DNA of 64,000 nt from Minisyncoccota bacterium (GTDB lineage Bacteria > Patescibacteriota > Minisyncoccia > Phycocordibacterales > DAORIS01), in NCBI GenBank assembly GCA_035438625.1, contig DAORIS010000001.1:56104-120103 (forward strand). The letters are read 5' to 3'. Position numbers and translations under genes: made by a program. Each line of letters begins with the position of its first letter. Positions within the stretch are counted from its first letter, which is position 1. The notes beneath the pieces were generated by a model. The model did not search any database. It was not told the DNA's origin and saw only the letters and a program-made list of their open reading frames with translations. Of this stretch, positions 1 through 64,000 are shown piece by piece.

Positions 1-581
1 GTTATCTACTTTTAGGTGAAACCTTGACTCTGTTACAAGTCATTGGGGGAGTGTTTATTGTTTTTTCAAGTATTATCCTTACGCTTGAACTTGACTCAGA
101 ATCAGGAATAAAAATAAAAAGGAATATTTTATTTTTAATGCTTTCAGCTGCTGCACTAGTCGGACTATCAGACAGTATGTTTAAGTTCGGTGCGGTAACT
201 TACAATGTTACTCAAGCATTTTTTTGGGAGAATGTCGGATTGTTTATGTTTGGTCTAATTCTTTTATTTTTCAAAAAATATCGATTGAGTTTCATCAGTT
301 TAGTTAAGAAAAGCCCGGGAAGAACTACTGCATTAAACCTGGCTAGTGAGGGATTAACAGCCTTTGGTAACTTTCTTATTAGAGTAGCGATGCTAATTGC
401 ACCCGTTGCATTAGTTACTTCAGTAAGCAGTGTTCAGCCGCTTTTTGTTTTCATTATTAGTGTTTTATTAACAATCTTTTTTCCATTCATTTCTAAGGAA
501 AAAATTTCCAGAAAGCACTTGATACATAAAGTTTCCTGCATTACATGCATTGTCATTGGTGCAATTATATTATCGCTGTAA
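1..581 (+). CDS. DMT/EamA-like transporter, C-terminal part (5' end runs off the window; frame is open to position 1)
   Basis: Frame stays open upstream of the TTG at 24. The 185-aa translation contains about five hydrophobic helices (GGVFIVFSSIILTL, LFMFGLILLFF, IAPVALVTSVSSVQPLFVFIISVLL, ITCIVIGAIILSL), typical of the second EamA repeat. Confidence 0.4.
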   Translation, partial: YLLLGETLTLLQVIGGVFIVFSSIILTLELDSESGIKIKRNILFLMLSAAALVGLSDSMFKFGAVTYNVTQAFFWENVGLFMFGLILLFFKKYRLSFISLVKKSPGRTTALNLASEGLTAFGNFLIRVAMLIAPVALVTSVSSVQPLFVFIISVLLTIFFPFISKEKISRKHLIHKVSCITCIVIGAIILSL

Positions 582-582
582 C

Positions 583-610
583 TTGATTTTTTAATATTAT
601 GTGGTATAAT
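583..610 (+). promoter_or_regulatory. Sigma70-like promoter with extended -10 (TTGATT-16-TGgTATAAT) upstream of the ATP-grasp gene
   Basis: Read directly: cTTGATTttttaatattatgTGgTATAATac, 20 nt before the ATG at 631. Confidence 0.4.
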
Positions 611-630
611 ACACTAACCAAACTAATTTC

Positions 631-1995
631 ATGAGAATTCTATTCATTTCGAAAGATATGATTGCCGGTGACCTCTCGAGAAAACTCAAGGAAGAGGGTC
701 ATGATGTAAAGTTATTTATTGACACAAAAGACGGTAAACACTGTCTTGACGGCTTTGTTAATAAAACTCAAAACTGGAGAAGTGAACTTTCTTGGGTAGG
801 AAAAGAAGGCTTAATAGTATTTGATGATACTGGATACGGAAAAGTTCAAGACAAATTGCGCCAAGAAGGCTACGTTGTTTTTGGCGGATCAGAAATCGGA
901 GAAAAAATCGAGATTGATCGTGAGTACGGTCAGGAAATTTTCGCTCAATACGGAATAAAAACAGTGCCGCTGAAAGATTTTTTTGATGTAAGCGAAGCAA
1001 TTGAGTTCATTAAACAAAATCCAGGGAAGTGGGTTCTAAAACACAACGAACACCTTAATAAGCATTTGACCTACACCGGAATTCTTGATGATGGTAGCGA
1101 TGTAATTGATGTACTTGAAAATCATAGGAAAAATCACACATTGAGTGAAAAAACTATAACTTTACAAAAACTCTTAGAAGGAATTGAGATTGGAGTAGGA
1201 AGATTTTTTAATGGAAATGACTGGGTTGGGCCAATAGAAATGAATATTGAGCATACACGATTGTTTCCAGGTGATGTTGGTCCAATTACTAGTGAAATGG
1301 GTACATTAGCTTGGTATGATGATAGCGATTCAAATAAACTCTTTCAAGAAACACTTGCTAAGCTCAAACCATTCCTAAAAAGCACTGATTACCGTGGGGA
1401 TGTTGCAATTAATTGTATTGTAAATTCAGACGGCGCATTTCCACTTGAAGCAACTATGCGTCTCGGAACTCCTATAGTTCATCTACAATCCGAGATTCAC
1501 TCATCTCCATGGGGAGAATTTCTTCACGCAATAGCTTCCGGGGAAGAATATGATTTAAAGTGGAAAGTTGGATATGGTATTGCTGTTATGATCGCAGTTC
1601 CTCCGTTTCCATACGCACATAAATTGGGAAGATACTCACTAACTGGAGCAAGTATTTTTTGCAACTATAAACAAGGTACGAAAGAGGCCACACATATCCA
1701 TTTTGAAGAAGTTGGCATTAAAGATCACAAGCAATTGTACATTGCCGATTCTAGGGGTTACATTATGTATGCTACAAACATGGGCGACTCCGTAGAACAA
1801 GCAAGATCAAATGTATACAAAATCATTAAAGGGGTAAACATTCCACAAATGTTTTACCGAAACGATATCGGTTATAAATTTATCGTTGAAGATAAGATCA
1901 AGTTACAAAAATGGGGATACTTAAATAAGATTGAAAAAGTTGGGCATGAGAAAGTTAAGGGGGGAATTGAGTTTGATATATCAAAACTTTATTAA
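631..1995 (+). CDS. PurD-like ATP-grasp ligase (phosphoribosylamine-glycine ligase family, divergent)
   Basis: N-terminus [15 protein letters not shown]...EEGHDV matches the PurD pre-ATP-grasp start. [22 protein letters not shown] aligns to PurD [45 protein letters not shown] aligns to PurD [25 protein letters not shown]. 454 aa, longer than PurD. Confidence 0.55.
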   Translation: [454 protein letters not shown]

Positions 1996-2041
1996 CCTTA
2001 AAGCACCTATACTTCTACAGTATGGTGGTACAATTTAATTT

Positions 2042-2413
2042 GTGGAAATTAAAGATAAAATTTTTATAATCCTACTATTTGTTGCTTCAGTTTTAACTAT
2101 TTCTGCTGCATATAGTAGAGTGTACATAACAAAAGATTTTCTATTTACGATAGAAAGAGAGTGTTCTCCAGAGACAGAAAACTGTTTTGGATATGAATCA
2201 GAGGAAGGGGATACTATTTATTATAAGATACTTGAGGCCCCTGCCACACTCATAAACAATCAATGCGGAAACGATATAAGTAGCTGTGAAATTAGCTGCG
2301 ACGAATCAATTAAAAGTTGCAGATATATTTTTTGCACAGATCCCGATGCAGGAAAATATGGCGAGTGTTATTTAAATGAAGAAAACACAGATACACCTGA
2401 AACTTCTTTATGA
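2042..2413 (+). CDS. Small secreted cysteine-rich protein (GTG start; N-terminal signal/TM; 11 Cys)
   Basis: FIILLFVASVLTISAAYS signal-like segment followed by ECSPETENC...NQCGNDISSCEISCDESIKSCRYIFC...GECY. Stop overlaps the start of the next gene (ATGA at 2410-2413). Confidence 0.45.
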   Translation: MEIKDKIFIILLFVASVLTISAAYSRVYITKDFLFTIERECSPETENCFGYESEEGDTIYYKILEAPATLINNQCGNDISSCEISCDESIKSCRYIFCTDPDAGKYGECYLNEENTDTPETSL

Positions 2414-3462
2414 TAGATAAGGAATATGTAACTAAGATTTTATATATTGGATTAGATCCAGAAACTCCAATAGTAATTAATAAAAGGCCAATTCAAGTAA
2501 TAGGTGTTTCAAGCTTAGAATATTTCTCTTATCGTACCCTAAACCCGGCAAATTTATTATTTACCGCAACGTACAGGGCTCAAACAAACAAGATTAACAA
2601 ACGATTCACTCTATTTCTTTTTTGGCTATGGAAAGCAATTAGTTTTCTTTCAACATATCCATATAAAAAATATTCTAATTACCTATCTTTTTGTGTACTA
2701 AATTCTGTTCACATTATAGATGTATCTAACGAAGAGAGTACCCTAGATTACATTACTGAGAATCGCATTGAACTAATAGTAGTTAATAGTTGGTCAATAT
2801 TACCTCAAAAAATTGTTACAGCACCAACATTTGGCACATTAAACATACACCCATCAAAATTACCAATGTATAAAGGTGCATTACCTACACTTTGGTCTTT
2901 AAAAAATGGCGATTCCAAATCAGCCGTAACGTATCAAAAAATTGGCACGTTAATTGACGGTGGAGACATTATTTCTCAGTATGAATTTAATATCGATCCT
3001 ACCGACACTTCGCTGTCAATTGAGTTGAAGATTAGTCAAATTATTAAAAAAACCCTCTTTCAGGATATCCTTAACTATACAAATAAGAAAATTATTCTTA
3101 GACAACAACAAGGAATTGAATCGTGGACTGAAAAATATTCCCAATATATGCAAATTGATTGGGAACATGAAACATCAAAAGAAATTGCAGATAAAACAAT
3201 TTTATACCCTTTTCTGGAGCCTTTTTGTTATTGTTATAGCAGCATAAATGCTAATAAAGTTTACTTTAAGCGTCTTCGTGTACTACCAACACAAGGGAGA
3301 GGTACTTTTCAGCCTGGGCAATATATAATAAGAAATATGGGCATCGTTGTCACTACATATTCAGGAAATTTATTTGCAAGATTATTTATTGATGTACCTT
3401 TAAAAGATAGTCTTTTGCTGCTATTTAACAGTAATAGAAGGTTCGAAAAAACCACATTATGA
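2410..3462 (+). CDS. Formyltransferase-family protein (Fmt/ArnA/PurN-like N-domain plus C-terminal extension)
   Basis: LIVVNSWSILPQKIV...GTLNIHPSKLPMYKGALP matches the formyl_trans_N signature N-[IV]-H-P-S-L-L-P-x-[YF]-[RK]-G. Compare Fmt in this same window: LNIHPSLLPKYRGPSP. Translationally coupled to both neighbours. Confidence 0.6.
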   Translation: MIDKEYVTKILYIGLDPETPIVINKRPIQVIGVSSLEYFSYRTLNPANLLFTATYRAQTNKINKRFTLFLFWLWKAISFLSTYPYKKYSNYLSFCVLNSVHIIDVSNEESTLDYITENRIELIVVNSWSILPQKIVTAPTFGTLNIHPSKLPMYKGALPTLWSLKNGDSKSAVTYQKIGTLIDGGDIISQYEFNIDPTDTSLSIELKISQIIKKTLFQDILNYTNKKIILRQQQGIESWTEKYSQYMQIDWEHETSKEIADKTILYPFLEPFCYCYSSINANKVYFKRLRVLPTQGRGTFQPGQYIIRNMGIVVTTYSGNLFARLFIDVPLKDSLLLLFNSNRRFEKTTL

Positions 3463-5201
3463 CAACTTGCAACTTTCTTCCAGATCCAACATATCTTTTT
3501 TTTAGCTCAGAAGCACCAGTATTACTGTACTATTCACATTTTCCAGCAATAGCAATCACATTACTTCTTGGGTTGTTTGTATTTTTAAGCAATCGTACAC
3601 TTGCAAGTAAATTACTACTTACTATCTCGGTCTTACTTTCTGGATGGACATTACTTAATTTAATTGCATGGACAAACAATGTTGTTGAGAATGTATTATT
3701 TGTATGGTCACTGTTTGGATTAATGTATGGATTAATTTCTGTATTTTCTATATATCTTACTTATGTGTTCATACACAAGAATGATATTCCGTTAAGATAC
3801 AAAATTACATTTGGATTGCTCCTTTTACCAATTTTAATATTTACTTCAACAAAATTTAACCTGAGTGGTTTTTATTATGATCTTTGCGGAGCGTCAGGAC
3901 ATGAAAATGTTTACTTTTTAACGTACTACACTACACTTGGCATCATTTCGATGGTTTGGATTTTTGGACTACTTTTTAAGGCAATTAGAAGGTGCGATAC
4001 GCTTTTTAAAAAGCAAATTTTGCTATTTGGTATCGGTATAGAGTTATTCCTGTCATCTTTCTTTGTATCAAGCTTTCTTGCTAGTTACCTGAACGAGAAA
4101 GGACTTGTGTCTGACTACAGTTTAGAATTCTATGGTTTATTTGGAATGGTGCTGTTTATGGCATTTATTGCATTTATAATTGTTAGATTTAAAGCATTTA
4201 ACGTAAAACTTCTTGGTGCACAAGCCTTGATTGTGGCGCTGATAATTCTTATTGGATCGGAATTTCTATTTGTTGAGAACACATTAAACCAAGTATTAGT
4301 TTCTATTACATTAATTGTTACAGGAATAATCGGCATCGTATTGATTCGTAGTGTTAAGAAGGAAGATTTAGAAAAAGAGAAAATTGAGATGTTAGCAATA
4401 AGTCTTAAGGCAGCAAACGAAAGACTCGAGCGTCTCAACCAAGAGAAGACCGAATTCATCTCGCTTGCAACTCACCAAATCCGTGCTCCACTATCTGCAA
4501 TCAAAGGATACGCTTCACTCATCCTTGAAGGAGACTACGGAGAGACTTCTGATGATATTAAGGACGCAGTTTCAACCATGTACTCTTCTGCGCACAACCT
4601 TGTAGGTGTCGTTGGTGACTATCTCGATATCTCACGAATCGACCTTAACCGGATGAAGTTTAACTTCTCTGATGTTGATCTGAAGCAAACACTCTCAGAG
4701 ATCGTTAAGGAACAGCAACCAAACCTTCGTGGTAAGGGTCTTGAGCTACTCTGGCACCCAGACTCAAGCCTCGCAAAAACTGTTATTTCAGCCGACATTG
4801 GAAAGATTAAGCAGGTTATTAGTAACCTAATCGATAACGCGATTAAATACACTCCAAAGGGATCAATCACGCTTTCTCTTGCTAATGCTGCAAAACTTGA
4901 ACCTGGCACTAAGGGATTCAGGATCACGATCCAAGACACTGGTATCGGACTAAACGAACAGACAATACCTAAACTATTTAAGCGTTTCAGTCGTGCAGAC
5001 AGCGCTCATGAGGTAAACGTACATGGAACTGGTCTTGGACTATACCTCGCACGAAAGATGGTAGAGGCTCATAGTGGAAAAATCTGGGCTGAATCAGATG
5101 GAGAAGGAAAAGGTTCACGATTTATCATTGAACTTCCAGTAAAGGCAGAGCTTAGAGAGAATAGTTTGGCTGATGGAGAAGAGGAAGAAGGCAAAGTATA
5201 A
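3459..5201 (+). CDS. Sensor histidine kinase with polytopic (~7 TM) N-terminal sensor
   Basis: H-box EFISLATHQIRAPLSAIKGYASLI. N-box VISNLIDNAIKYT. G-box GTGLGLYLARKMVEAHSGKIWAESDGEGKGSRF. About seven hydrophobic helices in the first 300 aa. No response regulator adjacent. Confidence 0.85.
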   Translation: MTTCNFLPDPTYLFFSSEAPVLLYYSHFPAIAITLLLGLFVFLSNRTLASKLLLTISVLLSGWTLLNLIAWTNNVVENVLFVWSLFGLMYGLISVFSIYLTYVFIHKNDIPLRYKITFGLLLLPILIFTSTKFNLSGFYYDLCGASGHENVYFLTYYTTLGIISMVWIFGLLFKAIRRCDTLFKKQILLFGIGIELFLSSFFVSSFLASYLNEKGLVSDYSLEFYGLFGMVLFMAFIAFIIVRFKAFNVKLLGAQALIVALIILIGSEFLFVENTLNQVLVSITLIVTGIIGIVLIRSVKKEDLEKEKIEMLAISLKAANERLERLNQEKTEFISLATHQIRAPLSAIKGYASLILEGDYGETSDDIKDAVSTMYSSAHNLVGVVGDYLDISRIDLNRMKFNFSDVDLKQTLSEIVKEQQPNLRGKGLELLWHPDSSLAKTVISADIGKIKQVISNLIDNAIKYTPKGSITLSLANAAKLEPGTKGFRITIQDTGIGLNEQTIPKLFKRFSRADSAHEVNVHGTGLGLYLARKMVEAHSGKIWAESDGEGKGSRFIIELPVKAELRENSLADGEEEEGKV

Positions 5202-5229
5202 TTGCCTTTGAAAGATTTCGGCAAGAATA

Positions 5230-5754
5230 ATGCTGATAAAGATGCCAAAATATTTTTTACAATTAGGGTTCAGTTTGTATGCGACAATCGACAACATAAA
5301 ACAACCACAGTTTAGAAAATTGCTGTTCATTTTACTGTCTAAATATTTCCAAATATTGTTACTAGTTGCACCTTCTAGAAAATTCTCTATTTATCATCGA
5401 TTAGGTATCATTTCTCTTAGAAATAAGAATTTCAACAAAGCAGCCCATTACTCATCACGTATGGATACTCTTATTTCCTCAGAAGATGAGCATTCACGGT
5501 CATTGCTTTTTCATGCAAACGTTTTATTTGAGAAAGGAGAGTATCATGTGGCACTAAACGAATATTTTAACCTAATTAAAGTATCTAGATTTAAATCACT
5601 AATTCTTTCAAACATTGCATTTACATATGAAATAATTGGCGATGTTAGTAATGCTCAACTTTATGCTAAGAAATCAATTGAATTTTCAGCTTTAGAAAAA
5701 GATTTAGCACATACGATTGATCCATCTGAAAATCTAAAAAATTTGATCCAATAA
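5230..5754 (+). CDS. Hypothetical protein (TPR-like helical C-terminal half)
   Basis: ORF only. AT-rich, weak TPR-like pattern HANVLFEKGEYHVALNEYFNLIK...AFTYEIIGDVSNAQLYAKKSIEF. Confidence 0.3.
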   Translation: MLIKMPKYFLQLGFSLYATIDNIKQPQFRKLLFILLSKYFQILLLVAPSRKFSIYHRLGIISLRNKNFNKAAHYSSRMDTLISSEDEHSRSLLFHANVLFEKGEYHVALNEYFNLIKVSRFKSLILSNIAFTYEIIGDVSNAQLYAKKSIEFSALEKDLAHTIDPSENLKNLIQ

Positions 5755-5865
5755 CTTGACAACGTCTTTTGTAAAAGCTTTACTAATTCCAATCCATACT
5801 CCAATGAAGACACGAAACTAGTTTAATAGCTAAACCACCACGCAAGACGCGTTGGTATTTCGTGT

Positions 5866-7308
5866 ATGTCCATTAAGAACCCCAAACAATCCCTCATATC
5901 AATCAAGGGAATCAGTAAAAAATTTGACCAACTAGAAATCCTCAAGGATGCTAGTTTTTCTGTGCTACCTGGAGAGAAAATTGGCCTTGTGGGACCAAAC
6001 GGATCAGGGAAGAGCACACTATTCAAAATACTTGCAGAGCAAGTTGAAAAAGACGCTGGTGTAATTGAAAAGGCTAAAAGTATAAAGATTGAATACCTTC
6101 CTCAGACTCATGAAAATGATCCTAGTTATACTAACCAAAGTGGAGGTGAAATGGCGCGACAAATTCTTGCACCGATTATTGCCTCTAATGCCGACTTATT
6201 TCTCCTCGACGAGCCGACCAACAACCTCGATGCAGAAGGACTCGAGATGATTGAATTGTTTGTATCCAAAAGTAACAAAGCATTTATCATCATCTCTCAC
6301 GACCGTCGATTCCTGGATACGGTTGTTACAAAAATTCTTGATATCGATGTAGAAACAAAATCCATCATGATATATGACGGAAACTACAGCTCGTATGCTG
6401 AGCAAAAAGAAGCATTTCTCGAACGTCGATGGAAAGAATATACAGATAAAATAGAGGAAGTAGACAGGCTTAACACCTCGCTTACACAAAGAGTTTCGTG
6501 GATTAAAGAGATCGAACAAAAGCGTTTTAACATAAGGAACCTCCCAATCCACGAAAAGGAAAAGTCTCACGCTGCATATTTACGTGACAAAGAAGCCAAG
6601 GCGGGAAGGCGAGCTCGTGTCATGAAAGACAGGTTAGAAACATACAAGCAAGATGTTGAATCAGTTCGTAGACCAAAGGAGTTACTACCACTCAAAATAT
6701 CGTTTGATTCAAAGCGGGGCAGCACAAAGGTATTTGATCTCATCAAAGTTGAGAAGGAAATTGGTGATAAGCGAATAGGCCCTATTGATATGCACATCCA
6801 GCACGGAGACAGGATTCACATCACCGGTCCAAATGGGGCTGGAAAGACTACGTTTATCAAAATGTTGCTTGGAGAAATCCAACCAACCAATGGAGCAATC
6901 GAACGCGGAGAGACAGTTCATATTGGATACGTCCCACAAGAACGTTGGATACCGCGTGGAGACAAGACAGTCATAGAAGAATTTCTAGACACCTCAACGG
7001 CAAATGGTGTAGACATTTCTCAAACTGATGCACGAAAAATCCTCAATAGGTTTAGAATCACTGCTGAAGATGTATTAAAGCACCTTCGAGAGCTTAGTCC
7101 TGGCGAATACTCTCGACTAGTCATTGCTGAACTTGTTGCTCAAAAACCAACATGTATCATCCTGGATGAGCCAACAAACCACTTAGACCTTGAAGTTGCG
7201 ACTGAAATTGAAAAAGCACTTTCGACATATTCAGGAGCATTAATAATCGCGAGTCACGATAGGTATTTTGTTGAAAAAGTGGGACTTGATACTATGGTGA
7301 CACTATAG
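5866..7308 (+). CDS. ABC-F family ATPase (two tandem ABC domains, no TM domain)
   Basis: Walker A motifs GPNGSGKST and GPNGAGKTT. Signature motifs QSGGEMARQ and LSPGEYSRL. Walker B motifs LFLLDEPTNNLD and IILDEPTNHLD. Charged inter-domain linker. Confidence 0.85.
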   Translation: MSIKNPKQSLISIKGISKKFDQLEILKDASFSVLPGEKIGLVGPNGSGKSTLFKILAEQVEKDAGVIEKAKSIKIEYLPQTHENDPSYTNQSGGEMARQILAPIIASNADLFLLDEPTNNLDAEGLEMIELFVSKSNKAFIIISHDRRFLDTVVTKILDIDVETKSIMIYDGNYSSYAEQKEAFLERRWKEYTDKIEEVDRLNTSLTQRVSWIKEIEQKRFNIRNLPIHEKEKSHAAYLRDKEAKAGRRARVMKDRLETYKQDVESVRRPKELLPLKISFDSKRGSTKVFDLIKVEKEIGDKRIGPIDMHIQHGDRIHITGPNGAGKTTFIKMLLGEIQPTNGAIERGETVHIGYVPQERWIPRGDKTVIEEFLDTSTANGVDISQTDARKILNRFRITAEDVLKHLRELSPGEYSRLVIAELVAQKPTCIILDEPTNHLDLEVATEIEKALSTYSGALIIASHDRYFVEKVGLDTMVTL

Positions 7309-7310
7309 CC

Positions 7311-7814
7311 ATGAACATTAAATCAACATTCACAAATCGGTTTGGAGACACACTTCACGTATCCTATTTTGAATCTGATCCGTATCAAGACTTAGAAGGA
7401 AAGCATCTGAAAAATATTCATGCGTATTGTTTCCATAAAAGCAACCTCATCCTTGTTAACCACCCAAAAAGCGGATGGATGCCACCCGGAGGCGGGATTG
7501 AACCTGAAGAAACTGTAGAAGAAGCCACAATTCGTGAAGTAAAGGAAGAGACAAATATGAACGTACTTCATCAAGAGGTAATTGGGTATCAAGATGTAGA
7601 AGAAAAAGACGGCAAAATTATACGCCAAGTACGGTGCCTTTGTATTGTTGAGCCACACGGAGAATTTGTCTCAAATCCTGATGGAGAAATCATGGAAATA
7701 AAAGCCATTGATCCGTCTGAATACAAACAGTATTTTGATTGGTTACAAATTGGAGACAGGGTCATGGAAAGGGCTTTATACTTGAAAAGGTTGTACGAAA
7801 ATGAATTGATATAG
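7311..7814 (+). CDS. NUDIX hydrolase
   Basis: Nudix box GGGIEPEETVEEATIREVKEETNM (G-x5-E-x7-R-E-x-x-E-E). Confidence 0.75.
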   Translation: MNIKSTFTNRFGDTLHVSYFESDPYQDLEGKHLKNIHAYCFHKSNLILVNHPKSGWMPPGGGIEPEETVEEATIREVKEETNMNVLHQEVIGYQDVEEKDGKIIRQVRCLCIVEPHGEFVSNPDGEIMEIKAIDPSEYKQYFDWLQIGDRVMERALYLKRLYENELI

Positions 7815-7823
7815 TGTACTTCA

Positions 7824-8870
7824 ATGAGTGAGCCAGCAACACATCAGAATATAATCACTCTCTTTGGTGGCTCAAACGCTGAGCGACTAGTTTCAATTGC
7901 ATCCGCACAAAATGTATCAAGATTTATTGGCGGAGAAATTTGGTTCTGGGCAACTTCAGGAGAAATCTATAGCACACCACAGGAAGAACTTGAAGGTCAC
8001 AAAAACCCCTTTGTTTCAGAATTTCACCCGAAAGGAAAATTGTTATTCACTTCACTTGAGTCAGCATTAGATGACCCATCACTACAAAAACAGAAACCAA
8101 CTTTTTTCCTCGCCCTCCATGGAAAAGTCGGAGAAGACGGTGATGTTCAAAAGTTACTTGAAGAACGCGGGTATTCTTTTACTGGATCAAATTCAGTAGC
8201 GAGCAAGAATGCTTTCGAGAAAACAATTACAAACTCGATTGTTAAAAAGATGGGCATTAGAGTTCCACACTCTGCTACACGTAACACGAGCAACCTTACG
8301 CAATGTGCTCAGGTAATCACACAGATGTTACTGGCACACCAGTCACTCGTCCTTAAGCCCGTTGCAAGCGGATCAAGTGACGGACTATTTTTTGTTTCAA
8401 ATTTAGAACAACTAGAAGTAGCTATGAAGTCTCTTGCCCTTCGCCACAACGAAGAATTTCTTATTGAGGAAAGAATTTTTGGTACTGAAATTACAGTTGG
8501 GGTAATCGAAAGAAGTACTGGGCAAATTGAAATACTTCCTCCCACAGAAGTACGTGTAGATCTTGAGAAAACATTTGATTACGCAGGTAAATACCTAGGG
8601 CACGGTGCGGTAGAAATTACTCCAGCACAAATTTCTAATACTGATACAATAACCGCGCAAAATATCTCAAAGGATATTCATATCGCACTTGGCTGCAGAG
8701 GGTACTCACGAACAGATTTAATTTTGGACACAAAGGGTTTTGTATTCATCGAATTAAACACATTACCTGGACTAACAAACCAATCTTTTATTCCTCAACA
8801 ACTCGACGCTGCAGGCATTCCACTTCAAGCATTTATTGAAGAGCAAATTGCAATAGCACTACGTTCATAA
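7824..8870 (+). CDS. ddl: D-alanine--D-alanine ligase
   Basis: ATP-grasp Ddl pattern: FLALHGKVGEDGDVQKLLEERGYSFTGS N-domain and C-terminal GYSRTDLILDTKGFVFIELNTLPGLT. Confidence 0.8.
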   Translation: MSEPATHQNIITLFGGSNAERLVSIASAQNVSRFIGGEIWFWATSGEIYSTPQEELEGHKNPFVSEFHPKGKLLFTSLESALDDPSLQKQKPTFFLALHGKVGEDGDVQKLLEERGYSFTGSNSVASKNAFEKTITNSIVKKMGIRVPHSATRNTSNLTQCAQVITQMLLAHQSLVLKPVASGSSDGLFFVSNLEQLEVAMKSLALRHNEEFLIEERIFGTEITVGVIERSTGQIEILPPTEVRVDLEKTFDYAGKYLGHGAVEITPAQISNTDTITAQNISKDIHIALGCRGYSRTDLILDTKGFVFIELNTLPGLTNQSFIPQQLDAAGIPLQAFIEEQIAIALRS

Positions 8871-8937
8871 CCTGGACAAAGTGCGTTTTTAATGCCATTA
8901 TATTGACAGGCGTTATTTAACAGAAAGGAGGTATCCA

Positions 8938-9198
8938 ATGTCCGACACGCCAAACAAGCAAACCAGCCCGTATGACTGGTTTGCTCTAGAATTCACCAAG
9001 CATGTAGAGCGTGGTATAGAGTTAGTTGAGCGAGGTGGTACATCGGAAGATTACACTACTCAACACTACAATCTCATGCATCTAGAAAGTGCGGCGAAGG
9101 AAAAAGGACTTAATGATCAAGCGATTAGTATCGTGAAACATGAAGTCTTTGTGAAGTATGGCTTGATTGGAAAACGAGGATGCCATGGATGCACCTGA
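8938..9198 (+). CDS. Hypothetical small protein (first gene of the G+C-richer island)
   Basis: ORF with a strong SD (aaaggaggt) upstream. No recognised domain. Ends in a C-x-x-C. Confidence 0.35.
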   Translation: MSDTPNKQTSPYDWFALEFTKHVERGIELVERGGTSEDYTTQHYNLMHLESAAKEKGLNDQAISIVKHEVFVKYGLIGKRGCHGCT

Positions 9199-9269
9199 TC
9201 CAGCATAACCGGTTCTCTTTGCGGAGCACCGGTTATTTTTTCCAAATTACTTATTTGAAGGGAGTCTCT

Positions 9270-10121
9270 ATGGTTAGGTTCTTAACAAAAGCAGGTACTG
9301 TTGAACAACATCTTCTAACACTTGTTCGGTATTGTGGCATCCAAGTGCAAAACAACATTGCACCAGTTTCACTTTCTCGAACCCTTCAGGAAAAATGGAT
9401 TGTACGCAATGGGTCTGCACGTGACGGACTACCACCGAAAATGGAAGAGTACGATTTACTCGCAGATCTTGGTTTTTACTCAGACAGCGTAGTTCCATTA
9501 AGGCGGAAAAACGGTGAGGAAATCATCTTCGATCGTCGCATTTTAGTTCTAGGAACCACTCATCTACCTACCGCAAGGTCTCGGATCGAGTTCCTGGATC
9601 ACCAATATTCGAAAATTCCATCCGTTCCTGAAATACACCTTCTCACAAGTAGGAGGCCGATTTCAAAAGAAACAGTAATTGAAACATCCGAAACCTTCTT
9701 CGATAAGTCTCTTCAAACCATCAACGAGTTTCACGAAGACACATTCATGGAATTTGTGAGTAGAAAATTAATGTCTCACAAGACATGTATGTTCACACCG
9801 ATAGTTTCCGAAGGAGCTGATGTTGGCGATGATCGCGCGTACGCAAACACAGGCGACACCATCCTTACATGGCAGCGAAAAAGTGCGGTAGTTAAAGGAA
9901 ATTTCTTAATTTTCTCTAGCCAACCAACACTTGGGTATCAACTACTTCTGTGTAAGCGACTTCTACACAATCTGTGCCCAGACGTCAGATTATACGGAAT
10001 TGGACCAGCTGCTCATCCACTTATCCCGATGAAATATTTCCTTGATGTAATCGCTAGACAACTGTTTGAAGAAATTCAATACAGAGACTGTCTAGGGACA
10101 CAAACAACATCTGCGAAGTAA
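9270..10121 (+). CDS. Hypothetical protein (start chosen at MVRFL, which has an SD; the ORF is open from 9180)
   Basis: ORF in the G+C-richer segment. No recognised motifs. Followed by a hairpin plus T-run at 10132-10168. Confidence 0.4.
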   Translation: MVRFLTKAGTVEQHLLTLVRYCGIQVQNNIAPVSLSRTLQEKWIVRNGSARDGLPPKMEEYDLLADLGFYSDSVVPLRRKNGEEIIFDRRILVLGTTHLPTARSRIEFLDHQYSKIPSVPEIHLLTSRRPISKETVIETSETFFDKSLQTINEFHEDTFMEFVSRKLMSHKTCMFTPIVSEGADVGDDRAYANTGDTILTWQRKSAVVKGNFLIFSSQPTLGYQLLLCKRLLHNLCPDVRLYGIGPAAHPLIPMKYFLDVIARQLFEEIQYRDCLGTQTTSAK

Positions 10122-10131
10122 GATTCGAAGC

Positions 10132-10168
10132 AAAGCCCCTGAAACACCTGTTTCTAGGGCTTTTTCTT
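10132..10168 (+). terminator. Rho-independent terminator
   Basis: agcccctgaaac-acct-gtttctagggct followed by ttttctt. Confidence 0.5.
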
Positions 10169-10285
10169 ATACTCAGTTTTCCCTTGGAGAAAACTTGCTT
10201 TTTTAATACAAGTGTTGTATAATTTCTTGTCAGAAGCTGCCACAATGTGTGGCTGCAACATTCCTTGTCTTGAAAAGGAGCTCCC

Positions 10286-10930
10286 ATGTTTCGACAGATC
10301 GTATCCGTTGTGACCTGCGTTGCAGCCACTATATTCTCGTTCCTCTCGACCCAGTCTGCGCACGCGGCGCCCATTACGGCAACCATCACCGGTACCGGTT
10401 CTGGACAGCTCAAAACATCAGGTCCAGTTCCTTTCACTTCATTTACTCAAAAAGCATTTGAAGTGACACTTATTGGCGATACCTCCAGTGTCGAACTGGA
10501 AATATTGCCACCGATTGGACCCTGGCCGGCAATGAATGTGCAAATCATGCCAGCACTTGAAGCGACGCTTCGACTCAACAATGGCACCCCGTACGAGATC
10601 TCGAACCCAACTCAAGCATTCTACAATGAGCACTTCGGCATCGTTGGTTTCAGCAAGCTGACACCAGGCGGCGTAAACGACTTCCTCAACGTCGAAGCCG
10701 GGAGCGCATTAGTTGGGTTCTCATTCAATTCCAACGTGCTCGTGACTGACCCAACTCCTCCCGAGTGGACACTCGATTTCTTTGACCTGCAATTTTCAAA
10801 CGGCGGTCGAATCATTATGGATGACTTTACTGGATCCATGACGTTTCGAACAACCGGCGTCTCTCCTGAACCCAGTTCAGCACTTTTCGGGATTATGTGT
10901 GTACTCTTTACCCGCCGATCGAAGCGTTGA
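10286..10930 (+). CDS. Secreted PEP-CTERM sorting-domain protein
   Basis: N-terminal signal peptide ...FLSTQSAHAAP. C-terminus VSPEPSSALFGIMCVLFTRRSKR has a PEP motif, a hydrophobic helix and an Arg/Lys tail, which is the exosortase-dependent PEP-CTERM architecture. Segment is G+C-richer than flanks by inspection. Confidence 0.7.
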   Translation: MFRQIVSVVTCVAATIFSFLSTQSAHAAPITATITGTGSGQLKTSGPVPFTSFTQKAFEVTLIGDTSSVELEILPPIGPWPAMNVQIMPALEATLRLNNGTPYEISNPTQAFYNEHFGIVGFSKLTPGGVNDFLNVEAGSALVGFSFNSNVLVTDPTPPEWTLDFFDLQFSNGGRIIMDDFTGSMTFRTTGVSPEPSSALFGIMCVLFTRRSKR

Positions 10931-10963
10931 ATCCTCAAACGCACGACTGGTACAGAACCTAGA

Positions 10964-10990
10964 GCCGACCATGGATGGTCGGTTTTTTTG
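10964..10990 (+). terminator. Rho-independent terminator (hairpin ccgacca-tgga-tggtcgg plus T7)
   Basis: Read directly at 10965-10989. Confidence 0.6.
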
Positions 10991-11965
10991 TTGTATTATA
11001 ATCAGACCATGAAAGACACCCGAAAAACCCTCCTCTCAGGCGTAAAGCCGACTGGTAGACCACATATTGGAAATTACTTTGGAGCAATGAAACAGTTTGC
11101 TGATATGCAGCATGAGTTTAACTCGATCTACATGATCGCTGATTATCATGCACTAAACACAACACAGAGCAAAAATGAGATGCGAGAAAGCATTCTTGAT
11201 GTTGCGCTTGATTACTTGGCAATTGGACTTGATCCAAAAAAGTCAGTTATCTTTAAACAGTCAGATGTTTCAGCACATACTGAGCTCGCATGGATTTTTG
11301 ACACTCTTACAACCATGCCATATTTGATGCGCGCGCACGCATTTAAAGATGCTGAAGCAAAAAACAAGGAAATTAATGTTGGTACATTTAATTATCCAAT
11401 GCTCATGGCTGCAGATATTCTTCTATACGATGCAGATGTTGTACCAGTTGGACAAGACCAGAAGCAACACATTGAAATTGCACGCGACACTGCTGAGAAA
11501 TTCAATCGAGTGTTTAAAGAAGATGTGTTCACAGTGCCTGAGCCGTTAATAATGGAATCAGTGGCTGTTGTTCCCGGAACTGACGGACAGAAGATGAGCA
11601 AGAGTTATGGAAACACAATTCCACTTTTTGCAATACGCGAAGAGATTACTAAAGCAGTCATGAGTATTGTTACTGACTCTTCAGGTGGAGTTCCACAAAA
11701 CGTATACGCAATTCACGCACTTATCAAAGACAAACCATCACTTGATGCACTATATGAAGAGAAAGCAGGGAAGTATAAGGACCTAAAGGAAGCATTGATT
11801 GAAGACCTGGATGCCTTTATTGCACCCTTACGTGCAAGACGAGATGCACTTGCACAAGACGAACAATCTGTCATTTCTATCCTTACTGAAGGTGGAGAGC
11901 GCGCAAAAGCTATTGCGGAAGAGAAAATGAAGTTGGTCAGAAAGGCTATTGGTGTGACTTTATAA
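10988..11965 (+). CDS. trpS: Tryptophanyl-tRNA synthetase
   Basis: HIGH-type motif GVKPTGRPHIGNYFGA. KMSKS motif GTDGQKMSKSYGN. Class I Rossmann pattern. Confidence 0.9.
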   Translation: MLYYNQTMKDTRKTLLSGVKPTGRPHIGNYFGAMKQFADMQHEFNSIYMIADYHALNTTQSKNEMRESILDVALDYLAIGLDPKKSVIFKQSDVSAHTELAWIFDTLTTMPYLMRAHAFKDAEAKNKEINVGTFNYPMLMAADILLYDADVVPVGQDQKQHIEIARDTAEKFNRVFKEDVFTVPEPLIMESVAVVPGTDGQKMSKSYGNTIPLFAIREEITKAVMSIVTDSSGGVPQNVYAIHALIKDKPSLDALYEEKAGKYKDLKEALIEDLDAFIAPLRARRDALAQDEQSVISILTEGGERAKAIAEEKMKLVRKAIGVTL

Positions 11966-12031
11966 AAACTTTATCAAATCTTCATTTCTGATTTGGCAGA
12001 ATATCTGGATTAGTAGTGTAACGATCGTACA

Positions 12032-12301
12032 ATGCCAAGAAAAAGCACCGAGGAGCAAATTGAAGAACTAGCTCTAGCTGTCGGGAGAGGATTTGAGCAT
12101 ATGACAAATCTTTTTAACCAAAAATTTAAAGAGATAGATTTAAAATTTGCTGCTATTGATTTAAGATTTGATGCAATTGATAAAAGATTTGCTCTTATGG
12201 ATAAAAGGTTTGAGGTGATAGAGATAAGACTTGATAGCATTGAAAAGCGATTGGATAACATAGAAGAGCGTCTTGAACAACTAGAATTCAGATATAGCTA
12301 G
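12032..12301 (+). CDS. Small heptad-repeat (coiled-coil) protein
   Basis: KFKEIDLKFAAIDLRFDAIDKRFALMDKRFEVIEIRLDSIEKRLDNIEERLEQLE. The 7-aa periodicity shows up as imperfect 21-nt DNA repeats. Confidence 0.45.
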   Translation: MPRKSTEEQIEELALAVGRGFEHMTNLFNQKFKEIDLKFAAIDLRFDAIDKRFALMDKRFEVIEIRLDSIEKRLDNIEERLEQLEFRYS

Positions 12302-12324
12302 CAATTGACGATTATTACGATTGA

Positions 12325-12358
12325 AACCCCTCCAGACATACATGGAGGGGGTTTTTCT
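12325..12358. terminator. Bidirectional Rho-independent terminator (cccctcc...ggagggg plus T-run)
   Basis: gaaacccctccagacatacatggagggggtttttct. Confidence 0.6.
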
Positions 12359-12386
12359 GTACCATTAGGCTATAATTGCAACACAA

Positions 12387-13157
12387 ATGGCAGCATATAG
12401 CATTAAAACTGATGTATACGAAGGTCCACTTGAAGCACTCCTTGACCTCGTTGAAAAACGTAAACTGTTCATCAACGACATATCACTTGCCTCAGTTACT
12501 GACGACTTTATCGCATACGTAGAATCTCTTGGTGGTGGGAAACAAGAAGACGGCACTATGGTTTCTCCATATCCAATTGAAGAGACATCTGAATTTCTGG
12601 TCATTGCCTCAACACTTTTATTAATCAAATCACGATCACTCCTTCCAAACCTTTCTCTTACCGAATCAGAAGCAGCAGACGTTGAAGACCTGGAGGTACG
12701 GTTAAGGCTCCTTCAAACATTTAAAGAGGCAGCACAGGTATTAGGAAGTCATCTGAAAGGTGCTGGATATTGCTATGCACCACTAAACACCCGTGCGTTT
12801 CGTGCAGAACCACGCTTTTCTCCCCACAGCTCCTTGACCCTCCCTGGGCTTCTAGAAGCCGCCTGGAGGGCCATTTCCCTTGTGCCTAAGGTAGAAGAGC
12901 GGCCACAGGTAAATGTCAAAAAGGTGATCTCTCTCGAGGAAACAATTAGCCGGTTAGCAGAACGGGTCACCGCTGCGCTTTCAACAAGCTTTAGGGAATT
13001 CTCTGGGTATGGTACAAAGGAAAAGACTGATGTAATTATTGGCTTTCTTGCACTTCTTGAGCTTGTGAAGCGAGGGGTTATAATTGCCAAGCAGCACGAC
13101 CATTTTGCTGACATAACACTTGAGTCAGAAAAAGTATCAGTACCAAACTATGCATAA
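12387..13157 (+). CDS. scpA: Segregation and condensation protein A
   Basis: N-terminus YEGPLEALLDLVEKRKLFINDISLASVTDDFIAY is typical of ScpA. Overlaps scpB. Confidence 0.8.
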   Translation: MAAYSIKTDVYEGPLEALLDLVEKRKLFINDISLASVTDDFIAYVESLGGGKQEDGTMVSPYPIEETSEFLVIASTLLLIKSRSLLPNLSLTESEAADVEDLEVRLRLLQTFKEAAQVLGSHLKGAGYCYAPLNTRAFRAEPRFSPHSSLTLPGLLEAAWRAISLVPKVEERPQVNVKKVISLEETISRLAERVTAALSTSFREFSGYGTKEKTDVIIGFLALLELVKRGVIIAKQHDHFADITLESEKVSVPNYA

Positions 13158-13728
13158 TATGAAAGACGAATCACAAATTAAAAACATTTCCCAACTTGTT
13201 GAAGCATTGCTCTTTTGGGCTGCAGAACCAGTTCCCAAAGCAGAGCTACAGAAAAAGGTTGGAACATTTATTAATTCTGAAGTTACCGAAGAAGACCTTG
13301 CGCTTGCGCTTGCTGACATGGAAAGCCGTCTTTCTGCAATCGGATCTGCAATACGAGCAACAGTGAGTGAACAAGATGTAGAACTTCGTCTTTCAAGTGA
13401 TGTCTCAGATTTTATAAGCTCCCTTGAGTCAGGTGAGCGAGACCGCGACCTCGGAAAAGCTGGACTTGAGACACTTGCAATCATTCTCTATGAAAACGGA
13501 GCATCAAGAAGGCGTATTGAGCATGTGCGTGGAGTAAATGCACAATTTACCCTCCGTAGCCTACTCATGAGAGGATTGATCGCGAAGACTGAGAAAGAAG
13601 GGGAGCGAGGTGCACGATACATTGCAACCCCTGAGACATTTGCCTTTTTAGGTATATCATCAGCGGCAGACCTTCCAGAATTTACTGCTATTAAAGAAAA
13701 ACTCAATGCCGTCTCGGATAAGGAATAA
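13120..13728 (+). CDS. scpB: Segregation and condensation protein B
   Basis: Tandem winged-helix pattern VEALLFWAAEPV and LETLAIILYENGASRRRIEHVRGVNAQFTLRSLLMRGLI. Confidence 0.8.
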   Translation: MSQKKYQYQTMHNMKDESQIKNISQLVEALLFWAAEPVPKAELQKKVGTFINSEVTEEDLALALADMESRLSAIGSAIRATVSEQDVELRLSSDVSDFISSLESGERDRDLGKAGLETLAIILYENGASRRRIEHVRGVNAQFTLRSLLMRGLIAKTEKEGERGARYIATPETFAFLGISSAADLPEFTAIKEKLNAVSDKE

Positions 13729-14875
13729 GATTAGGAATCAGAAATTAAAATTTCCTAAAACTATTATTGATAGTGCATTTGTCTTGGGATTAATTATCGC
13801 TCCCGCAATTATCTTTGCATCTGAAAAAGTTGGTGGTATGGATAGGCTCGCTGGAGCATTTGGTTCACAAGCGAATATTCAAAATATTCAAACAGTATCT
13901 CAAGAACCTGAGATACAAGGACCAGAGACAATTATATACGTAGCTCCAATACAAGACATTGCGGAACAAACCCCGGTTGATCCAACACCTCTTCCAAATA
14001 TTGTTGTCGAGAATCAGGAACCACATTCTCCTATAATTCCCAAAAAGGAAATTGTTACAGAGGCACCCACAAAACCAACAGATCCATTTTCCAGTATCAC
14101 CCTACGTGCCGCTTCAGCAATTGTCTTTGATGTTGAGCACGACAAAGTAATATTTGAAAAAAACGCAGATACATCACGACCACTTGCGTCGATTACAAAA
14201 GTAGTTACTGCACTCGTTGCAGCTGAAGAAGCCAAGCGTGCAGAGGAAGCGGGTATTCCGGTACAACTTGCAATCCGTGCCGAAGACTTAGCACAAGATG
14301 GTGATAGTGGATTACTCCAAGGAGAATTATGGAATGTGGATAAATTGAGTGATTTAACACTCGTTGTTTCATCAAACGATGGTGCTGAGGCTCTTACACA
14401 AGTAGCGGGAGATAGGGGGACGTTTATTCAGCATATGAATGAATTAGTTTCGCGACTCAAGCTCTCATCAATGAGTTTTTTCAATCCATCAGGACTCGAT
14501 GAATCTACCAGTCGTGCGGGTGGCTACGGAAGTGCCCGAGATGTCGCAACATTATTCACTCACGTAGTTCGGTCAAAGGATCCGATTTTAGACGCAACTC
14601 GATACAAGACATTCTCTGTGGCAAGCGACACAGCTGCACATGATGTGAAAAACACAAACGCTGCCATTGGCTCAATTCCTGGCCTAATCGCCTCAAAAAC
14701 AGGCTACAGTGACCTTGCTGGAGGAAACTTGGCAGTTGCATTTGATGCTGGAATCGGAAGGATAGTTGTTGCAGTAGTGCTTGGTTCTACATATAGCGGC
14801 AGATTTGATGATATGCGTGCGCTCGTCGATGCGGTACTTCGCACGAGGGGTGAGTCAGTAGAATCAGGTATATAG
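13706..14875 (+). CDS. D-alanyl-D-alanine carboxypeptidase (S11, PBP5-like), N-terminal membrane anchor plus Pro/Thr-rich linker
   Basis: SxxK motif in RPLASITKVVTAL. SxN motif in VVSSNDGAEAL. KTG motif in IASKTGYSD. Confidence 0.75.
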   Translation: MPSRIRNKIRNQKLKFPKTIIDSAFVLGLIIAPAIIFASEKVGGMDRLAGAFGSQANIQNIQTVSQEPEIQGPETIIYVAPIQDIAEQTPVDPTPLPNIVVENQEPHSPIIPKKEIVTEAPTKPTDPFSSITLRAASAIVFDVEHDKVIFEKNADTSRPLASITKVVTALVAAEEAKRAEEAGIPVQLAIRAEDLAQDGDSGLLQGELWNVDKLSDLTLVVSSNDGAEALTQVAGDRGTFIQHMNELVSRLKLSSMSFFNPSGLDESTSRAGGYGSARDVATLFTHVVRSKDPILDATRYKTFSVASDTAAHDVKNTNAAIGSIPGLIASKTGYSDLAGGNLAVAFDAGIGRIVVAVVLGSTYSGRFDDMRALVDAVLRTRGESVESGI

Positions 14876-14890
14876 GCGTATAATCTCACT

Positions 14891-15226
14891 ATGGAAAAAT
14901 TTGAGCACATGGGCGAAAACGAAAGATCGGAACAAGATATTTTGATTGATAAATTTATATTCGACGACATCTCTGAAGATGAAATCGTTGCACTTATTGT
15001 TGAGAGAAATAGCCCTGATTTTAAAGAAAAGATACTTAAAGAAATCGATTTTGTAATCAGTGTTTATAATAAATCGAAAGACTTACCTCTAGATGGAGGG
15101 ATTGCACTTCCAAGTGATAACCCCGAGGAAGATGAAATGGCAACACAGGCCTGGGAAGAAGAATCGGAAGAGACGACTGAAAAACTCAATCGTCTCCGTG
15201 CACACTTAGAAAGAATAGTATTGTAA
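14891..15226 (+). CDS. Hypothetical acidic protein
   Basis: ORF only. Confidence 0.3.
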   Translation: MEKFEHMGENERSEQDILIDKFIFDDISEDEIVALIVERNSPDFKEKILKEIDFVISVYNKSKDLPLDGGIALPSDNPEEDEMATQAWEEESEETTEKLNRLRAHLERIVL

Positions 15227-15236
15227 CTAACATTTT

Positions 15237-16307
15237 ATGATTTCAGACGTCGTCAAAGTATTCCTGCCATTCATCATTTCATTTTGTATTGGTATTGCGA
15301 TCACTCCATTTTGGACACACTATTTGTATGCAAATAAACTATGGAAAAAGAAGGCGGGAAAACTAGCGTCTGATGGAACATCAGCAGTAGTCTTTAATGA
15401 AATCCACAAAGACAAAGAAGTTGGAACACCTCGTCTTGGTGGAGTAATTATTTGGGCAAGTGCAATTATCACCATCGCACTCTTTTGGTTATCAAGGTAC
15501 GTTCTCCCTGAAGGATTAGCAGCAAAGATAGACTTCCTCAGCCGAAGTCAGACATGGATTCCACTCGTTGCACTCATCATCGGAGCACTCATTGGATACG
15601 CTGACGACATGATGGAAATCAAAGGAAGTCGTGATCATCACGCTGGAGGACTATCACTTCGAAAGCGCCTCGCTATTGTTACCGCAATTGGACTATCTGT
15701 TGGAGCATGGTTCTTTTACAAACTTGATGTCGTTTCAATCGGCATTCCATTTTATGGACCACTTTTTGTTGGATTTTTAATCATTCCGATATTTATTTTC
15801 GTACTCCTTGCCATTTACGCGTCAGGTGTGATTGATGGAATTGATGGACTTTCTGGTGGAGTATTTGCATCTGCGTTTGCTGCATATGCTGGTATCGCAT
15901 TCTTCCAAGACCAATATGACATTGCAGCATTTTCAGCAACCATTACAGGAGGAATACTTGCATTCTTATGGTTCAACATTCCACCAGCCAGGTTCTACAT
16001 GACAGAGACAGGTAGCATGGCACTCACCATTACCCTTGGAATTGTCGCCTTCATGACCGACTCACTTGGAGGGGGGATAGGTCTTCTTATTCTACCTATT
16101 GTTGCACTTCCACTTGCTGTCACTGTCTTTACAAACGTCCTTCAGGTACTTTCAAAAAGGATCAGAGGAAAAAAGATCTTTCATGTTGCACCCATTCACC
16201 ATCATTTTGAAGCTCTGGGCTGGCCTTCGTATAAAGTGACGATGAGATACTGGATTATTAGTGTTGTTTCAGCGATTTTCGGTATTGTGATCGCTCTTTT
16301 GGCGTAA
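15237..16307 (+). CDS. mraY: Phospho-N-acetylmuramoyl-pentapeptide transferase
   Basis: GTPRLGGVIIW, DDMMEIKG...GLSLRKRL, GVIDGIDGLSGG and HHHFE motifs. Ten TM helices. Confidence 0.9.
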   Translation: MISDVVKVFLPFIISFCIGIAITPFWTHYLYANKLWKKKAGKLASDGTSAVVFNEIHKDKEVGTPRLGGVIIWASAIITIALFWLSRYVLPEGLAAKIDFLSRSQTWIPLVALIIGALIGYADDMMEIKGSRDHHAGGLSLRKRLAIVTAIGLSVGAWFFYKLDVVSIGIPFYGPLFVGFLIIPIFIFVLLAIYASGVIDGIDGLSGGVFASAFAAYAGIAFFQDQYDIAAFSATITGGILAFLWFNIPPARFYMTETGSMALTITLGIVAFMTDSLGGGIGLLILPIVALPLAVTVFTNVLQVLSKRIRGKKIFHVAPIHHHFEALGWPSYKVTMRYWIISVVSAIFGIVIALLA

Positions 16308-16558
16308 ATGGATGTTTAAGGTGGGTTCGAGTCCCTGACCCCCCAGCAAGCAAAGCTGAGCGGGTTAACAAGACAGGTGGTGGTGTAACGATTAGAGGTG
16401 AGCACCGTCTGGATCAACAAACTGCATCCAAATCAACAGATCGTTAGGTGAATCAAAGTTTTGGTTGTGGATAGCCCAATCTTTCTCCATACTGGAGATA
16501 TCACACACTGTTTATTCCCAAAAGGCATGTAGAAAATTTAACAGACATCACTACCGAA

Positions 16559-16825
16559 GTGTTCCTGGACCATCAGTATTTCCACAGATTGATCATAAAA
16601 CACATGTTGGATTTAGGATTAAAACATTCAGATGGGAAACCAATTGATCAATTTAATACTATGATCAGAGAAAGGTTTGAGGGAATTCCAGATGGTTCAA
16701 AATGCTATAAGCCAAAACACCTACACATACACCTTGTTCCTGACAAGGAAGGAGTTGATAGGTTTGTACTCGATGAAAGTGCAGTACACATTAATATTCA
16801 GAAAATTTCGCTATCTGTAAAGTGA
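16559..16825 (+). CDS. Hypothetical protein
   Basis: ORF only. Lies in the junction zone after mraY. Confidence 0.25.
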   Translation: MFLDHQYFHRLIIKHMLDLGLKHSDGKPIDQFNTMIRERFEGIPDGSKCYKPKHLHIHLVPDKEGVDRFVLDESAVHINIQKISLSVK

Positions 16826-17397
16826 TTCTAAGAATAACTACACAACGCATTCCCAAATTAACACTACGTAGAAAAGGTATACTACCTGGACCACACATGC
16901 ACCACATACAACTTATTAACTTCGAACATATCAAAGAGAGCGAAGCGTCAACATACACCTTTCGTGAAGCTGTCCGGGCAATAGTATTTGATGCAAATAA
17001 AAAGATAGCGTTACTTCATGCAAAAAAAGATAATTATTTCAAACTACCAGGTGGTGGCATAGAAAAAGATGAGGAAAAAATTGAAGCTTTAAAACGTGAA
17101 TGCAGGGAAGAGCTGGGATGTGAAATTGATATATTTTGTGATCTTGGAATTGTTACCGAAAACAGAAGTAAAAACAAAATGAAGCATATCTCATACTGTT
17201 ACATGGCACATGTTATAGGAGAAAAAGGAACACCACATATGACCGAGAGTGAAATTCGAGAAGGATTCCATGTTATCTGGATTCCAATTACAGAAGCTAT
17301 CTTAAAGTTAGAATCTGTTACAAACACCACATATCCTGGGTCATACATGGTCGCACGAGACCTCGCGTTTCTAAAAATAGGTTCTCATATTTCTTAA
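16822..17397 (+). CDS. NUDIX hydrolase (second copy; true start may be the internal Met at ~16897)
   Basis: Nudix box GGGIEKDEEKIEALKRECREELGC. Confidence 0.6.
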   Translation: MILRITTQRIPKLTLRRKGILPGPHMHHIQLINFEHIKESEASTYTFREAVRAIVFDANKKIALLHAKKDNYFKLPGGGIEKDEEKIEALKRECREELGCEIDIFCDLGIVTENRSKNKMKHISYCYMAHVIGEKGTPHMTESEIREGFHVIWIPITEAILKLESVTNTTYPGSYMVARDLAFLKIGSHIS

Positions 17398-17533
17398 GCA
17401 CTTAGGACAAGAACTTCGAGTAAGCTGTTGCCAAGATTGGTAATATCTGGTACTGTTTTTGCAGCATATCGTTAAATTTTTGGTTACGTTTGTAGCCGAT
17501 TAGCGAAAGCTGTCCTTTGTTTGGAGGCCTGCT

Positions 17534-17854
17534 ATGATTCGTCGCATTCTTGCGTCTCTGTGCATCTCCGTCCTTTCTGTCCTCTTCATCGTCGGCGCTA
17601 CACCCTCAACGGCTCAAGCAGCTGCGACCCAGGGGTATAACTACTCCTGTGGGGTTGATAATCCCAACAGCACGCAGTGTAGGCGCCAACTGTACCGTGA
17701 AATGCGGAGTTGCCAGCAGAAGATCGTCCAGGGTACACTCGTGTACTCCTGCGAACCAGTCAAAAAGGCCCTACTCGTATCAAATGATGTCGAGATAATG
17801 TTGAGCACGTTCGGCAGTGAAAACAGCAACACCGACGTTACCCCGGCCAGTTAG
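17534..17854 (+). CDS. Small secreted cysteine-containing protein (G+C-richer island)
   Basis: Signal peptide LASLCISVLSVLFIVGATPSTAQAAAT. Four Cys in the mature part. Confidence 0.4.
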   Translation: MIRRILASLCISVLSVLFIVGATPSTAQAAATQGYNYSCGVDNPNSTQCRRQLYREMRSCQQKIVQGTLVYSCEPVKKALLVSNDVEIMLSTFGSENSNTDVTPAS

Positions 17855-18007
17855 TCTCGGCGCAAAGCCAGGCCAAGCCTGGAAGTCAGTAGTTATTCCA
17901 AACTACTGACTTTTTTGTTCGCAGGACAAACAGTGTAGATATTGCTTTTTTTAATATTTGTGGTATAAATATTTTAAGAGTTCTCTGACAAACGTCAGGA
18001 ATATACG

Positions 18008-18970
18008 TTGAAATTGATTCCACCCTCTAACTCGGGAGTTGTCATGTACAACCAGAAACCAGTAATTGTTGCTGTAATTCTCTTTGTGATATGTGCCATA
18101 ACAATAGGTATGGCAACAGTGATGAGCTACCGCCATAGACCCAAACTTACACTCTCAGACAACTCAGTTGTTGTCGGTAAGTCTGTGTCAGACATCGGTC
18201 GTTATGGCGAACCTGGATATGAATACCTACAGGTTCGCGACCTGGAAGCCAAGCGAGTGTATAAGACACTCACCATGTCGCCCGTAAGTGCAGATCCAGC
18301 GAAACTTGCACCATTGTTTGAGGACTTGATTCGTAGTGAACTTAAGAAGCGTCCAGCTGTTGCACACTATGTAACAGTGAAAATGTTTCAAGAGCTACGA
18401 TCAAAAGTTGCCCTCGTCATTGCAAGTGATAGTGGAATGACACGAGAAAATTATGTCAGCCACTTTCCAGGAGCAAGACCACTACCACCAGAATCTGTTG
18501 TGATGCCGGAAGGCAAAACACCTGAAATGCTTTTCAACGAATTTTACGATGAGAAGTTATCCTCAGGCGTACAACTGCGTTCAATCTGTCTCGATCCAAA
18601 GTCCGTTGCGCTATCTTTCAATTGGTATCGTCTTCCAGATGATGTCCGGCAAGGGTTACTCGATAAGAGTGACCAATACCCAGCATCATTTCTTGGAATG
18701 AACGTTGCGTCAGCGCGAGGTTTCGTGTTTTATCGAAACCCAAACTACGAAGCGCTCATGAAAAAGCAAGCTGAGGTTCTATGCTTCAGTGGTAGCTTCA
18801 TTGTTGAAAGCAACGCACTCGTAACTGGACCAGACGGCAAAGAAAATTATGACAGATATCCTCTGAACATGACCTTTGTGTTTGATCCTGAGACGAAAGA
18901 ATGGTGGCTGGAACATGTCGAGCGAACCGTAAGTGTAGTTGCGAGTAACCAAAAAATCATGGTCAATTAA
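18008..18970 (+). CDS. Hypothetical N-terminally membrane-anchored protein
   Basis: TM helix VIVAVILFVICAITIGMATV followed by ~280 aa with no recognised motif. G+C-richer. Confidence 0.4.
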   Translation: MKLIPPSNSGVVMYNQKPVIVAVILFVICAITIGMATVMSYRHRPKLTLSDNSVVVGKSVSDIGRYGEPGYEYLQVRDLEAKRVYKTLTMSPVSADPAKLAPLFEDLIRSELKKRPAVAHYVTVKMFQELRSKVALVIASDSGMTRENYVSHFPGARPLPPESVVMPEGKTPEMLFNEFYDEKLSSGVQLRSICLDPKSVALSFNWYRLPDDVRQGLLDKSDQYPASFLGMNVASARGFVFYRNPNYEALMKKQAEVLCFSGSFIVESNALVTGPDGKENYDRYPLNMTFVFDPETKEWWLEHVERTVSVVASNQKIMVN

Positions 18971-19481
18971 GGAGGTCATCGTGTTGAGACAGAAACTCAA
19001 GTCTCTCTTCTTCATGACATTCCCAATCCTGATTGGATTATTACTATTTGGTGTTGCTTTATACAAAGCATCCCACCTAGAAGAATTCGGTCGGTCGGTC
19101 GCTGAATTACCCCTCATTACAAGTGAGACCTTACCAATCTTAACGATTGGAGTCCCAATGGTTGAAGGGTTTCTCGGGATACTGATTCTCATAACTCCCG
19201 CTCACAGGGGAGTGTTAGTCGGTATACCGACCAGCGCACTGTTTCTTGTATTCATTACGTTTCACTTTTGGAGGATTTACGCCGGACTTATAACACCGTG
19301 CAGCTGTGGAATTCCATTGTTTGGCATTCCACCAGAATACCAATCGCATGCGATGATCATCTTCTGCACTATTGTTTTGAACCTCTGCCAACTGTGGTGG
19401 TGGTTCAAAGAAACACCACCCTCAAAGAGCACCACGAAAGAACGTGGTACTCAGAAAGGTCTCTATGAAGGTGCGGTGTAA
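18939..19481 (+). CDS. DoxX/MauE-like 4-TM membrane protein with CxC-G motif
   Basis: Four hydrophobic helices. LITPCSCGIPLFGIPPE resembles MauE/DoxX-family membrane proteins. Weak assignment. Confidence 0.35.
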   Translation: MRVTKKSWSIKEVIVLRQKLKSLFFMTFPILIGLLLFGVALYKASHLEEFGRSVAELPLITSETLPILTIGVPMVEGFLGILILITPAHRGVLVGIPTSALFLVFITFHFWRIYAGLITPCSCGIPLFGIPPEYQSHAMIIFCTIVLNLCQLWWWFKETPPSKSTTKERGTQKGLYEGAV

Positions 19482-20325
19482 TAAACACGCGTTTACACTT
19501 TCTGAACTACTTGTTGTTATCGGAATCATCGGAATTCTTTTTGCGCTCGTCGTACCTGCACTTGGCATCGCACGACGACACGCACAAAGAACCAAATGTT
19601 TGAGTAATTTAAGGCAGATTGCTCAGGCCACGATGGTGTACGTAACAAATCATCGTAGACTTCCAGTTGGTTCGATGATGATCAATTGGCCAACAAATGA
19701 TCCGCCGACCACTGCACAGTTCGACGCCTTACCACTACCATTCTTCGAGAGTCTGCTCCAACAAACAACCACCTTGGATTTGAAAAAAATCCAACCCTGG
19801 TCCGAGGTGACGAAGAATGTCCACACTGCAAAGATCCTGCTCTGTCCGAACGACGAGCTGGAATCTAAGTCAGTAGATGAACAGGTGAGTCAGTTTGTGT
19901 ATGCATACACATCTTCCAGGCCTACACTCTTTGACTCACACAGGAAAAACGTAGTGAGTTACGAAGTTAATTATGGTCTGGTGAACACCACATCCAGAAC
20001 TGAACTCCAGGATAAGTGGTACAACGGTAACCCATCCAAAGTTAAGCGCCCTACATCCATGGTTCTCTGTGGAGAAGGAATGGGGATTGGTGAGTTTAAA
20101 CACACCTGGGTTCCTGATGTGCAATTTCCCGAAAAGAGTTTGACGTTTGCTGATGTATACAAAGGTAACGGAGTCATGCAGTATTCAGAACTCCGGACAA
20201 TAAATCCCTTTGATATGAAACGACATGGAGGCAAGAGTAATTTTGTCTTCCTGGACGGTCACGCTGAAACAGTGACTATTAACGAGAAGGATCTCTCACA
20301 GTATGATCTGCTTCAGGAAAGATGA
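19465..20325 (+). CDS. DUF1559-type protein: prepilin-like N-terminal cleavage/methylation helix plus C-terminal H-X9-DG motif
   Basis: KHAFTLSELLVVIGIIGILFALVVPALGIARRHAQRTKCLSNLRQIAQATMVY matches the PVC-superphylum DUF1559 N-terminus (RGFTLIELLVVIAIIAIL...[24 protein letters not shown]). C-terminal HGGKSNFVFLDGH is exactly H-x9-DG. Confidence 0.75.
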   Translation: MKVRCNKHAFTLSELLVVIGIIGILFALVVPALGIARRHAQRTKCLSNLRQIAQATMVYVTNHRRLPVGSMMINWPTNDPPTTAQFDALPLPFFESLLQQTTTLDLKKIQPWSEVTKNVHTAKILLCPNDELESKSVDEQVSQFVYAYTSSRPTLFDSHRKNVVSYEVNYGLVNTTSRTELQDKWYNGNPSKVKRPTSMVLCGEGMGIGEFKHTWVPDVQFPEKSLTFADVYKGNGVMQYSELRTINPFDMKRHGGKSNFVFLDGHAETVTINEKDLSQYDLLQER

Positions 20326-20360
20326 CCACGTCAGTTCTTGTTTGTTCTTTTTTACAGCTT

Positions 20361-20400
20361 AGGCCCCAGACGCATATGCGCCCGGGGCTTTTCTTTTCTT
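20361..20400 (+). terminator. Rho-independent terminator after the DUF1559 gene
   Basis: ggcccc-agacgcatatgcgcc-cggggc followed by ttttcttttctt. The inner cgcatatgcg is itself palindromic. Confidence 0.5.
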
Positions 20401-20520
20401 GTAAACCCAATCTTTTTGCTAGTATATCGAACTGAAGATTTAGATGTATATGTAAAGGAGATAATAGAAAAAGACCCATACGCGATTGTGTCATAAACAC
20501 TTCGCATACGGGTCAATTTG

Positions 20521-20811
20521 TTAGTTGGATGCCGCGGTTGACATCCATGAGAAATCGGGCGGCACTTTAACGAACACCATTTCACCAGGAATTGTCGATC
20601 CATTAATTTCCTGGATCAGGTCAGTTACTTCTCCATCGGTAACCATGTTGTGTTGTCTTGCATCTCGCAATGCTGAGACAAACTCAGCCTTAGACCAACA
20701 TTCAATGGTGCAATTACGATTTCGAAAGCGAATCCACCCATGCAGACCACACGATTCACATATTTCCAGTCGAGCAGGGTACTTAGATTCACGATTGTCG
20801 TATCCTTCCAT
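20521..20811 (-). CDS. Small zinc-ribbon-like protein (Met start at 20811 with AAGGAG SD)
   Basis: MEGYDNRESKYPARLEICESCGLHGW...NRNCTIECW has two Cys pairs. The + strand ORF 20525..20863 on the opposite strand has junk-like composition. Confidence 0.3.
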   Translation of the reverse strand: MEGYDNRESKYPARLEICESCGLHGWIRFRNRNCTIECWSKAEFVSALRDARQHNMVTDGEVTDLIQEINGSTIPGEMVFVKVPPDFSWMSTAASN

Positions 20812-20937
20812 TGGGATCTCCTTGTTGATTTTTTTGGTGCGATCTAAGTATATTATAGCATAATTAAGCAATTTGTCAAATATAATACAACATAAAATCT
20901 GTGGATTTTTAAAGTTCTTACATAATGCCGTACAATA

Positions 20938-22071
20938 GTGCAAATGGCCCGTTCAGTAACAAAGGCAGTACAGAAGAAAGGAGCCGATAAAGGCTTGTTC
21001 TTTTTAGTTATCGGACTTGTTGTTGTTGGCTATATTATTTTCTTTTCTGCATCACTTGGACTCCTTGGGCGCGACGAAACAACCATTGGTGGCATCGCAC
21101 TGAAACAAGCAGTTGTGGGTATCCTCGGTGGGGCAGTAGCACTCTTTGTCTGTTCAATTATTCCCACAGACCACATTAGGAGGTTTTCGCCTTGGATATT
21201 CATCGGAGCGATTTTTGTAAACATGCTCATATTTATTCCTGGTATGTCTATTAGCGCTGGAGGTGCAACACGTTGGCTTGATTTGGGTTTTATCTCATTC
21301 CAGCCAGGAGAAATGCTCAAGTTTGCAGCTGTCTTGTTTTATGCAGCACTCCTTCGTCGTAACCGTGACGAAATGGATACATTTAAAGGAGGATTACTAC
21401 CACTCCTTGCAATTGGAGGCATTACAACCGGCATACTTCTTCTCCAGCGAGACACGGACCCAATTATTGGACTTGCACTAGTCCTCATGTTTTTCGTCTC
21501 AGGTGGTCGTTGGAAAGATCTTATAATCGTTGCACTAATCGCTTGTGTTGGTATTGGAGGATTGTTATATACCCGTCCGTATGTTTTGGATCGTGTAAAA
21601 ATATTTATTGACCCATCACAAGACTCACTTGGTTCCGGATACCAAGTACAGCAATCACTGATTGCCATTGGTAACGGAGGATTTTGGGGCCAAGGATTTG
21701 GCCAAAGCGTACAAAAGTTTAAATATCTTCCAGAGCCTGTCGGAGACTCGATATTTGCTGTTGCGGGAGAAGAATTTGGCTTTGCTGGGGCAGCATCCTT
21801 GGTAATTCTATATCTGGTACTTTCTGTTCGACTTTCAACACTTGCGTCACGCACAAGAGATGCTTTTGGAAGAGCTGTCATTATCGGCTTCTTAACCCTG
21901 ATTGTCGGCCAGTCATTTATGAATATTGGGGCTATGGTCAGCATTTTGCCACTAACCGGAGTACCACTTGCATTCATCAGCCACGGAGGAACAGCCCTTC
22001 TATTTGCTCTGGCTGAAATCGGCATTATATTAGGCATTTCTAAGGGGAAATCGTCGAGTTCTGCCGCATAG
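20938..22071 (+). CDS. ftsW: SEDS-family peptidoglycan glycosyltransferase FtsW/RodA
   Basis: SEDS pattern PGEMLKF, LLLQRDTDP and IAIGNGGFWGQGFGQSVQKFKYLPEPVGDSIFAVAGEEFGF. Confidence 0.85.
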   Translation: MQMARSVTKAVQKKGADKGLFFLVIGLVVVGYIIFFSASLGLLGRDETTIGGIALKQAVVGILGGAVALFVCSIIPTDHIRRFSPWIFIGAIFVNMLIFIPGMSISAGGATRWLDLGFISFQPGEMLKFAAVLFYAALLRRNRDEMDTFKGGLLPLLAIGGITTGILLLQRDTDPIIGLALVLMFFVSGGRWKDLIIVALIACVGIGGLLYTRPYVLDRVKIFIDPSQDSLGSGYQVQQSLIAIGNGGFWGQGFGQSVQKFKYLPEPVGDSIFAVAGEEFGFAGAASLVILYLVLSVRLSTLASRTRDAFGRAVIIGFLTLIVGQSFMNIGAMVSILPLTGVPLAFISHGGTALLFALAEIGIILGISKGKSSSSAA

Positions 22072-22094
22072 CGACTGGATGATATACTTGGCCA

Positions 22095-23225
22095 ATGAAA
22101 ATCGTTCTGACAGGAGGGGGAACTGGTGGCCACTTTTACCCACTGATTGCTGTAGCTGAAGAAGTGCAACGGATCGCCAAAGAAAAGAAACTCCTCACAC
22201 CTCAGTTGTACTTTATGTCGCCCCATCCATACGACGAGGGCATCCTCTATGAACACGGAATTCGGTTTATTAAAATTCCTGGCGGAAAAGTACGTCAGTA
22301 TTTCTCAATCAGAAACTTTTTTGATGTGTTTGTAACTGCATATGGTGTTATTAAGGCATTATGGGATATGTTGGTCCTGTATCCTGATGCGGTATTTTCA
22401 AAAGGTGGGTATGGTAGTTTTCCAACACTCATCGCTGCCCGCTTTTATCGCATTCCAATCATTGTCCATGAATCAGATACGGTTCCGGGAAAAGTGAACC
22501 TGTGGTCTGGAAAGATTGCATATCGAATTGCTGTTTCATATCCTGAAGCTGCACAATATTTTCCTAAAGATAAAGTTGCTGTGCTTGGAAACCCGGTTCG
22601 ACCATCTATCTCCATCGCATCAAAAGACACTGGAAAGGAGTATTTTGGCATCCCAGCCGCACGAAAGACTGTACTTGTCCTTGGAGGCTCACAAGGAGCA
22701 AAAATCATTAACGAAGCCATTCTAGAAGCTTTGCCTGATCTTGCAAAAGAGTATTCGGTCATCCACCAAACTGGTACGGCAAACTTTGAGGAAATTAAAA
22801 ACACTTCCTCTGTGGTCGTTTCGGATCCAAGTATTCTTGCAAACTATAAGCCATTTCCAAACCTCGACCCACTACACTTAAAAATGGCAGCGGGAGCAGC
22901 GGACGTGATCATCACTCGAGCAGGATCAACCCTCTTTGAAATTGCACTGTGGGAAACTCCAGCGATTGTCATTCCAATTACTAAATCAAATGGTGACCAC
23001 CAAAAGAAAAACGCTTTTGCGTATGCAAGAGCTGGCGCAGGATTAGTCATTGAAGAAAATAACTTAACTCCACACGTTCTCGTCTCAGAAGTTCGGAGAA
23101 TTGTTGAGACTCCTGCAATTTCAGACAGCATGAAAGCAGCAGCAAAAAGCTTTGCGAAGCCTGACGCTGCTGCAAAAGTTGCGGAAGCCTTGCTTGCTAT
23201 TGGTCTAACCCACGAAACAGAATAA
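22095..23225 (+). CDS. murG: Undecaprenyldiphospho-muramoylpentapeptide beta-N-acetylglucosaminyltransferase
   Basis: MKIVLTGGGTGGHFYPLIAVAEE N-terminal G-loop. C-terminal GGSQGAKIIN...ITRAGSTLFE. Confidence 0.9.
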   Translation: MKIVLTGGGTGGHFYPLIAVAEEVQRIAKEKKLLTPQLYFMSPHPYDEGILYEHGIRFIKIPGGKVRQYFSIRNFFDVFVTAYGVIKALWDMLVLYPDAVFSKGGYGSFPTLIAARFYRIPIIVHESDTVPGKVNLWSGKIAYRIAVSYPEAAQYFPKDKVAVLGNPVRPSISIASKDTGKEYFGIPAARKTVLVLGGSQGAKIINEAILEALPDLAKEYSVIHQTGTANFEEIKNTSSVVVSDPSILANYKPFPNLDPLHLKMAAGAADVIITRAGSTLFEIALWETPAIVIPITKSNGDHQKKNAFAYARAGAGLVIEENNLTPHVLVSEVRRIVETPAISDSMKAAAKSFAKPDAAAKVAEALLAIGLTHETE

Positions 23226-23226
23226 T

Positions 23227-24597
23227 ATGTCTGACACAAAAATAGTAACGAGGTTCGCACCAAGCCCCACAGGATTACTCCACGTGGGTTCGGTCCGTAC
23301 CATGCTCTTTAACTACCTCTATGCAAAAAAGCATGGGGGCAAGTTTATTCTTCGCATCGAAGACACTGACAAAGAACGCTCAAAAAAAGAACACGAGGAA
23401 TACATCTACGAGAGCATGAAATGGCTCAATATTGAAGCCGACGAGACATACGTACAATCAGAACGTACTGACATTTACATAAGCTATATTGATAAATTAA
23501 TTGCAGAAGGGAAGGCGTACACATCAAAAGAAAAAAACGAGGAAACAGGAGTTGAACGAGAATTGATCCGATTCAGAAACCCTAAAACAAAAGTCACCTT
23601 CAATGACATCATTCGAGGAGATATTTCATTTGAGACAGAAGAACTTGGAGATTTCATCATTGCTCGTACCCGAACAGAACCGTTGTATCACTTTGTAGTT
23701 GTAGTTGATGACTTTGAAATGGGCGTAACACACGTCATCCGTGGGGAAGACCATATATCAAACACTCCCCGACAAATCCTCATTCAAGAAGCAATCGGAG
23801 CACCTCGACCTGCATACGCTCACTTGCCACTCATTCTTGCTGAAGACCGGTCAAAGCTTTCGAAGCGAAAGCATGGGGAACTTGTTGCAACCCTGCACTA
23901 TCGTGACAATGGATACATTGCTGACGCCTTTGTTAACTTCCTCTGTTTACTTGGTTGGAACCCAGGAACAGACCAGGAACACTTCACCCGCGAAGACCTT
24001 ATTAACCAGTTTACACTCGAGCGCATTAACAAAGCAGGTGCAATTTTTGATGTCACAAAACTTCGCCACGTAAACAAAGAACACATGCTCAAACTGAATC
24101 CAGCTGTCCTTGAACACACACTTAGAAGTTGGATTGAGAAAGGCTCAATGGTCCGTGGCATGACTATTGCATCAGATCAGTACGGTCCAATTGCAGGAAT
24201 ACTTAAAGACCACATTTCAGTATTCGGAGATGTTGTTGAGGAATTCTCAAGCGGAGAATTCGACTTCTTACTTTCAGATGATGCCTCTCCTGCATATAAA
24301 CTCGACGTGGCTTCAATCCCATGGAAAAAATCTACACCTGAAAAAGCAATCGAACACCTTACGTTTGCTGAGAAATCTCTCGGTGAATTACCCGATAGAG
24401 CTTTTACTGCCGAGTACGTAAAATCATCACTCTGGCCGTATGCAGAAGAGCACGGAAAAGGAGATGTTCTCTGGCCAATCAGGTACAGTCTTTCCGGAAA
24501 ACAAAGTTCACCTGACCCCGTCACGCTAATCACGCTGCTTGGAAAAACAGAAGTCTTAAAAAGAATACGTAATGCAATTACAAAACTTGGAGCATAA
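23227..24597 (+). CDS. gltX: Glutamyl-tRNA synthetase
   Basis: HIGH-region RFAPSPTGLLHVGSVRT. KMSKS-type KLSKRKHG. Confidence 0.9.
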   Translation: MSDTKIVTRFAPSPTGLLHVGSVRTMLFNYLYAKKHGGKFILRIEDTDKERSKKEHEEYIYESMKWLNIEADETYVQSERTDIYISYIDKLIAEGKAYTSKEKNEETGVERELIRFRNPKTKVTFNDIIRGDISFETEELGDFIIARTRTEPLYHFVVVVDDFEMGVTHVIRGEDHISNTPRQILIQEAIGAPRPAYAHLPLILAEDRSKLSKRKHGELVATLHYRDNGYIADAFVNFLCLLGWNPGTDQEHFTREDLINQFTLERINKAGAIFDVTKLRHVNKEHMLKLNPAVLEHTLRSWIEKGSMVRGMTIASDQYGPIAGILKDHISVFGDVVEEFSSGEFDFLLSDDASPAYKLDVASIPWKKSTPEKAIEHLTFAEKSLGELPDRAFTAEYVKSSLWPYAEEHGKGDVLWPIRYSLSGKQSSPDPVTLITLLGKTEVLKRIRNAITKLGA

Positions 24598-25912
24598 AAA
24601 GGCGCTTTCAACTCTTTTAGTAACAGCAATCTTTGTTGGTCTTTTTTGTGTTGCACACGTATTTCTTGCGGAAACTTCGCACGCACAAACTGCAGTTGAT
24701 CAAGCGAAAGTGAAAGAGCTGGAGCGAGAGATCAAGGCACGTAACGAAGCACTTGCTGAACTTGAAGAGGAAATTAGTAAGTATCAAGGACAACTTACCG
24801 AAACATCACAGCGTGCTCGCACACTACAAAATACGGTTAACGAGCTTAATGCGTCAATCAATAAACTAACCAAAGAAACTCAAAAGACTCTTACAAATAT
24901 CGACAAGACAAACTTAACGATTGAGAAGTTAACAATTGATATCAAGACCAAGGAGCAGATTATCGGCGAACACAGACGGGCGCTCCGAGACATTATTTTC
25001 CAGTCGAGCCAACAGCAGTCTCAGTCGTTAATGGAGACAATACTTAAAGATACATCACTTGCTGCAGCATTTCAGGCAATTGATACAGGTCGCCAAGTAC
25101 AAAACTCTATTCAACAAAACCTTGACCTAATTTATGATACAAAGCGATCACTTGAAGGATCGGTAAATGAGAAGGAGAGTGAGAAAGTATCTCTTCAAAA
25201 ATATAAAGATCAACTACTCGACCAGCGCAAACTTGCCGAATCAAGCAAGGGTGAAAAAAGCAAAGTCCTCTCACAAACAAAAAGTGAAGAGAGCGAGTAT
25301 CAACGTCTCTTGAACCAAAAGATTGCAGCGAGAAAAGCATTCGAATCAGAACTCGCACAACTTGAAGCTGCGCTGAAAATTGCAATTGACCCAGCAAGTA
25401 TTCCTCAAAACGGAGACAAGGTACTCTCATGGCCAGTTGCCTCTGTTCGCATTACACAGCAGTTCGGAGACACTGAATTTTCTCGAAGTAACCCATTTGT
25501 ATATAGTGGACGAGGTCACAACGGTATCGACTTAGCCGCAAGTATCGGTACACCAATTAAGTCAGCTGCTGCTGGTACTGTTATTGGAACAGGAGACACG
25601 GACACAGCGTGTCCTGGAGGATCGTATGGAAAATGGGTGATGATCGAACACTCAAGTGGTCTTTCAACCCTCTACGCTCACTTATCTATGATTAAAGTTG
25701 CCCCCGGACAAGCGGTTTCAAACGGCGGACTGATTGGATACTCTGGTAACACTGGATACTCAACCGGTCCACACCTACACTTCACCGTATACGCTTCACA
25801 AGGTGTAAAGATCCAGTCACGTCCATCAACTGCCTGCGGAGGAAAGGTGTATACAATGCCGATTGCTGACCTTAAGGCATACCTCAACCCACTTCTGTAT
25901 ATCAATCAATAA
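24572..25912 (+). CDS. M23 (LytM-type) peptidase with N-terminal signal/TM and long coiled coil (EnvC-like)
   Basis: GRGHNGIDLAASIGTPIKSAAAGTV...HSSGLSTLYAHLSMI...GYSGNTGYSTGPHLHFTVY is the HxxxD...HxH M23 motif. Coiled coil between residues 40-260. Confidence 0.8.
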   Translation: MQLQNLEHKKALSTLLVTAIFVGLFCVAHVFLAETSHAQTAVDQAKVKELEREIKARNEALAELEEEISKYQGQLTETSQRARTLQNTVNELNASINKLTKETQKTLTNIDKTNLTIEKLTIDIKTKEQIIGEHRRALRDIIFQSSQQQSQSLMETILKDTSLAAAFQAIDTGRQVQNSIQQNLDLIYDTKRSLEGSVNEKESEKVSLQKYKDQLLDQRKLAESSKGEKSKVLSQTKSEESEYQRLLNQKIAARKAFESELAQLEAALKIAIDPASIPQNGDKVLSWPVASVRITQQFGDTEFSRSNPFVYSGRGHNGIDLAASIGTPIKSAAAGTVIGTGDTDTACPGGSYGKWVMIEHSSGLSTLYAHLSMIKVAPGQAVSNGGLIGYSGNTGYSTGPHLHFTVYASQGVKIQSRPSTACGGKVYTMPIADLKAYLNPLLYINQ

Positions 25913-26058
25913 CGTATGATCAAAACTGTATTTTCACTCATCGTCTTAATGGCAGTCCTACAGTTATATTTTAATATTGATGTAATCGCGTATGCAGAAC
26001 ATGGACTTGCAACAGCGAGAGCAAAAGCTCCTGGAGTAATTGAAGACATACAAGCGTC

Positions 26059-27480
26059 ATGGCCATTTACACGTTAACGAAGGCCGCGAGAATATTTACA
26101 TCCGCGACAACAATAACAGCACTACTATGGCACACCGTAATGCCATGTTCACTTCATGCTGCAATAAATATAAAAAAGTATGAACACATGCGTGAGTTCA
26201 TCGAACAAGGACAAGGCACAGGTGAGTACGCAACATTTGAAGTTCCTTCATCAGTCTTATCATCGATAGATTCTCTTGCTGAAATTACTGTTGTCTCAAA
26301 ATCTGACACGGTTCCACTGCCCCTCTCGTTTGAGCAGGGAAGTGTGAAGAAAAGTAGAAACCAAGTATATGCACGCGATACGTTTTCAACTGATGGAAAA
26401 ATCGTCCACATGGTCCCCGCAGGATCATTTCCAAAGGGGAAACTGATGGAATTAGTGTTTGGAGATAAGACACAAGTGAGTGGAACTGTGTCAATTTTCT
26501 ATACAAACGCAAATGCTGGAATGGACTTTAGCTTCTGGCAAATAGTTGCAAAAGATATTCCTGTGTATTCAAGCGCAAATTACCGAGACATTATCCGCAT
26601 GCAAAATACGATTGATGTAGATAAGTTAATGACAGCAGCAAGAATTTATCGTGGGGAAGACGCATTCGTATACGATCCACAGTACATGATTGTATTTAAA
26701 ACTGGTCCAGTATCTCCTGAGCCGACTTCCCTGGTATTATTTTCAATTCCGAAAGGGGACAACATTGGACTCCTCTACCGGTATGCATATGAAGAAGAAC
26801 GGAATGATACTGAAAAAACATACATCATTGATTTCAACCAAGCGGGTGTTATGCATGATGGAATCGAACTTACCGTCCGTGACCGAACATACGCGTCATA
26901 TGTAAAGCTCTACACAAGCTCTGATAAGAATGCTTGGACTCTTCGTGAAACAGATTCAATCTGGGGCGACCCGACTGCAGCCACAGGAACCTCAAAAGAA
27001 AAGAATCGGGTTTCATACACACCAACCCCTGATAGATACATCAAGTTGGAACTTGATTCGAGTGTACAAATTCATTCATTAGTAGGTATCAGTCACGCAC
27101 CGGTCCACGCTTTTGTGAAGCTCAAAAATGACCCACAAGCCTTTTCAGGAACTTCAACTGATACATCTACCGCTCGCAAAATATACCAACCGTCGAACCT
27201 TCGCATGTATTACAGTGTTCCAGATATATATAAGATGGATGAGACAAAGATAAAGGTTTTGGACTCTGGAACAATCGTACGTACAGGTGCAATCGAATTA
27301 ACAATTGGTCCTGAAACAAAAAATCCTGAATTCAATGATACGTTTTCAATAAGTGCAACTCGAGGCTCAGGAGAGAGGGTAAGGGAAGTTATTAATGTAT
27401 ACGGACAACTGATTGCATCATCAATCGCAGCACTGGGAGTTTTAACTATTGTATTAATGATTATTCGAAGCAAGTCATAA
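26059..27480 (+). CDS. Hypothetical secreted protein with C-terminal TM anchor and basic tail
   Basis: N-terminal hydrophobic segment, then ~430 aa with no recognised domain. C-terminus LIASSIAALGVLTIVLMIIRSKS. Confidence 0.45.
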   Translation: MAIYTLTKAARIFTSATTITALLWHTVMPCSLHAAINIKKYEHMREFIEQGQGTGEYATFEVPSSVLSSIDSLAEITVVSKSDTVPLPLSFEQGSVKKSRNQVYARDTFSTDGKIVHMVPAGSFPKGKLMELVFGDKTQVSGTVSIFYTNANAGMDFSFWQIVAKDIPVYSSANYRDIIRMQNTIDVDKLMTAARIYRGEDAFVYDPQYMIVFKTGPVSPEPTSLVLFSIPKGDNIGLLYRYAYEEERNDTEKTYIIDFNQAGVMHDGIELTVRDRTYASYVKLYTSSDKNAWTLRETDSIWGDPTAATGTSKEKNRVSYTPTPDRYIKLELDSSVQIHSLVGISHAPVHAFVKLKNDPQAFSGTSTDTSTARKIYQPSNLRMYYSVPDIYKMDETKIKVLDSGTIVRTGAIELTIGPETKNPEFNDTFSISATRGSGERVREVINVYGQLIASSIAALGVLTIVLMIIRSKS

Positions 27481-27814
27481 CCTCGGCTAGCCCAAGGCAT
27501 AGGTCGTAAAAGATATATTGTGCGACACTCTCATACCACTTCCCCAGGGCATCAAAAAGTTATCCACAGTTGAGATTTTTTACACCTCTCTACTCTACTT
27601 AGTAATTACAGATAAAAATATCGCGCGAATTTTCTCGCGCGATACTGACATCCATTTCTATTGAGCAGAGGACGGGTCGGCATCCATGCCTAGACTAGGA
27701 TCACCTCCCTTCTACGAGGTTATCAGGGAAGCCTCGTACGACATGGTCCGGTAAATAAGTGGCATTTGCATAAGCCCACCAACCTTCCTGCTTACCAAGC
27801 AAAGGAACTTGCAC

Positions 27815-27848
27815 AGAAAACCCCCCGAACGTTCGGGGGGTTTTCTTG
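27815..27848. terminator. Bidirectional Rho-independent terminator (ccccccgaac-gttcgggggg flanked by A-run and T-run)
   Basis: gaaaaccccccgaacgttcggggggttttct. Confidence 0.7.
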
Positions 27849-27878
27849 ATGCTTACATGTGATCAGTATACTGCGAGA

Positions 27879-28388
27879 TTATCGCTTTGACCAACATGGC
27901 TTGGAAGCACTCCAAGGCTGGGAACCACTCTTCTTATATAGGTACTCAGCGTAGGCTAGGTTACCTTCAAGAGTAAGGAGGTCGAGTCCGAGCTTTTCAG
28001 CGGTCTTCTTATGGTATCGCTCGTTAATCTGCATAACTCCTACGTCAGCTGAGTCAACCTTTCCACGAAGCACCTTACCGCTACTATCATAGTGACGGAG
28101 AGTTGATTCACAGAATGCGATCTCGGCAAGAATAGGTGTTGCGGCGAAATACGCCTTAACAGTTTGTGCAATATCTTCTGACTGCTTTTGCTTCTTGTTA
28201 GAAGTTAAAGCGTCTGAAGTATTTGGAGCGTCAGATGTAAGTAGGCTTTCAGTAGTAGCAATAAGGACAGTATCGGCAGCAGTAGCAGGATTTGATAGTG
28301 CAAGTGTCACGTCCATTGGACCCTGCGCGTTAATAGCAGGAGCAACGGCGATAACGAGCACTGATGCGAACTTTGCAAGTGATGTCAT
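27879..28388 (-). CDS. Secreted lysozyme-like / transglycosylase-like protein
   Basis: Signal peptide LAKFASVLVIAVAPAINAQG. AFCESTL...DVGVMQINERYH resembles the glycoside-hydrolase catalytic Glu and GLMQI region of SLT/RPF-type domains. Weak. Confidence 0.35.
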   Translation of the reverse strand: MTSLAKFASVLVIAVAPAINAQGPMDVTLALSNPATAADTVLIATTESLLTSDAPNTSDALTSNKKQKQSEDIAQTVKAYFAATPILAEIAFCESTLRHYDSSGKVLRGKVDSADVGVMQINERYHKKTAEKLGLDLLTLEGNLAYAEYLYKKSGSQPWSASKPCWSKR

Positions 28389-28546
28389 AAAAAAACCAGT
28401 TGAGCAACTTACGAAGTCACTTAACTGATTAGGTACTAATTATAGCATTTTTATACGCCATTTGTCAAGTACTTAAATCGATTTTAAGGGTGACCAACAC
28501 AATAAAAATGCCTCAACTGAGCCATTTTAAACCGAAGTCGGTTGAC

Positions 28547-28792
28547 TCATTCCGGGAGGTATTTTGTAATTTTTAGGTCAAAAGATAGCCAAATTTTGCT
28601 TAGTCGTGGAAAACGAGAAAGACTGGCGTTTATTTTGTTCTTTAGGACAGGAATTACGTGCGCAATGAGATACACACCGACAACAAGAAGGACAACTCCT
28701 GGAATAACTGGAAGTAAGAGACCTAAAGCACCAACTGAACACAATACAACCCCTGAAGAGAATACTGCTGTTCGTTTGATTTTAACCTTCAC
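28547..28792 (-). CDS. Small 2-TM membrane protein (PGPGW-like LLPVIPGVVLLVVG)
   Basis: ORF with two hydrophobic helices. Confidence 0.3.
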   Translation of the reverse strand: MKVKIKRTAVFSSGVVLCSVGALGLLLPVIPGVVLLVVGVYLIAHVIPVLKNKINASLSRFPRLSKIWLSFDLKITKYLPE

Positions 28793-28823
28793 CTTTCTAT
28801 TATACCTTTTTATTTACCACAAC

Positions 28824-29217
28824 TCACCGCTTCTCCCCTTTTGCTTCAGTGCTCGAACAATTCTTCGCCTTTTCATACCCTGCACTTATCGCCTCCCCTT
28901 CACTTATAAACGTCTTCAAGTTTTCTTTCTTGATCGATGAGTATCCGCTGCACCATGGAAAGTAATACTTCGTTCCACTTCCTGAAGCATAGACAGGGCT
29001 ATTTGAAGCGGGCCTAGTTGTAGCTTTGGTGGGGATTTCGACCGCTTCCCCAACTAAACCCTGGCTCTCTATAACCAAATCCTCTAGGAGCCCAGGTGGT
29101 GGTCGTGGGGGGCGGGTTAATAACCCCTACACCATACCCAATACACATTCCCACTATGCCTGAGGCGGCAGTAAGGTACAGAGGCTTGATTTTTGTTGAA
29201 AATTGCTGTATATTCAT
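28824..29217 (-). pseudogene. Probable frameshifted gene: N-terminal TM segment (frame of 29014..29217) plus Ada-like Cys-rich metal-binding domain (frame of 28824..29078)
   Basis: Two overlapping minus-strand ORFs in different frames. Upstream frame: MNIQQF...GIVGMCIGYGVGVINPPPTTTTW. Downstream frame: GSGTKYYFPWCSGYSSIKKENLKTFISEGEAISAGYEKAKNC, resembling Y-x-x-x-C...N...F...EA..AGY...C of Ada-type zinc-binding domains. The junction lies at a G/C homopolymer (ggtggtggtcgtggggggcggg, ~29095-29116). Confidence 0.3.
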
Positions 29218-29299
29218 CTGATCTCTATATCAGTCACACCGAGGTATCTCGATGTGCGGCCAGCATATAGGAAACCATATTAAGAAAAAGTAAAAATCA

Positions 29300-29572
29300 A
29301 TGGCATCCAAAAAGGCTGGCGGAACAGCCAAAAACCTCCGCGACTCTAAACCGAAGTTCCTCGGTATCAAGATCAACCACGGTCAAACAGCAAAGACCGG
29401 TATGATTATCGTGCGTCAGCGCGGTACTAAGTACATGGCTGGCCGAAACATCGGTATTGGAAAAGACCACACGCTCTTTGCTCTCAAAGACGGCGTAGTT
29501 AACTATGCTGATCGACGCAAAGAGAACTTTGATGGTTCACGAAGCGTTCGAAAAGAAGTGAGCGTAGCCTAA
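29300..29572 (+). CDS. rpmA: 50S ribosomal protein L27
   Basis: [24 protein letters not shown]...[30 protein letters not shown] matches the L27 consensus (AHKKGGGSTRNGRDS...RQRGTKFHAG...GRDHTLFA). Confidence 0.9.
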
Positions 29573-29589
29573 ACTACACACAAACAAAA

Positions 29590-29616
29590 AACCGACCACA
29601 TGGTCGGTTTTTTGTT
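29590..29616. terminator. Bidirectional terminator (aaaaaa-ccgaccacatggtcgg-tttttt) between rpmA and rplI
   Basis: Read directly. Confidence 0.65.
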
Positions 29617-29627
29617 ACCTACACTTT

Positions 29628-30071
29628 CTACTGCTTAACAATATTAACCTTAAAGATAAGTGTCTCATCCCCAATCTTCACTTCTACCTTGTGATCCCCT
29701 GCTTCCTTGATTGGCTTTTCCAGCTTCAGTGCTGACTCAGGAATTTTCTTTCCAGTCTGGACTACAATCTGCTCAGCAATTTCCTTAACATGGATCGCCT
29801 TAAATAAGCTACCCTTCTCGTTTGTTGCAACGTGTAATACTGGAGGCTCCTTTTGGAGTGTCCTGATGACTCCAACTAGGACTGCATCCTCTGCCTTTTG
29901 CGCAGCCAGGCGAGCAGAGTCGTCTGCTTTCATCTTTTCAAGTACCTCAGGAGTAGCGATAACCGCTAGTCCTTGTGGAATGAGGAAGTTGAGTGCGTAT
30001 CCATCCTTTGCGTCCTTAATGGTGTGTTTCTGTCCGTATCGAGGCACATCTTTCAGAAGAATAACTTTCAT
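29628..30071 (-). CDS. rplI: 50S ribosomal protein L9
   Basis: MKVILLKDVPRYGQKHTIKDAKDGYALNFLIPQGLA matches the L9 N-domain consensus. Confidence 0.85.
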   Translation of the reverse strand: MKVILLKDVPRYGQKHTIKDAKDGYALNFLIPQGLAVIATPEVLEKMKADDSARLAAQKAEDAVLVGVIRTLQKEPPVLHVATNEKGSLFKAIHVKEIAEQIVVQTGKKIPESALKLEKPIKEAGDHKVEVKIGDETLIFKVNIVKQ

Positions 30072-30129
30072 ACTGTATAAATTTAATTAATTAGTGTATT
30101 TCTACTCTTTTCTTGTCTCTTTTACCAGT

Positions 30130-31389
30130 CTACTTTCCAGTATTCAAGAATTCAATTGCTCGCTCAAATTGAGCGTCCTTTGTTCCAGAGAGTGCTCCAA
30201 ACCCTGATCGAACATCGTCTGGTCGAGGAGTAACTTCAATTGTCGGTGTTAATCCTTCCTTTGAGATCGAGTTATTTTTTGGTGTTAACCATTCTGCCAC
30301 AGTCACTTTAAGTGATGTGTTTGAGGTTACGTTCAAATACTCTTGTACAGAGCCTTTTCCGAAGCTACGGGTACCGATAAGGGTTGCAATACCATATTCC
30401 TGGAGTGCGCCCGCAAAGATTTCTGATGCAGATGCTGATCCTCCGTCAATGAGTACAACTACACGTGAGTCACTAGGGATCGTAGCGTATCCACGACTTC
30501 TATAGAGGTTATCCTTTTTGCTCTTAAAGCGTTCGGTCACAATTACATCCCCTTCTTTGACAAACCAGCTCGCAGCGTCAACTGCTGCATCGAGGTATCC
30601 TCCTGGATTTCCACGAAGGTCTACAATCAAGCGCTTACTTCCTGAGGCATAGAACTGCTGCATTGCACGAGAGAATTGGCTACTTGCAGTTCCTGTGAAG
30701 TTATAGAGTCTAATTACGAATGTTCCGTCTGGTAGACGCTCAGAATCAAGTGTAGGGATACTGATCACATCACGAACAACTTTAAGCTCCAAAGCTTGAT
30801 CATCTTCACCTCGCAATACTGAGAGTGTCACCGTTGTTCCTTTCTTTCCCTTAAGGTTCTTAATGGCACCATCAAGTGTCATGTCAGATACAGTCTGACC
30901 ATTGATTGAAATGATTCTGTCTCCTGACTTGACCCCCGCTTTTTCTGATGGACTATTTTTAAGTGGAGCCACAACTGTTAGGTATCCATCCTTAAGCGCA
31001 ATTTCAGCACCAATTCCTTCAAACGATCCTGAAATTTCTTCCTGGAAAGACTTTGTCTCTTCTGGTGGGAAGAATGTTGTATACGGATCACCGTACGCAG
31101 CTGAAAGTCCCTGGATTGCTGCGTAGATCTTATCTTGATCAGTTACATCTTGCCCTTTTGTTCCTCCATACTTTTCATCAAGCAAGTTCCACACCTTCCA
31201 AAAGACTGCGAAATCCGCACCTTCGTCAACCCCAGCTGGTACAGATGCTCCAAGAATATTACTTGGAATCTGTACTGCCTGCGCCTCACGTCGGCCGTAC
31301 ATATACCCTCCCGAAACCGCTGTAATTACCAAAACAGCAGATATAAGCCCTGAAATCCAACGTGAATATTTTTCTGTCATAGCAAGCAT
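30130..31389 (-). CDS. ctpA: Carboxyl-terminal processing protease (S41) with PDZ domain
   Basis: PDZ segment GIGAEIALKDGYLTVVAPLKNSPSEKAGVKSGDRIISING. S41 catalytic region VVLIDGGSASASEIFAGALQEYG...TRSFGKGSVQ. Confidence 0.85.
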   Translation of the reverse strand: MLAMTEKYSRWISGLISAVLVITAVSGGYMYGRREAQAVQIPSNILGASVPAGVDEGADFAVFWKVWNLLDEKYGGTKGQDVTDQDKIYAAIQGLSAAYGDPYTTFFPPEETKSFQEEISGSFEGIGAEIALKDGYLTVVAPLKNSPSEKAGVKSGDRIISINGQTVSDMTLDGAIKNLKGKKGTTVTLSVLRGEDDQALELKVVRDVISIPTLDSERLPDGTFVIRLYNFTGTASSQFSRAMQQFYASGSKRLIVDLRGNPGGYLDAAVDAASWFVKEGDVIVTERFKSKKDNLYRSRGYATIPSDSRVVVLIDGGSASASEIFAGALQEYGIATLIGTRSFGKGSVQEYLNVTSNTSLKVTVAEWLTPKNNSISKEGLTPTIEVTPRPDDVRSGFGALSGTKDAQFERAIEFLNTGK

Positions 31390-31408
31390 TATACTGTATA
31401 ATCTTCAC

Positions 31409-32302
31409 ATGATCGAAGTCAGGAAAATTGGCTCCCTACAATGGATTGATGTCGTAATGCCGACTCATGATGAGGCGCGACAACTGATTAGTGTCTACGG
31501 AATCAGCCCTGAAATTGTTGATAAAAGCATCCTCCCTTCGGTTCGTCCTGATGTTGCACATACTGCCGACTCTATATATACCGCCCTTCATGTTCCTATA
31601 TTGGAGAGAAGAAAGAATGAAATTACTATCTCTAAAGATGAGATAGATTTTATTGTTCGAGAAAAGGATGTGGTCACCATTCATTATGCTTCCTATGAAC
31701 CACTTGTAGAGTTTATAAAAATCCTCGAAGTGAATGAGGTTACCGAGCGAAGGAAATACAACCACGGAACAGATCTATTCTTTGAAATGCTCCGTCATAT
31801 TATTGATTCAGAACGACACATTGTAACCATCCTCATCTCTGAACTTGAGCGTGTTGAGAAAATGATTTTTTCTAGCAAGGAAAAACGAGCTGTTCACCTC
31901 ATCTCTAACCTTGCACGTGCCATCCAACACTTCAAACGTACGTTCCGTGGGCAAAGAGCAGCACTCGATCAGATCAACTTCTCTTCCCCGCTCTTTCAAT
32001 ACATTAAAGATGAACACGTTCGCATTTTAGAAGACAGTCATTTAGCAGAAGAAATACTCCACGAGATGCAAGACGCAAATACCGCCATGCTCCACTCGAA
32101 AGAGCACGATAGTATTCAAATTCTTACCATTGTCTCCTGTACCCTACTCCTTCCAACGTTTGTGTATGATGGTGCCCACATCATTTCTTCCCTTATGACT
32201 GGTAACGCAACAACTACACAAATTGCCTGGTTAATCCTTACACTTTCAGGCTTTGCAACCGCAGTATATCTACTACTCCGACCAAAATCTTCCCATGAAT
32301 AA
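31409..32302 (+). CDS. CorA-like divalent-cation transporter family protein (degenerate GMN motif)
   Basis: Soluble N-domain plus two C-terminal TM helices (ILTIVSCTLLLPTFVYDGAHI / IAWLILTLSGFATAVYLLL). VYDGAH sits where CorA has YGMNF. Confidence 0.4.
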   Translation: MIEVRKIGSLQWIDVVMPTHDEARQLISVYGISPEIVDKSILPSVRPDVAHTADSIYTALHVPILERRKNEITISKDEIDFIVREKDVVTIHYASYEPLVEFIKILEVNEVTERRKYNHGTDLFFEMLRHIIDSERHIVTILISELERVEKMIFSSKEKRAVHLISNLARAIQHFKRTFRGQRAALDQINFSSPLFQYIKDEHVRILEDSHLAEEILHEMQDANTAMLHSKEHDSIQILTIVSCTLLLPTFVYDGAHIISSLMTGNATTTQIAWLILTLSGFATAVYLLLRPKSSHE

Positions 32303-33716
32303 CCCCACACCGAATTCCAGAATTACTGTATACAACACACTTTCAGGAAAAGAAGAACAAATTAAGCCCATAACACCAGGTGTTATTTCCATGTACCACT
32401 GTGGCCCTACCGTATATGACTTTGCCCACATTGGTAACTTGCGAGCATATATATTTGCTGACACACTCAGACGTACTATTGAATCTGCTGGATACGATGT
32501 AAAACAAGTGATCAATATCACTGACGTTGGACACCTCACCTCAGACGCCGACCAAGGAGAAGACAAAATGGAAGAAAGTGCTCGCAAAAAACACAAAACC
32601 GCCAAAGAAATTACTGAAGAGTACACCGCTGCTTTTCTTAACGACCTTACGCAACTCAACATCCGTACAGCTGGTACGATATTTCCAAAGGCAACAGATC
32701 ATATTCCTGAACAGATTGCACTCATTAAAAAACTTGAAGAGAACGGATATACATACACAACATCTGACGGTGTATATTTTGATACATCAAAATTTTCTGA
32801 CTATGGAACACTTGGCGGTATTGATTTAGAAGGATTAAAGTCAGGAGCACGCGTCGAGGAAAATCCAGAAAAAAAGAATCATACTGATTTCGCTGTATGG
32901 AAGTTTTCAAAAGAAGCTGGAACACGACAACAGGAATGGGATTCTCCATGGGGAGTTGGATTTCCAGGTTGGCACATAGAGTGTTCTGCCATGTCAATGA
33001 AATATCTTGGCGAAACATTTGATATCCACACAGGAGGCATCGATCATATTCCGGTCCACCACAACAATGAAATCGCACAGTCACAATGTGCAACAGGAAA
33101 AACATATGTGCACACATGGATGCACTCAGCATTCATGACGGTTGATGGGCACAAGATGTCTAAGTCTCTTGGAAACACGTATACACTTTCTGATTTACAG
33201 AAAAAAAATATCGACCCATTGGCACTTCGATATTTTTTTTTAAATGCATCATACCGACTACAAGTTAATTTCACTCTTGAAGCTGTCGAAAGTGCCGGGC
33301 AAGCATTACATAACCTCTACGCACTTGTTGAAACACAACCACAGCTACTTCGTCATTTTGGAAAAGCACCTACAAGTGAAACATCATCTGATATTCCTGC
33401 ACTTATCGAGGCAATGAACTCTGACCTAAATACTTCTAAAGCCCTTTCAATCCTGTGGCAAGGTCTAAAGAATTCCACAGGTTCTCCCCAGTCAAAGATC
33501 GAACTTATTACCATTGCTGACAAATATCTTGGATTAGGACTCACTGATGCCTTAACGCTTCCACCCCTCGAAGTCCTAAATCTGGCTACAGAACGAGAGT
33601 CTTTGCGTGCAGCGAAAGATTTTACTGCTTCTGACACACTAAAGGTAGATATCAGAAATGCCGGTTACGCAATACAAGATAGTCCCTCTGGACCAATACT
33701 CCTCCGCATACGGTAG
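32295..33716 (+). CDS. cysS: Cysteinyl-tRNA synthetase (start taken at MNNPT; 8-nt ATGAATAA overlap with the upstream stop; ORF open from 32253)
   Basis: HIGH motif CGPTVYDFAHIGN. KMSKS motif GHKMSKSLGN. Zn-binding Cys in WHIECSAM. Confidence 0.9.
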   Translation: MNNPTPNSRITVYNTLSGKEEQIKPITPGVISMYHCGPTVYDFAHIGNLRAYIFADTLRRTIESAGYDVKQVINITDVGHLTSDADQGEDKMEESARKKHKTAKEITEEYTAAFLNDLTQLNIRTAGTIFPKATDHIPEQIALIKKLEENGYTYTTSDGVYFDTSKFSDYGTLGGIDLEGLKSGARVEENPEKKNHTDFAVWKFSKEAGTRQQEWDSPWGVGFPGWHIECSAMSMKYLGETFDIHTGGIDHIPVHHNNEIAQSQCATGKTYVHTWMHSAFMTVDGHKMSKSLGNTYTLSDLQKKNIDPLALRYFFLNASYRLQVNFTLEAVESAGQALHNLYALVETQPQLLRHFGKAPTSETSSDIPALIEAMNSDLNTSKALSILWQGLKNSTGSPQSKIELITIADKYLGLGLTDALTLPPLEVLNLATERESLRAAKDFTASDTLKVDIRNAGYAIQDSPSGPILLRIR

Positions 33717-33736
33717 CGTGATAAAATCTACTGCAT

Positions 33737-35128
33737 ATGGCAGTCAGATCTCAACAACCAACTCGATTACCATCTTTGCGAATTCCACCTCAGAGTCTTG
33801 AAGCTGAGATGGCACTTCTTGGCTCAGTGATGCTTCGTGCGGAAGCAATGTACGAAGTTATGGATAGCATTGCAGCAGAATGTTTCTACGCAGAAAAACA
33901 TGGAATTATTTGGAGCTGCTATCTTTTCCTGTTAACAAAGCGCGCACCGATTGACATCCTTTCAGTTTCTTCTCACATCAAAGAATCTGGTGACCTTGAA
34001 AAAATTGGCGGAGCAAGTTATTTAACAGAACTTGTGAACTGCGTTCCTTCTGCAGCAAACGTTCAATATTACGCTGAGCTCGTAAAGAAGAAACACATCA
34101 TGCGTGAACTCATTCGCGCATCCGAAGAAATTTCTTCTATTGGCTTTGACGAAGGACACGAAATCGACCAAGCGCTCGATATTGCAGAAAAGAAAATCTT
34201 TGATATTTCTCACAAAGGTTCAAAGTTTACTGCTACATCAATCAAAGACGCACTCTCTGGGGCGCTTGAGCGTATTGATCGCCTACACCAAAATACCGAC
34301 GAACTCCGCGGGGTACCATCTGGGTTTGCTGAGCTCGACGCAAAACTGTCCGGCTTCCAGAAGTCCGACCTCATTATCCTTGCTGCTCGCCCATCAGTGG
34401 GAAAAACCTCGCTCGTACTTGATATGGCGCGCAACGCTGCAATCAGACATGGAGTTCACACAGCAATCTTCTCACTTGAAATGAGCGCACAGCAGCTTGT
34501 AGATAGAATGCTCGCAGCTGAGTCACGAGTTGATGCATGGAAACTTCGTACTGGAAAACTAACGAATGATGAAGATTTTGAGCGTATCAGGGACTCACTC
34601 GAGACTTTGTCTGCTGCACCGATTTATATTGACGACCAACCCGCAGCAAGCATCCTTCGTATGAGAAGCACTGCGCGACGCCTTAAGGCTGAAAAAGGTC
34701 TTGGACTTATCATCGTAGACTACTTGCAGCTGATGGCGCCATCTACAACAAGCAGTAAGGACAACGTCGTACAACAAGTGACGGAAATCTCACGATCCCT
34801 AAAGCAACTCGCCCGTGAAATGGATGTGCCGGTTATTGCACTGTCACAGCTTTCTCGTGCCGTTGAACAACGTGGTGGTCGCCCTCGTCTTTCTGACCTT
34901 CGAGACTCAGGTTCTATTGAACAGGACGCCGATGTAGTTATGTTCATCCACCGAGAAGATAAGACAAAGGAAGACTCTCAAAAGCCAAACATTGCTGAAA
35001 TTCTCATCGAAAAACACCGTAACGGTCCAACTGGAAAAGTGGAACTATTCTTCGATGACAAGAAGTCATCCTTCCTTTCTATTGATAAGACATTCGGCGC
35101 TGCAATTAGCGGAGGCGACGATTTCTAA
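33737..35128 (+). CDS. dnaB: Replicative DNA helicase DnaB
   Basis: N-terminal PPQSLEAEMALLGSVML. Walker A AARPSVGKTSLVLDMA. RecA-like C-domain. No intein. Confidence 0.9.
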   Translation: MAVRSQQPTRLPSLRIPPQSLEAEMALLGSVMLRAEAMYEVMDSIAAECFYAEKHGIIWSCYLFLLTKRAPIDILSVSSHIKESGDLEKIGGASYLTELVNCVPSAANVQYYAELVKKKHIMRELIRASEEISSIGFDEGHEIDQALDIAEKKIFDISHKGSKFTATSIKDALSGALERIDRLHQNTDELRGVPSGFAELDAKLSGFQKSDLIILAARPSVGKTSLVLDMARNAAIRHGVHTAIFSLEMSAQQLVDRMLAAESRVDAWKLRTGKLTNDEDFERIRDSLETLSAAPIYIDDQPAASILRMRSTARRLKAEKGLGLIIVDYLQLMAPSTTSSKDNVVQQVTEISRSLKQLAREMDVPVIALSQLSRAVEQRGGRPRLSDLRDSGSIEQDADVVMFIHREDKTKEDSQKPNIAEILIEKHRNGPTGKVELFFDDKKSSFLSIDKTFGAAISGGDDF

Positions 35129-35137
35129 TTCATTTCT

Positions 35138-35782
35138 ATGAACGCCATCGACTCACTGCAGGAAATCATTGCGAGGCTTCCTGGTATTGGCCCACGACAA
35201 GCACGAAGGATTGTCTTTAGTATTGCTCAGCAAGGCTCTGACTTCCGTGGTCGTTTTATACGAGAATTAGAGAGACTTTCTGACACCACAGCAGAATGCA
35301 CTCTCTGCCGAAGACAGACTCTTAAAGCTGATCTACACAGTGATGGAGCGTGCTCAATTTGCTCTGATTCAACGCGTGATACTTCAACAAGGATGATTGT
35401 CAGCACCTCACTTGATCTTGAGGCAATTGAGCGCACCGGGGCATATAGAGGCGTCTATTACGTGTTTGGCCCACTCGTTCCCCTCTCCCCTACTTCATTT
35501 CAAGAAACTTCTGCAGAGAATCGTATCAATACCCTTTTGAATTTCCTTTCAAGAAATAATAATGTTCTACTAAAAGAAATTGTCATTTCATTTTCAGCAA
35601 CAGCTGATGGACAACACACCTCGCATGTTATTGCAGAACGTATCCGAAACTCACAAGAACAGACACTAGTCTCAGTTCCAATAACTGTCCTTGGACGAGG
35701 AATGTCCACTGGTACTGAAATTGAATATATTGATGAAGGGACATTTGCTGCAGCTTTCAAAGGAAGAAATCCCGCGGAATAA
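35138..35782 (+). CDS. recR: Recombination protein RecR
   Basis: LQEIIARLPGIGPRQARRIVF helix-hairpin-helix. C4 zinc finger CTLCRRQ...CSICSD. Toprim domain. Confidence 0.9.
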   Translation: MNAIDSLQEIIARLPGIGPRQARRIVFSIAQQGSDFRGRFIRELERLSDTTAECTLCRRQTLKADLHSDGACSICSDSTRDTSTRMIVSTSLDLEAIERTGAYRGVYYVFGPLVPLSPTSFQETSAENRINTLLNFLSRNNNVLLKEIVISFSATADGQHTSHVIAERIRNSQEQTLVSVPITVLGRGMSTGTEIEYIDEGTFAAAFKGRNPAE

Positions 35783-35830
35783 AAAATGCCACACGAGACT
35801 CGCGTGGCATAATGTATCTCATTGGAACCA

Positions 35831-36043
35831 TTACGCATCATTGGTTTGAACATACACAACCAACCCAAGAAACAAGAACAGCACACCGATGACTTCGAGA
35901 AAAAGCCCAGTGAAGGCATCGGTAAAGTTAATTTTCTTACCCCGTAAGAAATTCATGAATGTAGCCGGGATAATCAACCACAACCCAACTACAACAATAA
36001 TAATTCCAAATACCAACATGAAGCATGACTCATTCCTGCTCAT
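35831..36043 (-). CDS. Small 2-TM membrane protein
   Basis: ORF with two hydrophobic helices. Confidence 0.3.
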   Translation of the reverse strand: MSRNESCFMLVFGIIIVVVGLWLIIPATFMNFLRGKKINFTDAFTGLFLEVIGVLFLFLGLVVYVQTNDA

Positions 36044-36109
36044 GTAACACCTCGACTTTGAGATAAAGAAAAAGTTCTAAGACTTAAACTACACCACATT
36101 TCTATATAA

Positions 36110-36142
36110 TACAAAATCCCGCCTCTAGGCGGGATTTTGTAT
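36110..36142. terminator. Bidirectional terminator (aaaatcccgcc-tcta-ggcgggatttt) downstream of rplU
   Basis: Read directly. Confidence 0.65.
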
Positions 36143-36145
36143 TGA

Positions 36146-36463
36146 TTAGGCGATCTTATCGATCTTTACCTGTACGAATAGTTGACGGTGACCGTTACGC
36201 TTCATGTATCGGCTCTTTTGCTTATATTTAACAACCAAAATCTTTGGGTGTCGTCCAATCTTTTCTACAGTTGCATGAACTTCAGCACCTGAAACTGTTG
36301 GAGTACCAATTTTTGAATTGTCACCTTCAGTTGAAAGGAGGACTTCACCGAAGACAATCTTGTCGCCTTCTTTTTGCTCATCAGCAAGCTTCTCTATCTT
36401 AAGAGAGTCGCCTTCAGCAACAAGATACTGCTTGCCACCGGTCTTAATAATTGCGCTTTTCAT
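36146..36463 (-). CDS. rplU: 50S ribosomal protein L21
   Basis: MKSAIIKTGGKQYLVAEGDSLKIEKL matches the L21 start (MYAVIKTGGKQYRV...). Confidence 0.9.
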   Translation of the reverse strand: MKSAIIKTGGKQYLVAEGDSLKIEKLADEQKEGDKIVFGEVLLSTEGDNSKIGTPTVSGAEVHATVEKIGRHPKILVVKYKQKSRYMKRNGHRQLFVQVKIDKIA

Positions 36464-36520
36464 AGGCGTCTATAGTACCGTATATAGGGCTTTTTGGCAA
36501 CTATTACAGATATTAACCGA

Positions 36521-37648
36521 CTATTCCTCTCCGTCGAACTCAATTGGCTTATCAATCAAGGGTAGTGCAGCAGCAAGTTCGTATTTATCACCAGTAATCC
36601 TCATTACATCTTTATCAATTTTTTTAAATTCCTTGGCTGAAGATGTGTAATGATTCACAACAGTACCAAGGGAGTTACCAAGCTTCTCGTGGTACTGCTC
36701 AAAGGCTTTGAGGTGCTTTGCGAGTTCCCCCACATGGATTGCAATCTGCTTTGCAGATTCTTCAATCTTAAGCGCCTTCAAGCCCTGCATGACGGTCTGG
36801 AGGTATGCAAGAAACGATGTTGGAGAAACAATGATGACGCGCTTCTCTCTAAAAGCATAGTTAATGAGGTCTTCGGTATTAATCTTTAGTGATCCAACCT
36901 TGTTAATAAGGAGGTCGTAATAGATACCTTCTGAAGGGATGAACATGAACGCAAAGTCCATGGTATTTTCGTCCGGTCGAATATACTTTGATGTTTCATC
37001 GATTCGCATCTTAAGATCACTTTTGAACATCTTCTCAAGTCGTTCCTTTTCAACTGGGTCATGCTCACCGATAGCACGATTATAGTTTTCAAGAGAAAAT
37101 TTGGAATCAATTGGAATAATTTTTTCTTGAATGATTACAGCCGCATCGACAATTTCACCATTCTTAAATTTATACTGCATTTGATATGAGCCCGGTGGAA
37201 GAACGTTCTTAAGAACATTCTCAAGGAAATATTCGCCAAGAACACCACGTTGCTTTGGGTTTTTAAGTACATCTTGAAGAACCCGAAGTTCGGTTGCCAC
37301 ATCACTTACCCGTTTATTTCCTTCCTTCACCTCAGTGAGTTCTTTTGTAATATCCTTAATCAGTTTCTGTGACTCACCAAACTGGAACGTTACGGAGTCA
37401 CGCACCACCTTTGAAGATTCACTGATTTTTGTGTCCATTGTGCGCTGGAAATCACCCATTTGGCTATTGAGAACTTTACGCATCTCACCCATCTCTTGGA
37501 GGACAATTTGCACCATTGGGGCACCTGTATCTTCATCTTCTTTCTTTGAAGACTTGATTGTTTTGTAGATAAAAAATATAGCACCCGCATTAAGCGCTAA
37601 AAAAGCAATAACTGCGATGAAAATACCGATAAGAATAGTTGGTGACAT
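36521..37648 (-). CDS. rmuC: DNA recombination protein RmuC
   Basis: N-terminal TM, coiled coil, and the RmuC signature KQRGVLGEYFLENVLKNVLP (QRGxWGExxLE). Confidence 0.7.
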   Translation of the reverse strand: MSPTILIGIFIAVIAFLALNAGAIFFIYKTIKSSKKEDEDTGAPMVQIVLQEMGEMRKVLNSQMGDFQRTMDTKISESSKVVRDSVTFQFGESQKLIKDITKELTEVKEGNKRVSDVATELRVLQDVLKNPKQRGVLGEYFLENVLKNVLPPGSYQMQYKFKNGEIVDAAVIIQEKIIPIDSKFSLENYNRAIGEHDPVEKERLEKMFKSDLKMRIDETSKYIRPDENTMDFAFMFIPSEGIYYDLLINKVGSLKINTEDLINYAFREKRVIIVSPTSFLAYLQTVMQGLKALKIEESAKQIAIHVGELAKHLKAFEQYHEKLGNSLGTVVNHYTSSAKEFKKIDKDVMRITGDKYELAAALPLIDKPIEFDGEE

Positions 37649-37689
37649 GCACGCATTATACCCGAAACCATCGTGCTATACTCCCCTCC

Positions 37690-38154
37690 ATGACAATGCA
37701 AAACATCCAAGCAACTATCAAATCACAACTTATTGAGGCAATGCGAGCAAAAGACGCCGTACGAACCGGAGTTATCCGCGGTCTCATGAGTGCATTTACA
37801 AACGAGCTTGTAGCAAAAGGATTAACTCCTCAGACTCCCCTTCCTGATGAAGATGCACTTCGTGTTATCGAACGTGCAGCAAAACAAAGAAAAGACTCAA
37901 TACAACAGTTTATCGACGGTGGACGACCAGAACTTGCTGATACGGAAAAAGCAGAACTCGATATTATCGAAACATACCTCCCTGAGATGATGTCTCAAGA
38001 TGAGATTCGTGTTGTTGCAGAAGCAAAGAAAGCAGAACTCGGAATTACTGATAAATCAAAGGCAGGGCAATTTACAGGAATGCTCATGAAAGAGCTAAAA
38101 GGAAAAGCTCGAGGAGACGACGTGAAATCTGTCGTAGACCAACTGCTTGCATAA
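37690..38154 (+). CDS. GatB/YqeY-domain protein
   Basis: MTMQNIQATIKSQLIEAMRAKDAVRTGVIRGLMSAF...LADTEKAELDIIETYLP matches the YqeY pattern. The ORF is open from 37639, but that would overlap the rmuC 5' end. Confidence 0.65.
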   Translation: MTMQNIQATIKSQLIEAMRAKDAVRTGVIRGLMSAFTNELVAKGLTPQTPLPDEDALRVIERAAKQRKDSIQQFIDGGRPELADTEKAELDIIETYLPEMMSQDEIRVVAEAKKAELGITDKSKAGQFTGMLMKELKGKARGDDVKSVVDQLLA

Positions 38155-38441
38155 AAAATCTTGCAATAAAAAACCCGGCCACATGCGCCGGGGAAACAAC
38201 CCTTGTTTTATTTAGAGATTCGCAGCAATCGTTGGCTGCAGGGTTATCTCTATCCTTCTTTCTTAATATCAGTACGTCCCTGAACCTTCATTATTAATGG
38301 AACGCACCTCACTCGAAAAGGTAAAGGAGTGTGCCCAATGACATCTCAGCTTGGTACCGGCCGATACCTTGCCAAAACCGGGATAACCTCTCGAGAAACT
38401 TACAAATTTTATTATACTATATCAGTTTTAATTGTCAACTA

Positions 38442-39656
38442 CTAGTGTGCGTGTCCTCCGTGTGCATGCACATGCGAATGTTGTTCAGAAGCAGCTTCAA
38501 CTGACGCGATTTCTTTCTTTACCGTCTCTGAATTTTTTGGTCCTACTGGCATTTTAATGAGTAGCCACACAGCGATAAGCGTTGTAAGTGGTACAGCAAG
38601 CACAAGACCAATACCGCCTAGCATTGTTCGTACTACTTCCGTTGCAAATACTTCCCTGTTAAGTGTAAATCCGAGGGACGACTCTGAAGTTGAGATGAGT
38701 AACAATAGCGGAAGCGACGCACCGGCATACGCAATGGCGAGTGTGTTAACGAGCGCACCAATGTGTTCTCGTCCCATACGTATTGCTCGCGCATAAATTA
38801 CGTTACGTGGAACGTGAGGACCAATTCGATGCAACTCTTCAACAGCAAGAGACTGTCCAATTGCAACATCATAGAGAGCTCCAAGGAGACCAATCAATAT
38901 TCCACCAAGAAGTAGCCCTTGGAAATCAATAATGCCTCCGGTATTAAAGTTTAGATACACCGCTTCATCAGAATCAAATCCTGAAAGCGAAGTAACATCT
39001 ACGCTAAACGCAGTGAGAAACCCAACAGCAACGACCGTAAGCACCATTCCTAACACTGCTGATGTTGTCATCTTACTTATCCCATGTGTCACATATGATC
39101 CGACGATGATAATAATTGCTGAGACGGCTACACTCACCAACACAGGTGAATATCCAGCAAGTACTCCTGGGAACAACACGTACACAATCAAGAGCAAGCT
39201 TCCAGCAAGTGTGATCAGTCCTCGTAACCCTTGCATTCCGCCAAAAAAGAGTACTGCTGCTATAAAGAGAACTGTAAAGAATACAAGCCATGGCAGACGA
39301 TACGGTTCAGCGATAGACCAGTATTCATTTCCTTCAAACTGACTTATCGTATGTGTGAGATATATTTTCTGTCCAACTTCTACAATTAAGCGATCGTTTT
39401 CAAACGTAATTACTTTTCCAACATTCTCTCCATCTAACAACCTCACTTCAATAGTTTGAATTCTTGCAGTTACAGGAGTATCAGCAATGGTTTCAGTTCG
39501 TTCTTCAAGAATCCGTACCACTTCCCCTTTACGGTGCTCAAAAGAGTCTTGGACCAGAACAGCATCACCTGCGTTTACGACACCAGAAGTGAGGAAGGGT
39601 GCTAATAAAAATATTAGTGAGAATACTGAAATATGAAGAATTTTTCTCATGCGCAA
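38442..39656 (-). CDS. YibE/F-family polytopic membrane protein with His-rich C-terminus
   Basis: Signal plus ~120-aa extracytoplasmic domain, then ~8 TM helices. C-terminal HSHVHAHGGHAH. Confidence 0.5.
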   Translation of the reverse strand: MRMRKILHISVFSLIFLLAPFLTSGVVNAGDAVLVQDSFEHRKGEVVRILEERTETIADTPVTARIQTIEVRLLDGENVGKVITFENDRLIVEVGQKIYLTHTISQFEGNEYWSIAEPYRLPWLVFFTVLFIAAVLFFGGMQGLRGLITLAGSLLLIVYVLFPGVLAGYSPVLVSVAVSAIIIIVGSYVTHGISKMTTSAVLGMVLTVVAVGFLTAFSVDVTSLSGFDSDEAVYLNFNTGGIIDFQGLLLGGILIGLLGALYDVAIGQSLAVEELHRIGPHVPRNVIYARAIRMGREHIGALVNTLAIAYAGASLPLLLLISTSESSLGFTLNREVFATEVVRTMLGGIGLVLAVPLTTLIAVWLLIKMPVGPKNSETVKKEIASVEAASEQHSHVHAHGGHAH

Positions 39657-39705
39657 AGTCTAGCATATTGATAAATCGCCGTTTTCGATTAGAATGGCAA
39701 TGTCC

Positions 39706-39777
39706 GGCGCTATCGTCTAACGGTTAGGACGAGGGCTTCTCAAGCCCTAAATCGGGGTTCGATTCCCCGTAGCGTCA
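39706..39777 (+). tRNA. tRNA-Glu (anticodon CUC); CCA not encoded
   Basis: Cloverleaf read by hand. Acceptor GGCGCTA/TAGCGTC with one G-U pair. D-arm tcgtc-taacggttag-gacga. Anticodon stem agggc/gccct with loop ttCTCaa. T-arm cgggg-ttcgatt-ccccg. Discriminator A. Confidence 0.8.
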
Positions 39778-39854
39778 CATATATTGACATTATTAAAGAT
39801 TAGTGTTATTTTTAAAATGGATCGAAAGCTACATTTTGCACGAAAGGATACATC

Positions 39855-40709
39855 ATGCGGAAAAAGCAAATAGCACCTTTAACATCTACCAGACCAACAA
39901 TTGAAACGTCATGTCCTGGTATTGGACTAATGCGCTATGCTTACACAGAGGAGAAAGAGCGGAGCGACATCTCCACAATTGAAGAGGCACGAAAAAATGG
40001 CAACGTCTGTAAAGATGCACTCCATCTTTACAGCAATCTACAAAGGACAGCCGCACATCTAAAGATCTGCTTCACAGAAGAAGAGGCTCAAGGGATGGAG
40101 TTAAAGTTCCATCTTCAAGAGATGTGCAATGCGTCCACAACCCATCACTTGCTCTCTGAGTGTGCTGAAGTATGTCAAGGAGCTATTCCTAACCAACTGA
40201 GAGCAGATGAATGGGCACAGTGGCATCCATACCGCAGTAGGACATTTCTGTTACCAGACAAGAAGAAGTTAAGTCTTCTTGGTGAGACTGAATCATCGGT
40301 TAGACAAAAATTCCTAGATTGCATCGCAGGGATCTCAGAGGCACTTGTCCGTAAACTACGAAATAATTTCGAAAAGGAGGACTGCACGGACATTCTCACC
40401 AGCCTCAAAGAAGCAATCATGATTTCAGGAAAGGGTTGGTCTTCATTTGGTATTACTCCAGCCGAAGCGATAGACCTAACTCAGAAATCAATCATGTTCA
40501 CGACAAAACGTCTTGTGCAAAATGCATGTGCCAAGAAAAATTTGGCTGATCTTTTAAAAGCCCTAAACCTACGCAAGGAATGGGGGTTCAGCTGGTCAGA
40601 CATTGGAATCACACCGCAGGAAGCATACCGGGTAATAACTGATATGTATATCCGATCACTTGAAATACCCGAACTAATTGAAGAGCTACAACTTCTTCCC
40701 CGGCTGTAA
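39855..40709 (+). CDS. Hypothetical protein with internal repeat (GWSSFGITPAEAID / GFSWSDIGITPQEAY)
   Basis: ORF immediately downstream of tRNA-Glu. Slightly G+C-richer. No recognised domain. Confidence 0.4.
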   Translation: MRKKQIAPLTSTRPTIETSCPGIGLMRYAYTEEKERSDISTIEEARKNGNVCKDALHLYSNLQRTAAHLKICFTEEEAQGMELKFHLQEMCNASTTHHLLSECAEVCQGAIPNQLRADEWAQWHPYRSRTFLLPDKKKLSLLGETESSVRQKFLDCIAGISEALVRKLRNNFEKEDCTDILTSLKEAIMISGKGWSSFGITPAEAIDLTQKSIMFTTKRLVQNACAKKNLADLLKALNLRKEWGFSWSDIGITPQEAYRVITDMYIRSLEIPELIEELQLLPRL

Positions 40710-40730
40710 ATCCCAATTATGCGACTTAAC

Positions 40731-40766
40731 AACCCCAAACCGAAAGGAATGGGGTTTTGTTTTACT
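40731..40766 (+). terminator. Rho-independent terminator (cccca...tgggg plus ttttgtttt)
   Basis: aaccccaaaccgaaaggaatggggttttgtttt. Confidence 0.5.
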
Positions 40767-41201
40767 TTAATTCGTAATAAGACATTAAATATAAAATGAC
40801 TTGGTTCCAATTCCATCCCACTTGGGTCACAACAGAAAGAGTTACCCTAAATACAAAGAAGCCCACAACCTTTCGGTGTGGGCTTCAAATTGAAATGTTC
40901 AAAGGTGTCCTTAGAGCAGGACAACGAACGGCCTTCCGTTGACTTTGACCACTGTCGTTCGACATGTGGTACGTGTGGACGGACGAACGTTCAAGCGAAG
41001 GTTTCTTCCGCGGGCAAGCTTGTGGCTACCTGCTGAAGCAAAACACCAACGCGATTTGGAACTTGATGAGGACATGGGTCCCTCGTGTAAAAAGAACGAT
41101 ACCGGTAGCGGATAACCAACCCTGGTACACCGTACTCCACCTGTATCTGATATATATTATATAACTTTTTAGACCACTGTCAAGTACCCGAATGTATGGC
41201 C

Positions 41202-42533
41202 TTATTCCTTGCTTTTCCAGACTGAATCTTGCCGCACAAGTAACTCACTCGCCTGTTCTGGTTGATCCATGACTTCTAGGACTGCTCGCTCCATACGCAT
41301 ACTTTGAGAGCCTTTTATGAGTACAACATCACCTGCTTCAATGATAGTTTCTACAAACTTCCCCGCTTTCTTAGAATCTTCATACTGAAAAATGTGTGTC
41401 TCTGCCATTCCGTGCTCAAGTGCTCCTCGTGCAATTTCTCGCGCTCTAATTCCAACCGTAACAAGTACATGTGCAGCACGTGCAACTTTTTCACCAACTG
41501 CATAGTGAGCTCCGGGCGAGTGCGCACCGAGCTCCATCATGTCACCAAGCACAACAATCTTCTTTCCTTCTGCATGGACTGATTTCAAAGCTTGTAGCGC
41601 TTCTTGGACAGCAATCGGTGATGAGTTATATGTGTCATCGATAATTACAGAATCTTTAATGCCATCGATAAGACGCATACGTCCACGACTGGGTGTTGTT
41701 GTAGCGAGCGCCTTTATTGCATCAACAAGAGAAATGTCAAATGTCTGCGCGACCGCAATAGCAGCAAGTCCTGAAAATGATCGGTGTGTTCCGATTGTTC
41801 CTGGGAGTGTCAGTGTGTACTCGGTTCCCATTCCACCTCCGGCTACAAAGCGCGCCTCTTCACCGATAGGAAACTTTGTTTTTTGCTTTCCACTGCTACT
41901 TTCTGCGTACATTGGCTTTGATCCTAGGAGTTGAATATCTGCGCCTGATTTTTTTCCATAGGTAATGAGCTTTTGGTTTTCAGCCATTACATCTTTTGCT
42001 GACATTGAAAATATACTGTCCGCGTCAACAATGAGGGTTCCGCCAGATTTAAGTGCTTTTGCAAGTTCAATTTTCTCAGCTGCAAGTGACGCAGCGTCTG
42101 GAAAGAATTCAACGTGTACGGGAATTTCAGGAATGTGAGTAATGACAGTCACATCAGGTGTGAGCCATGTACCAATATTTTTAATATCCCCTGGATGATC
42201 TGCACCAACCTCAACGACAATGATTTCAGGATATTCATTAGAAAAGAAAGCGATCTTGAAGCCCACGATAATATTCCACAGCCACCCAATAGGATTTGCC
42301 CATGCATTTGGAAGTCCCAAAATAGTGAGTGGTACTCCAATTTCTGAGTTGAAACTCTTATCGCTTTTTCGTGCGTGATACTTTGTTGAAATCACCGCAT
42401 AAATTGCGTCTTTTGCAGATGTCTTTCCAACATTACCGGTTACTGCAATTATCTTAGGCTTCTTTCTCTTAAGAAGAATTGCTGACTCTTTAGATAGTAT
42501 CTGGGTGACAACGCGCTTAAAGTATTCTTTCAT
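41202..42533 (-). CDS. murF: UDP-N-acetylmuramoyl-tripeptide--D-alanyl-D-alanine ligase
   Basis: Mur ligase P-loop IIAVTGNVGKTSAKDAI. DDTYNSSP motif. C-terminal VLIKGSQSMRME. Confidence 0.85.
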   Translation of the reverse strand: MKEYFKRVVTQILSKESAILLKRKKPKIIAVTGNVGKTSAKDAIYAVISTKYHARKSDKSFNSEIGVPLTILGLPNAWANPIGWLWNIIVGFKIAFFSNEYPEIIVVEVGADHPGDIKNIGTWLTPDVTVITHIPEIPVHVEFFPDAASLAAEKIELAKALKSGGTLIVDADSIFSMSAKDVMAENQKLITYGKKSGADIQLLGSKPMYAESSSGKQKTKFPIGEEARFVAGGGMGTEYTLTLPGTIGTHRSFSGLAAIAVAQTFDISLVDAIKALATTTPSRGRMRLIDGIKDSVIIDDTYNSSPIAVQEALQALKSVHAEGKKIVVLGDMMELGAHSPGAHYAVGEKVARAAHVLVTVGIRAREIARGALEHGMAETHIFQYEDSKKAGKFVETIIEAGDVVLIKGSQSMRMERAVLEVMDQPEQASELLVRQDSVWKSKE

Positions 42534-42554
42534 GTGGCTATAATACCAAAGCTA

Positions 42555-44270
42555 TTAGCGATCTGGGGGTATTTCGTAATAATTGATCAAATACTGTGCA
42601 ATGGTGTGGAATGGGTATGACAGTGTGTGTGAGGCATAGTCTTCTCCTTGAGGCTCAAGGGTATACATGAATACGAGGAATTTAGGGTCATACGCTGGGA
42701 AATATCCAAAGAATGAGTGGAGATATCGGTCGTCATAGTATCCTCCTCCTGGCTTGGCAATTTGAGCTGTTCCGGTCTTTGCAGCAATGCTATACCCCGG
42801 GATTACCACTTCTCCACCCAACAATGCTTTATCCACCACCGTCGTCAACATAGAAGAGATTTTACGAGACGTTTCAGCAGAAAATACTCGTTGCTTTTCT
42901 GTATACGTTGGAGTTTTTGTCGTGCCTGATGTGTATTCAATTCGCTTCACAACATGCGGTGTGATTAGTTCTCCACCATTTCCAAGCGCAGAAAGTGCTC
43001 GGACAAGAGAAACTGGTGTAACGGCAATACCTTGTCCGAATGACGCTGTTGCATAGTTAACATCTTCACGAGTTCGAAGGTTCTGTGCCAAGTTTCTTCC
43101 TTCGTGTGGAAGATCAATTCCAGAGTAGCTATCAAGCCCAAGCGCAAAGAAATAATCTGCAAAACGCTTGTTGCCGAGTTTTGTTGCGATATACGACACA
43201 CCAGTGTTGAGAGACTGGTTTAGAACTTCTTGCATTGAAACTTCTCCGCGAGCACGTTTGTCGTAGTTATAAATAGTTCGTCCGTTTAAGGTAAGTGATC
43301 CGGCATCAAAATATGTTGAGGTTGGTTCAATGACCCCAGCATCAAGTCCTGCTGCAACAGTAAGTGGCTTAATAATCGATCCCATTTCGTACACATTTTG
43401 TACGTTTGGATTGGTAAATACTGCAGCATCATCGACAGTTTGGAATGTGTTTGGATCGAAATTAGGAACGGCTCCCATTGCGTATATTTCCCCGTTTTGT
43501 GGATTAATAATGATTCCTCCCGTTAATTTTGCATTATATTTTTCTTGTACTCCTTCAAGTTCTCGTTCAAACAGCAATTGAACGTTTGGTTCGATAGTTG
43601 AAACAACATCACCTTCACCACCTGATGAGTATGTGATTTTTTTATTAATATTTGAAAATACTTCTGCAAAGAAGTTTGAGTACACATTCTTTGTGCCGCG
43701 CCCGAGTATGTCTTCAAATTGTCGCTCCAAGCCGTATCGTCCACCAAAATCATCCCCGTCGTATCCCAAAAATCCCAAGGCGTGTGATGCAAGGGTGTTT
43801 CCTGGGTATGTCCTCCATCGCTCGGTAAACAAGCGAACCCCAGGAAGATTAAGTGCTTCAAGCTCTGCCCCAGCTTCTTTAGTGATTCGTTTACCAATTT
43901 CTTCATACGGATCTTCTTTTTTATCCGCCTTCTTCATGAATATCTCTCGATCAAGTGGGTAGATTGCATTTAACTTGTCATACGTTCCCTCTTCATCAGT
44001 AATAAGACCTGGGTTAATGGCGAGCGTGTATCCGGTTTGAAGAGCTGCAGCAGAAAATTTTTCACCATCTTTAGTAGTGAAATAAATTGAACCGCGATCG
44101 AAAATCTTTTGATCAGGATTTGTGTACTGCCTATCAGCACGCTCTCGAAACGCTTCTGCGTTTACAATTTGTAACGAATACAAACGTGCAATAAGTACAC
44201 CTGAAAATAAGAGAAAGCCAAAGGCAATTAGCCTTACTCTCCAACGAAATTCATCCTTGCTGCCCTTCAT
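42555..44270 (-). CDS. ftsI: Penicillin-binding protein (class B transpeptidase), FtsI-like
   Basis: N-terminal TM. SxxK GSIIKPLTV. SxN SLNTGVS. KTG AKTGTAQ. Confidence 0.85.
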   Translation of the reverse strand: MKGSKDEFRWRVRLIAFGFLLFSGVLIARLYSLQIVNAEAFRERADRQYTNPDQKIFDRGSIYFTTKDGEKFSAAALQTGYTLAINPGLITDEEGTYDKLNAIYPLDREIFMKKADKKEDPYEEIGKRITKEAGAELEALNLPGVRLFTERWRTYPGNTLASHALGFLGYDGDDFGGRYGLERQFEDILGRGTKNVYSNFFAEVFSNINKKITYSSGGEGDVVSTIEPNVQLLFERELEGVQEKYNAKLTGGIIINPQNGEIYAMGAVPNFDPNTFQTVDDAAVFTNPNVQNVYEMGSIIKPLTVAAGLDAGVIEPTSTYFDAGSLTLNGRTIYNYDKRARGEVSMQEVLNQSLNTGVSYIATKLGNKRFADYFFALGLDSYSGIDLPHEGRNLAQNLRTREDVNYATASFGQGIAVTPVSLVRALSALGNGGELITPHVVKRIEYTSGTTKTPTYTEKQRVFSAETSRKISSMLTTVVDKALLGGEVVIPGYSIAAKTGTAQIAKPGGGYYDDRYLHSFFGYFPAYDPKFLVFMYTLEPQGEDYASHTLSYPFHTIAQYLINYYEIPPDR

Positions 44271-44289
44271 CGTGCGATAAGTATACGAC

Positions 44290-44604
44290 CTACCGGTTGC
44301 CTAGCGCTATACCCAATGAGTGAACATCGATAATACTTCTGTTCTCTGAGAGGTCAGAGAGTGTATATGTTGAAGGGTCTTCAATTGAAACACCTGACTT
44401 AATAGCAATAAAGTCTTGTTCGAGCATATTAATTTCTGCAGAAACTTCTGCCTGCTTTTCTGAGAAATGCTGCTTGCTTGCAGCTACTTTAACTACTCCC
44501 ACCACCAGGAAACCGTATGAAATCACTGAAGCTACGAGTACTGAAATTGCAATCTTACATGCAAGTACTGCATACGTTTTCCTGATTTTGCGAGTATAGT
44601 TCAT
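44290..44604 (-). CDS. ftsL: FtsL-like cell division protein (bitopic, coiled coil)
   Basis: Single TM (ISVLVASVISYGFLVVGVV) plus short coiled coil. Sits in the canonical rsmH-ftsL-ftsI position. Confidence 0.45.
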   Translation of the reverse strand: MNYTRKIRKTYAVLACKIAISVLVASVISYGFLVVGVVKVAASKQHFSEKQAEVSAEINMLEQDFIAIKSGVSIEDPSTYTLSDLSENRSIIDVHSLGIALGNR

Positions 44605-44622
44605 TTATTTTAAAAGTTACTG

Positions 44623-45513
44623 CTAATGTGTTTTTTCTACGATGCGAAGTTTGGCACTTCGAGATCGTGGGTTTTCCTGTACCTCTTTCTCTCCTCCTTC
44701 AATCGGACGCTTTGTAAGCAGCTTTCCTGATTGTGCGTCCGAAAGCTCTCTAAAATATCTCTTTACAATTCTGTCTTCTAAACTATGAAACGAGATTGCA
44801 GCGATTCTCCCTTCAGAACTGAGTACGTCCCACGCCACGTGTAGCCCCTTCGCAACTGCATCAAGTTCCCTATTAACTGCAATGCGTAGCGCTTGAAACG
44901 TTCGTGTAGCAGGGTGAATGCGACCATGTCGATATATTGCTGGAACTACTCCTTTGATGATGTCTACAAGCGTTGCAGTGCTATTGATTCGCCCTTCTTC
45001 CCGTGCCGATACAATTGCTCGAGCAATTCGCTTTGCATACTTCTCTTCTCCAAAGCCTGTGAGGATCGCAACAAGTGTATCTTCTCCCCATTCGTTAACG
45101 ACATCAGCTGCAGTTACTGGATAGTTTCCACTGGTTGTGTCAAAACGCATGTCGAGTGGTTCGTCTTCGGCGAATGTAAACCCTCGCTCTGAACCTTGTA
45201 ACTGGTCTGAGCTTAGTCCGAAATCGAAGAGTACACCGACCACAGTTGATCCAGGTGTAACAAACTCTTTCATTCGCTCATATGACGCGTGATACACCTT
45301 CGCTCGATCCTTGAAGCGTTCTAGTGCATGTGTTGCCCTCTCCATCGCTCCACGATCAAGATCAAATCCGATGAGATGTAATTTTGGATACCGCTCAAGG
45401 ATTTCGATTGCATGTCCTGCGTTATTTACCGTTCCGTCAATGACAACACCCTTTGCAAAGCGTTCAAGTCCTAGACTTTGGATTGTTTCTTCTAAAAGAA
45501 CTGGTATGTGCAT
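44623..45513 (-). CDS. rsmH: 16S rRNA (cytosine1402-N4)-methyltransferase RsmH/MraW
   Basis: MHIPVLLEETIQSL...VIDGTVNNAGHAIEIL...FDLGLSSDQL. Confidence 0.9.
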   Translation of the reverse strand: MHIPVLLEETIQSLGLERFAKGVVIDGTVNNAGHAIEILERYPKLHLIGFDLDRGAMERATHALERFKDRAKVYHASYERMKEFVTPGSTVVGVLFDFGLSSDQLQGSERGFTFAEDEPLDMRFDTTSGNYPVTAADVVNEWGEDTLVAILTGFGEEKYAKRIARAIVSAREEGRINSTATLVDIIKGVVPAIYRHGRIHPATRTFQALRIAVNRELDAVAKGLHVAWDVLSSEGRIAAISFHSLEDRIVKRYFRELSDAQSGKLLTKRPIEGGEKEVQENPRSRSAKLRIVEKTH

Positions 45514-45531
45514 AGATATTTGCTTTGTGCG

Positions 45532-45966
45532 TTATATTGCTCCGACTTCACCTAGCTTTTCAGCCAAGGCATCAGCCTTTGAAATGACAGCACTCTTATA
45601 TTCCATCCATCGTTCAGGATTCCAGATCTCAACTCGATTATGAACTCCGGCAAACACCATCTTTCCAGATAATCCTGCGAACTGTCGCAAGAATTCTGGA
45701 ATGAGGATTCGACCAAGGGCGTCCACATCGACTTCTGCTGCACCGGCGAGCATGAATCGGTTAAAACTTCGCATATCTGACTGACCGATTCCCATTCCTC
45801 CGAGTTTTTCAGCGATCTTCTTCCATTCCTTAACGGAATATAAGAACAAGCAGTTATCAAGCCCGTGAGAAATAACAACCTTCTTCCCTACTTCTGAGCG
45901 AAATTTCATAGGCAACGATACCCGGTTTTTTTCGTCTGCAGAATGAGTATATTCGCCTATGAGCAT
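45532..45966 (-). CDS. mraZ: Transcriptional regulator MraZ
   Basis: Duplicated DxxxR-type modules (SADEKNRVSLP and LGRILIP). 144 aa. Confidence 0.85.
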   Translation of the reverse strand: MLIGEYTHSADEKNRVSLPMKFRSEVGKKVVISHGLDNCLFLYSVKEWKKIAEKLGGMGIGQSDMRSFNRFMLAGAAEVDVDALGRILIPEFLRQFAGLSGKMVFAGVHNRVEIWNPERWMEYKSAVISKADALAEKLGEVGAI

Positions 45967-46119
45967 GTTTTGTTGTTTCCCACGTTATACCACTTCTTAC
46001 CATTATAGTGCAACGTATTACATTCGCATTCCACTTATCCCCAAAAAACCCATATAGGACACGGATTTTTACAAAAGAAAAGCCGCCACGGAAAGTGGCG
46101 GCCATACGAATGAAGTTTG

Positions 46120-46542
46120 CTATGAGAGCGGTGGCCTGGCGTAGATTTTTGTGTATCCACAACCAGGATGTACACAACGCTTCATTTCTTCAGATTGATC
46201 ACTGTCCAAGAGTATCAAACTTTGAGTGACAAGGGAGTTGTGTCTGCATTGAGGACATCGTCGCCGAAACACAAACAAAAACAGTGTTGCGCACATAAGC
46301 ATAACGAATATCACAACCGAAAAAGAAGCAATGATTGCCGTGTCGGAATTTGCTGCAGCAAGCATGGAACCCTCCACGTAAAACAATAAGAACAATAGTG
46401 AACGCCGAATAACACAATGCCATATACCGCTTTTTTTGTCAAAAAAATAGCGCCCACGTTTGAGCGCCATAAAGAAATAAAATGAGTCACTAGTATTTTC
46501 TCCACTTAAATGAACAATTCCGACACGTGTGCACCCACTCAA
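46120..46542 (-). CDS. Membrane-anchored zinc-ribbon protein (paralog 2; real start probably an internal Met)
   Basis: TM helix IIASFSVVIFVMLMCATLFLFVF followed by RRRCPQCRHN...~25 aa...CVHPGCG. Confidence 0.3.
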   Translation of the reverse strand: MSGCTRVGIVHLSGENTSDSFYFFMALKRGRYFFDKKSGIWHCVIRRSLLFLLFYVEGSMLAAANSDTAIIASFSVVIFVMLMCATLFLFVFRRRCPQCRHNSLVTQSLILLDSDQSEEMKRCVHPGCGYTKIYARPPLS

Positions 46543-46768
46543 AGTCTACGCGGTTATCTGCCAACTCCTGAGTTCGCACAACCGAATATTTCTTGCATTG
46601 AGGACACAGTCCGAACTTATCTTGAATAACGTAACAAACAGCACCCACCACAATGAAAATCACATCACGGATCCCGAAAGTGCCAGGCACAGCTAACATA
46701 ATCAACACTAGATACTCCCTTCGAAAGAAGAACTGGGCTAAGGGTATACCATAAAACAAATAGGTCAA
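46490..46768 (-). CDS. Membrane-anchored zinc-ribbon protein (paralog 1)
   Basis: TM helices, then GLCPQCKKYS...~20 aa...CRNCSF. Same TM plus CPQC...CxxC layout as the neighbour. Confidence 0.35.
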   Translation of the reverse strand: MTYLFYGIPLAQFFFRREYLVLIMLAVPGTFGIRDVIFIVVGAVCYVIQDKFGLCPQCKKYSVVRTQELADNRVDFEWVHTCRNCSFKWRKY

Positions 46769-46771
46769 GTG

Positions 46772-48244
46772 TTATTTCTCTTCTTGCTTTGGCTTCACCA
46801 ATGGGAACGTCTGGAGTTCACGAAGTGTAATACCTAAAAGGAGCGCAATGAGTCTCTCACCAAAGCCCATTCCAAAGGCTGGTGGCATTCCATGCTCGAG
46901 CATTTCAACAAATTCCCAGTCAGGCATCATCGCTTCAGTATCACCCGCTTCAAGGAGTGCACGTTGTGCTTCAAATCGTTCTCGCTGATCAATTGGATCA
47001 TTTAATTCTGAAAATCCATTGTTTGCTTCAGATCCCGCGAGGATAAGTTGTGCGCGTTGCACTTTACGTGGGTCAGACGGCAATTCTTTTGCAAGTGGTG
47101 AGACAAGCTTTGGATGATTAATGAGCCACACTGGACCTGCAATTTGCTTACGACAATATTTCCATAATGTATCAGTGAGTCGTTCGCGGTTTTTTCCTTC
47201 ATACTCCACTCCGAGCTCATCTAATCGCTTCTGCATTTCTTCTTCAGTTGCCTCTAGAACATCAACACCAGTCATGTCTTTAACTGTATCTGTGTAATCA
47301 ATTTTCTTCCACTCTCCTGCGATTTCGATTCCCTGAAATCCTTTGATATCAAATGTATCTTTTCCAAACGCAGTCTTGATAGCGTGTTTTAAAAGTTCTT
47401 CTGTAAACTTCATTCCCTCTTCGTATTCCATGTATGAGGAATAAAATTCAAGGTTGGTGAACTCTTGTGCGTGCTCTGGGCTAGTTCCTTCATTTCTGTA
47501 CGCCCGTCCAATTTCAAAGGTACGTGGAATACCACCCGCAAGAAGTCTCTTCTGCCATAGTTCTCCTACAGAGATACGTAGAAACATATCCATATCAAAA
47601 TCATCGTGGTGTGTTCGGAATGGGTTGGCTTCTGCCCCTCCCGTTGTCACTTCAAGTGTTGGCGTATCAACTTCAATAAAACCTCGCTCTAGGAGAAAGT
47701 TTCGGGCAGCGTTCCAGAAGCGAGACTTTGTTCTAATTATTTCTTGTGCGTTTGGGTCAAATAAAATATCGAGGTATCGCTTTCGAAGCTTCTCTTCAGG
47801 ATCCTGTAGTCCGTGCCATTTATCAGGAAGTGGAAGAAGTGATTTGGTGAGCATGTTCCAGCTTTCGACAAGAACAGTTTTCTCACCTCGGTTTGTTGTA
47901 AACACGGTTCCTGTGCACTCAATAAAATCACCAACATCAACAGTCTCTACAAAAAGCGCAAATAGTTTCTCATCGAGGGGTTCGTTCTTCTTTAGAAGTA
48001 CTTGAAACTTTCCTGTGCCGTCAAATAAGTTACCAAACGCAAGTGCGCCTTGTGGCCGAAGTGACATCAAGCGTCCCGAAATAGTTACTTGTGTCTTTGC
48101 TTCCTCAATAGCTACCGCTGTTTCAATAAGTGAGCTAATTGTATGTGTACGACTTGAGCGTGCTGGGTACGCCAAACGACCAGCTTCTTTTAAAAGCTGT
48201 ATCTTTTGGATGCGTACATCCTTGATCTCTTCGGCTGATGCCAT
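46772..48244 (-). CDS. lysS: Lysyl-tRNA synthetase (class II)
   Basis: N-terminal OB anticodon-binding domain. Class II motifs including RNEGTSPEHAQEFTNLEFY and GMGFGERL. Confidence 0.9.
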   Translation of the reverse strand: MASAEEIKDVRIQKIQLLKEAGRLAYPARSSRTHTISSLIETAVAIEEAKTQVTISGRLMSLRPQGALAFGNLFDGTGKFQVLLKKNEPLDEKLFALFVETVDVGDFIECTGTVFTTNRGEKTVLVESWNMLTKSLLPLPDKWHGLQDPEEKLRKRYLDILFDPNAQEIIRTKSRFWNAARNFLLERGFIEVDTPTLEVTTGGAEANPFRTHHDDFDMDMFLRISVGELWQKRLLAGGIPRTFEIGRAYRNEGTSPEHAQEFTNLEFYSSYMEYEEGMKFTEELLKHAIKTAFGKDTFDIKGFQGIEIAGEWKKIDYTDTVKDMTGVDVLEATEEEMQKRLDELGVEYEGKNRERLTDTLWKYCRKQIAGPVWLINHPKLVSPLAKELPSDPRKVQRAQLILAGSEANNGFSELNDPIDQRERFEAQRALLEAGDTEAMMPDWEFVEMLEHGMPPAFGMGFGERLIALLLGITLRELQTFPLVKPKQEEK

Positions 48245-48721
48245 TTAATCTATTCGAGTAATCTTATAAACCATTTCGCCTTTAGGCATTCGTACAGAAA
48301 AGGTTTCACCTTTCTTCTTCCCAATCATAGCAGCTGCAAGCGGAGAATCGATAGATAGTTTGTTTTGTGAGATGTCCGCCTCTTCAGACCCAACAATTAT
48401 GTACGCCTGTTGTGTTCCATCACCTTCTTTTGTAACTGTCACCTTGTTTCCAATAGAAACAATATCCGTAGTTGGCTTATGTCCCTCAGCGATAATTGTT
48501 GCATGCTTAAGAAGTATCTCAAGTTTGCTGATTCTCTCTTCGAGATTCATCTGTGACTCACGTGCCTGGTGGTATTCAGCGTTTTCAGAGAGGTCACCAA
48601 GTGACTTTGAATATTCAAGTTCTTCGGCAACTTCCTTACGCCTAACCGTGCGTAATTCTTCGAGTTCGCGGGTCAACTCGTCGAATTTCTCTGAGGTTAA
48701 ATAGTGAGTGTCAGTGTTCAT
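48245..48721 (-). CDS. greA: Transcription elongation factor GreA
   Basis: LTSEKFDELTRELEELR...GDLSENAEYHQARE coiled-coil finger plus FKBP-like C-domain. Confidence 0.85.
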   Translation of the reverse strand: MNTDTHYLTSEKFDELTRELEELRTVRRKEVAEELEYSKSLGDLSENAEYHQARESQMNLEERISKLEILLKHATIIAEGHKPTTDIVSIGNKVTVTKEGDGTQQAYIIVGSEEADISQNKLSIDSPLAAAMIGKKKGETFSVRMPKGEMVYKITRID

Positions 48722-48749
48722 GAGCGTTAACTATATATAAGAATTAAAG

Positions 48750-50408
48750 TTAGTCAAACTGGAAATACTCAGGCGCCTGAATCATAGCAGCATCAATGAA
48801 TTGCCTAACTAGCCACGGCGCTCCAAGTGTGTTTTCACGTGGCCCTTTTTCCATAAGCAAAACAAAAGCATATTTTGGTTTTTCGTAAGGATAGTACCCA
48901 ATTGCCCAAGAATTCACATATTCTTTATTAGCACCCACTTCAGCTGTCCCTGATTTTCCTGCGGCTTCAAACGGAAGACCGTTTAGAGCGATCATTGTTC
49001 CCTCTTCAACTGCTAAATGCATCCCTTCACGAACAACATTTAAGTCTTCTGGGGAAAACGTGATCATCATAGATTTTGCATATGTGTCTATATCTCCTTT
49101 TATAATGGTTGGCTCAACAAGACGGTCACCGGTTGCAATACCTGAAATCGCCCGTACCGCTTGAGCTGGTGTTATGAGTGTGCCGAACTGACCAATTGCC
49201 GTGTGATACGTATCTCCGAGTCTCCACGGGTCACCGTCAAATGTCTTCAGTTTCCACTCAGGAGTTGGAATGACACCACTTTGGGAACTGAAAAATGGTG
49301 AAACAAGCGGCTTTCCAAATCCAAATTGCTGCATGTACTCATCAATCCGAACAATACCTAATCCCTTCTGGTCTTCATATCCCCCGCCAATGGCGTAAAA
49401 ATACACGTCAGAGGAGACTGCGATCGCTCGACGCATGTCTACATACCCGTGGGCTTTCCAGTCTCTAAAAACTGATGGTTTATCAGGAAAGTATGGATTG
49501 GGAATACTAATAGCTCCTGTTGAAAGGATACTTTTCTCTGGTGAGATTAAATTTTCGTTTAACGCACCGAGTGCAATAAATGGTTTGATAATAGATCCAG
49601 GAGCAAAAAGGCCAACCGATGCTCGATCAAGGAATACATTTCGAGGATCAGATAGTTGTGCAGCGATTGAAGCGGAAGTTCCATTTGTCATCACATCTGA
49701 AGAAAATTCAGGATACGACACATGTGTGATCACTTCTCCTGTTTCGATGTCCATAAGCATTCCTGCTCCACCATGGAAATCTCTTTCTTCGACCGCTTTT
49801 TGTAATGTATCGGTAAGTATTTTTTGCAAACGCGAGTCGACTGATAAATAAACTGAATCACCATGGTCGGGCTCATCAACCGTACTTTCTCCCAGAAGTC
49901 CACCTGAAACATCTGTCTCACGCAACTTCACTCCATTTTCACCTTTTAATTCTTCATCAAACAACAATTCAGCACCTTCACGTGCATCAAAATCATGTGA
50001 GTAATAGTTACCGCTCGAATCTTTTCCAGGATATTTAACGTACCCTGTTAAATGTGAAATACCTGGAACAGTTGAGTACATTCGGCGTGAAAAATCTCCA
50101 TCCACTCGTTCATTCCACGCAAGCGGCACACCATTCCTATCAAAAATCACACCTCGCTCGGCAAATACAATTGAACGCTCAAGTCGGTTCTTTTCACTTC
50201 GTTCAAATAAATCACTGCCTTGAACGATTTGTAGCGATGCAGACCGATACAAAAACGCTCCAATCATCAAAAACAAGATTGTAGCGACTCCAATAATCGT
50301 TGGGCGCGAGAGTGATCGTTCCATCCGTCCTTCAAATTGGTGTGTATCTAGGCCGGCCAGATTATGCGCATCAAGAAATATTGCATCTGGATCGAGGTGT
50401 TGATTCAT
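48750..50408 (-). CDS. mrdA: Penicillin-binding protein 2 (class B, elongasome)
   Basis: SxxK GSIIKPFIAL. SxD/N SSDVYF. KSG KSGTAEV. Last gene of the mreBCD-mrdA set. Confidence 0.85.
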   Translation of the reverse strand: MNQHLDPDAIFLDAHNLAGLDTHQFEGRMERSLSRPTIIGVATILFLMIGAFLYRSASLQIVQGSDLFERSEKNRLERSIVFAERGVIFDRNGVPLAWNERVDGDFSRRMYSTVPGISHLTGYVKYPGKDSSGNYYSHDFDAREGAELLFDEELKGENGVKLRETDVSGGLLGESTVDEPDHGDSVYLSVDSRLQKILTDTLQKAVEERDFHGGAGMLMDIETGEVITHVSYPEFSSDVMTNGTSASIAAQLSDPRNVFLDRASVGLFAPGSIIKPFIALGALNENLISPEKSILSTGAISIPNPYFPDKPSVFRDWKAHGYVDMRRAIAVSSDVYFYAIGGGYEDQKGLGIVRIDEYMQQFGFGKPLVSPFFSSQSGVIPTPEWKLKTFDGDPWRLGDTYHTAIGQFGTLITPAQAVRAISGIATGDRLVEPTIIKGDIDTYAKSMMITFSPEDLNVVREGMHLAVEEGTMIALNGLPFEAAGKSGTAEVGANKEYVNSWAIGYYPYEKPKYAFVLLMEKGPRENTLGAPWLVRQFIDAAMIQAPEYFQFD

Positions 50409-50687
50409 TTAACTGTATACTATCAATTTCTGCTTAATCCGTTCAATAACGAGGAGAAGAATGAAACCTACGACAGCAATTTGAATCTGCGTAAACACTG
50501 GCGCTCCGTATATGAGCGCAGCAAGAGTAAGTGCTGCAACCGCCTCAGCGTATGCGGTAAATATAAACATATAAATAAGCGCTACTAGCCCAGCCAATAA
50601 GTAGTGTATTGGAGCAAGAATAAGAATCAGGACCAATCCAAGTGCCCTGTATATCCAAGAACTATTTCGTTCATCACTCGGCAACAT
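50409..50687 (-). CDS. mreD: MreD-like small membrane protein
   Basis: 92 aa with three hydrophobic helices, positioned between mreC and mrdA. Shorter than typical MreD. Confidence 0.4.
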   Translation of the reverse strand: MLPSDERNSSWIYRALGLVLILILAPIHYLLAGLVALIYMFIFTAYAEAVAALTLAALIYGAPVFTQIQIAVVGFILLLVIERIKQKLIVYS

Positions 50688-51600
50688 ATATATCCTTCAA
50701 TTCAAATAATGAAACAGGAAGCATAAATGTAACTGTGACCAATGGATCAACATCCGAACCATCAATATGATTTATGTGTGAAAAAACTTCTGTCGGATGT
50801 GTTGCAGCGAACACTTCAAGTCCTTCAGTTACAAGTAACCCCTTAGGGATTTCAGTTTGAAACATACCCCCACCTTTTCCAAACGCAACATGTGAAACCG
50901 TACTTGTTCCAAATGTTACCGGAAACGTCGTGTTTGGTTTTGAAAATAAATCTACTGTTACCGTCTTTCCAGAAAGAGATGTAATTGTACCGATTGAAAC
51001 TGGTGCACCTCCCGCTGTCACCACATATATTTCTTTTCCTTGAGAAAGCACAGAGTTTTCTATACCAGAATCAATAAGTGCAACGATAGTATCAAATGGA
51101 GAAAATGGTGGTTTTGAAAGTACACGACCAATCTTTTTCATGGGGGCGTATTGTTTTCTTGACACTTCAAACGTTGGAGCTTCATATGTCGGAACAGATG
51201 ATGAGGCGACGGTTGGCGGAGCATCAAATAACGTACTCGATGCGGTTATTTGTACCTCCTCTGGCTCCTGTAAGCCTCTAATTTGCTCCTGCATCGACAA
51301 TCGAAACGTTTCCGTACTTGATGCGAGCGCAGCATATTCGGCCCGTAGGCGGGCATTTTCATCCTGTACAGCCCTATTCCCTATCCATTCTGATACAAAC
51401 GGATTTACCGTTCGAAAAACATAGTCTCTACTTACAACTATTGGATACGTTGCGTACGCAAGAAGTGTATGTGCAAGACCTTGAAATACGATAAGTGCCA
51501 AACAAAATGCAGCAAGCACACCAAGTGCAGCCATTTGCATTGACCGGAGTCGCCTATCTTGTCGGCGGAAGCTCGTTTGCATCCTGTATGAGTACTTCAC
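50674..51600 (-). CDS. mreC: Rod shape-determining protein MreC
   Basis: N-terminal TM plus coiled coil (ENARLRAEYAALAS), then beta-rich domain. Gene order mreB-mreC-mreD. Confidence 0.65.
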   Translation of the reverse strand: MKYSYRMQTSFRRQDRRLRSMQMAALGVLAAFCLALIVFQGLAHTLLAYATYPIVVSRDYVFRTVNPFVSEWIGNRAVQDENARLRAEYAALASSTETFRLSMQEQIRGLQEPEEVQITASSTLFDAPPTVASSSVPTYEAPTFEVSRKQYAPMKKIGRVLSKPPFSPFDTIVALIDSGIENSVLSQGKEIYVVTAGGAPVSIGTITSLSGKTVTVDLFSKPNTTFPVTFGTSTVSHVAFGKGGGMFQTEIPKGLLVTEGLEVFAATHPTEVFSHINHIDGSDVDPLVTVTFMLPVSLFELKDIYVAE

Positions 51601-52615
51601 GATATATATCTATGTTTTCTAGAATTATACCTGTTCCACGCGCAACTGCAGTAAGAGGCTCGTCTGCAATGTGTACAGGAATTTTTAGATATTCAGAAAG
51701 CAACATGTCGAGACCTCTAATGAGTGCTCCACCGCCAGTTAAAAATACACCGTCTCTCATTACATCAGCCAACACTTCTGGAGGAGTTGTTTCAAGAATT
51801 TCTTTGATTGATTCAATTAAGGCGTCGATCGACTGACCAATTGCCTCACGAATATCTGCGTCAGAGACTGTCACTTCACGAGGTAGTCCTGTAATGAGGT
51901 CACGTCCTTTGATTTTAGTTTCCCGAGGTTCTGCTCCAGGAATGACTGAACCAATTAAAATCTTTGCTTCTTCCGCAGTCTTTTCTCCGATTAAAATCTT
52001 AAACTCGTTTCTTACATACGCAATAATGTCTGAATTGAATCGATCTCCTGCGATTCGCGCGTTCCGAGACTTCACAATTCCACCAAGTGAGATGACGGCA
52101 ATGTCGGTTGTTCCACCTCCGATGTCAATAATCATGCTACCAACTGGCTCATGGACTGGAAGCCTGATTCCAATTGCTGCTGCCATTGGTTCTTCAACAA
52201 TAAATACTTCGCGCGCTCCTGCATTCATTGCAGCATCACGTACGGCACGAGTTTCAACGTTTGTTATTCCCGATGGAACTCCAACCACAATACGAGGACC
52301 GAGTAACTTCTTATGTTCAGCTTGGGCACGTCTAATTAAATACCGAAGCATTTCTTCGGTAACTTCAAAGTCTGAGATAACACCATCAACAATAGGACGC
52401 ACTGCGACAATGTGTTGCGGTGTCCTTCCGAGCATGTTTTTTGCTGCCTGACCAACAGCCACGACCGTGTTAGTTCGTTGGTTTAAAGCAACAACTGAAG
52501 GCTCATTTACCACAATTCCATGGCCACGAAGATATACCAGCGTATTTGCCGTTCCCAAGTCTATTCCTACATCGTTAGAGAGAAATTCGCGTATTTTCCG
52601 GAATAATTTCTGCAT
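51554..52615 (-). CDS. mreB: Rod shape-determining protein MreB
   Basis: IDLGTANTLVYLRGHGIVVNEPSVVA, DIGGGTTDIAVISLGGIV and FLTGGGALIRGLD actin-fold motifs. Confidence 0.9.
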   Translation of the reverse strand: MQKLFRKIREFLSNDVGIDLGTANTLVYLRGHGIVVNEPSVVALNQRTNTVVAVGQAAKNMLGRTPQHIVAVRPIVDGVISDFEVTEEMLRYLIRRAQAEHKKLLGPRIVVGVPSGITNVETRAVRDAAMNAGAREVFIVEEPMAAAIGIRLPVHEPVGSMIIDIGGGTTDIAVISLGGIVKSRNARIAGDRFNSDIIAYVRNEFKILIGEKTAEEAKILIGSVIPGAEPRETKIKGRDLITGLPREVTVSDADIREAIGQSIDALIESIKEILETTPPEVLADVMRDGVFLTGGGALIRGLDMLLSEYLKIPVHIADEPLTAVARGTGIILENIDIYREVLIQDANELPPTR

Positions 52616-52624
52616 GACAACGCA

Positions 52625-53878
52625 TTATACACAAATATCCGAGATTGCCGAGATGTCAGTTCCTATGATTTGTGTTTCACCAGTTTTTCGATTTCTGTAC
52701 TCAATACCACCTGCTTTAAGGGACTTTTCAGAAATGATAAGAATGTGTGGCATACCCATAAGTTCTGCGTCAGATAATTTCTCTCCAGGACGCAAATCTC
52801 GATCATCGAGGATAGCAGTAACACCAGAAGATTGTAGCTCTGTATATGTTTTTAATGCAGTTGCTTGTACCTCTTCGCTATTTCCAAGTTGTGCTATGTG
52901 CACACGAGCTGGTGCAACGGCTGATGGCCAGACAATTCCTTTATCATCCGAAAATACTTCTACAATCGTGCCCATGAGCCTTCCAGGACCAATTCCATAA
53001 CTTCCCATGACTACTGATTTTCGCTCTCCTGTCTCGTCTGTGTATGTAAGCTCAAGTGGATCTGAAAACTTTGTACCAAGATTGAAAATATTTCCAACTT
53101 CTACTGCCTTAATTTCCTTTAAGGTGTCTTTTGATAATCCGAGCTCAGACAAGACTTCATCTGTATACACTTCTTTGTTAACGGCAACTTTTTTCTTTGT
53201 ATCAATATAAATAGTATCTTCACCAGCTTCTGTTATTGTCTGGAACTCTTCTGAAAACTTACTGAAAATTCCTCCTGACGCGAATGTTGGGTATGTAACG
53301 TCTCCTAAACCAACCGCATCAAAGATTCTGATGTATGCAGCCCTCACTTGTGCATAAAAAGCATCGTGCTCTTCAACTGTTTTTGAGAACGAGTAGAGGT
53401 CTTTCATTAAAAATTCCTTTCCACGCATGATGCCGCTTTTTGCGCGCGCTTCATTTCTAAATTTAATCTGGAACTGAAATACATATCGAGGCAAGTCACG
53501 GTATGACGAGATGTGATCTCTCATGAGGTTTGTGAGTGGCTCTTCGTGAGTAATACCAAGACCGGTTTCACCGCCTGACTTGAATGTAGTCTTAAACCAG
53601 TTATCAACTTTTGCATCGTCCCAACGGTCGGTCTTTTTCCAAACCTCTTTGTCTTGAAGTGCTGAGAGTGACACTTCTTGTGCGCCAAGTCCAACCATTT
53701 CCTTGCGGATAATTGAGACAATATTTTGAAGGACAATATTTCCTAGCGGTAAAAACGAGTAGACTCCTGCAAGGTTTTTATGAACGTAGCCTGCACGCTC
53801 TAGAAGAATTGCATTCTTTGACTGCTCATCAGCAGGATTCTCTCTTCGAGTCTTCGTAAATAGTGTCTGTAACCTCAT
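52625..53878 (-). CDS. proS: Prolyl-tRNA synthetase, minimal form (417 aa, no INS editing insertion)
   Basis: Class II motifs: motif 1 region ...AGYVHKNLAGVYSFLPLG, motif 2 FRNEARAKSGIMRGKEF, motif 3 region GSYGIGPGRL. C-terminal anticodon-binding ARVHIAQLG. Confidence 0.85.
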   Translation of the reverse strand: MRLQTLFTKTRRENPADEQSKNAILLERAGYVHKNLAGVYSFLPLGNIVLQNIVSIIRKEMVGLGAQEVSLSALQDKEVWKKTDRWDDAKVDNWFKTTFKSGGETGLGITHEEPLTNLMRDHISSYRDLPRYVFQFQIKFRNEARAKSGIMRGKEFLMKDLYSFSKTVEEHDAFYAQVRAAYIRIFDAVGLGDVTYPTFASGGIFSKFSEEFQTITEAGEDTIYIDTKKKVAVNKEVYTDEVLSELGLSKDTLKEIKAVEVGNIFNLGTKFSDPLELTYTDETGERKSVVMGSYGIGPGRLMGTIVEVFSDDKGIVWPSAVAPARVHIAQLGNSEEVQATALKTYTELQSSGVTAILDDRDLRPGEKLSDAELMGMPHILIISEKSLKAGGIEYRNRKTGETQIIGTDISAISDICV

Positions 53879-54993
53879 AGTAATTTAATAACGTCATTAA
53901 CGGTTATAAACAACATCAAACCAAGGAGAATTACAAAGCCACCGATGTTTACCGCATTTGCAAATGTTGGTGAAATCCGACGTCGTGTAATTGATTCAAT
54001 TATTACAAATAACAATCGTCCTCCATCAAGCGCTGGGAACGGCAAGATGTTAATAACAGCCAGGTTAATTGAAATAAGTGCAGTGAATGACACAAGGTAT
54101 GCAAATCCCATTTGTCCTGCAGTTGAAACAAGCTTTGCGATTCCAACTGGACCTGACACCTGAGACATGATGTCATCTTCAGTAAAGATTCCTGTAAAGA
54201 AATGGTACAGACCGCCAGTAATTGCTACGGTCATATTTGCCGTAAGGTTTGCTCCTTCGATAAACGCCTTATATATTGGAAGTTTGAGTAGTCCAACGGT
54301 GCCTAGTCCAATTCCAATCATCGGAGTTGTGGTTGCACTTGATACCACTGGAATAACCGTAGTAGTTGTAGCAGTAGAGCCTCGCATCACTCTCATAGTC
54401 AGACCGTCAGATGACGAATCCTTAATGAAGTTTTGTACTGTTTGAACATCACTCGGTGCAACTACCTCAAGACCTCCAACATCTCCTGAGACAGAGCGTT
54501 TTGATAGTTCAACAATCTCGTCCCCTGGTAATAGTCCTGCTCGTGAAGCTGGAGAGTCTGGGTCAACAATACTGATAACAACTTTTACATCATCGTATCG
54601 TGCACCTTCTATATAGTCTGTTGAAACTGGAAAACCAACCATAAACCCAAGGGATATTGATATCCAGGCAAATAAGATATTAAAGGTTACCCCCGCGAGA
54701 AGCACAATTGCCTGCATCCATCGTGGCTTTGACGTGAAACTGCGATTTGAATCAGATCCAGTGAGAGATTCTTCACTTGGATTTTCACCGTGAATTCGAA
54801 CATACCCTCCAATTGGAAGTGCGTTAAGTGCATATTCAGTCTCTCCTTTTTTCCATGCAAAGATTCGTGGAGGAAAACCAAGTGCAAACTCATCCACTCG
54901 CATACCAAACAGTTTTGCGGTAACAAAGTGACCTAGTTCATGTACAAAAATCAGTACAGAGAGGACAATGAGAAAAAGTATTACGGTAAACAT
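53875..54993 (-). CDS. rseP: RseP-like site-2 protease (M50) with PDZ domain
   Basis: HExxH in IFVHELGHFVTAKLFG. PDZ GLLPGDEIVEL. C-terminal LDGG motif. Confidence 0.85.
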   Translation of the reverse strand: MFTVILFLIVLSVLIFVHELGHFVTAKLFGMRVDEFALGFPPRIFAWKKGETEYALNALPIGGYVRIHGENPSEESLTGSDSNRSFTSKPRWMQAIVLLAGVTFNILFAWISISLGFMVGFPVSTDYIEGARYDDVKVVISIVDPDSPASRAGLLPGDEIVELSKRSVSGDVGGLEVVAPSDVQTVQNFIKDSSSDGLTMRVMRGSTATTTTVIPVVSSATTTPMIGIGLGTVGLLKLPIYKAFIEGANLTANMTVAITGGLYHFFTGIFTEDDIMSQVSGPVGIAKLVSTAGQMGFAYLVSFTALISINLAVINILPFPALDGGRLLFVIIESITRRRISPTFANAVNIGGFVILLGLMLFITVNDVIKLL

Positions 54994-55544
54994 TATTGTT
55001 CGAGAATTTCCTTCTCTTTTTTAACCATCATTTCTTCAAGCTTCTTCTGGGTCTCTTGAATAATCTTTTCCATCTCGGTCTTGAAACGGAATTTGTCATC
55101 TTCGCTCATTCCACCTTCCTTTTCCTTGTTCTGAATTTCTTGCCACGTGTCATCACGAAGACCACGGAGAGAAATCTTCGCTTGTTCAAGTTTATCTTTT
55201 GCAATCTTCACAAATTGTGTTCGGCGTTCTGTTGTTAACTGAGGAAACGTAAGTCGAAGTCCTTTTCCATCGTTTGCAATTCCAAGACCCAAATCAGCTG
55301 CCTGGATTCCCTTTTCAAGGTCCTTCACAACACTTGCGTCATATGGAGTCACTCGGAGTGTTCGTGCGTCTTCGCCGGTTACTGATGCCAACTGAGAAAT
55401 TGGCATTTGGCTGCCATAGGCTTCTATTTTTACACCATCCAAAATAGCTGGAGTTGCTCGTCCAGTTCTAATTTGTGTGTTTTCGTTGAGTAACCAAGAC
55501 TCAACATCTTGGGCTTTTTTCTTCAGTAATGAAAAGTTATACAT
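54993..55544 (-). CDS. frr: Ribosome recycling factor (start at MYNFS, 8-nt overlap with upstream gene; ORF open to 55598)
   Basis: IRTGRATPAILDGVKIEAYGSQMPISQLASV...VTPYDAS...LGLGIANDGKGLRLTFPQLTTERR matches the Frr consensus. Confidence 0.85.
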   Translation of the reverse strand: MYNFSLLKKKAQDVESWLLNENTQIRTGRATPAILDGVKIEAYGSQMPISQLASVTGEDARTLRVTPYDASVVKDLEKGIQAADLGLGIANDGKGLRLTFPQLTTERRTQFVKIAKDKLEQAKISLRGLRDDTWQEIQNKEKEGGMSEDDKFRFKTEMEKIIQETQKKLEEMMVKKEKEILEQ

Positions 55545-56178
55545 ATTTAGGAAGTATAAGGGATAGGTATTCCAATAGCAATTTAAGCGAGATACCATTT
55601 CTATCGAGTGCTGAGCGTGTTTCGTGGATAACTGAGAGTGCGCGTGCAGTCTCTTGTGGTGTCATTGATGTGTCTTCTGACCGAATAACTACTGCTAGTC
55701 GCTCAATAAATAGTCCCGCCTCAGCATGGTCTTTACCTTTGATGTATTTCTGGACCAATTTGATTCGTCCTGCTGGACCACTCGCTAAAAATTCTGCTGT
55801 TGTGTCTTTCTTTTTTGATGGTCGCTTTGTTTCCTCTTGTTTTTGACCTAATGTATTTACAATATGCGCTCGCGAACGGAGCGTGGGAATAATTGTATGT
55901 GGTGACATATGAAGAAATAATCTATTTCCTCCTGACATTTCTTCAGTTAACTTTAAAAGAGCATTTTGTGCTTCTAATGTTACTGTACGGACTCGGATGT
56001 GACCTACTTTCCCGTTTCCACCAAATGCATTGGTTGAAAAAAACGTATATACATGTCTAACAACATCAATAGTGAGCGTATCGTCCTCGTATATATATGT
56101 ATCCAATGGATTCTCCAGGGTTAGTGACTCTTCCGACGGGTGGAGGATTACAAAATGATGTGTGGATACTTCTTCCAT
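55537..56178 (-). CDS. DNA polymerase III delta-prime-like (clamp-loader AAA+ remnant; no Walker A seen)
   Basis: NALLKLTEE plus sensor-2-like IIPTLRSRAHIV correspond to the LLKTLEEPP and TIRSRCQ motifs of HolB/DnaX. No N-terminal GxxGxGK[ST] present. Confidence 0.4.
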   Translation of the reverse strand: MEEVSTHHFVILHPSEESLTLENPLDTYIYEDDTLTIDVVRHVYTFFSTNAFGGNGKVGHIRVRTVTLEAQNALLKLTEEMSGGNRLFLHMSPHTIIPTLRSRAHIVNTLGQKQEETKRPSKKKDTTAEFLASGPAGRIKLVQKYIKGKDHAEAGLFIERLAVVIRSEDTSMTPQETARALSVIHETRSALDRNGISLKLLLEYLSLILPKYV

Positions 56179-56306
56179 AGTGGATATTTTACAGCCTTAT
56201 TGAAGAATATTTTACCAGGCATATAATTTATTGACGTAATAACTATTATATGATCTAATATATAAGTAAGGATCTTGTATCCTATGTTCATTTACAGGGA
56301 GTAGTA

Positions 56307-56630
56307 ATGGTAATGCGTATCAACGCTCTGCTGTCTCTTCTACTTACGATCTCTGTTCTGCTTAACGTCAGCCTCTTACGTTCAGAGGTAGACGCGAAGA
56401 AAGAGATCACTCGACTCGACTCCCGCTACGACGACACGTTTAGCATTATTGCTAGACAAGACACTCGCATCAACCAACTGATCAACGAACACCCGACAAC
56501 GCGTCCTTTGAGTAGCACATACCAAGGCGAAGGGAAATTACGCGCGCTTCAATTTCCGCCGATTCTACACACCGCTCGCGCACGCGCGACACCAAGTACC
56601 CGTCCAACCACCGTGCCAACTACCAAGTAG
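56307..56630 (+). CDS. Small secreted protein (G+C-richer; signal peptide; Thr/Pro-rich tail)
   Basis: LLSLLLTISVLLNVSLL signal-like helix. Followed by terminator at 56646-56688. Confidence 0.35.
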   Translation: MVMRINALLSLLLTISVLLNVSLLRSEVDAKKEITRLDSRYDDTFSIIARQDTRINQLINEHPTTRPLSSTYQGEGKLRALQFPPILHTARARATPSTRPTTVPTTK

Positions 56631-56645
56631 GCACATGTGAACTTT

Positions 56646-56688
56646 AAATCGCACTTGTTTGTAAGCAAACTTGTGCGATTTTTCTTTA
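56646..56688 (+). terminator. Rho-independent terminator
   Basis: aatcgcacttgtttg-taagc-aaacttgtgcgatt followed by tttcttt. Confidence 0.55.
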
Positions 56689-57033
56689 CCTTGATTTACT
56701 AATATAAAAAACAGTGTTATAGAAAGTCCTGTTCCACCACCACCCCACAAAGAGGTTTGTATGCCAAGGGGTAATACTTCACAGCCACCCGCGAATCTCA
56801 CCAAAGAGGAATTACTTGCGGAGTACGTCGATCTCGCAGTAAAAACAGTTGCGGAGCTTAGAAACACACCTACCCGAGTACCGGGGTTTGAAATCAAGAT
56901 TGGCTCATCGGACAGACAACACAGCGATCAATGCCATCCAATTCAGAATGAACTCACTCAAAGAAGAAATGATGCGCCGAATGAGGCGTTAACATTATTC
57001 CGTACTAGCCGCCATGATTCATGGCGGCTTTTC

Positions 57034-58044
57034 TTATCGCTTCGCTACAATTGCACGCTTATATACATCCAAATGTTCAAGTGCAATACCGGTTCCCTTT
57101 GCTACACAAAAATATGCTTCATCAGCAAGTAGTGCTTTAACACCTGTCCTTCGAAAAACCAGTTCGGGAAGATTTCTAAGTTGTGATGTACCACCAGTCA
57201 TAATAATTCCCTGGTCAATAATGTCTGAGGCAAGTTCAGGAGGAGTCTCTTGAAGTACTGACTTAATCGCATTGATCATTTCTCGAAGTTCTCGGGAAAT
57301 TGCTTTCACTACTTCGTTTGTTCGCATTTCAATAGAACGCGGAAGACCTGAGACAAAATCTCTTCCCTTTACAATCATTGTCAATTCTTCTTCAACAGGA
57401 ACGGCTGATCCAACTTGAATTTTGATATCCTCTGCCGTCTTTTCCCCAATCGAAAGGTTAAACGTCTTTTTTACATAATCAATTATTGCCGCATCAATTT
57501 TGTTTCCAGCAACTTTCACAGAAGTGGATGCCACAATTCCTCCAAGTGAAATCACCGCCACATCAGTTGTTCCACCTCCAGCGTCAACAACCATTCGTCC
57601 CATTGGTTCGTGAATTGGAATACCAGCACCAATTGCCGCAAGAATAGGTTCTTTAACAACATACGCATTCTTTGCACCAGCTTTAACCGCAGCTTCGATA
57701 ACCGCACGTCGCTCGGTTGATGTCACTCCAGCAGGAACTGAGATGAGTACGTCAGGGCGAATAATATTAAAACGGCCGAGTGCCTTATGAATGTAATATC
57801 GAAGCATCGCTTCGGTTACACGATAGTCCGCAATCACCCCATCTTTCATTGGACGATACGCAATGATTTCATCCGGTGTTCGTCCGATCATAAACTTGGC
57901 TTCAGATCCTACCGCGAGGATTCTATTGTTAGACGAGACCGCAACAACTGAAGGCTCATTTAGTACCACTCCCTTTCCGGGCACAAACACCAGCGTGTTT
58001 GCTGTACCTAGGTCAATTCCAAGCTTTTTAGTAAAAAATCCCAT
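57034..58044 (-). CDS. Second MreB/Mbl-like actin homolog
   Basis: LGIDLGTANTLVFVPGKGVVLNEPSVVA and DAGGGTTDVAVISLGGIV. Stand-alone, not next to mreCD. Confidence 0.85.
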   Translation of the reverse strand: MGFFTKKLGIDLGTANTLVFVPGKGVVLNEPSVVAVSSNNRILAVGSEAKFMIGRTPDEIIAYRPMKDGVIADYRVTEAMLRYYIHKALGRFNIIRPDVLISVPAGVTSTERRAVIEAAVKAGAKNAYVVKEPILAAIGAGIPIHEPMGRMVVDAGGGTTDVAVISLGGIVASTSVKVAGNKIDAAIIDYVKKTFNLSIGEKTAEDIKIQVGSAVPVEEELTMIVKGRDFVSGLPRSIEMRTNEVVKAISRELREMINAIKSVLQETPPELASDIIDQGIIMTGGTSQLRNLPELVFRRTGVKALLADEAYFCVAKGTGIALEHLDVYKRAIVAKR

Positions 58045-58132
58045 GTGGGGTCATACTACGTCGTTTCCTTGTTTTTTTCAATAAAAGAAAAGCCGCCACA
58101 GTCTGTGGCGGCAAATAAATTCTGTACTCCCT

Positions 58133-58462
58133 TTAAACCGCAAGGTGAGCGTCACTCTCAAGGAGTTTGCTATGAACCCGGTCAATGATCATGCCGACCG
58201 TGAATGAATCGCGAAAACTCCAATCATGAGCACGTCTCAGTTCTTCATCTGAAAGGAGTTGAAAATGAAATGTTCTTTCAACCAAATACCGAAGTTGGAG
58301 AAACCACACCCCGTCATCATAAGAAAGGGGTGGGTCTTTCAACTTGAGCTCAGAGCGCAGTGTAAGTGGATCCCCATCGTAATACACCGCTTGAGCAATG
58401 AGGCTTTTTACCAGAGCAGTGGTCGCTTCGACACTAATAGATTTTGCCGATGTGCCAGACAC
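58133..58462 (-). CDS. Hypothetical protein
   Basis: ORF only. Confidence 0.3.
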   Translation of the reverse strand: MSGTSAKSISVEATTALVKSLIAQAVYYDGDPLTLRSELKLKDPPLSYDDGVWFLQLRYLVERTFHFQLLSDEELRRAHDWSFRDSFTVGMIIDRVHSKLLESDAHLAV

Positions 58463-58578
58463 AGCAGACCTCCTTGGTTATGTGGACTAGGAACAATTAT
58501 TCACATTAAATCACATACAGAAACACTAGACATCCTAAACAAAACTGCCACGGTGTGTGGCAGTGGAGTTGGACTATA

Positions 58579-59019
58579 CTACTTCAACATCTGAGTGATG
58601 CCGTGAAGTTCTTTATCAATTCGATTGACAATCTCCTCAACAGTGATCACTGAGCGAGCGTGCCCACTCTGATCGAGGTTGTTAAGTTCGGTGTCATCAA
58701 AAATCGTGACATGAAACTCATTTTCAACCCTTTGGTTGAGCAGCCTGTAAAAGAACCGGTCGACGATGCCAATTGGATCGTCTTGCAAAGCCGTTTCAGT
58801 GGGCACCTGTTCTGGTCGACCTTCAAATAAGGTCGATTCAGCAACAATCACCTTCACCGATCTTCGAATTGCTTCTTTCGTATGCCATGGTTTCAGCATG
58901 ATTCCTCCATGTGGTTTGAAATTACTAAAATGTACTGTGCTACAGAGTAACACTGATTCAAGGAACATTATACCATAATTTATTGCAGAAATCAACGATT
59001 TTATATTTTTCCACACCAC
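58579..59019 (-). CDS. Hypothetical protein (probably starts at an internal Met)
   Basis: ORF only. Confidence 0.3.
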   Translation of the reverse strand: MVWKNIKSLISAINYGIMFLESVLLCSTVHFSNFKPHGGIMLKPWHTKEAIRRSVKVIVAESTLFEGRPEQVPTETALQDDPIGIVDRFFYRLLNQRVENEFHVTIFDDTELNNLDQSGHARSVITVEEIVNRIDKELHGITQMLK

Positions 59020-59070
59020 GAACCACTCTCAAGGTGACAAGTTACTATATATCATATATGCTATATAGAT

Positions 59071-60582
59071 ATGAATTCATACACAAAAGAGATAGGGGTA
59101 ATGATCGGTCGATTCAGGGAACACGCGGGCCTAACACAGGGTAAATTGGCAGAAATGGTAGGCACAACACAAAGCGCTATTGCTCGTATTGAAAAGGGTG
59201 ACCAGAACCTTTCTGCTGAGATGATCATGAAAATCAGCGATGCACTCGAACAAGACCTTATTCGAGTTTCTGATGGATCTCTCAATATTAAAGTTGAAGG
59301 TGGACGAAAGCTCTCAGGAGCAATTGATACAAAGACTTCAAAAAACGGTGCCATGGGACTCCTTGCCGCTTCCCTCCTTAACCACGGAAAAACAACACTC
59401 AAAAACGTACCAAAGATTGAAGAAGTAAAGAGAATGATTGAAGTATTCGCTTCAATGGGTATCAGTATTGAATGGAAAGGACCGGATCTCGAAATCCAAG
59501 TACCAAAGAAAATAGATTTTAAAAATATTGATGTTGCAGCGGCTGAGCGCACTCGAAGCATCATCATGCTTATTGGCCCCCTCATTCACCACGCAAAGAA
59601 ATTCAGTCTTCCACAAGCTGGTGGTTGCAAACTTGGATCACGAACCGTTCGACCACACCTCTTTGCACTTGAGAAATTTGGAGTACATGTTGAATCAAAA
59701 GAGCGCTCATACGATATTTCAGCACCAAAACTTCAACCTGCTGAAATTGTTCTCTATGAATCAGGTGACACAGTAACTGAAAACGCAATCATTGCAGCTG
59801 CAGGAATTCCAGGAAAAACTATCATCAAATATGCCTCAGCGAACTACATGGGACAAGAGGTATGTTTCTTCCTCGAAAAACTCGGTGTAAAAATTGATGG
59901 AATCGGGACAACAACAATCACCGTCCACGGCGTTAAAGATATTGACATGGACGTAACATACTATCTTTCCGAAGATCCGATTGAGTCAATGTTTTTCCTT
60001 GCTGCAGCAATTGTCACCAAGTCTTCCCTCCTCATCCGTCGCTGCCCAATTGAATTCCTCGAAGTAGAATTGATCAAATTAGAGAAGATGGGTTTTAAAT
60101 ATGAAATTGTAAAAGAATATCAATCACACAACGGCCGAACAAAACTTGTTGATATTCAGACTCACCCATCAAAACTCGTTGCCCTTGAAGAAAAGATCGA
60201 GTGCCGACCTTACCCAGGACTTAACATCGACAACTTACCTTTCTTTGCAATCATTGCTACTCAAGCCGAAGGAATGACGTTGATTCACGACTGGGTATAT
60301 GAGAAGCGTGCAATTCACACAAAAGATATTGATAAGCTTGGTGCTGAGACCGTCTTGATTGACCCACATCGATTACAAATCATTGGACCGACACCACTTA
60401 AGGCAGCTGAGGTTATCTGCCCTCCAGCACTCCGCCCAGCAGCAATTCTCCTGATTGGAATGCTTGCAGCAAATGGAACATCAGTACTACGCAATATATA
60501 CAGTATTAACCGAGGATATGAGGACCTTGTTTCACGATTGAACTCAATTGGTGCAAACGTGAAAATTCTTCGAGAATCATAG
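59071..60582 (+). CDS. murA: Fusion protein: N-terminal XRE-type HTH domain plus UDP-N-acetylglucosamine 1-carboxyvinyltransferase MurA
   Basis: HTH IGRFREHAGLTQGKLAEMVGTTQSAIARIEKGDQNLSAEMIMKISDAL (residues ~10-60). MurA then begins LNIKVEGGRKLSGAIDTKTSKNGAMGLLAASLL...LKNVPKIEEV (compare E. coli [32 protein letters not shown]...IQNVPKLKDV). Catalytic Cys loop PQAGGCKLGSRTVRPH. C-terminal YSINRGYEDLVSRLNSIGANV matches [21 protein letters not shown]. The alternative start at 59101 (MIGRF, SD GAGATAGGGG) still includes the HTH. Confidence 0.75.
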   Translation: MNSYTKEIGVMIGRFREHAGLTQGKLAEMVGTTQSAIARIEKGDQNLSAEMIMKISDALEQDLIRVSDGSLNIKVEGGRKLSGAIDTKTSKNGAMGLLAASLLNHGKTTLKNVPKIEEVKRMIEVFASMGISIEWKGPDLEIQVPKKIDFKNIDVAAAERTRSIIMLIGPLIHHAKKFSLPQAGGCKLGSRTVRPHLFALEKFGVHVESKERSYDISAPKLQPAEIVLYESGDTVTENAIIAAAGIPGKTIIKYASANYMGQEVCFFLEKLGVKIDGIGTTTITVHGVKDIDMDVTYYLSEDPIESMFFLAAAIVTKSSLLIRRCPIEFLEVELIKLEKMGFKYEIVKEYQSHNGRTKLVDIQTHPSKLVALEEKIECRPYPGLNIDNLPFFAIIATQAEGMTLIHDWVYEKRAIHTKDIDKLGAETVLIDPHRLQIIGPTPLKAAEVICPPALRPAAILLIGMLAANGTSVLRNIYSINRGYEDLVSRLNSIGANVKILRES

Positions 60583-60593
60583 ATAATAGGGGC

Positions 60594-62465
60594 GTGTACA
60601 CACTAACCGTATCTCCGCTTGAGATAGGACTCCGAGAACCGCTTACGTACTTTTCATCGAGCGGTTTTTCGCGTGGAGCATTGGTACCCATCAGAATTCG
60701 CAACAAACCTCTCCTTGGTGTTGTAATTGATAGCTCACCTATTCGAAACAGAACTGACATTAAGAACATGCCATTCACCTTAAAAAGACTAGGAAATGGC
60801 GAGGGTGTAATTGGAACACAGAAAGTTGATCCTGCCCTTTTGGAATCTACTTCAATACTTGCTGATGCACACCTTACACTTTCAGGCTCTGTAATTAAGG
60901 CACTCTATCCTGAAATGCCAATTGATCTATTGGAGCAATTGATAACCGCACCAAAACATAAAGCGATTGTAAAGAATCAGCAGGCACGATCTTTTGCATT
61001 ATCAATAGACGGACAGAGAAATAAGATTTTAGAAATAACAAAGGAAGTAACATCCTCAGGAAAAAGTATTGCGATAATTACACCCACACGAGACATAGGT
61101 AAGCACATTGAACAACTCCTTGAAGGCACTGCGCCTACATGTCGACTTGAAGGAACTCTCACAACTGCAAAACAAAAAAAGCTCCGTGAAATTGTCCGCT
61201 CACCAGTTATTCCAATTACAATCACCACCCCACAGTACGCTGCAATCGCTTCAACACGAGCAGACGAGATACTTGCTGTTAATGTTTCTGAGGCAGGTTG
61301 GACGATGGTCAAAGAACCAAGAGTTTCTTTTCTGCAGTGGCTTTCACTGTATACAGAAAAAGCGGGTAAACCAATTACACACCTTGGTAGCACCATTCCT
61401 CTTACAATCGCTACAGGAAGCACGGTAACCATTGACCGAACCCCACTTAAAAAAAGAGTTCGTGGTGTCCTTCAAAAGTTATATGCCGATACAAAGCTAT
61501 CTGAAGAAGTCACGCAAACACTACAGGATGGAAAAAATGTCTTTGTACTTTCATTTAGAAAAGCTCTCTACGGGATTGTTCGCTGTGGGGACTGTGGAGT
61601 TTCTGTTCCCTGCGTGAATTGTGGACTTCCTGTAACCCTTATTCGAAAAGTAGAACCTCGCCCACCTGAAGAATTAGTTGGATTAGCTGGAAGCACCCAA
61701 GCAAAAGATCCGCGCGCATACCATTGCCACCACTGCCAAAGTGAACAACCACTACGAGACCTCTGTGCTAACTGCGGAAGCTGGAGACTGCGCCTCATCA
61801 AGCCAGGCACCGAGTCAGTTTCTGAAGATGTTAAAAAAGCATTTCCTGATGCGAAAGTTATTACGATTGATAAAGATATTGCTTCGACCCCAAAGCGAGC
61901 AGAAGAACTTCTAAAAAAATCCTCGGGTGGAACTATTATTGTCGGAACCATATATGCACTTCCATATCTTAAGAATATTGGGTGCACTGTTATTCCCCAC
62001 CCTGAAAATATGCTTTCAATCCCTCAGTATCACATTCTTGAATCTGCTCGAACACTTATGGAAAAAATTGCCGACATAACTTCCGGCACCATATATATAG
62101 AAGCGCATGAACGTAATGATCAAATCTTGGACCTTCTAATAAAACCAACACTCGAGGAATTTATTGACTCAGAACAAAAACTTCGAGAACAACTTCACTA
62201 TCCCCCATATGGTTCAATCATTACCATCACCACATCTGGAAACCCAACAAAAGTACGTGAGTCACTTGAGACCCTACAACAAGCGTTTATTGCACATGAT
62301 CCAGTTTCATTGCCACTTGTAGTAATGGGTACAAAAGCTAAGGGTGGAGTACGAATTCATATCCAGAAAGGAACATCAGAAAGTGAGTACGGAAGCCTCA
62401 TTTCCTCTATTATTAGCCTCCATCCATCATTTAGACTTACTGTAGACCCATATGGGCTGGAATAG
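60594..62465 (+). CDS. priA: Primosomal protein N' (PriA)-like with degenerate helicase motifs
   Basis: N-terminal 3'-binding-domain-like start YTLTVSPLEIGLREPLTYFSS...GALVPIRIRNKPLLGVVID. Cys-rich insertion VRCGDCGVSVPCVNCGLPVTL...YHCHHCQSEQPLRDLCANCGS...KPGTE (two C4 clusters, as in PriA). REQLHYPPYGS and the ...VDPYGLE end are PriA-like. Walker A position reads VTSSGKS and the DEEH position reads VSEAG. Sits in the conserved priA-def-fmt arrangement. Confidence 0.6.
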   Translation: MYTLTVSPLEIGLREPLTYFSSSGFSRGALVPIRIRNKPLLGVVIDSSPIRNRTDIKNMPFTLKRLGNGEGVIGTQKVDPALLESTSILADAHLTLSGSVIKALYPEMPIDLLEQLITAPKHKAIVKNQQARSFALSIDGQRNKILEITKEVTSSGKSIAIITPTRDIGKHIEQLLEGTAPTCRLEGTLTTAKQKKLREIVRSPVIPITITTPQYAAIASTRADEILAVNVSEAGWTMVKEPRVSFLQWLSLYTEKAGKPITHLGSTIPLTIATGSTVTIDRTPLKKRVRGVLQKLYADTKLSEEVTQTLQDGKNVFVLSFRKALYGIVRCGDCGVSVPCVNCGLPVTLIRKVEPRPPEELVGLAGSTQAKDPRAYHCHHCQSEQPLRDLCANCGSWRLRLIKPGTESVSEDVKKAFPDAKVITIDKDIASTPKRAEELLKKSSGGTIIVGTIYALPYLKNIGCTVIPHPENMLSIPQYHILESARTLMEKIADITSGTIYIEAHERNDQILDLLIKPTLEEFIDSEQKLREQLHYPPYGSIITITTSGNPTKVRESLETLQQAFIAHDPVSLPLVVMGTKAKGGVRIHIQKGTSESEYGSLISSIISLHPSFRLTVDPYGLE

Positions 62466-63045
62466 CTACAACTTGTCTAAAAACCAGTTATCTGATGATA
62501 TATATCCAATGACAACAATTCTCCAAGCCGAACACCCCACACTTCGAAAGATTGCAGATCCAGTTCAACCAAAAGACCTTGGTTCTGCACATCTCACACG
62601 GATTATTAACTCCATGAAAGAGGCACTAGACTCACAGGACGATGGTGTTGCTATTGCCGCACCTCAAATTGGCTCATCTCTTCGAATTTTCATTGTTTCA
62701 AAGAAAGCATTTAGACGTGGACGAAATGCCGACATGCATGCAGAAGACTTGGTGTGTATTAATCCTGAAATTACAAAACTTTCAAAAGAAAAGAAATTAC
62801 TCCCGGAAGGATGCCTCTCCGTTCGATACTTATACGGAAAGATTGAGCGTAGTACCAAAGCCACGCTTCGTGCATACAATGAACGAGGTGAAATATTCAC
62901 TCGCGGTGCATCAGGGCTACTTGCTCAAATTTTCCAACATGAAGTTGACCACCTAGAAGGAAAACTATTTACCGACCGCGCAGTCGACGTTGAAGACCTC
63001 CCTCCTGAACGTATAAAAGATCATAAGGAACCACAAATCGGATGA
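62452..63045 (+). CDS. def: Peptide deformylase
   Basis: Motif 1 GVAIAAPQIGSSLR. Motif 2 EGCLSV. Motif 3 QHEVDHLEG. Confidence 0.9.
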   Translation: MGWNSYNLSKNQLSDDIYPMTTILQAEHPTLRKIADPVQPKDLGSAHLTRIINSMKEALDSQDDGVAIAAPQIGSSLRIFIVSKKAFRRGRNADMHAEDLVCINPEITKLSKEKKLLPEGCLSVRYLYGKIERSTKATLRAYNERGEIFTRGASGLLAQIFQHEVDHLEGKLFTDRAVDVEDLPPERIKDHKEPQIG

Positions 63046-63932
63046 AACTAATTTTTTTCGGTAGTTCATCGTTTTCAATCTCAGTCCTTGAGTCTCTTCA
63101 AAAAAGAGGGATTACTCCTTCAGGAATTGTAACCACCCCTTACGCCCCACAAGGTCGTGGAAGAGAAGTTAAGCCAAATGTGGTGGCATTATACGCACAG
63201 TTCCATAACATCCCTTTTCTCGCCCCACAGTCAATTCGAGGTGAGCATGCAATAGGGACAGAGTCTAGTATTACCGCACTTGGCGGAGAAGTCTTTCTTG
63301 TGGCTTCCTATGGAAAGATAATTCCAAAAAATATCCTCGATCTACCAGATCGAGGAGTATTGAATATCCATCCTTCCCTCCTTCCAAAGTACCGAGGTCC
63401 TTCTCCAATGCAAAGCATGATCCTTGATGAGACACTTCAAAAAGATGGAATTGGAATTTCCATAATGCTTCTTGATGAACAAATGGATCATGGACCAATC
63501 GTGGCACAAAAAGTTGTTCAACCACTTGCATGGCCAATGAAAGAAGAATCTTTAGAATTGTTTATGGCCGACGAAGGAGCAGCGCTATTTTCTGAGTGTA
63601 TTTCTGATTGGATGAATGGAACAAAAGAAGCAATTGAACAGAATCACGATGAGGCAACCTATACTCATAAGTTTTCAAAAGAAGATGCACGAATACAACT
63701 CACTTCCCTAGCCGACACACGAGATGAACACCTCCACGAAGAGGCATTCCGAAAGTTTTGTGCATTTCACCGATCTCCTGGTGTCTGGTTTACCGATTCC
63801 CACGCAGGACGTGAGATTCGGGTAAAGATAACTGATGTAGCAATGGTTGGTACCATGTTCACTCCTTTAAAAGTGGTTCCTGAGGGACGGAAAGAGATGA
63901 ATTATCAAGACTATCTTCGCGGCAAGAAATAG
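63042..63932 (+). CDS. fmt: Methionyl-tRNA formyltransferase
   Basis: MKLIFFGSS...VLNIHPSLLPKYRGPSPMQ plus Fmt C-terminal domain. 4-nt overlap with def. Confidence 0.9.
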   Translation: MKLIFFGSSSFSISVLESLQKRGITPSGIVTTPYAPQGRGREVKPNVVALYAQFHNIPFLAPQSIRGEHAIGTESSITALGGEVFLVASYGKIIPKNILDLPDRGVLNIHPSLLPKYRGPSPMQSMILDETLQKDGIGISIMLLDEQMDHGPIVAQKVVQPLAWPMKEESLELFMADEGAALFSECISDWMNGTKEAIEQNHDEATYTHKFSKEDARIQLTSLADTRDEHLHEEAFRKFCAFHRSPGVWFTDSHAGREIRVKITDVAMVGTMFTPLKVVPEGRKEMNYQDYLRGKK

Positions 63933-64000
63933 CCTAAAAAGTCTTGAAAAACAAGTGTTCTCTGCTATACTGCCATCCAGGCTTTTTAGTTCTTTGCAGA

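Follow-up and report, generated by a model that had tools for sequence, protein, structure and literature searches.

HTH-MurA, a protein encoded within the 64-kb stretch of DNA analysed here (the window), is probably a bifunctional enzyme-repressor, i.e. a housekeeping MurA that negatively autoregulates murA; a probability of roughly three in four is assigned to this reading. MurA, the enzyme targeted by fosfomycin, carries out the first committed step of peptidoglycan synthesis, and in studied bacteria its level is set by post-translational control or by separate regulators. In the mechanism proposed, the N-terminal XRE helix-turn-helix (HTH), presumably dimeric, would bind an 18-bp palindrome whose right half is the extended -10 of the murA promoter. 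The occupied operator would block RNA polymerase, murA transcription would drop as HTH-MurA builds up, and the outcome would be negative autoregulation at the first committed peptidoglycan step. Repression, as the direction of the effect, is suggested by the overlap of the operator with the -10. From comparative evidence we infer that HTH-MurA physically binds DNA and dimerises; XRE operators require a dimer, and MurA itself is not known to form one. Autoregulation was one of two roles raised in the original prediction, and it is backed, on comparative grounds, by a candidate operator that overlaps the -10 and is present only with the HTH, as well as by co-variation between operator and recognition helix.

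The single continuous open reading frame (ORF) of 503 aa described originally was verified as uninterrupted, and a domain search, suggested at the same time, matched both HTH_3 and EPSP_synthase within it. The parts of the gene are as follows.

59071..60582, + strand: HTH-MurA coding sequence, 503 aa counting the first ATG, 493 aa from ATG 59101
59110..59250, + strand: XRE/Cro-C1-type HTH domain, residues 14-60 (Pfam HTH_3, E 6.8e-13)
59164..59193, + strand: TTQSAIARIE, the recognition-helix segment, at residues 32-41 (its Q, S, R and E never vary among 47 fused proteins)
59251..59280, + strand: linker EQDLIRVSDG, residues 61-70 (lowest AF2 confidence)
59281..60579, + strand: MurA (UDP-GlcNAc 1-carboxyvinyltransferase) domain, residues 71-503, aligned end to end with solved MurAs
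59620..59643, + strand: catalytic Cys loop GGCKLGSR, residues 184-191 (Cys186, Arg191), from structure alignment

The N-terminal domain, read from the outset as an XRE HTH, scores 48.9 bits against PF01381 (HTH_3; cutoff 23) and 36.1 bits against HTH_31 (cutoff 27). Its nearest solved relatives, C.BclI, C.AhdI, HipB, HigA and the 434 repressor, are dimeric operator-binding repressors. In the AF2 model of HTH-MurA (pLDDT 87) the HTH helices span residues 2-8, 13-20, 24-31 and 39-49, numbered from Met 11, at pLDDT 64-90, and no fifth HTH helix is predicted ahead of the linker in this monomer. About 10 residues join the HTH to MurA; pLDDT falls below 50 at model residues 55-58, and with a mean identity of 47% this is the least conserved segment.

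The remainder is a full-length MurA with its Cys loop, as had been proposed. PF00275 (EPSP_synthase) matches residues 75-489 (E 3e-45), covering profile positions 1-416 of 417, and the domain aligns over its full length with the solved MurA 5ujs (E 8e-49). Foldseek comparison of the model with solved MurAs gives E values of 1e-38 to 1e-33 and target-normalised TM scores of 0.83-0.91. Within NCBIfam, the protein exceeds the cutoff of the MurA subfamily NF006873 (316.6 bits, cutoff 297) and lies under that of the TIGR01072 murA equivalog (310.8 bits, cutoff 392.7). The motifs SKNG (90-93), NIDN (385-388), LRPAA (454-458), INRGYE (479-484) and GGCKLGSR align with those of 5ujs and 3r38. K91-N92, C186/R191, D387, R455 and R481 match active-site motifs in solved MurA structures, the catalytic residues of which we take to be, in E. 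coli numbering, Lys22/Asn23, the Cys115 loop with Arg120, Asp305, Arg371 and Arg397. The MurA part looks catalytically competent. HTH-MurA shares the fold and the Cys loop, Lys-Asn, Asp and Arg motifs with canonical MurA (E. coli, E. cloacae; PDB 1uae, 3su9), and differs from it in an extra 70-residue N-terminal module predicted to bind DNA, in an identity to solved enzymes of only about 26% and in its sub-TIGR01072 score.

The fusion is confirmed as lying far beyond chance or artefact. A survey of MurA orthologs, proposed with the original prediction, found PF01381 together with PF00275 in 120 of the 120 best homologues (67-79% identity, 500-557 aa), many of them from contigs 100 kb to 1 Mb long, and again in 119 further relatives collected with a divergent query. 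NCBI holds an identical protein from a Candidatus Paceibacterota MAG, and the Cys loop is retained in about 228 of the 237 HTH-MurA proteins collected. Overall the fusion is spread over a large part of Paceibacteria, being present in hundreds of MAGs and in 34 or more GTDB species loci. The architecture had initially not been recognised as a described one, and literature searches, in agreement, found no description of an HTH-MurA fusion.

Both of the starts first considered, ATG 59071 and ATG 59101, are present and retain the HTH; 'gagatagggg' stands upstream of the latter. An HTH-less start, MIMKIS, had been placed at 59224: the first Met past the HTH core does exist, and its position is 59221 (Met 51). 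Further in-frame Mets lie at 59155, within the HTH, and at 59227. These Mets leave some room for a gene-model artefact, with translation starting at Met 51 or with an HTH gene joined on through assembly or frameshift error, but such an artefact deserves almost no credence. The fused ORF is continuous in more than 230 independent assemblies, and the promoter sits ahead of the HTH. Purifying selection acts strongly on the HTH codons (pN/pS 0.03-0.08 in the closest pairs), at odds with the HTH-less start that had been named as a refuting case. The other such case, orthologs with a separate upstream HTH gene, was sought by tblastn, and no stand-alone HTH gene was found in 67 murA loci. Assembly error and a separate HTH gene were ruled out on these grounds, the ORF being uninterrupted in every close fused homologue.

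Upstream of the gene, the following promoter features are predicted.

59034..59039, + strand: -35-like hexamer GTGACA, from a consensus scan, 17 nt upstream of TATGCT
59048..59065, no strand assigned: candidate 18-bp dyad-symmetric operator, TATATCATA followed by TATGCTATA, 17/18 against the family consensus TATAGCATATATGCTATA
59057..59067, + strand: murA -10 region, in the operator right half, as TATGCT (59057-59062) or extended -10 TGcTATATA (59059-59067)

The 18-bp palindrome, with half-sites TATAGCATA and TATGCTATA, overlaps the murA -10 element and is the sole match in the window at up to 3 mismatches, where 0.02 would be expected by chance. Information content is 1.0-2.0 bits at every one of the 18 operator positions, against 0.1-0.5 bits in the flanks. 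The region of the -35-like hexamer is unconserved across related loci (left flank 0.0-0.6 bits), so the -35 is optional or weak; across loci, conservation extends to the TG of operator positions 12-13 and to the last T of TATAAT. ATG 59071 follows the operator by 5 nt; with TATGCT as the -10, this spacing points to a transcript without a leader. ATG 59101 follows it by 35 nt, a spacing that fits the leadered class of loci (L002-L004, 31-36 nt). Promoter geometry thus seems compatible with a start at 59071 (leaderless) or at 59101, both being possible. Scanning the window for Rfam families and tRNAs gave only a tRNA-Glu, irrelevant to the murA locus.

The best upstream operator match has 0-3 mismatches in 34 of 34 fused murA genes and 5-8 mismatches, equal to background, in 22 of 22 closely related unfused murA genes, although the fused loci are phylogenetically related and such co-occurrence counts overstate independent events. 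Unfused genes retain the right half of the operator only. On a crude neighbour-joining tree of MurA, unfused lineages branch from within fused ones at no fewer than three points, which speaks for the HTH and the left half-site having been lost or gained together repeatedly. The setting of the gene is otherwise the same in both kinds of locus, with a common order of mreB(-)/murA(+)/priA-like/def, and HTH-MurA occupies the orthologous, housekeeping murA slot. Its other neighbours in the window are small unknown ORFs and a priA-like gene.

57034..58044, - strand: mreB, divergent neighbour of murA, given for context (Pfam MreB_Mbl, E 2e-131)

With a divergent gene alongside, the palindrome could also be read as two back-to-back extended -10s (TGCTATA on each strand) driving murA and that gene, while the HTH stays unbound. 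For this reading, the murA -10 makes up the right half, mreB at unfused loci has an TGCTATATT of its own, 20-25 nt off and on the other strand, and a minus-strand TGnTAnnnT fits the left half in 4 of 22 fused loci inspected. However, the T that would have to end a divergent -10 is not conserved beside the left half (left flank 0.1-0.5 bits), and a separate extended -10 often lies only 7-12 nt from the mreB ATG; the divergent gene of the window has its own TGGTATAAT at 58975-58967. The compact palindrome is seen only with HTH genes, and symmetric changes that track the helix are unexpected of independent promoters. This explanation is very unlikely. The idea that the palindrome is a generic promoter, or a pair of -10s facing both ways, was tested and found weak.

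Binding of the palindrome by the fused HTH, the preferred reading, agrees with the way in which the operator varies. Symmetric changes replace G:C by T:A at positions 5/14 in 5 loci and T:A by C:G at positions 1/18 in 2 loci. Just ahead of the Gln in the recognition helix stands a Thr or a Ser, and this residue co-varies with the operator base pair at 5/14 (G:C or T:A). Helices of the 'TT-QS' type pair with G5/C14 exactly in 18 of 24 cases and with T5/A14 in none, and those of the 'TS-QS' type have T or C at position 5 and A at position 14 in 6 of 6. Two 'TS-QS' loci (L052 and L013) are nested within TT clades, yet their operators follow the helix. A single residue, the Thr or Ser before Gln, is predicted to set base-pair specificity.

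The same palindrome and recognition helix also occur in Gp49/XRE operons, from which the HTH and its operator look recruited. In a reverse test that started from 120 metagenome contigs containing the palindrome exactly, 77 had an XRE ORF that fits the MurA-HTH profile within 700 nt of it, against a base rate of 0 extra matches in 490 kb of murA loci, and most of these ORFs carry a G-T-[TK]-Q-S-x-I-x-R-x-E helix. On several of these contigs the palindrome stands 8-10 nt ahead of a Gp49 toxin gene, with the HTH antitoxin next in line. Against the MurA-HTH profile, stand-alone antitoxins reach 66-78 bits, and the same 18-mer precedes their operons. Several diverged XRE subfamilies have this identical 18-mer, which is unusual for operator specificity. 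In common with XRE/HigA antitoxins paired with Gp49 (PF05973, RelE/HigB-like), HTH-MurA has the HTH subfamily, the recognition helix GTTQSxxARxE, the 18-bp palindrome, and an operator placed over the -10, 8-12 nt ahead of the first start codon in the antitoxin operons. Unlike them, it lacks an N-terminal extension of 30-40 residues and carries a 430-residue enzyme at its C-terminus, and the gene that it would regulate is murA, not a toxin-antitoxin operon. It appears that the HTH and operator were taken over as a pair from a Gp49 (RelE/HigB-like)/XRE toxin-antitoxin module, which would make this an antitoxin and promoter-operator cassette domesticated as one to control a core housekeeping gene.

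Free antitoxins may also bind the murA operator. Taken further, the HTH of MurA could be a passenger from the antitoxin promoter cassette, with free antitoxins as the main ligands of the operator and toxin-antitoxin modules in control of murA. The shared 18-mer and recognition helix, and an antitoxin HTH whose profile of NCBIfam matches mirrors that of the MurA HTH, are in keeping with such a passenger. It is nonetheless unlikely, given the strong purifying selection on the MurA HTH, the tracking of the murA operator variant by its specificity residue, and the loss of the left half-site where the fused HTH is lost. Nor does the window hold, besides the one murA and its operator, a second operator, a second murA, a second HTH of the MurA-HTH type or a Gp49 toxin gene; tblastn found no Gp49 homologue in the 64 kb that could be an adjoining cognate toxin for the MurA HTH.

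The second role raised in the original prediction, tethering to the nucleoid or envelope, found no support. The cytoplasmic XRE-like HTH of RodZ binds MreB, and the HTH of MurA could by analogy be a protein-protein module that tethers the enzyme to MreB filaments, as the conserved divergent mreB-murA synteny might suggest. Context on RodZ for this reading is given in PMC9804626. The synteny is, however, identical in unfused genomes, the closest solved relatives of the HTH are DNA-binding repressors, and a tether would leave the co-varying operator unexplained. The RodZ-type HTH_25 is absent from the six Pfam families matched, RodZ is absent among PDB sequence matches of the HTH, and the HTH leads directly into MurA, a different order from that of RodZ (HTH_25, then a transmembrane segment). 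Such a tether is highly improbable, and as a main reading it was ruled out by the absence of HTH_25, the shared synteny and the repressor-type relatives.

An enzyme-repressor of the kind favoured here would have known counterparts. BirA (biotin protein ligase and repressor of the bio operon), NadR and PutA are trigger enzymes with their own DNA-binding domains. HTH-MurA likewise joins an enzyme and a predicted DNA-binding domain in one polypeptide, with a candidate operator at its own promoter; in BirA, NadR and PutA, too, an operator over a promoter of the own pathway allows direct feedback without a separate regulator. The DNA-binding domain is of XRE/Cro-C1 type in HTH-MurA, as against winged HTH in BirA and ribbon-helix-helix in PutA. 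In contrast to all three, HTH-MurA is a peptidoglycan enzyme, and only self-regulation is indicated so far, with one operator in the 64 kb. A self-repressing MurA, if true, would be a minimal one-protein homeostat for the supply of cell-wall precursors. Its value as a test case lies in a predicted operator defined to the base and in natural 'knock-outs', the lineages without the HTH and left half-site, to which a pseudoenzyme offshoot resembling a regulator of the mur operon can be added. The candidate operator of the fusion, the helix-operator co-variation, the apparent antitoxin pairing and the degenerate offshoot are put forward as new findings.

The offshoot consists of rare HTH-MurA-like proteins (P0228, P0274) that are catalytically degenerate. 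The copy lacks the catalytic Cys loop and arginines, belongs to a branch that also has a normal MurA, and has its operator flanked by the regulator gene on one side and, on the other, by a mur gene cluster that contains the normal MurA; it looks like a dedicated regulator of the mur operon. BzdR-type regulators (NCBIfam PRK08154, XRE HTH with a shikimate-kinase-like sensor) are similar in carrying an XRE HTH on an enzyme fold, and PRK08154 is among the weak NCBIfam HTH matches of HTH-MurA. Their pattern, an enzyme fold reused as a sensor, fits P0228 and P0274. Unlike BzdR-type regulators, HTH-MurA of the window keeps all catalytic motifs and the housekeeping murA slot, and so is likely to be more than a mere sensor.

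It is possible, although doubtful, that HTH-MurA is a flux-sensing trigger enzyme and the degenerate side-branch copy a dedicated MurA-fold ligand-sensing repressor. The open or closed state of MurA, as set by UDP-GlcNAc, by PEP or by UDP-MurNAc further down the pathway, would then gate HTH dimerisation or DNA binding, and the side-branch copy would repress a murA-murB-Mur-ligase operon (loci L188 and L189). The solved MurAs 3su9, 3swd and 8d84, all Foldseek matches, have UDP-MurNAc bound together with a PEP-Cys adduct, and these structures and the catalytically dead offshoot are indirect hints of ligand switching. The substrate state of MurA may modulate DNA binding; BirA is switched by its ligand biotinoyl-AMP, for which a counterpart in HTH-MurA is only proposed. 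Flux sensing, if true, would mean that the first committed peptidoglycan gene is tuned directly by pathway flux, in regulator-poor organisms.

The degenerate proteins P0173 and P0228 came from an HTH-only search. Otherwise largely uninformative, this exhaustive search of representatives ranked multi-HTH repeat proteins and truncated pieces of HTH-MurA highest. In public databases, HTH-MurA proteins carry a plain MurA label.

The fused gene is one uninterrupted open reading frame in the window.

59071-60582, + strand: HTH-MurA, 503 aa

Family searches bear out the original prediction of a single frame joining an XRE helix-turn-helix (HTH) to MurA. Pfam HTH_3 passes its gathering score at residues 14-60 (E 6.8e-13), EPSP_synthase is matched over its entire profile at residues 75-489, and NCBIfam NF006873 identifies the C-terminal part as MurA (316.6 bits versus a cutoff of 297); the score falls under the cutoff of the stricter TIGR01072 equivalog. 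The motifs quoted in that prediction are all found where it placed them. Only the HTH-less internal Met (MIMKISDAL), put at 59224, needs correction, as the first Met past the HTH core is at 59221; an additional in-frame Met lies inside the HTH at 59155. Solved MurA structures align with the enzyme part over its full length (5ujs, E 8e-49), and the catalytic motifs are kept: Lys-Asn (residues 90-93), the Cys loop GGCKLGSR (184-191), Asp (385-388) and two Arg motifs (454-458 and 479-484). MurA crystal structures can be superposed on the AlphaFold2 model (pLDDT 87) with a TM of ~0.9, normalised to target; the model shows a four-helix HTH and a low-confidence linker of ~10 residues between HTH and MurA.

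An artefactual fusion is ruled out by its recurrence and by selection on the HTH. NCBI has an identical protein from a Candidatus Paceibacterota MAG. The best 120 matches from a search of 5.8 billion proteins all combine HTH_3 with EPSP_synthase; they are 67-79% identical and 500-557 aa long, and many come from contigs of between 100 kb and 1 Mb. A divergent query gave 119 more fused proteins, including Colwell-, Taylor- and Liptonbacteria. In the closest pairs the HTH codons have a pN/pS of 0.03-0.08, indicating that the HTH is translated and under selection, with synonymous sites saturated overall; mean identity among 47 fused proteins is 65% for the HTH segment versus 74% for the enzyme part. 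From GTDB contigs, one genome per species, 67 phylogenetically related loci were retrieved, a sample skewed to close relatives of the query. Their conserved gene order, mreB(-), murA(+), priA-like, def, places the fused gene in the housekeeping murA slot. Databases label the fused proteins as plain MurA, and no description of a MurA-HTH fusion was found in the literature.

Several records are irregular. In Moranbacteria locus L053 (4001-5383) the murA match begins at query residue 46 and the frame is closed after 74 codons of extension, which may reflect a frameshift, pseudogene or assembly error. L021 and L059, titled 'Candidatus Nanoarchaeia archaeon' and 'Gammaproteobacteria', carry MurA and neighbour genes with 63-74% identity to the Paceibacteria gene in the same synteny; these MAG contigs were probably mis-binned or mislabelled. 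The generic label 'Candidatus Saccharibacteria' is found on many other records.

Alignment of the upstream regions of all loci revealed a perfect palindrome, TATAGCATA|TATGCTATA, preceding nearly every fused murA, the right half of which is the extended -10 (TGCTATAAT) of murA.

59048-59065: window copy of the predicted operator, TATATCATATATGCTATA, 17/18 match

This is the sole match in 64 kb (0.02 expected). Within 200 nt upstream of murA the best match has 0-3 mismatches in 34/34 fused loci and 5-8, equal to the background distribution, in 22/22 unfused loci; unfused close relatives retain the right, promoter half only. A crude neighbour-joining tree built on the MurA domain has unfused groups embedded within fused ones at three or more points, so gain or loss of the HTH has coincided with that of the left half-site more than once. 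Information content is 1.0-2.0 bits at all 18 positions versus 0.1-0.5 bits in the flanks. Conservation extends on the right to the last T of TATAAT and has no such extension on the left, which argues against a second -10 in the left half. A minus-strand extended -10 fits the left half in only 4/22 loci, and mreB (in the window, a small divergent ORF) has a separate -10 elsewhere.

Changes within the palindrome are symmetric: five loci have T5:A14 in place of G5:C14, and two have C1:G18 in place of T1:A18. Positions 5/14 are tracked by the residue preceding the Gln of the recognition helix. Helices with Thr (TT-QS) go with G5/C14 in 18/24 loci and with T5 plus A14 in none; those with Ser (TS-QS) go with A14 plus either T5 or C5 in 6/6, including L052 and L013, which the crude tree places inside TT clades.

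From these sequence patterns we consider it probable, at about three chances in four, that murA is repressed by its own product, HTH-MurA, bound to the operator that overlaps the -10. Occupancy of the operator would keep the amount of this enzyme, which catalyses the first committed peptidoglycan step, under negative feedback, with the protein presumably acting as a dimer and possibly under ligand control. Such gating is plausible, as UDP-MurNAc is trapped along with a PEP-Cys adduct in solved MurAs. In function HTH-MurA would resemble the enzyme-repressors BirA, PutA and NadR.

The HTH itself is kin by descent to XRE antitoxins. Its nearest solved homologues are C.BclI, C.AhdI, HipB, HigA and 434 repressor, all dimeric and repressing via palindromic operators. 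When metagenome contigs were scanned for the exact 18-mer, at least 120 loci were obtained; among the 120 listed, only ~9 had HTH-MurA adjoining the palindrome, and 77 had an XRE ORF matching the MurA-HTH profile within 700 nt, most with a G-T-[TK]-Q-S-x-I-x-R-x-E helix. No extra HTH matches were found in 490 kb of murA loci. Among the matches listed, the closest stand-alone relatives (66-78 bits) each occupy the second position in a two-gene operon, behind a gene for a Gp49/RelE-like toxin (PF05973, E 4e-22). In several of these operons the palindrome lies 8-10 nt before the toxin start; in another class it abuts the antitoxin start, with the Gp49 gene in front. The same geometry is found at many murA loci, the operator being followed by ATG 8-12 nt later. 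We conclude, from sequence comparison, that murA probably acquired an antitoxin-type HTH along with the promoter-operator cassette that belonged to it. HTH-MurA is not itself an antitoxin, as no toxin partner was found in the 64-kb window.

In metagenome loci L068-L187 the exact palindrome TATAGCATATATGCTATA recurs at Gp49(RelE-like)/XRE-antitoxin modules and other small XRE genes, for example:

L139 8554-9177: palindrome module
L121 8365-9023: palindrome module
L114 3025-3678: palindrome module

At least five XRE subfamilies are associated with it (helices GTKQSVISRLE, GTTQSVVARME, GISLSQIARIE, GTKQANISRLE and MGTTQSAISRI). The 18-bp palindrome appears to be an unusually widely shared operator, and cross-talk with free antitoxins is possible.

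Among the 237 HTH-MurA proteins collected, ~228 keep the Cys loop and RGYE motif. The Cys loop is missing, along with two arginines, from seven or eight (P0173, P0228, P0242, P0271-P0274), and contig placement was obtained for P0228 and P0274.

L188 3481-5003: degenerate HTH-MurA-like gene, Cys loop and two arginines lost
L189 5975-7518: degenerate HTH-MurA-like gene, Cys loop and two arginines lost

Degenerate proteins are of the TS-QS type and likewise paired with the T5/A14 operator. In L188 this variant lies at the ATG of the degenerate gene, which neighbours a canonical unfused MurA and Mur ligases. In L189 it lies within a 72-nt intergenic region, and the gene is divergent from a murD-like/Mur ligase/Mur ligase/MurA/MurB string. 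Both proteins have the look of dedicated regulators whose sensor domain derives from MurA, akin to BzdR-type XRE-enzyme-fold regulators, and the layout of their loci lends indirect support to the whole family being regulatory.

Two starts are compatible with the window promoter, both retaining the HTH. If the -10 is TATGCT (59057-62; -35 GTGACA 17 nt upstream), the transcript would begin at ~59069-71 and ATG 59071 would be leaderless. If it is the family-conserved TGnTATATA (59059-67), transcription would begin near 59074 and the start would be ATG 59101, 35 nt past the operator, as in L002-L004. Elsewhere, start codons lie just 8-12 nt past the operator/-10 upstream of murA (L005-L009, L035, L037, L051, L052) and of Gp49 (L114, L121, L158), pointing to mRNAs with little or no leader for those genes in Paceibacteria.

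Three other ORFs lie near murA in the window.

58133-58462, - strand: small ORF between mreB and murA, 109 aa
58579-58899 (58579-59019 if from GTG), - strand: second small ORF between mreB and murA, ~106 aa
60594-62465, + strand: priA-like ORF downstream of murA, 623 aa

The small ORFs are paralogous (29% identity, E 1e-11) and absent from all 56 related loci; neither belongs to a Pfam or NCBIfam family, and similarity to acyl carrier protein is non-significant. Terminator-like hairpins come after both, at 58112-58092 for the first and 58564-58544 for the second. Upstream of its ATG at 58899 the second carries a GGAGG Shine-Dalgarno sequence, together with an extended -10 of its own (TGGTATAAT, 58975-58967). 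The priA-like ORF has no Pfam match and only sub-cutoff scores to PriA models (TIGR00595, E 2e-30, over the C-terminal half). Its synteny is conserved at just 20-32% identity and its stop overlaps the def start (62452); by sequence it is taken to be a very divergent PriA-like protein.
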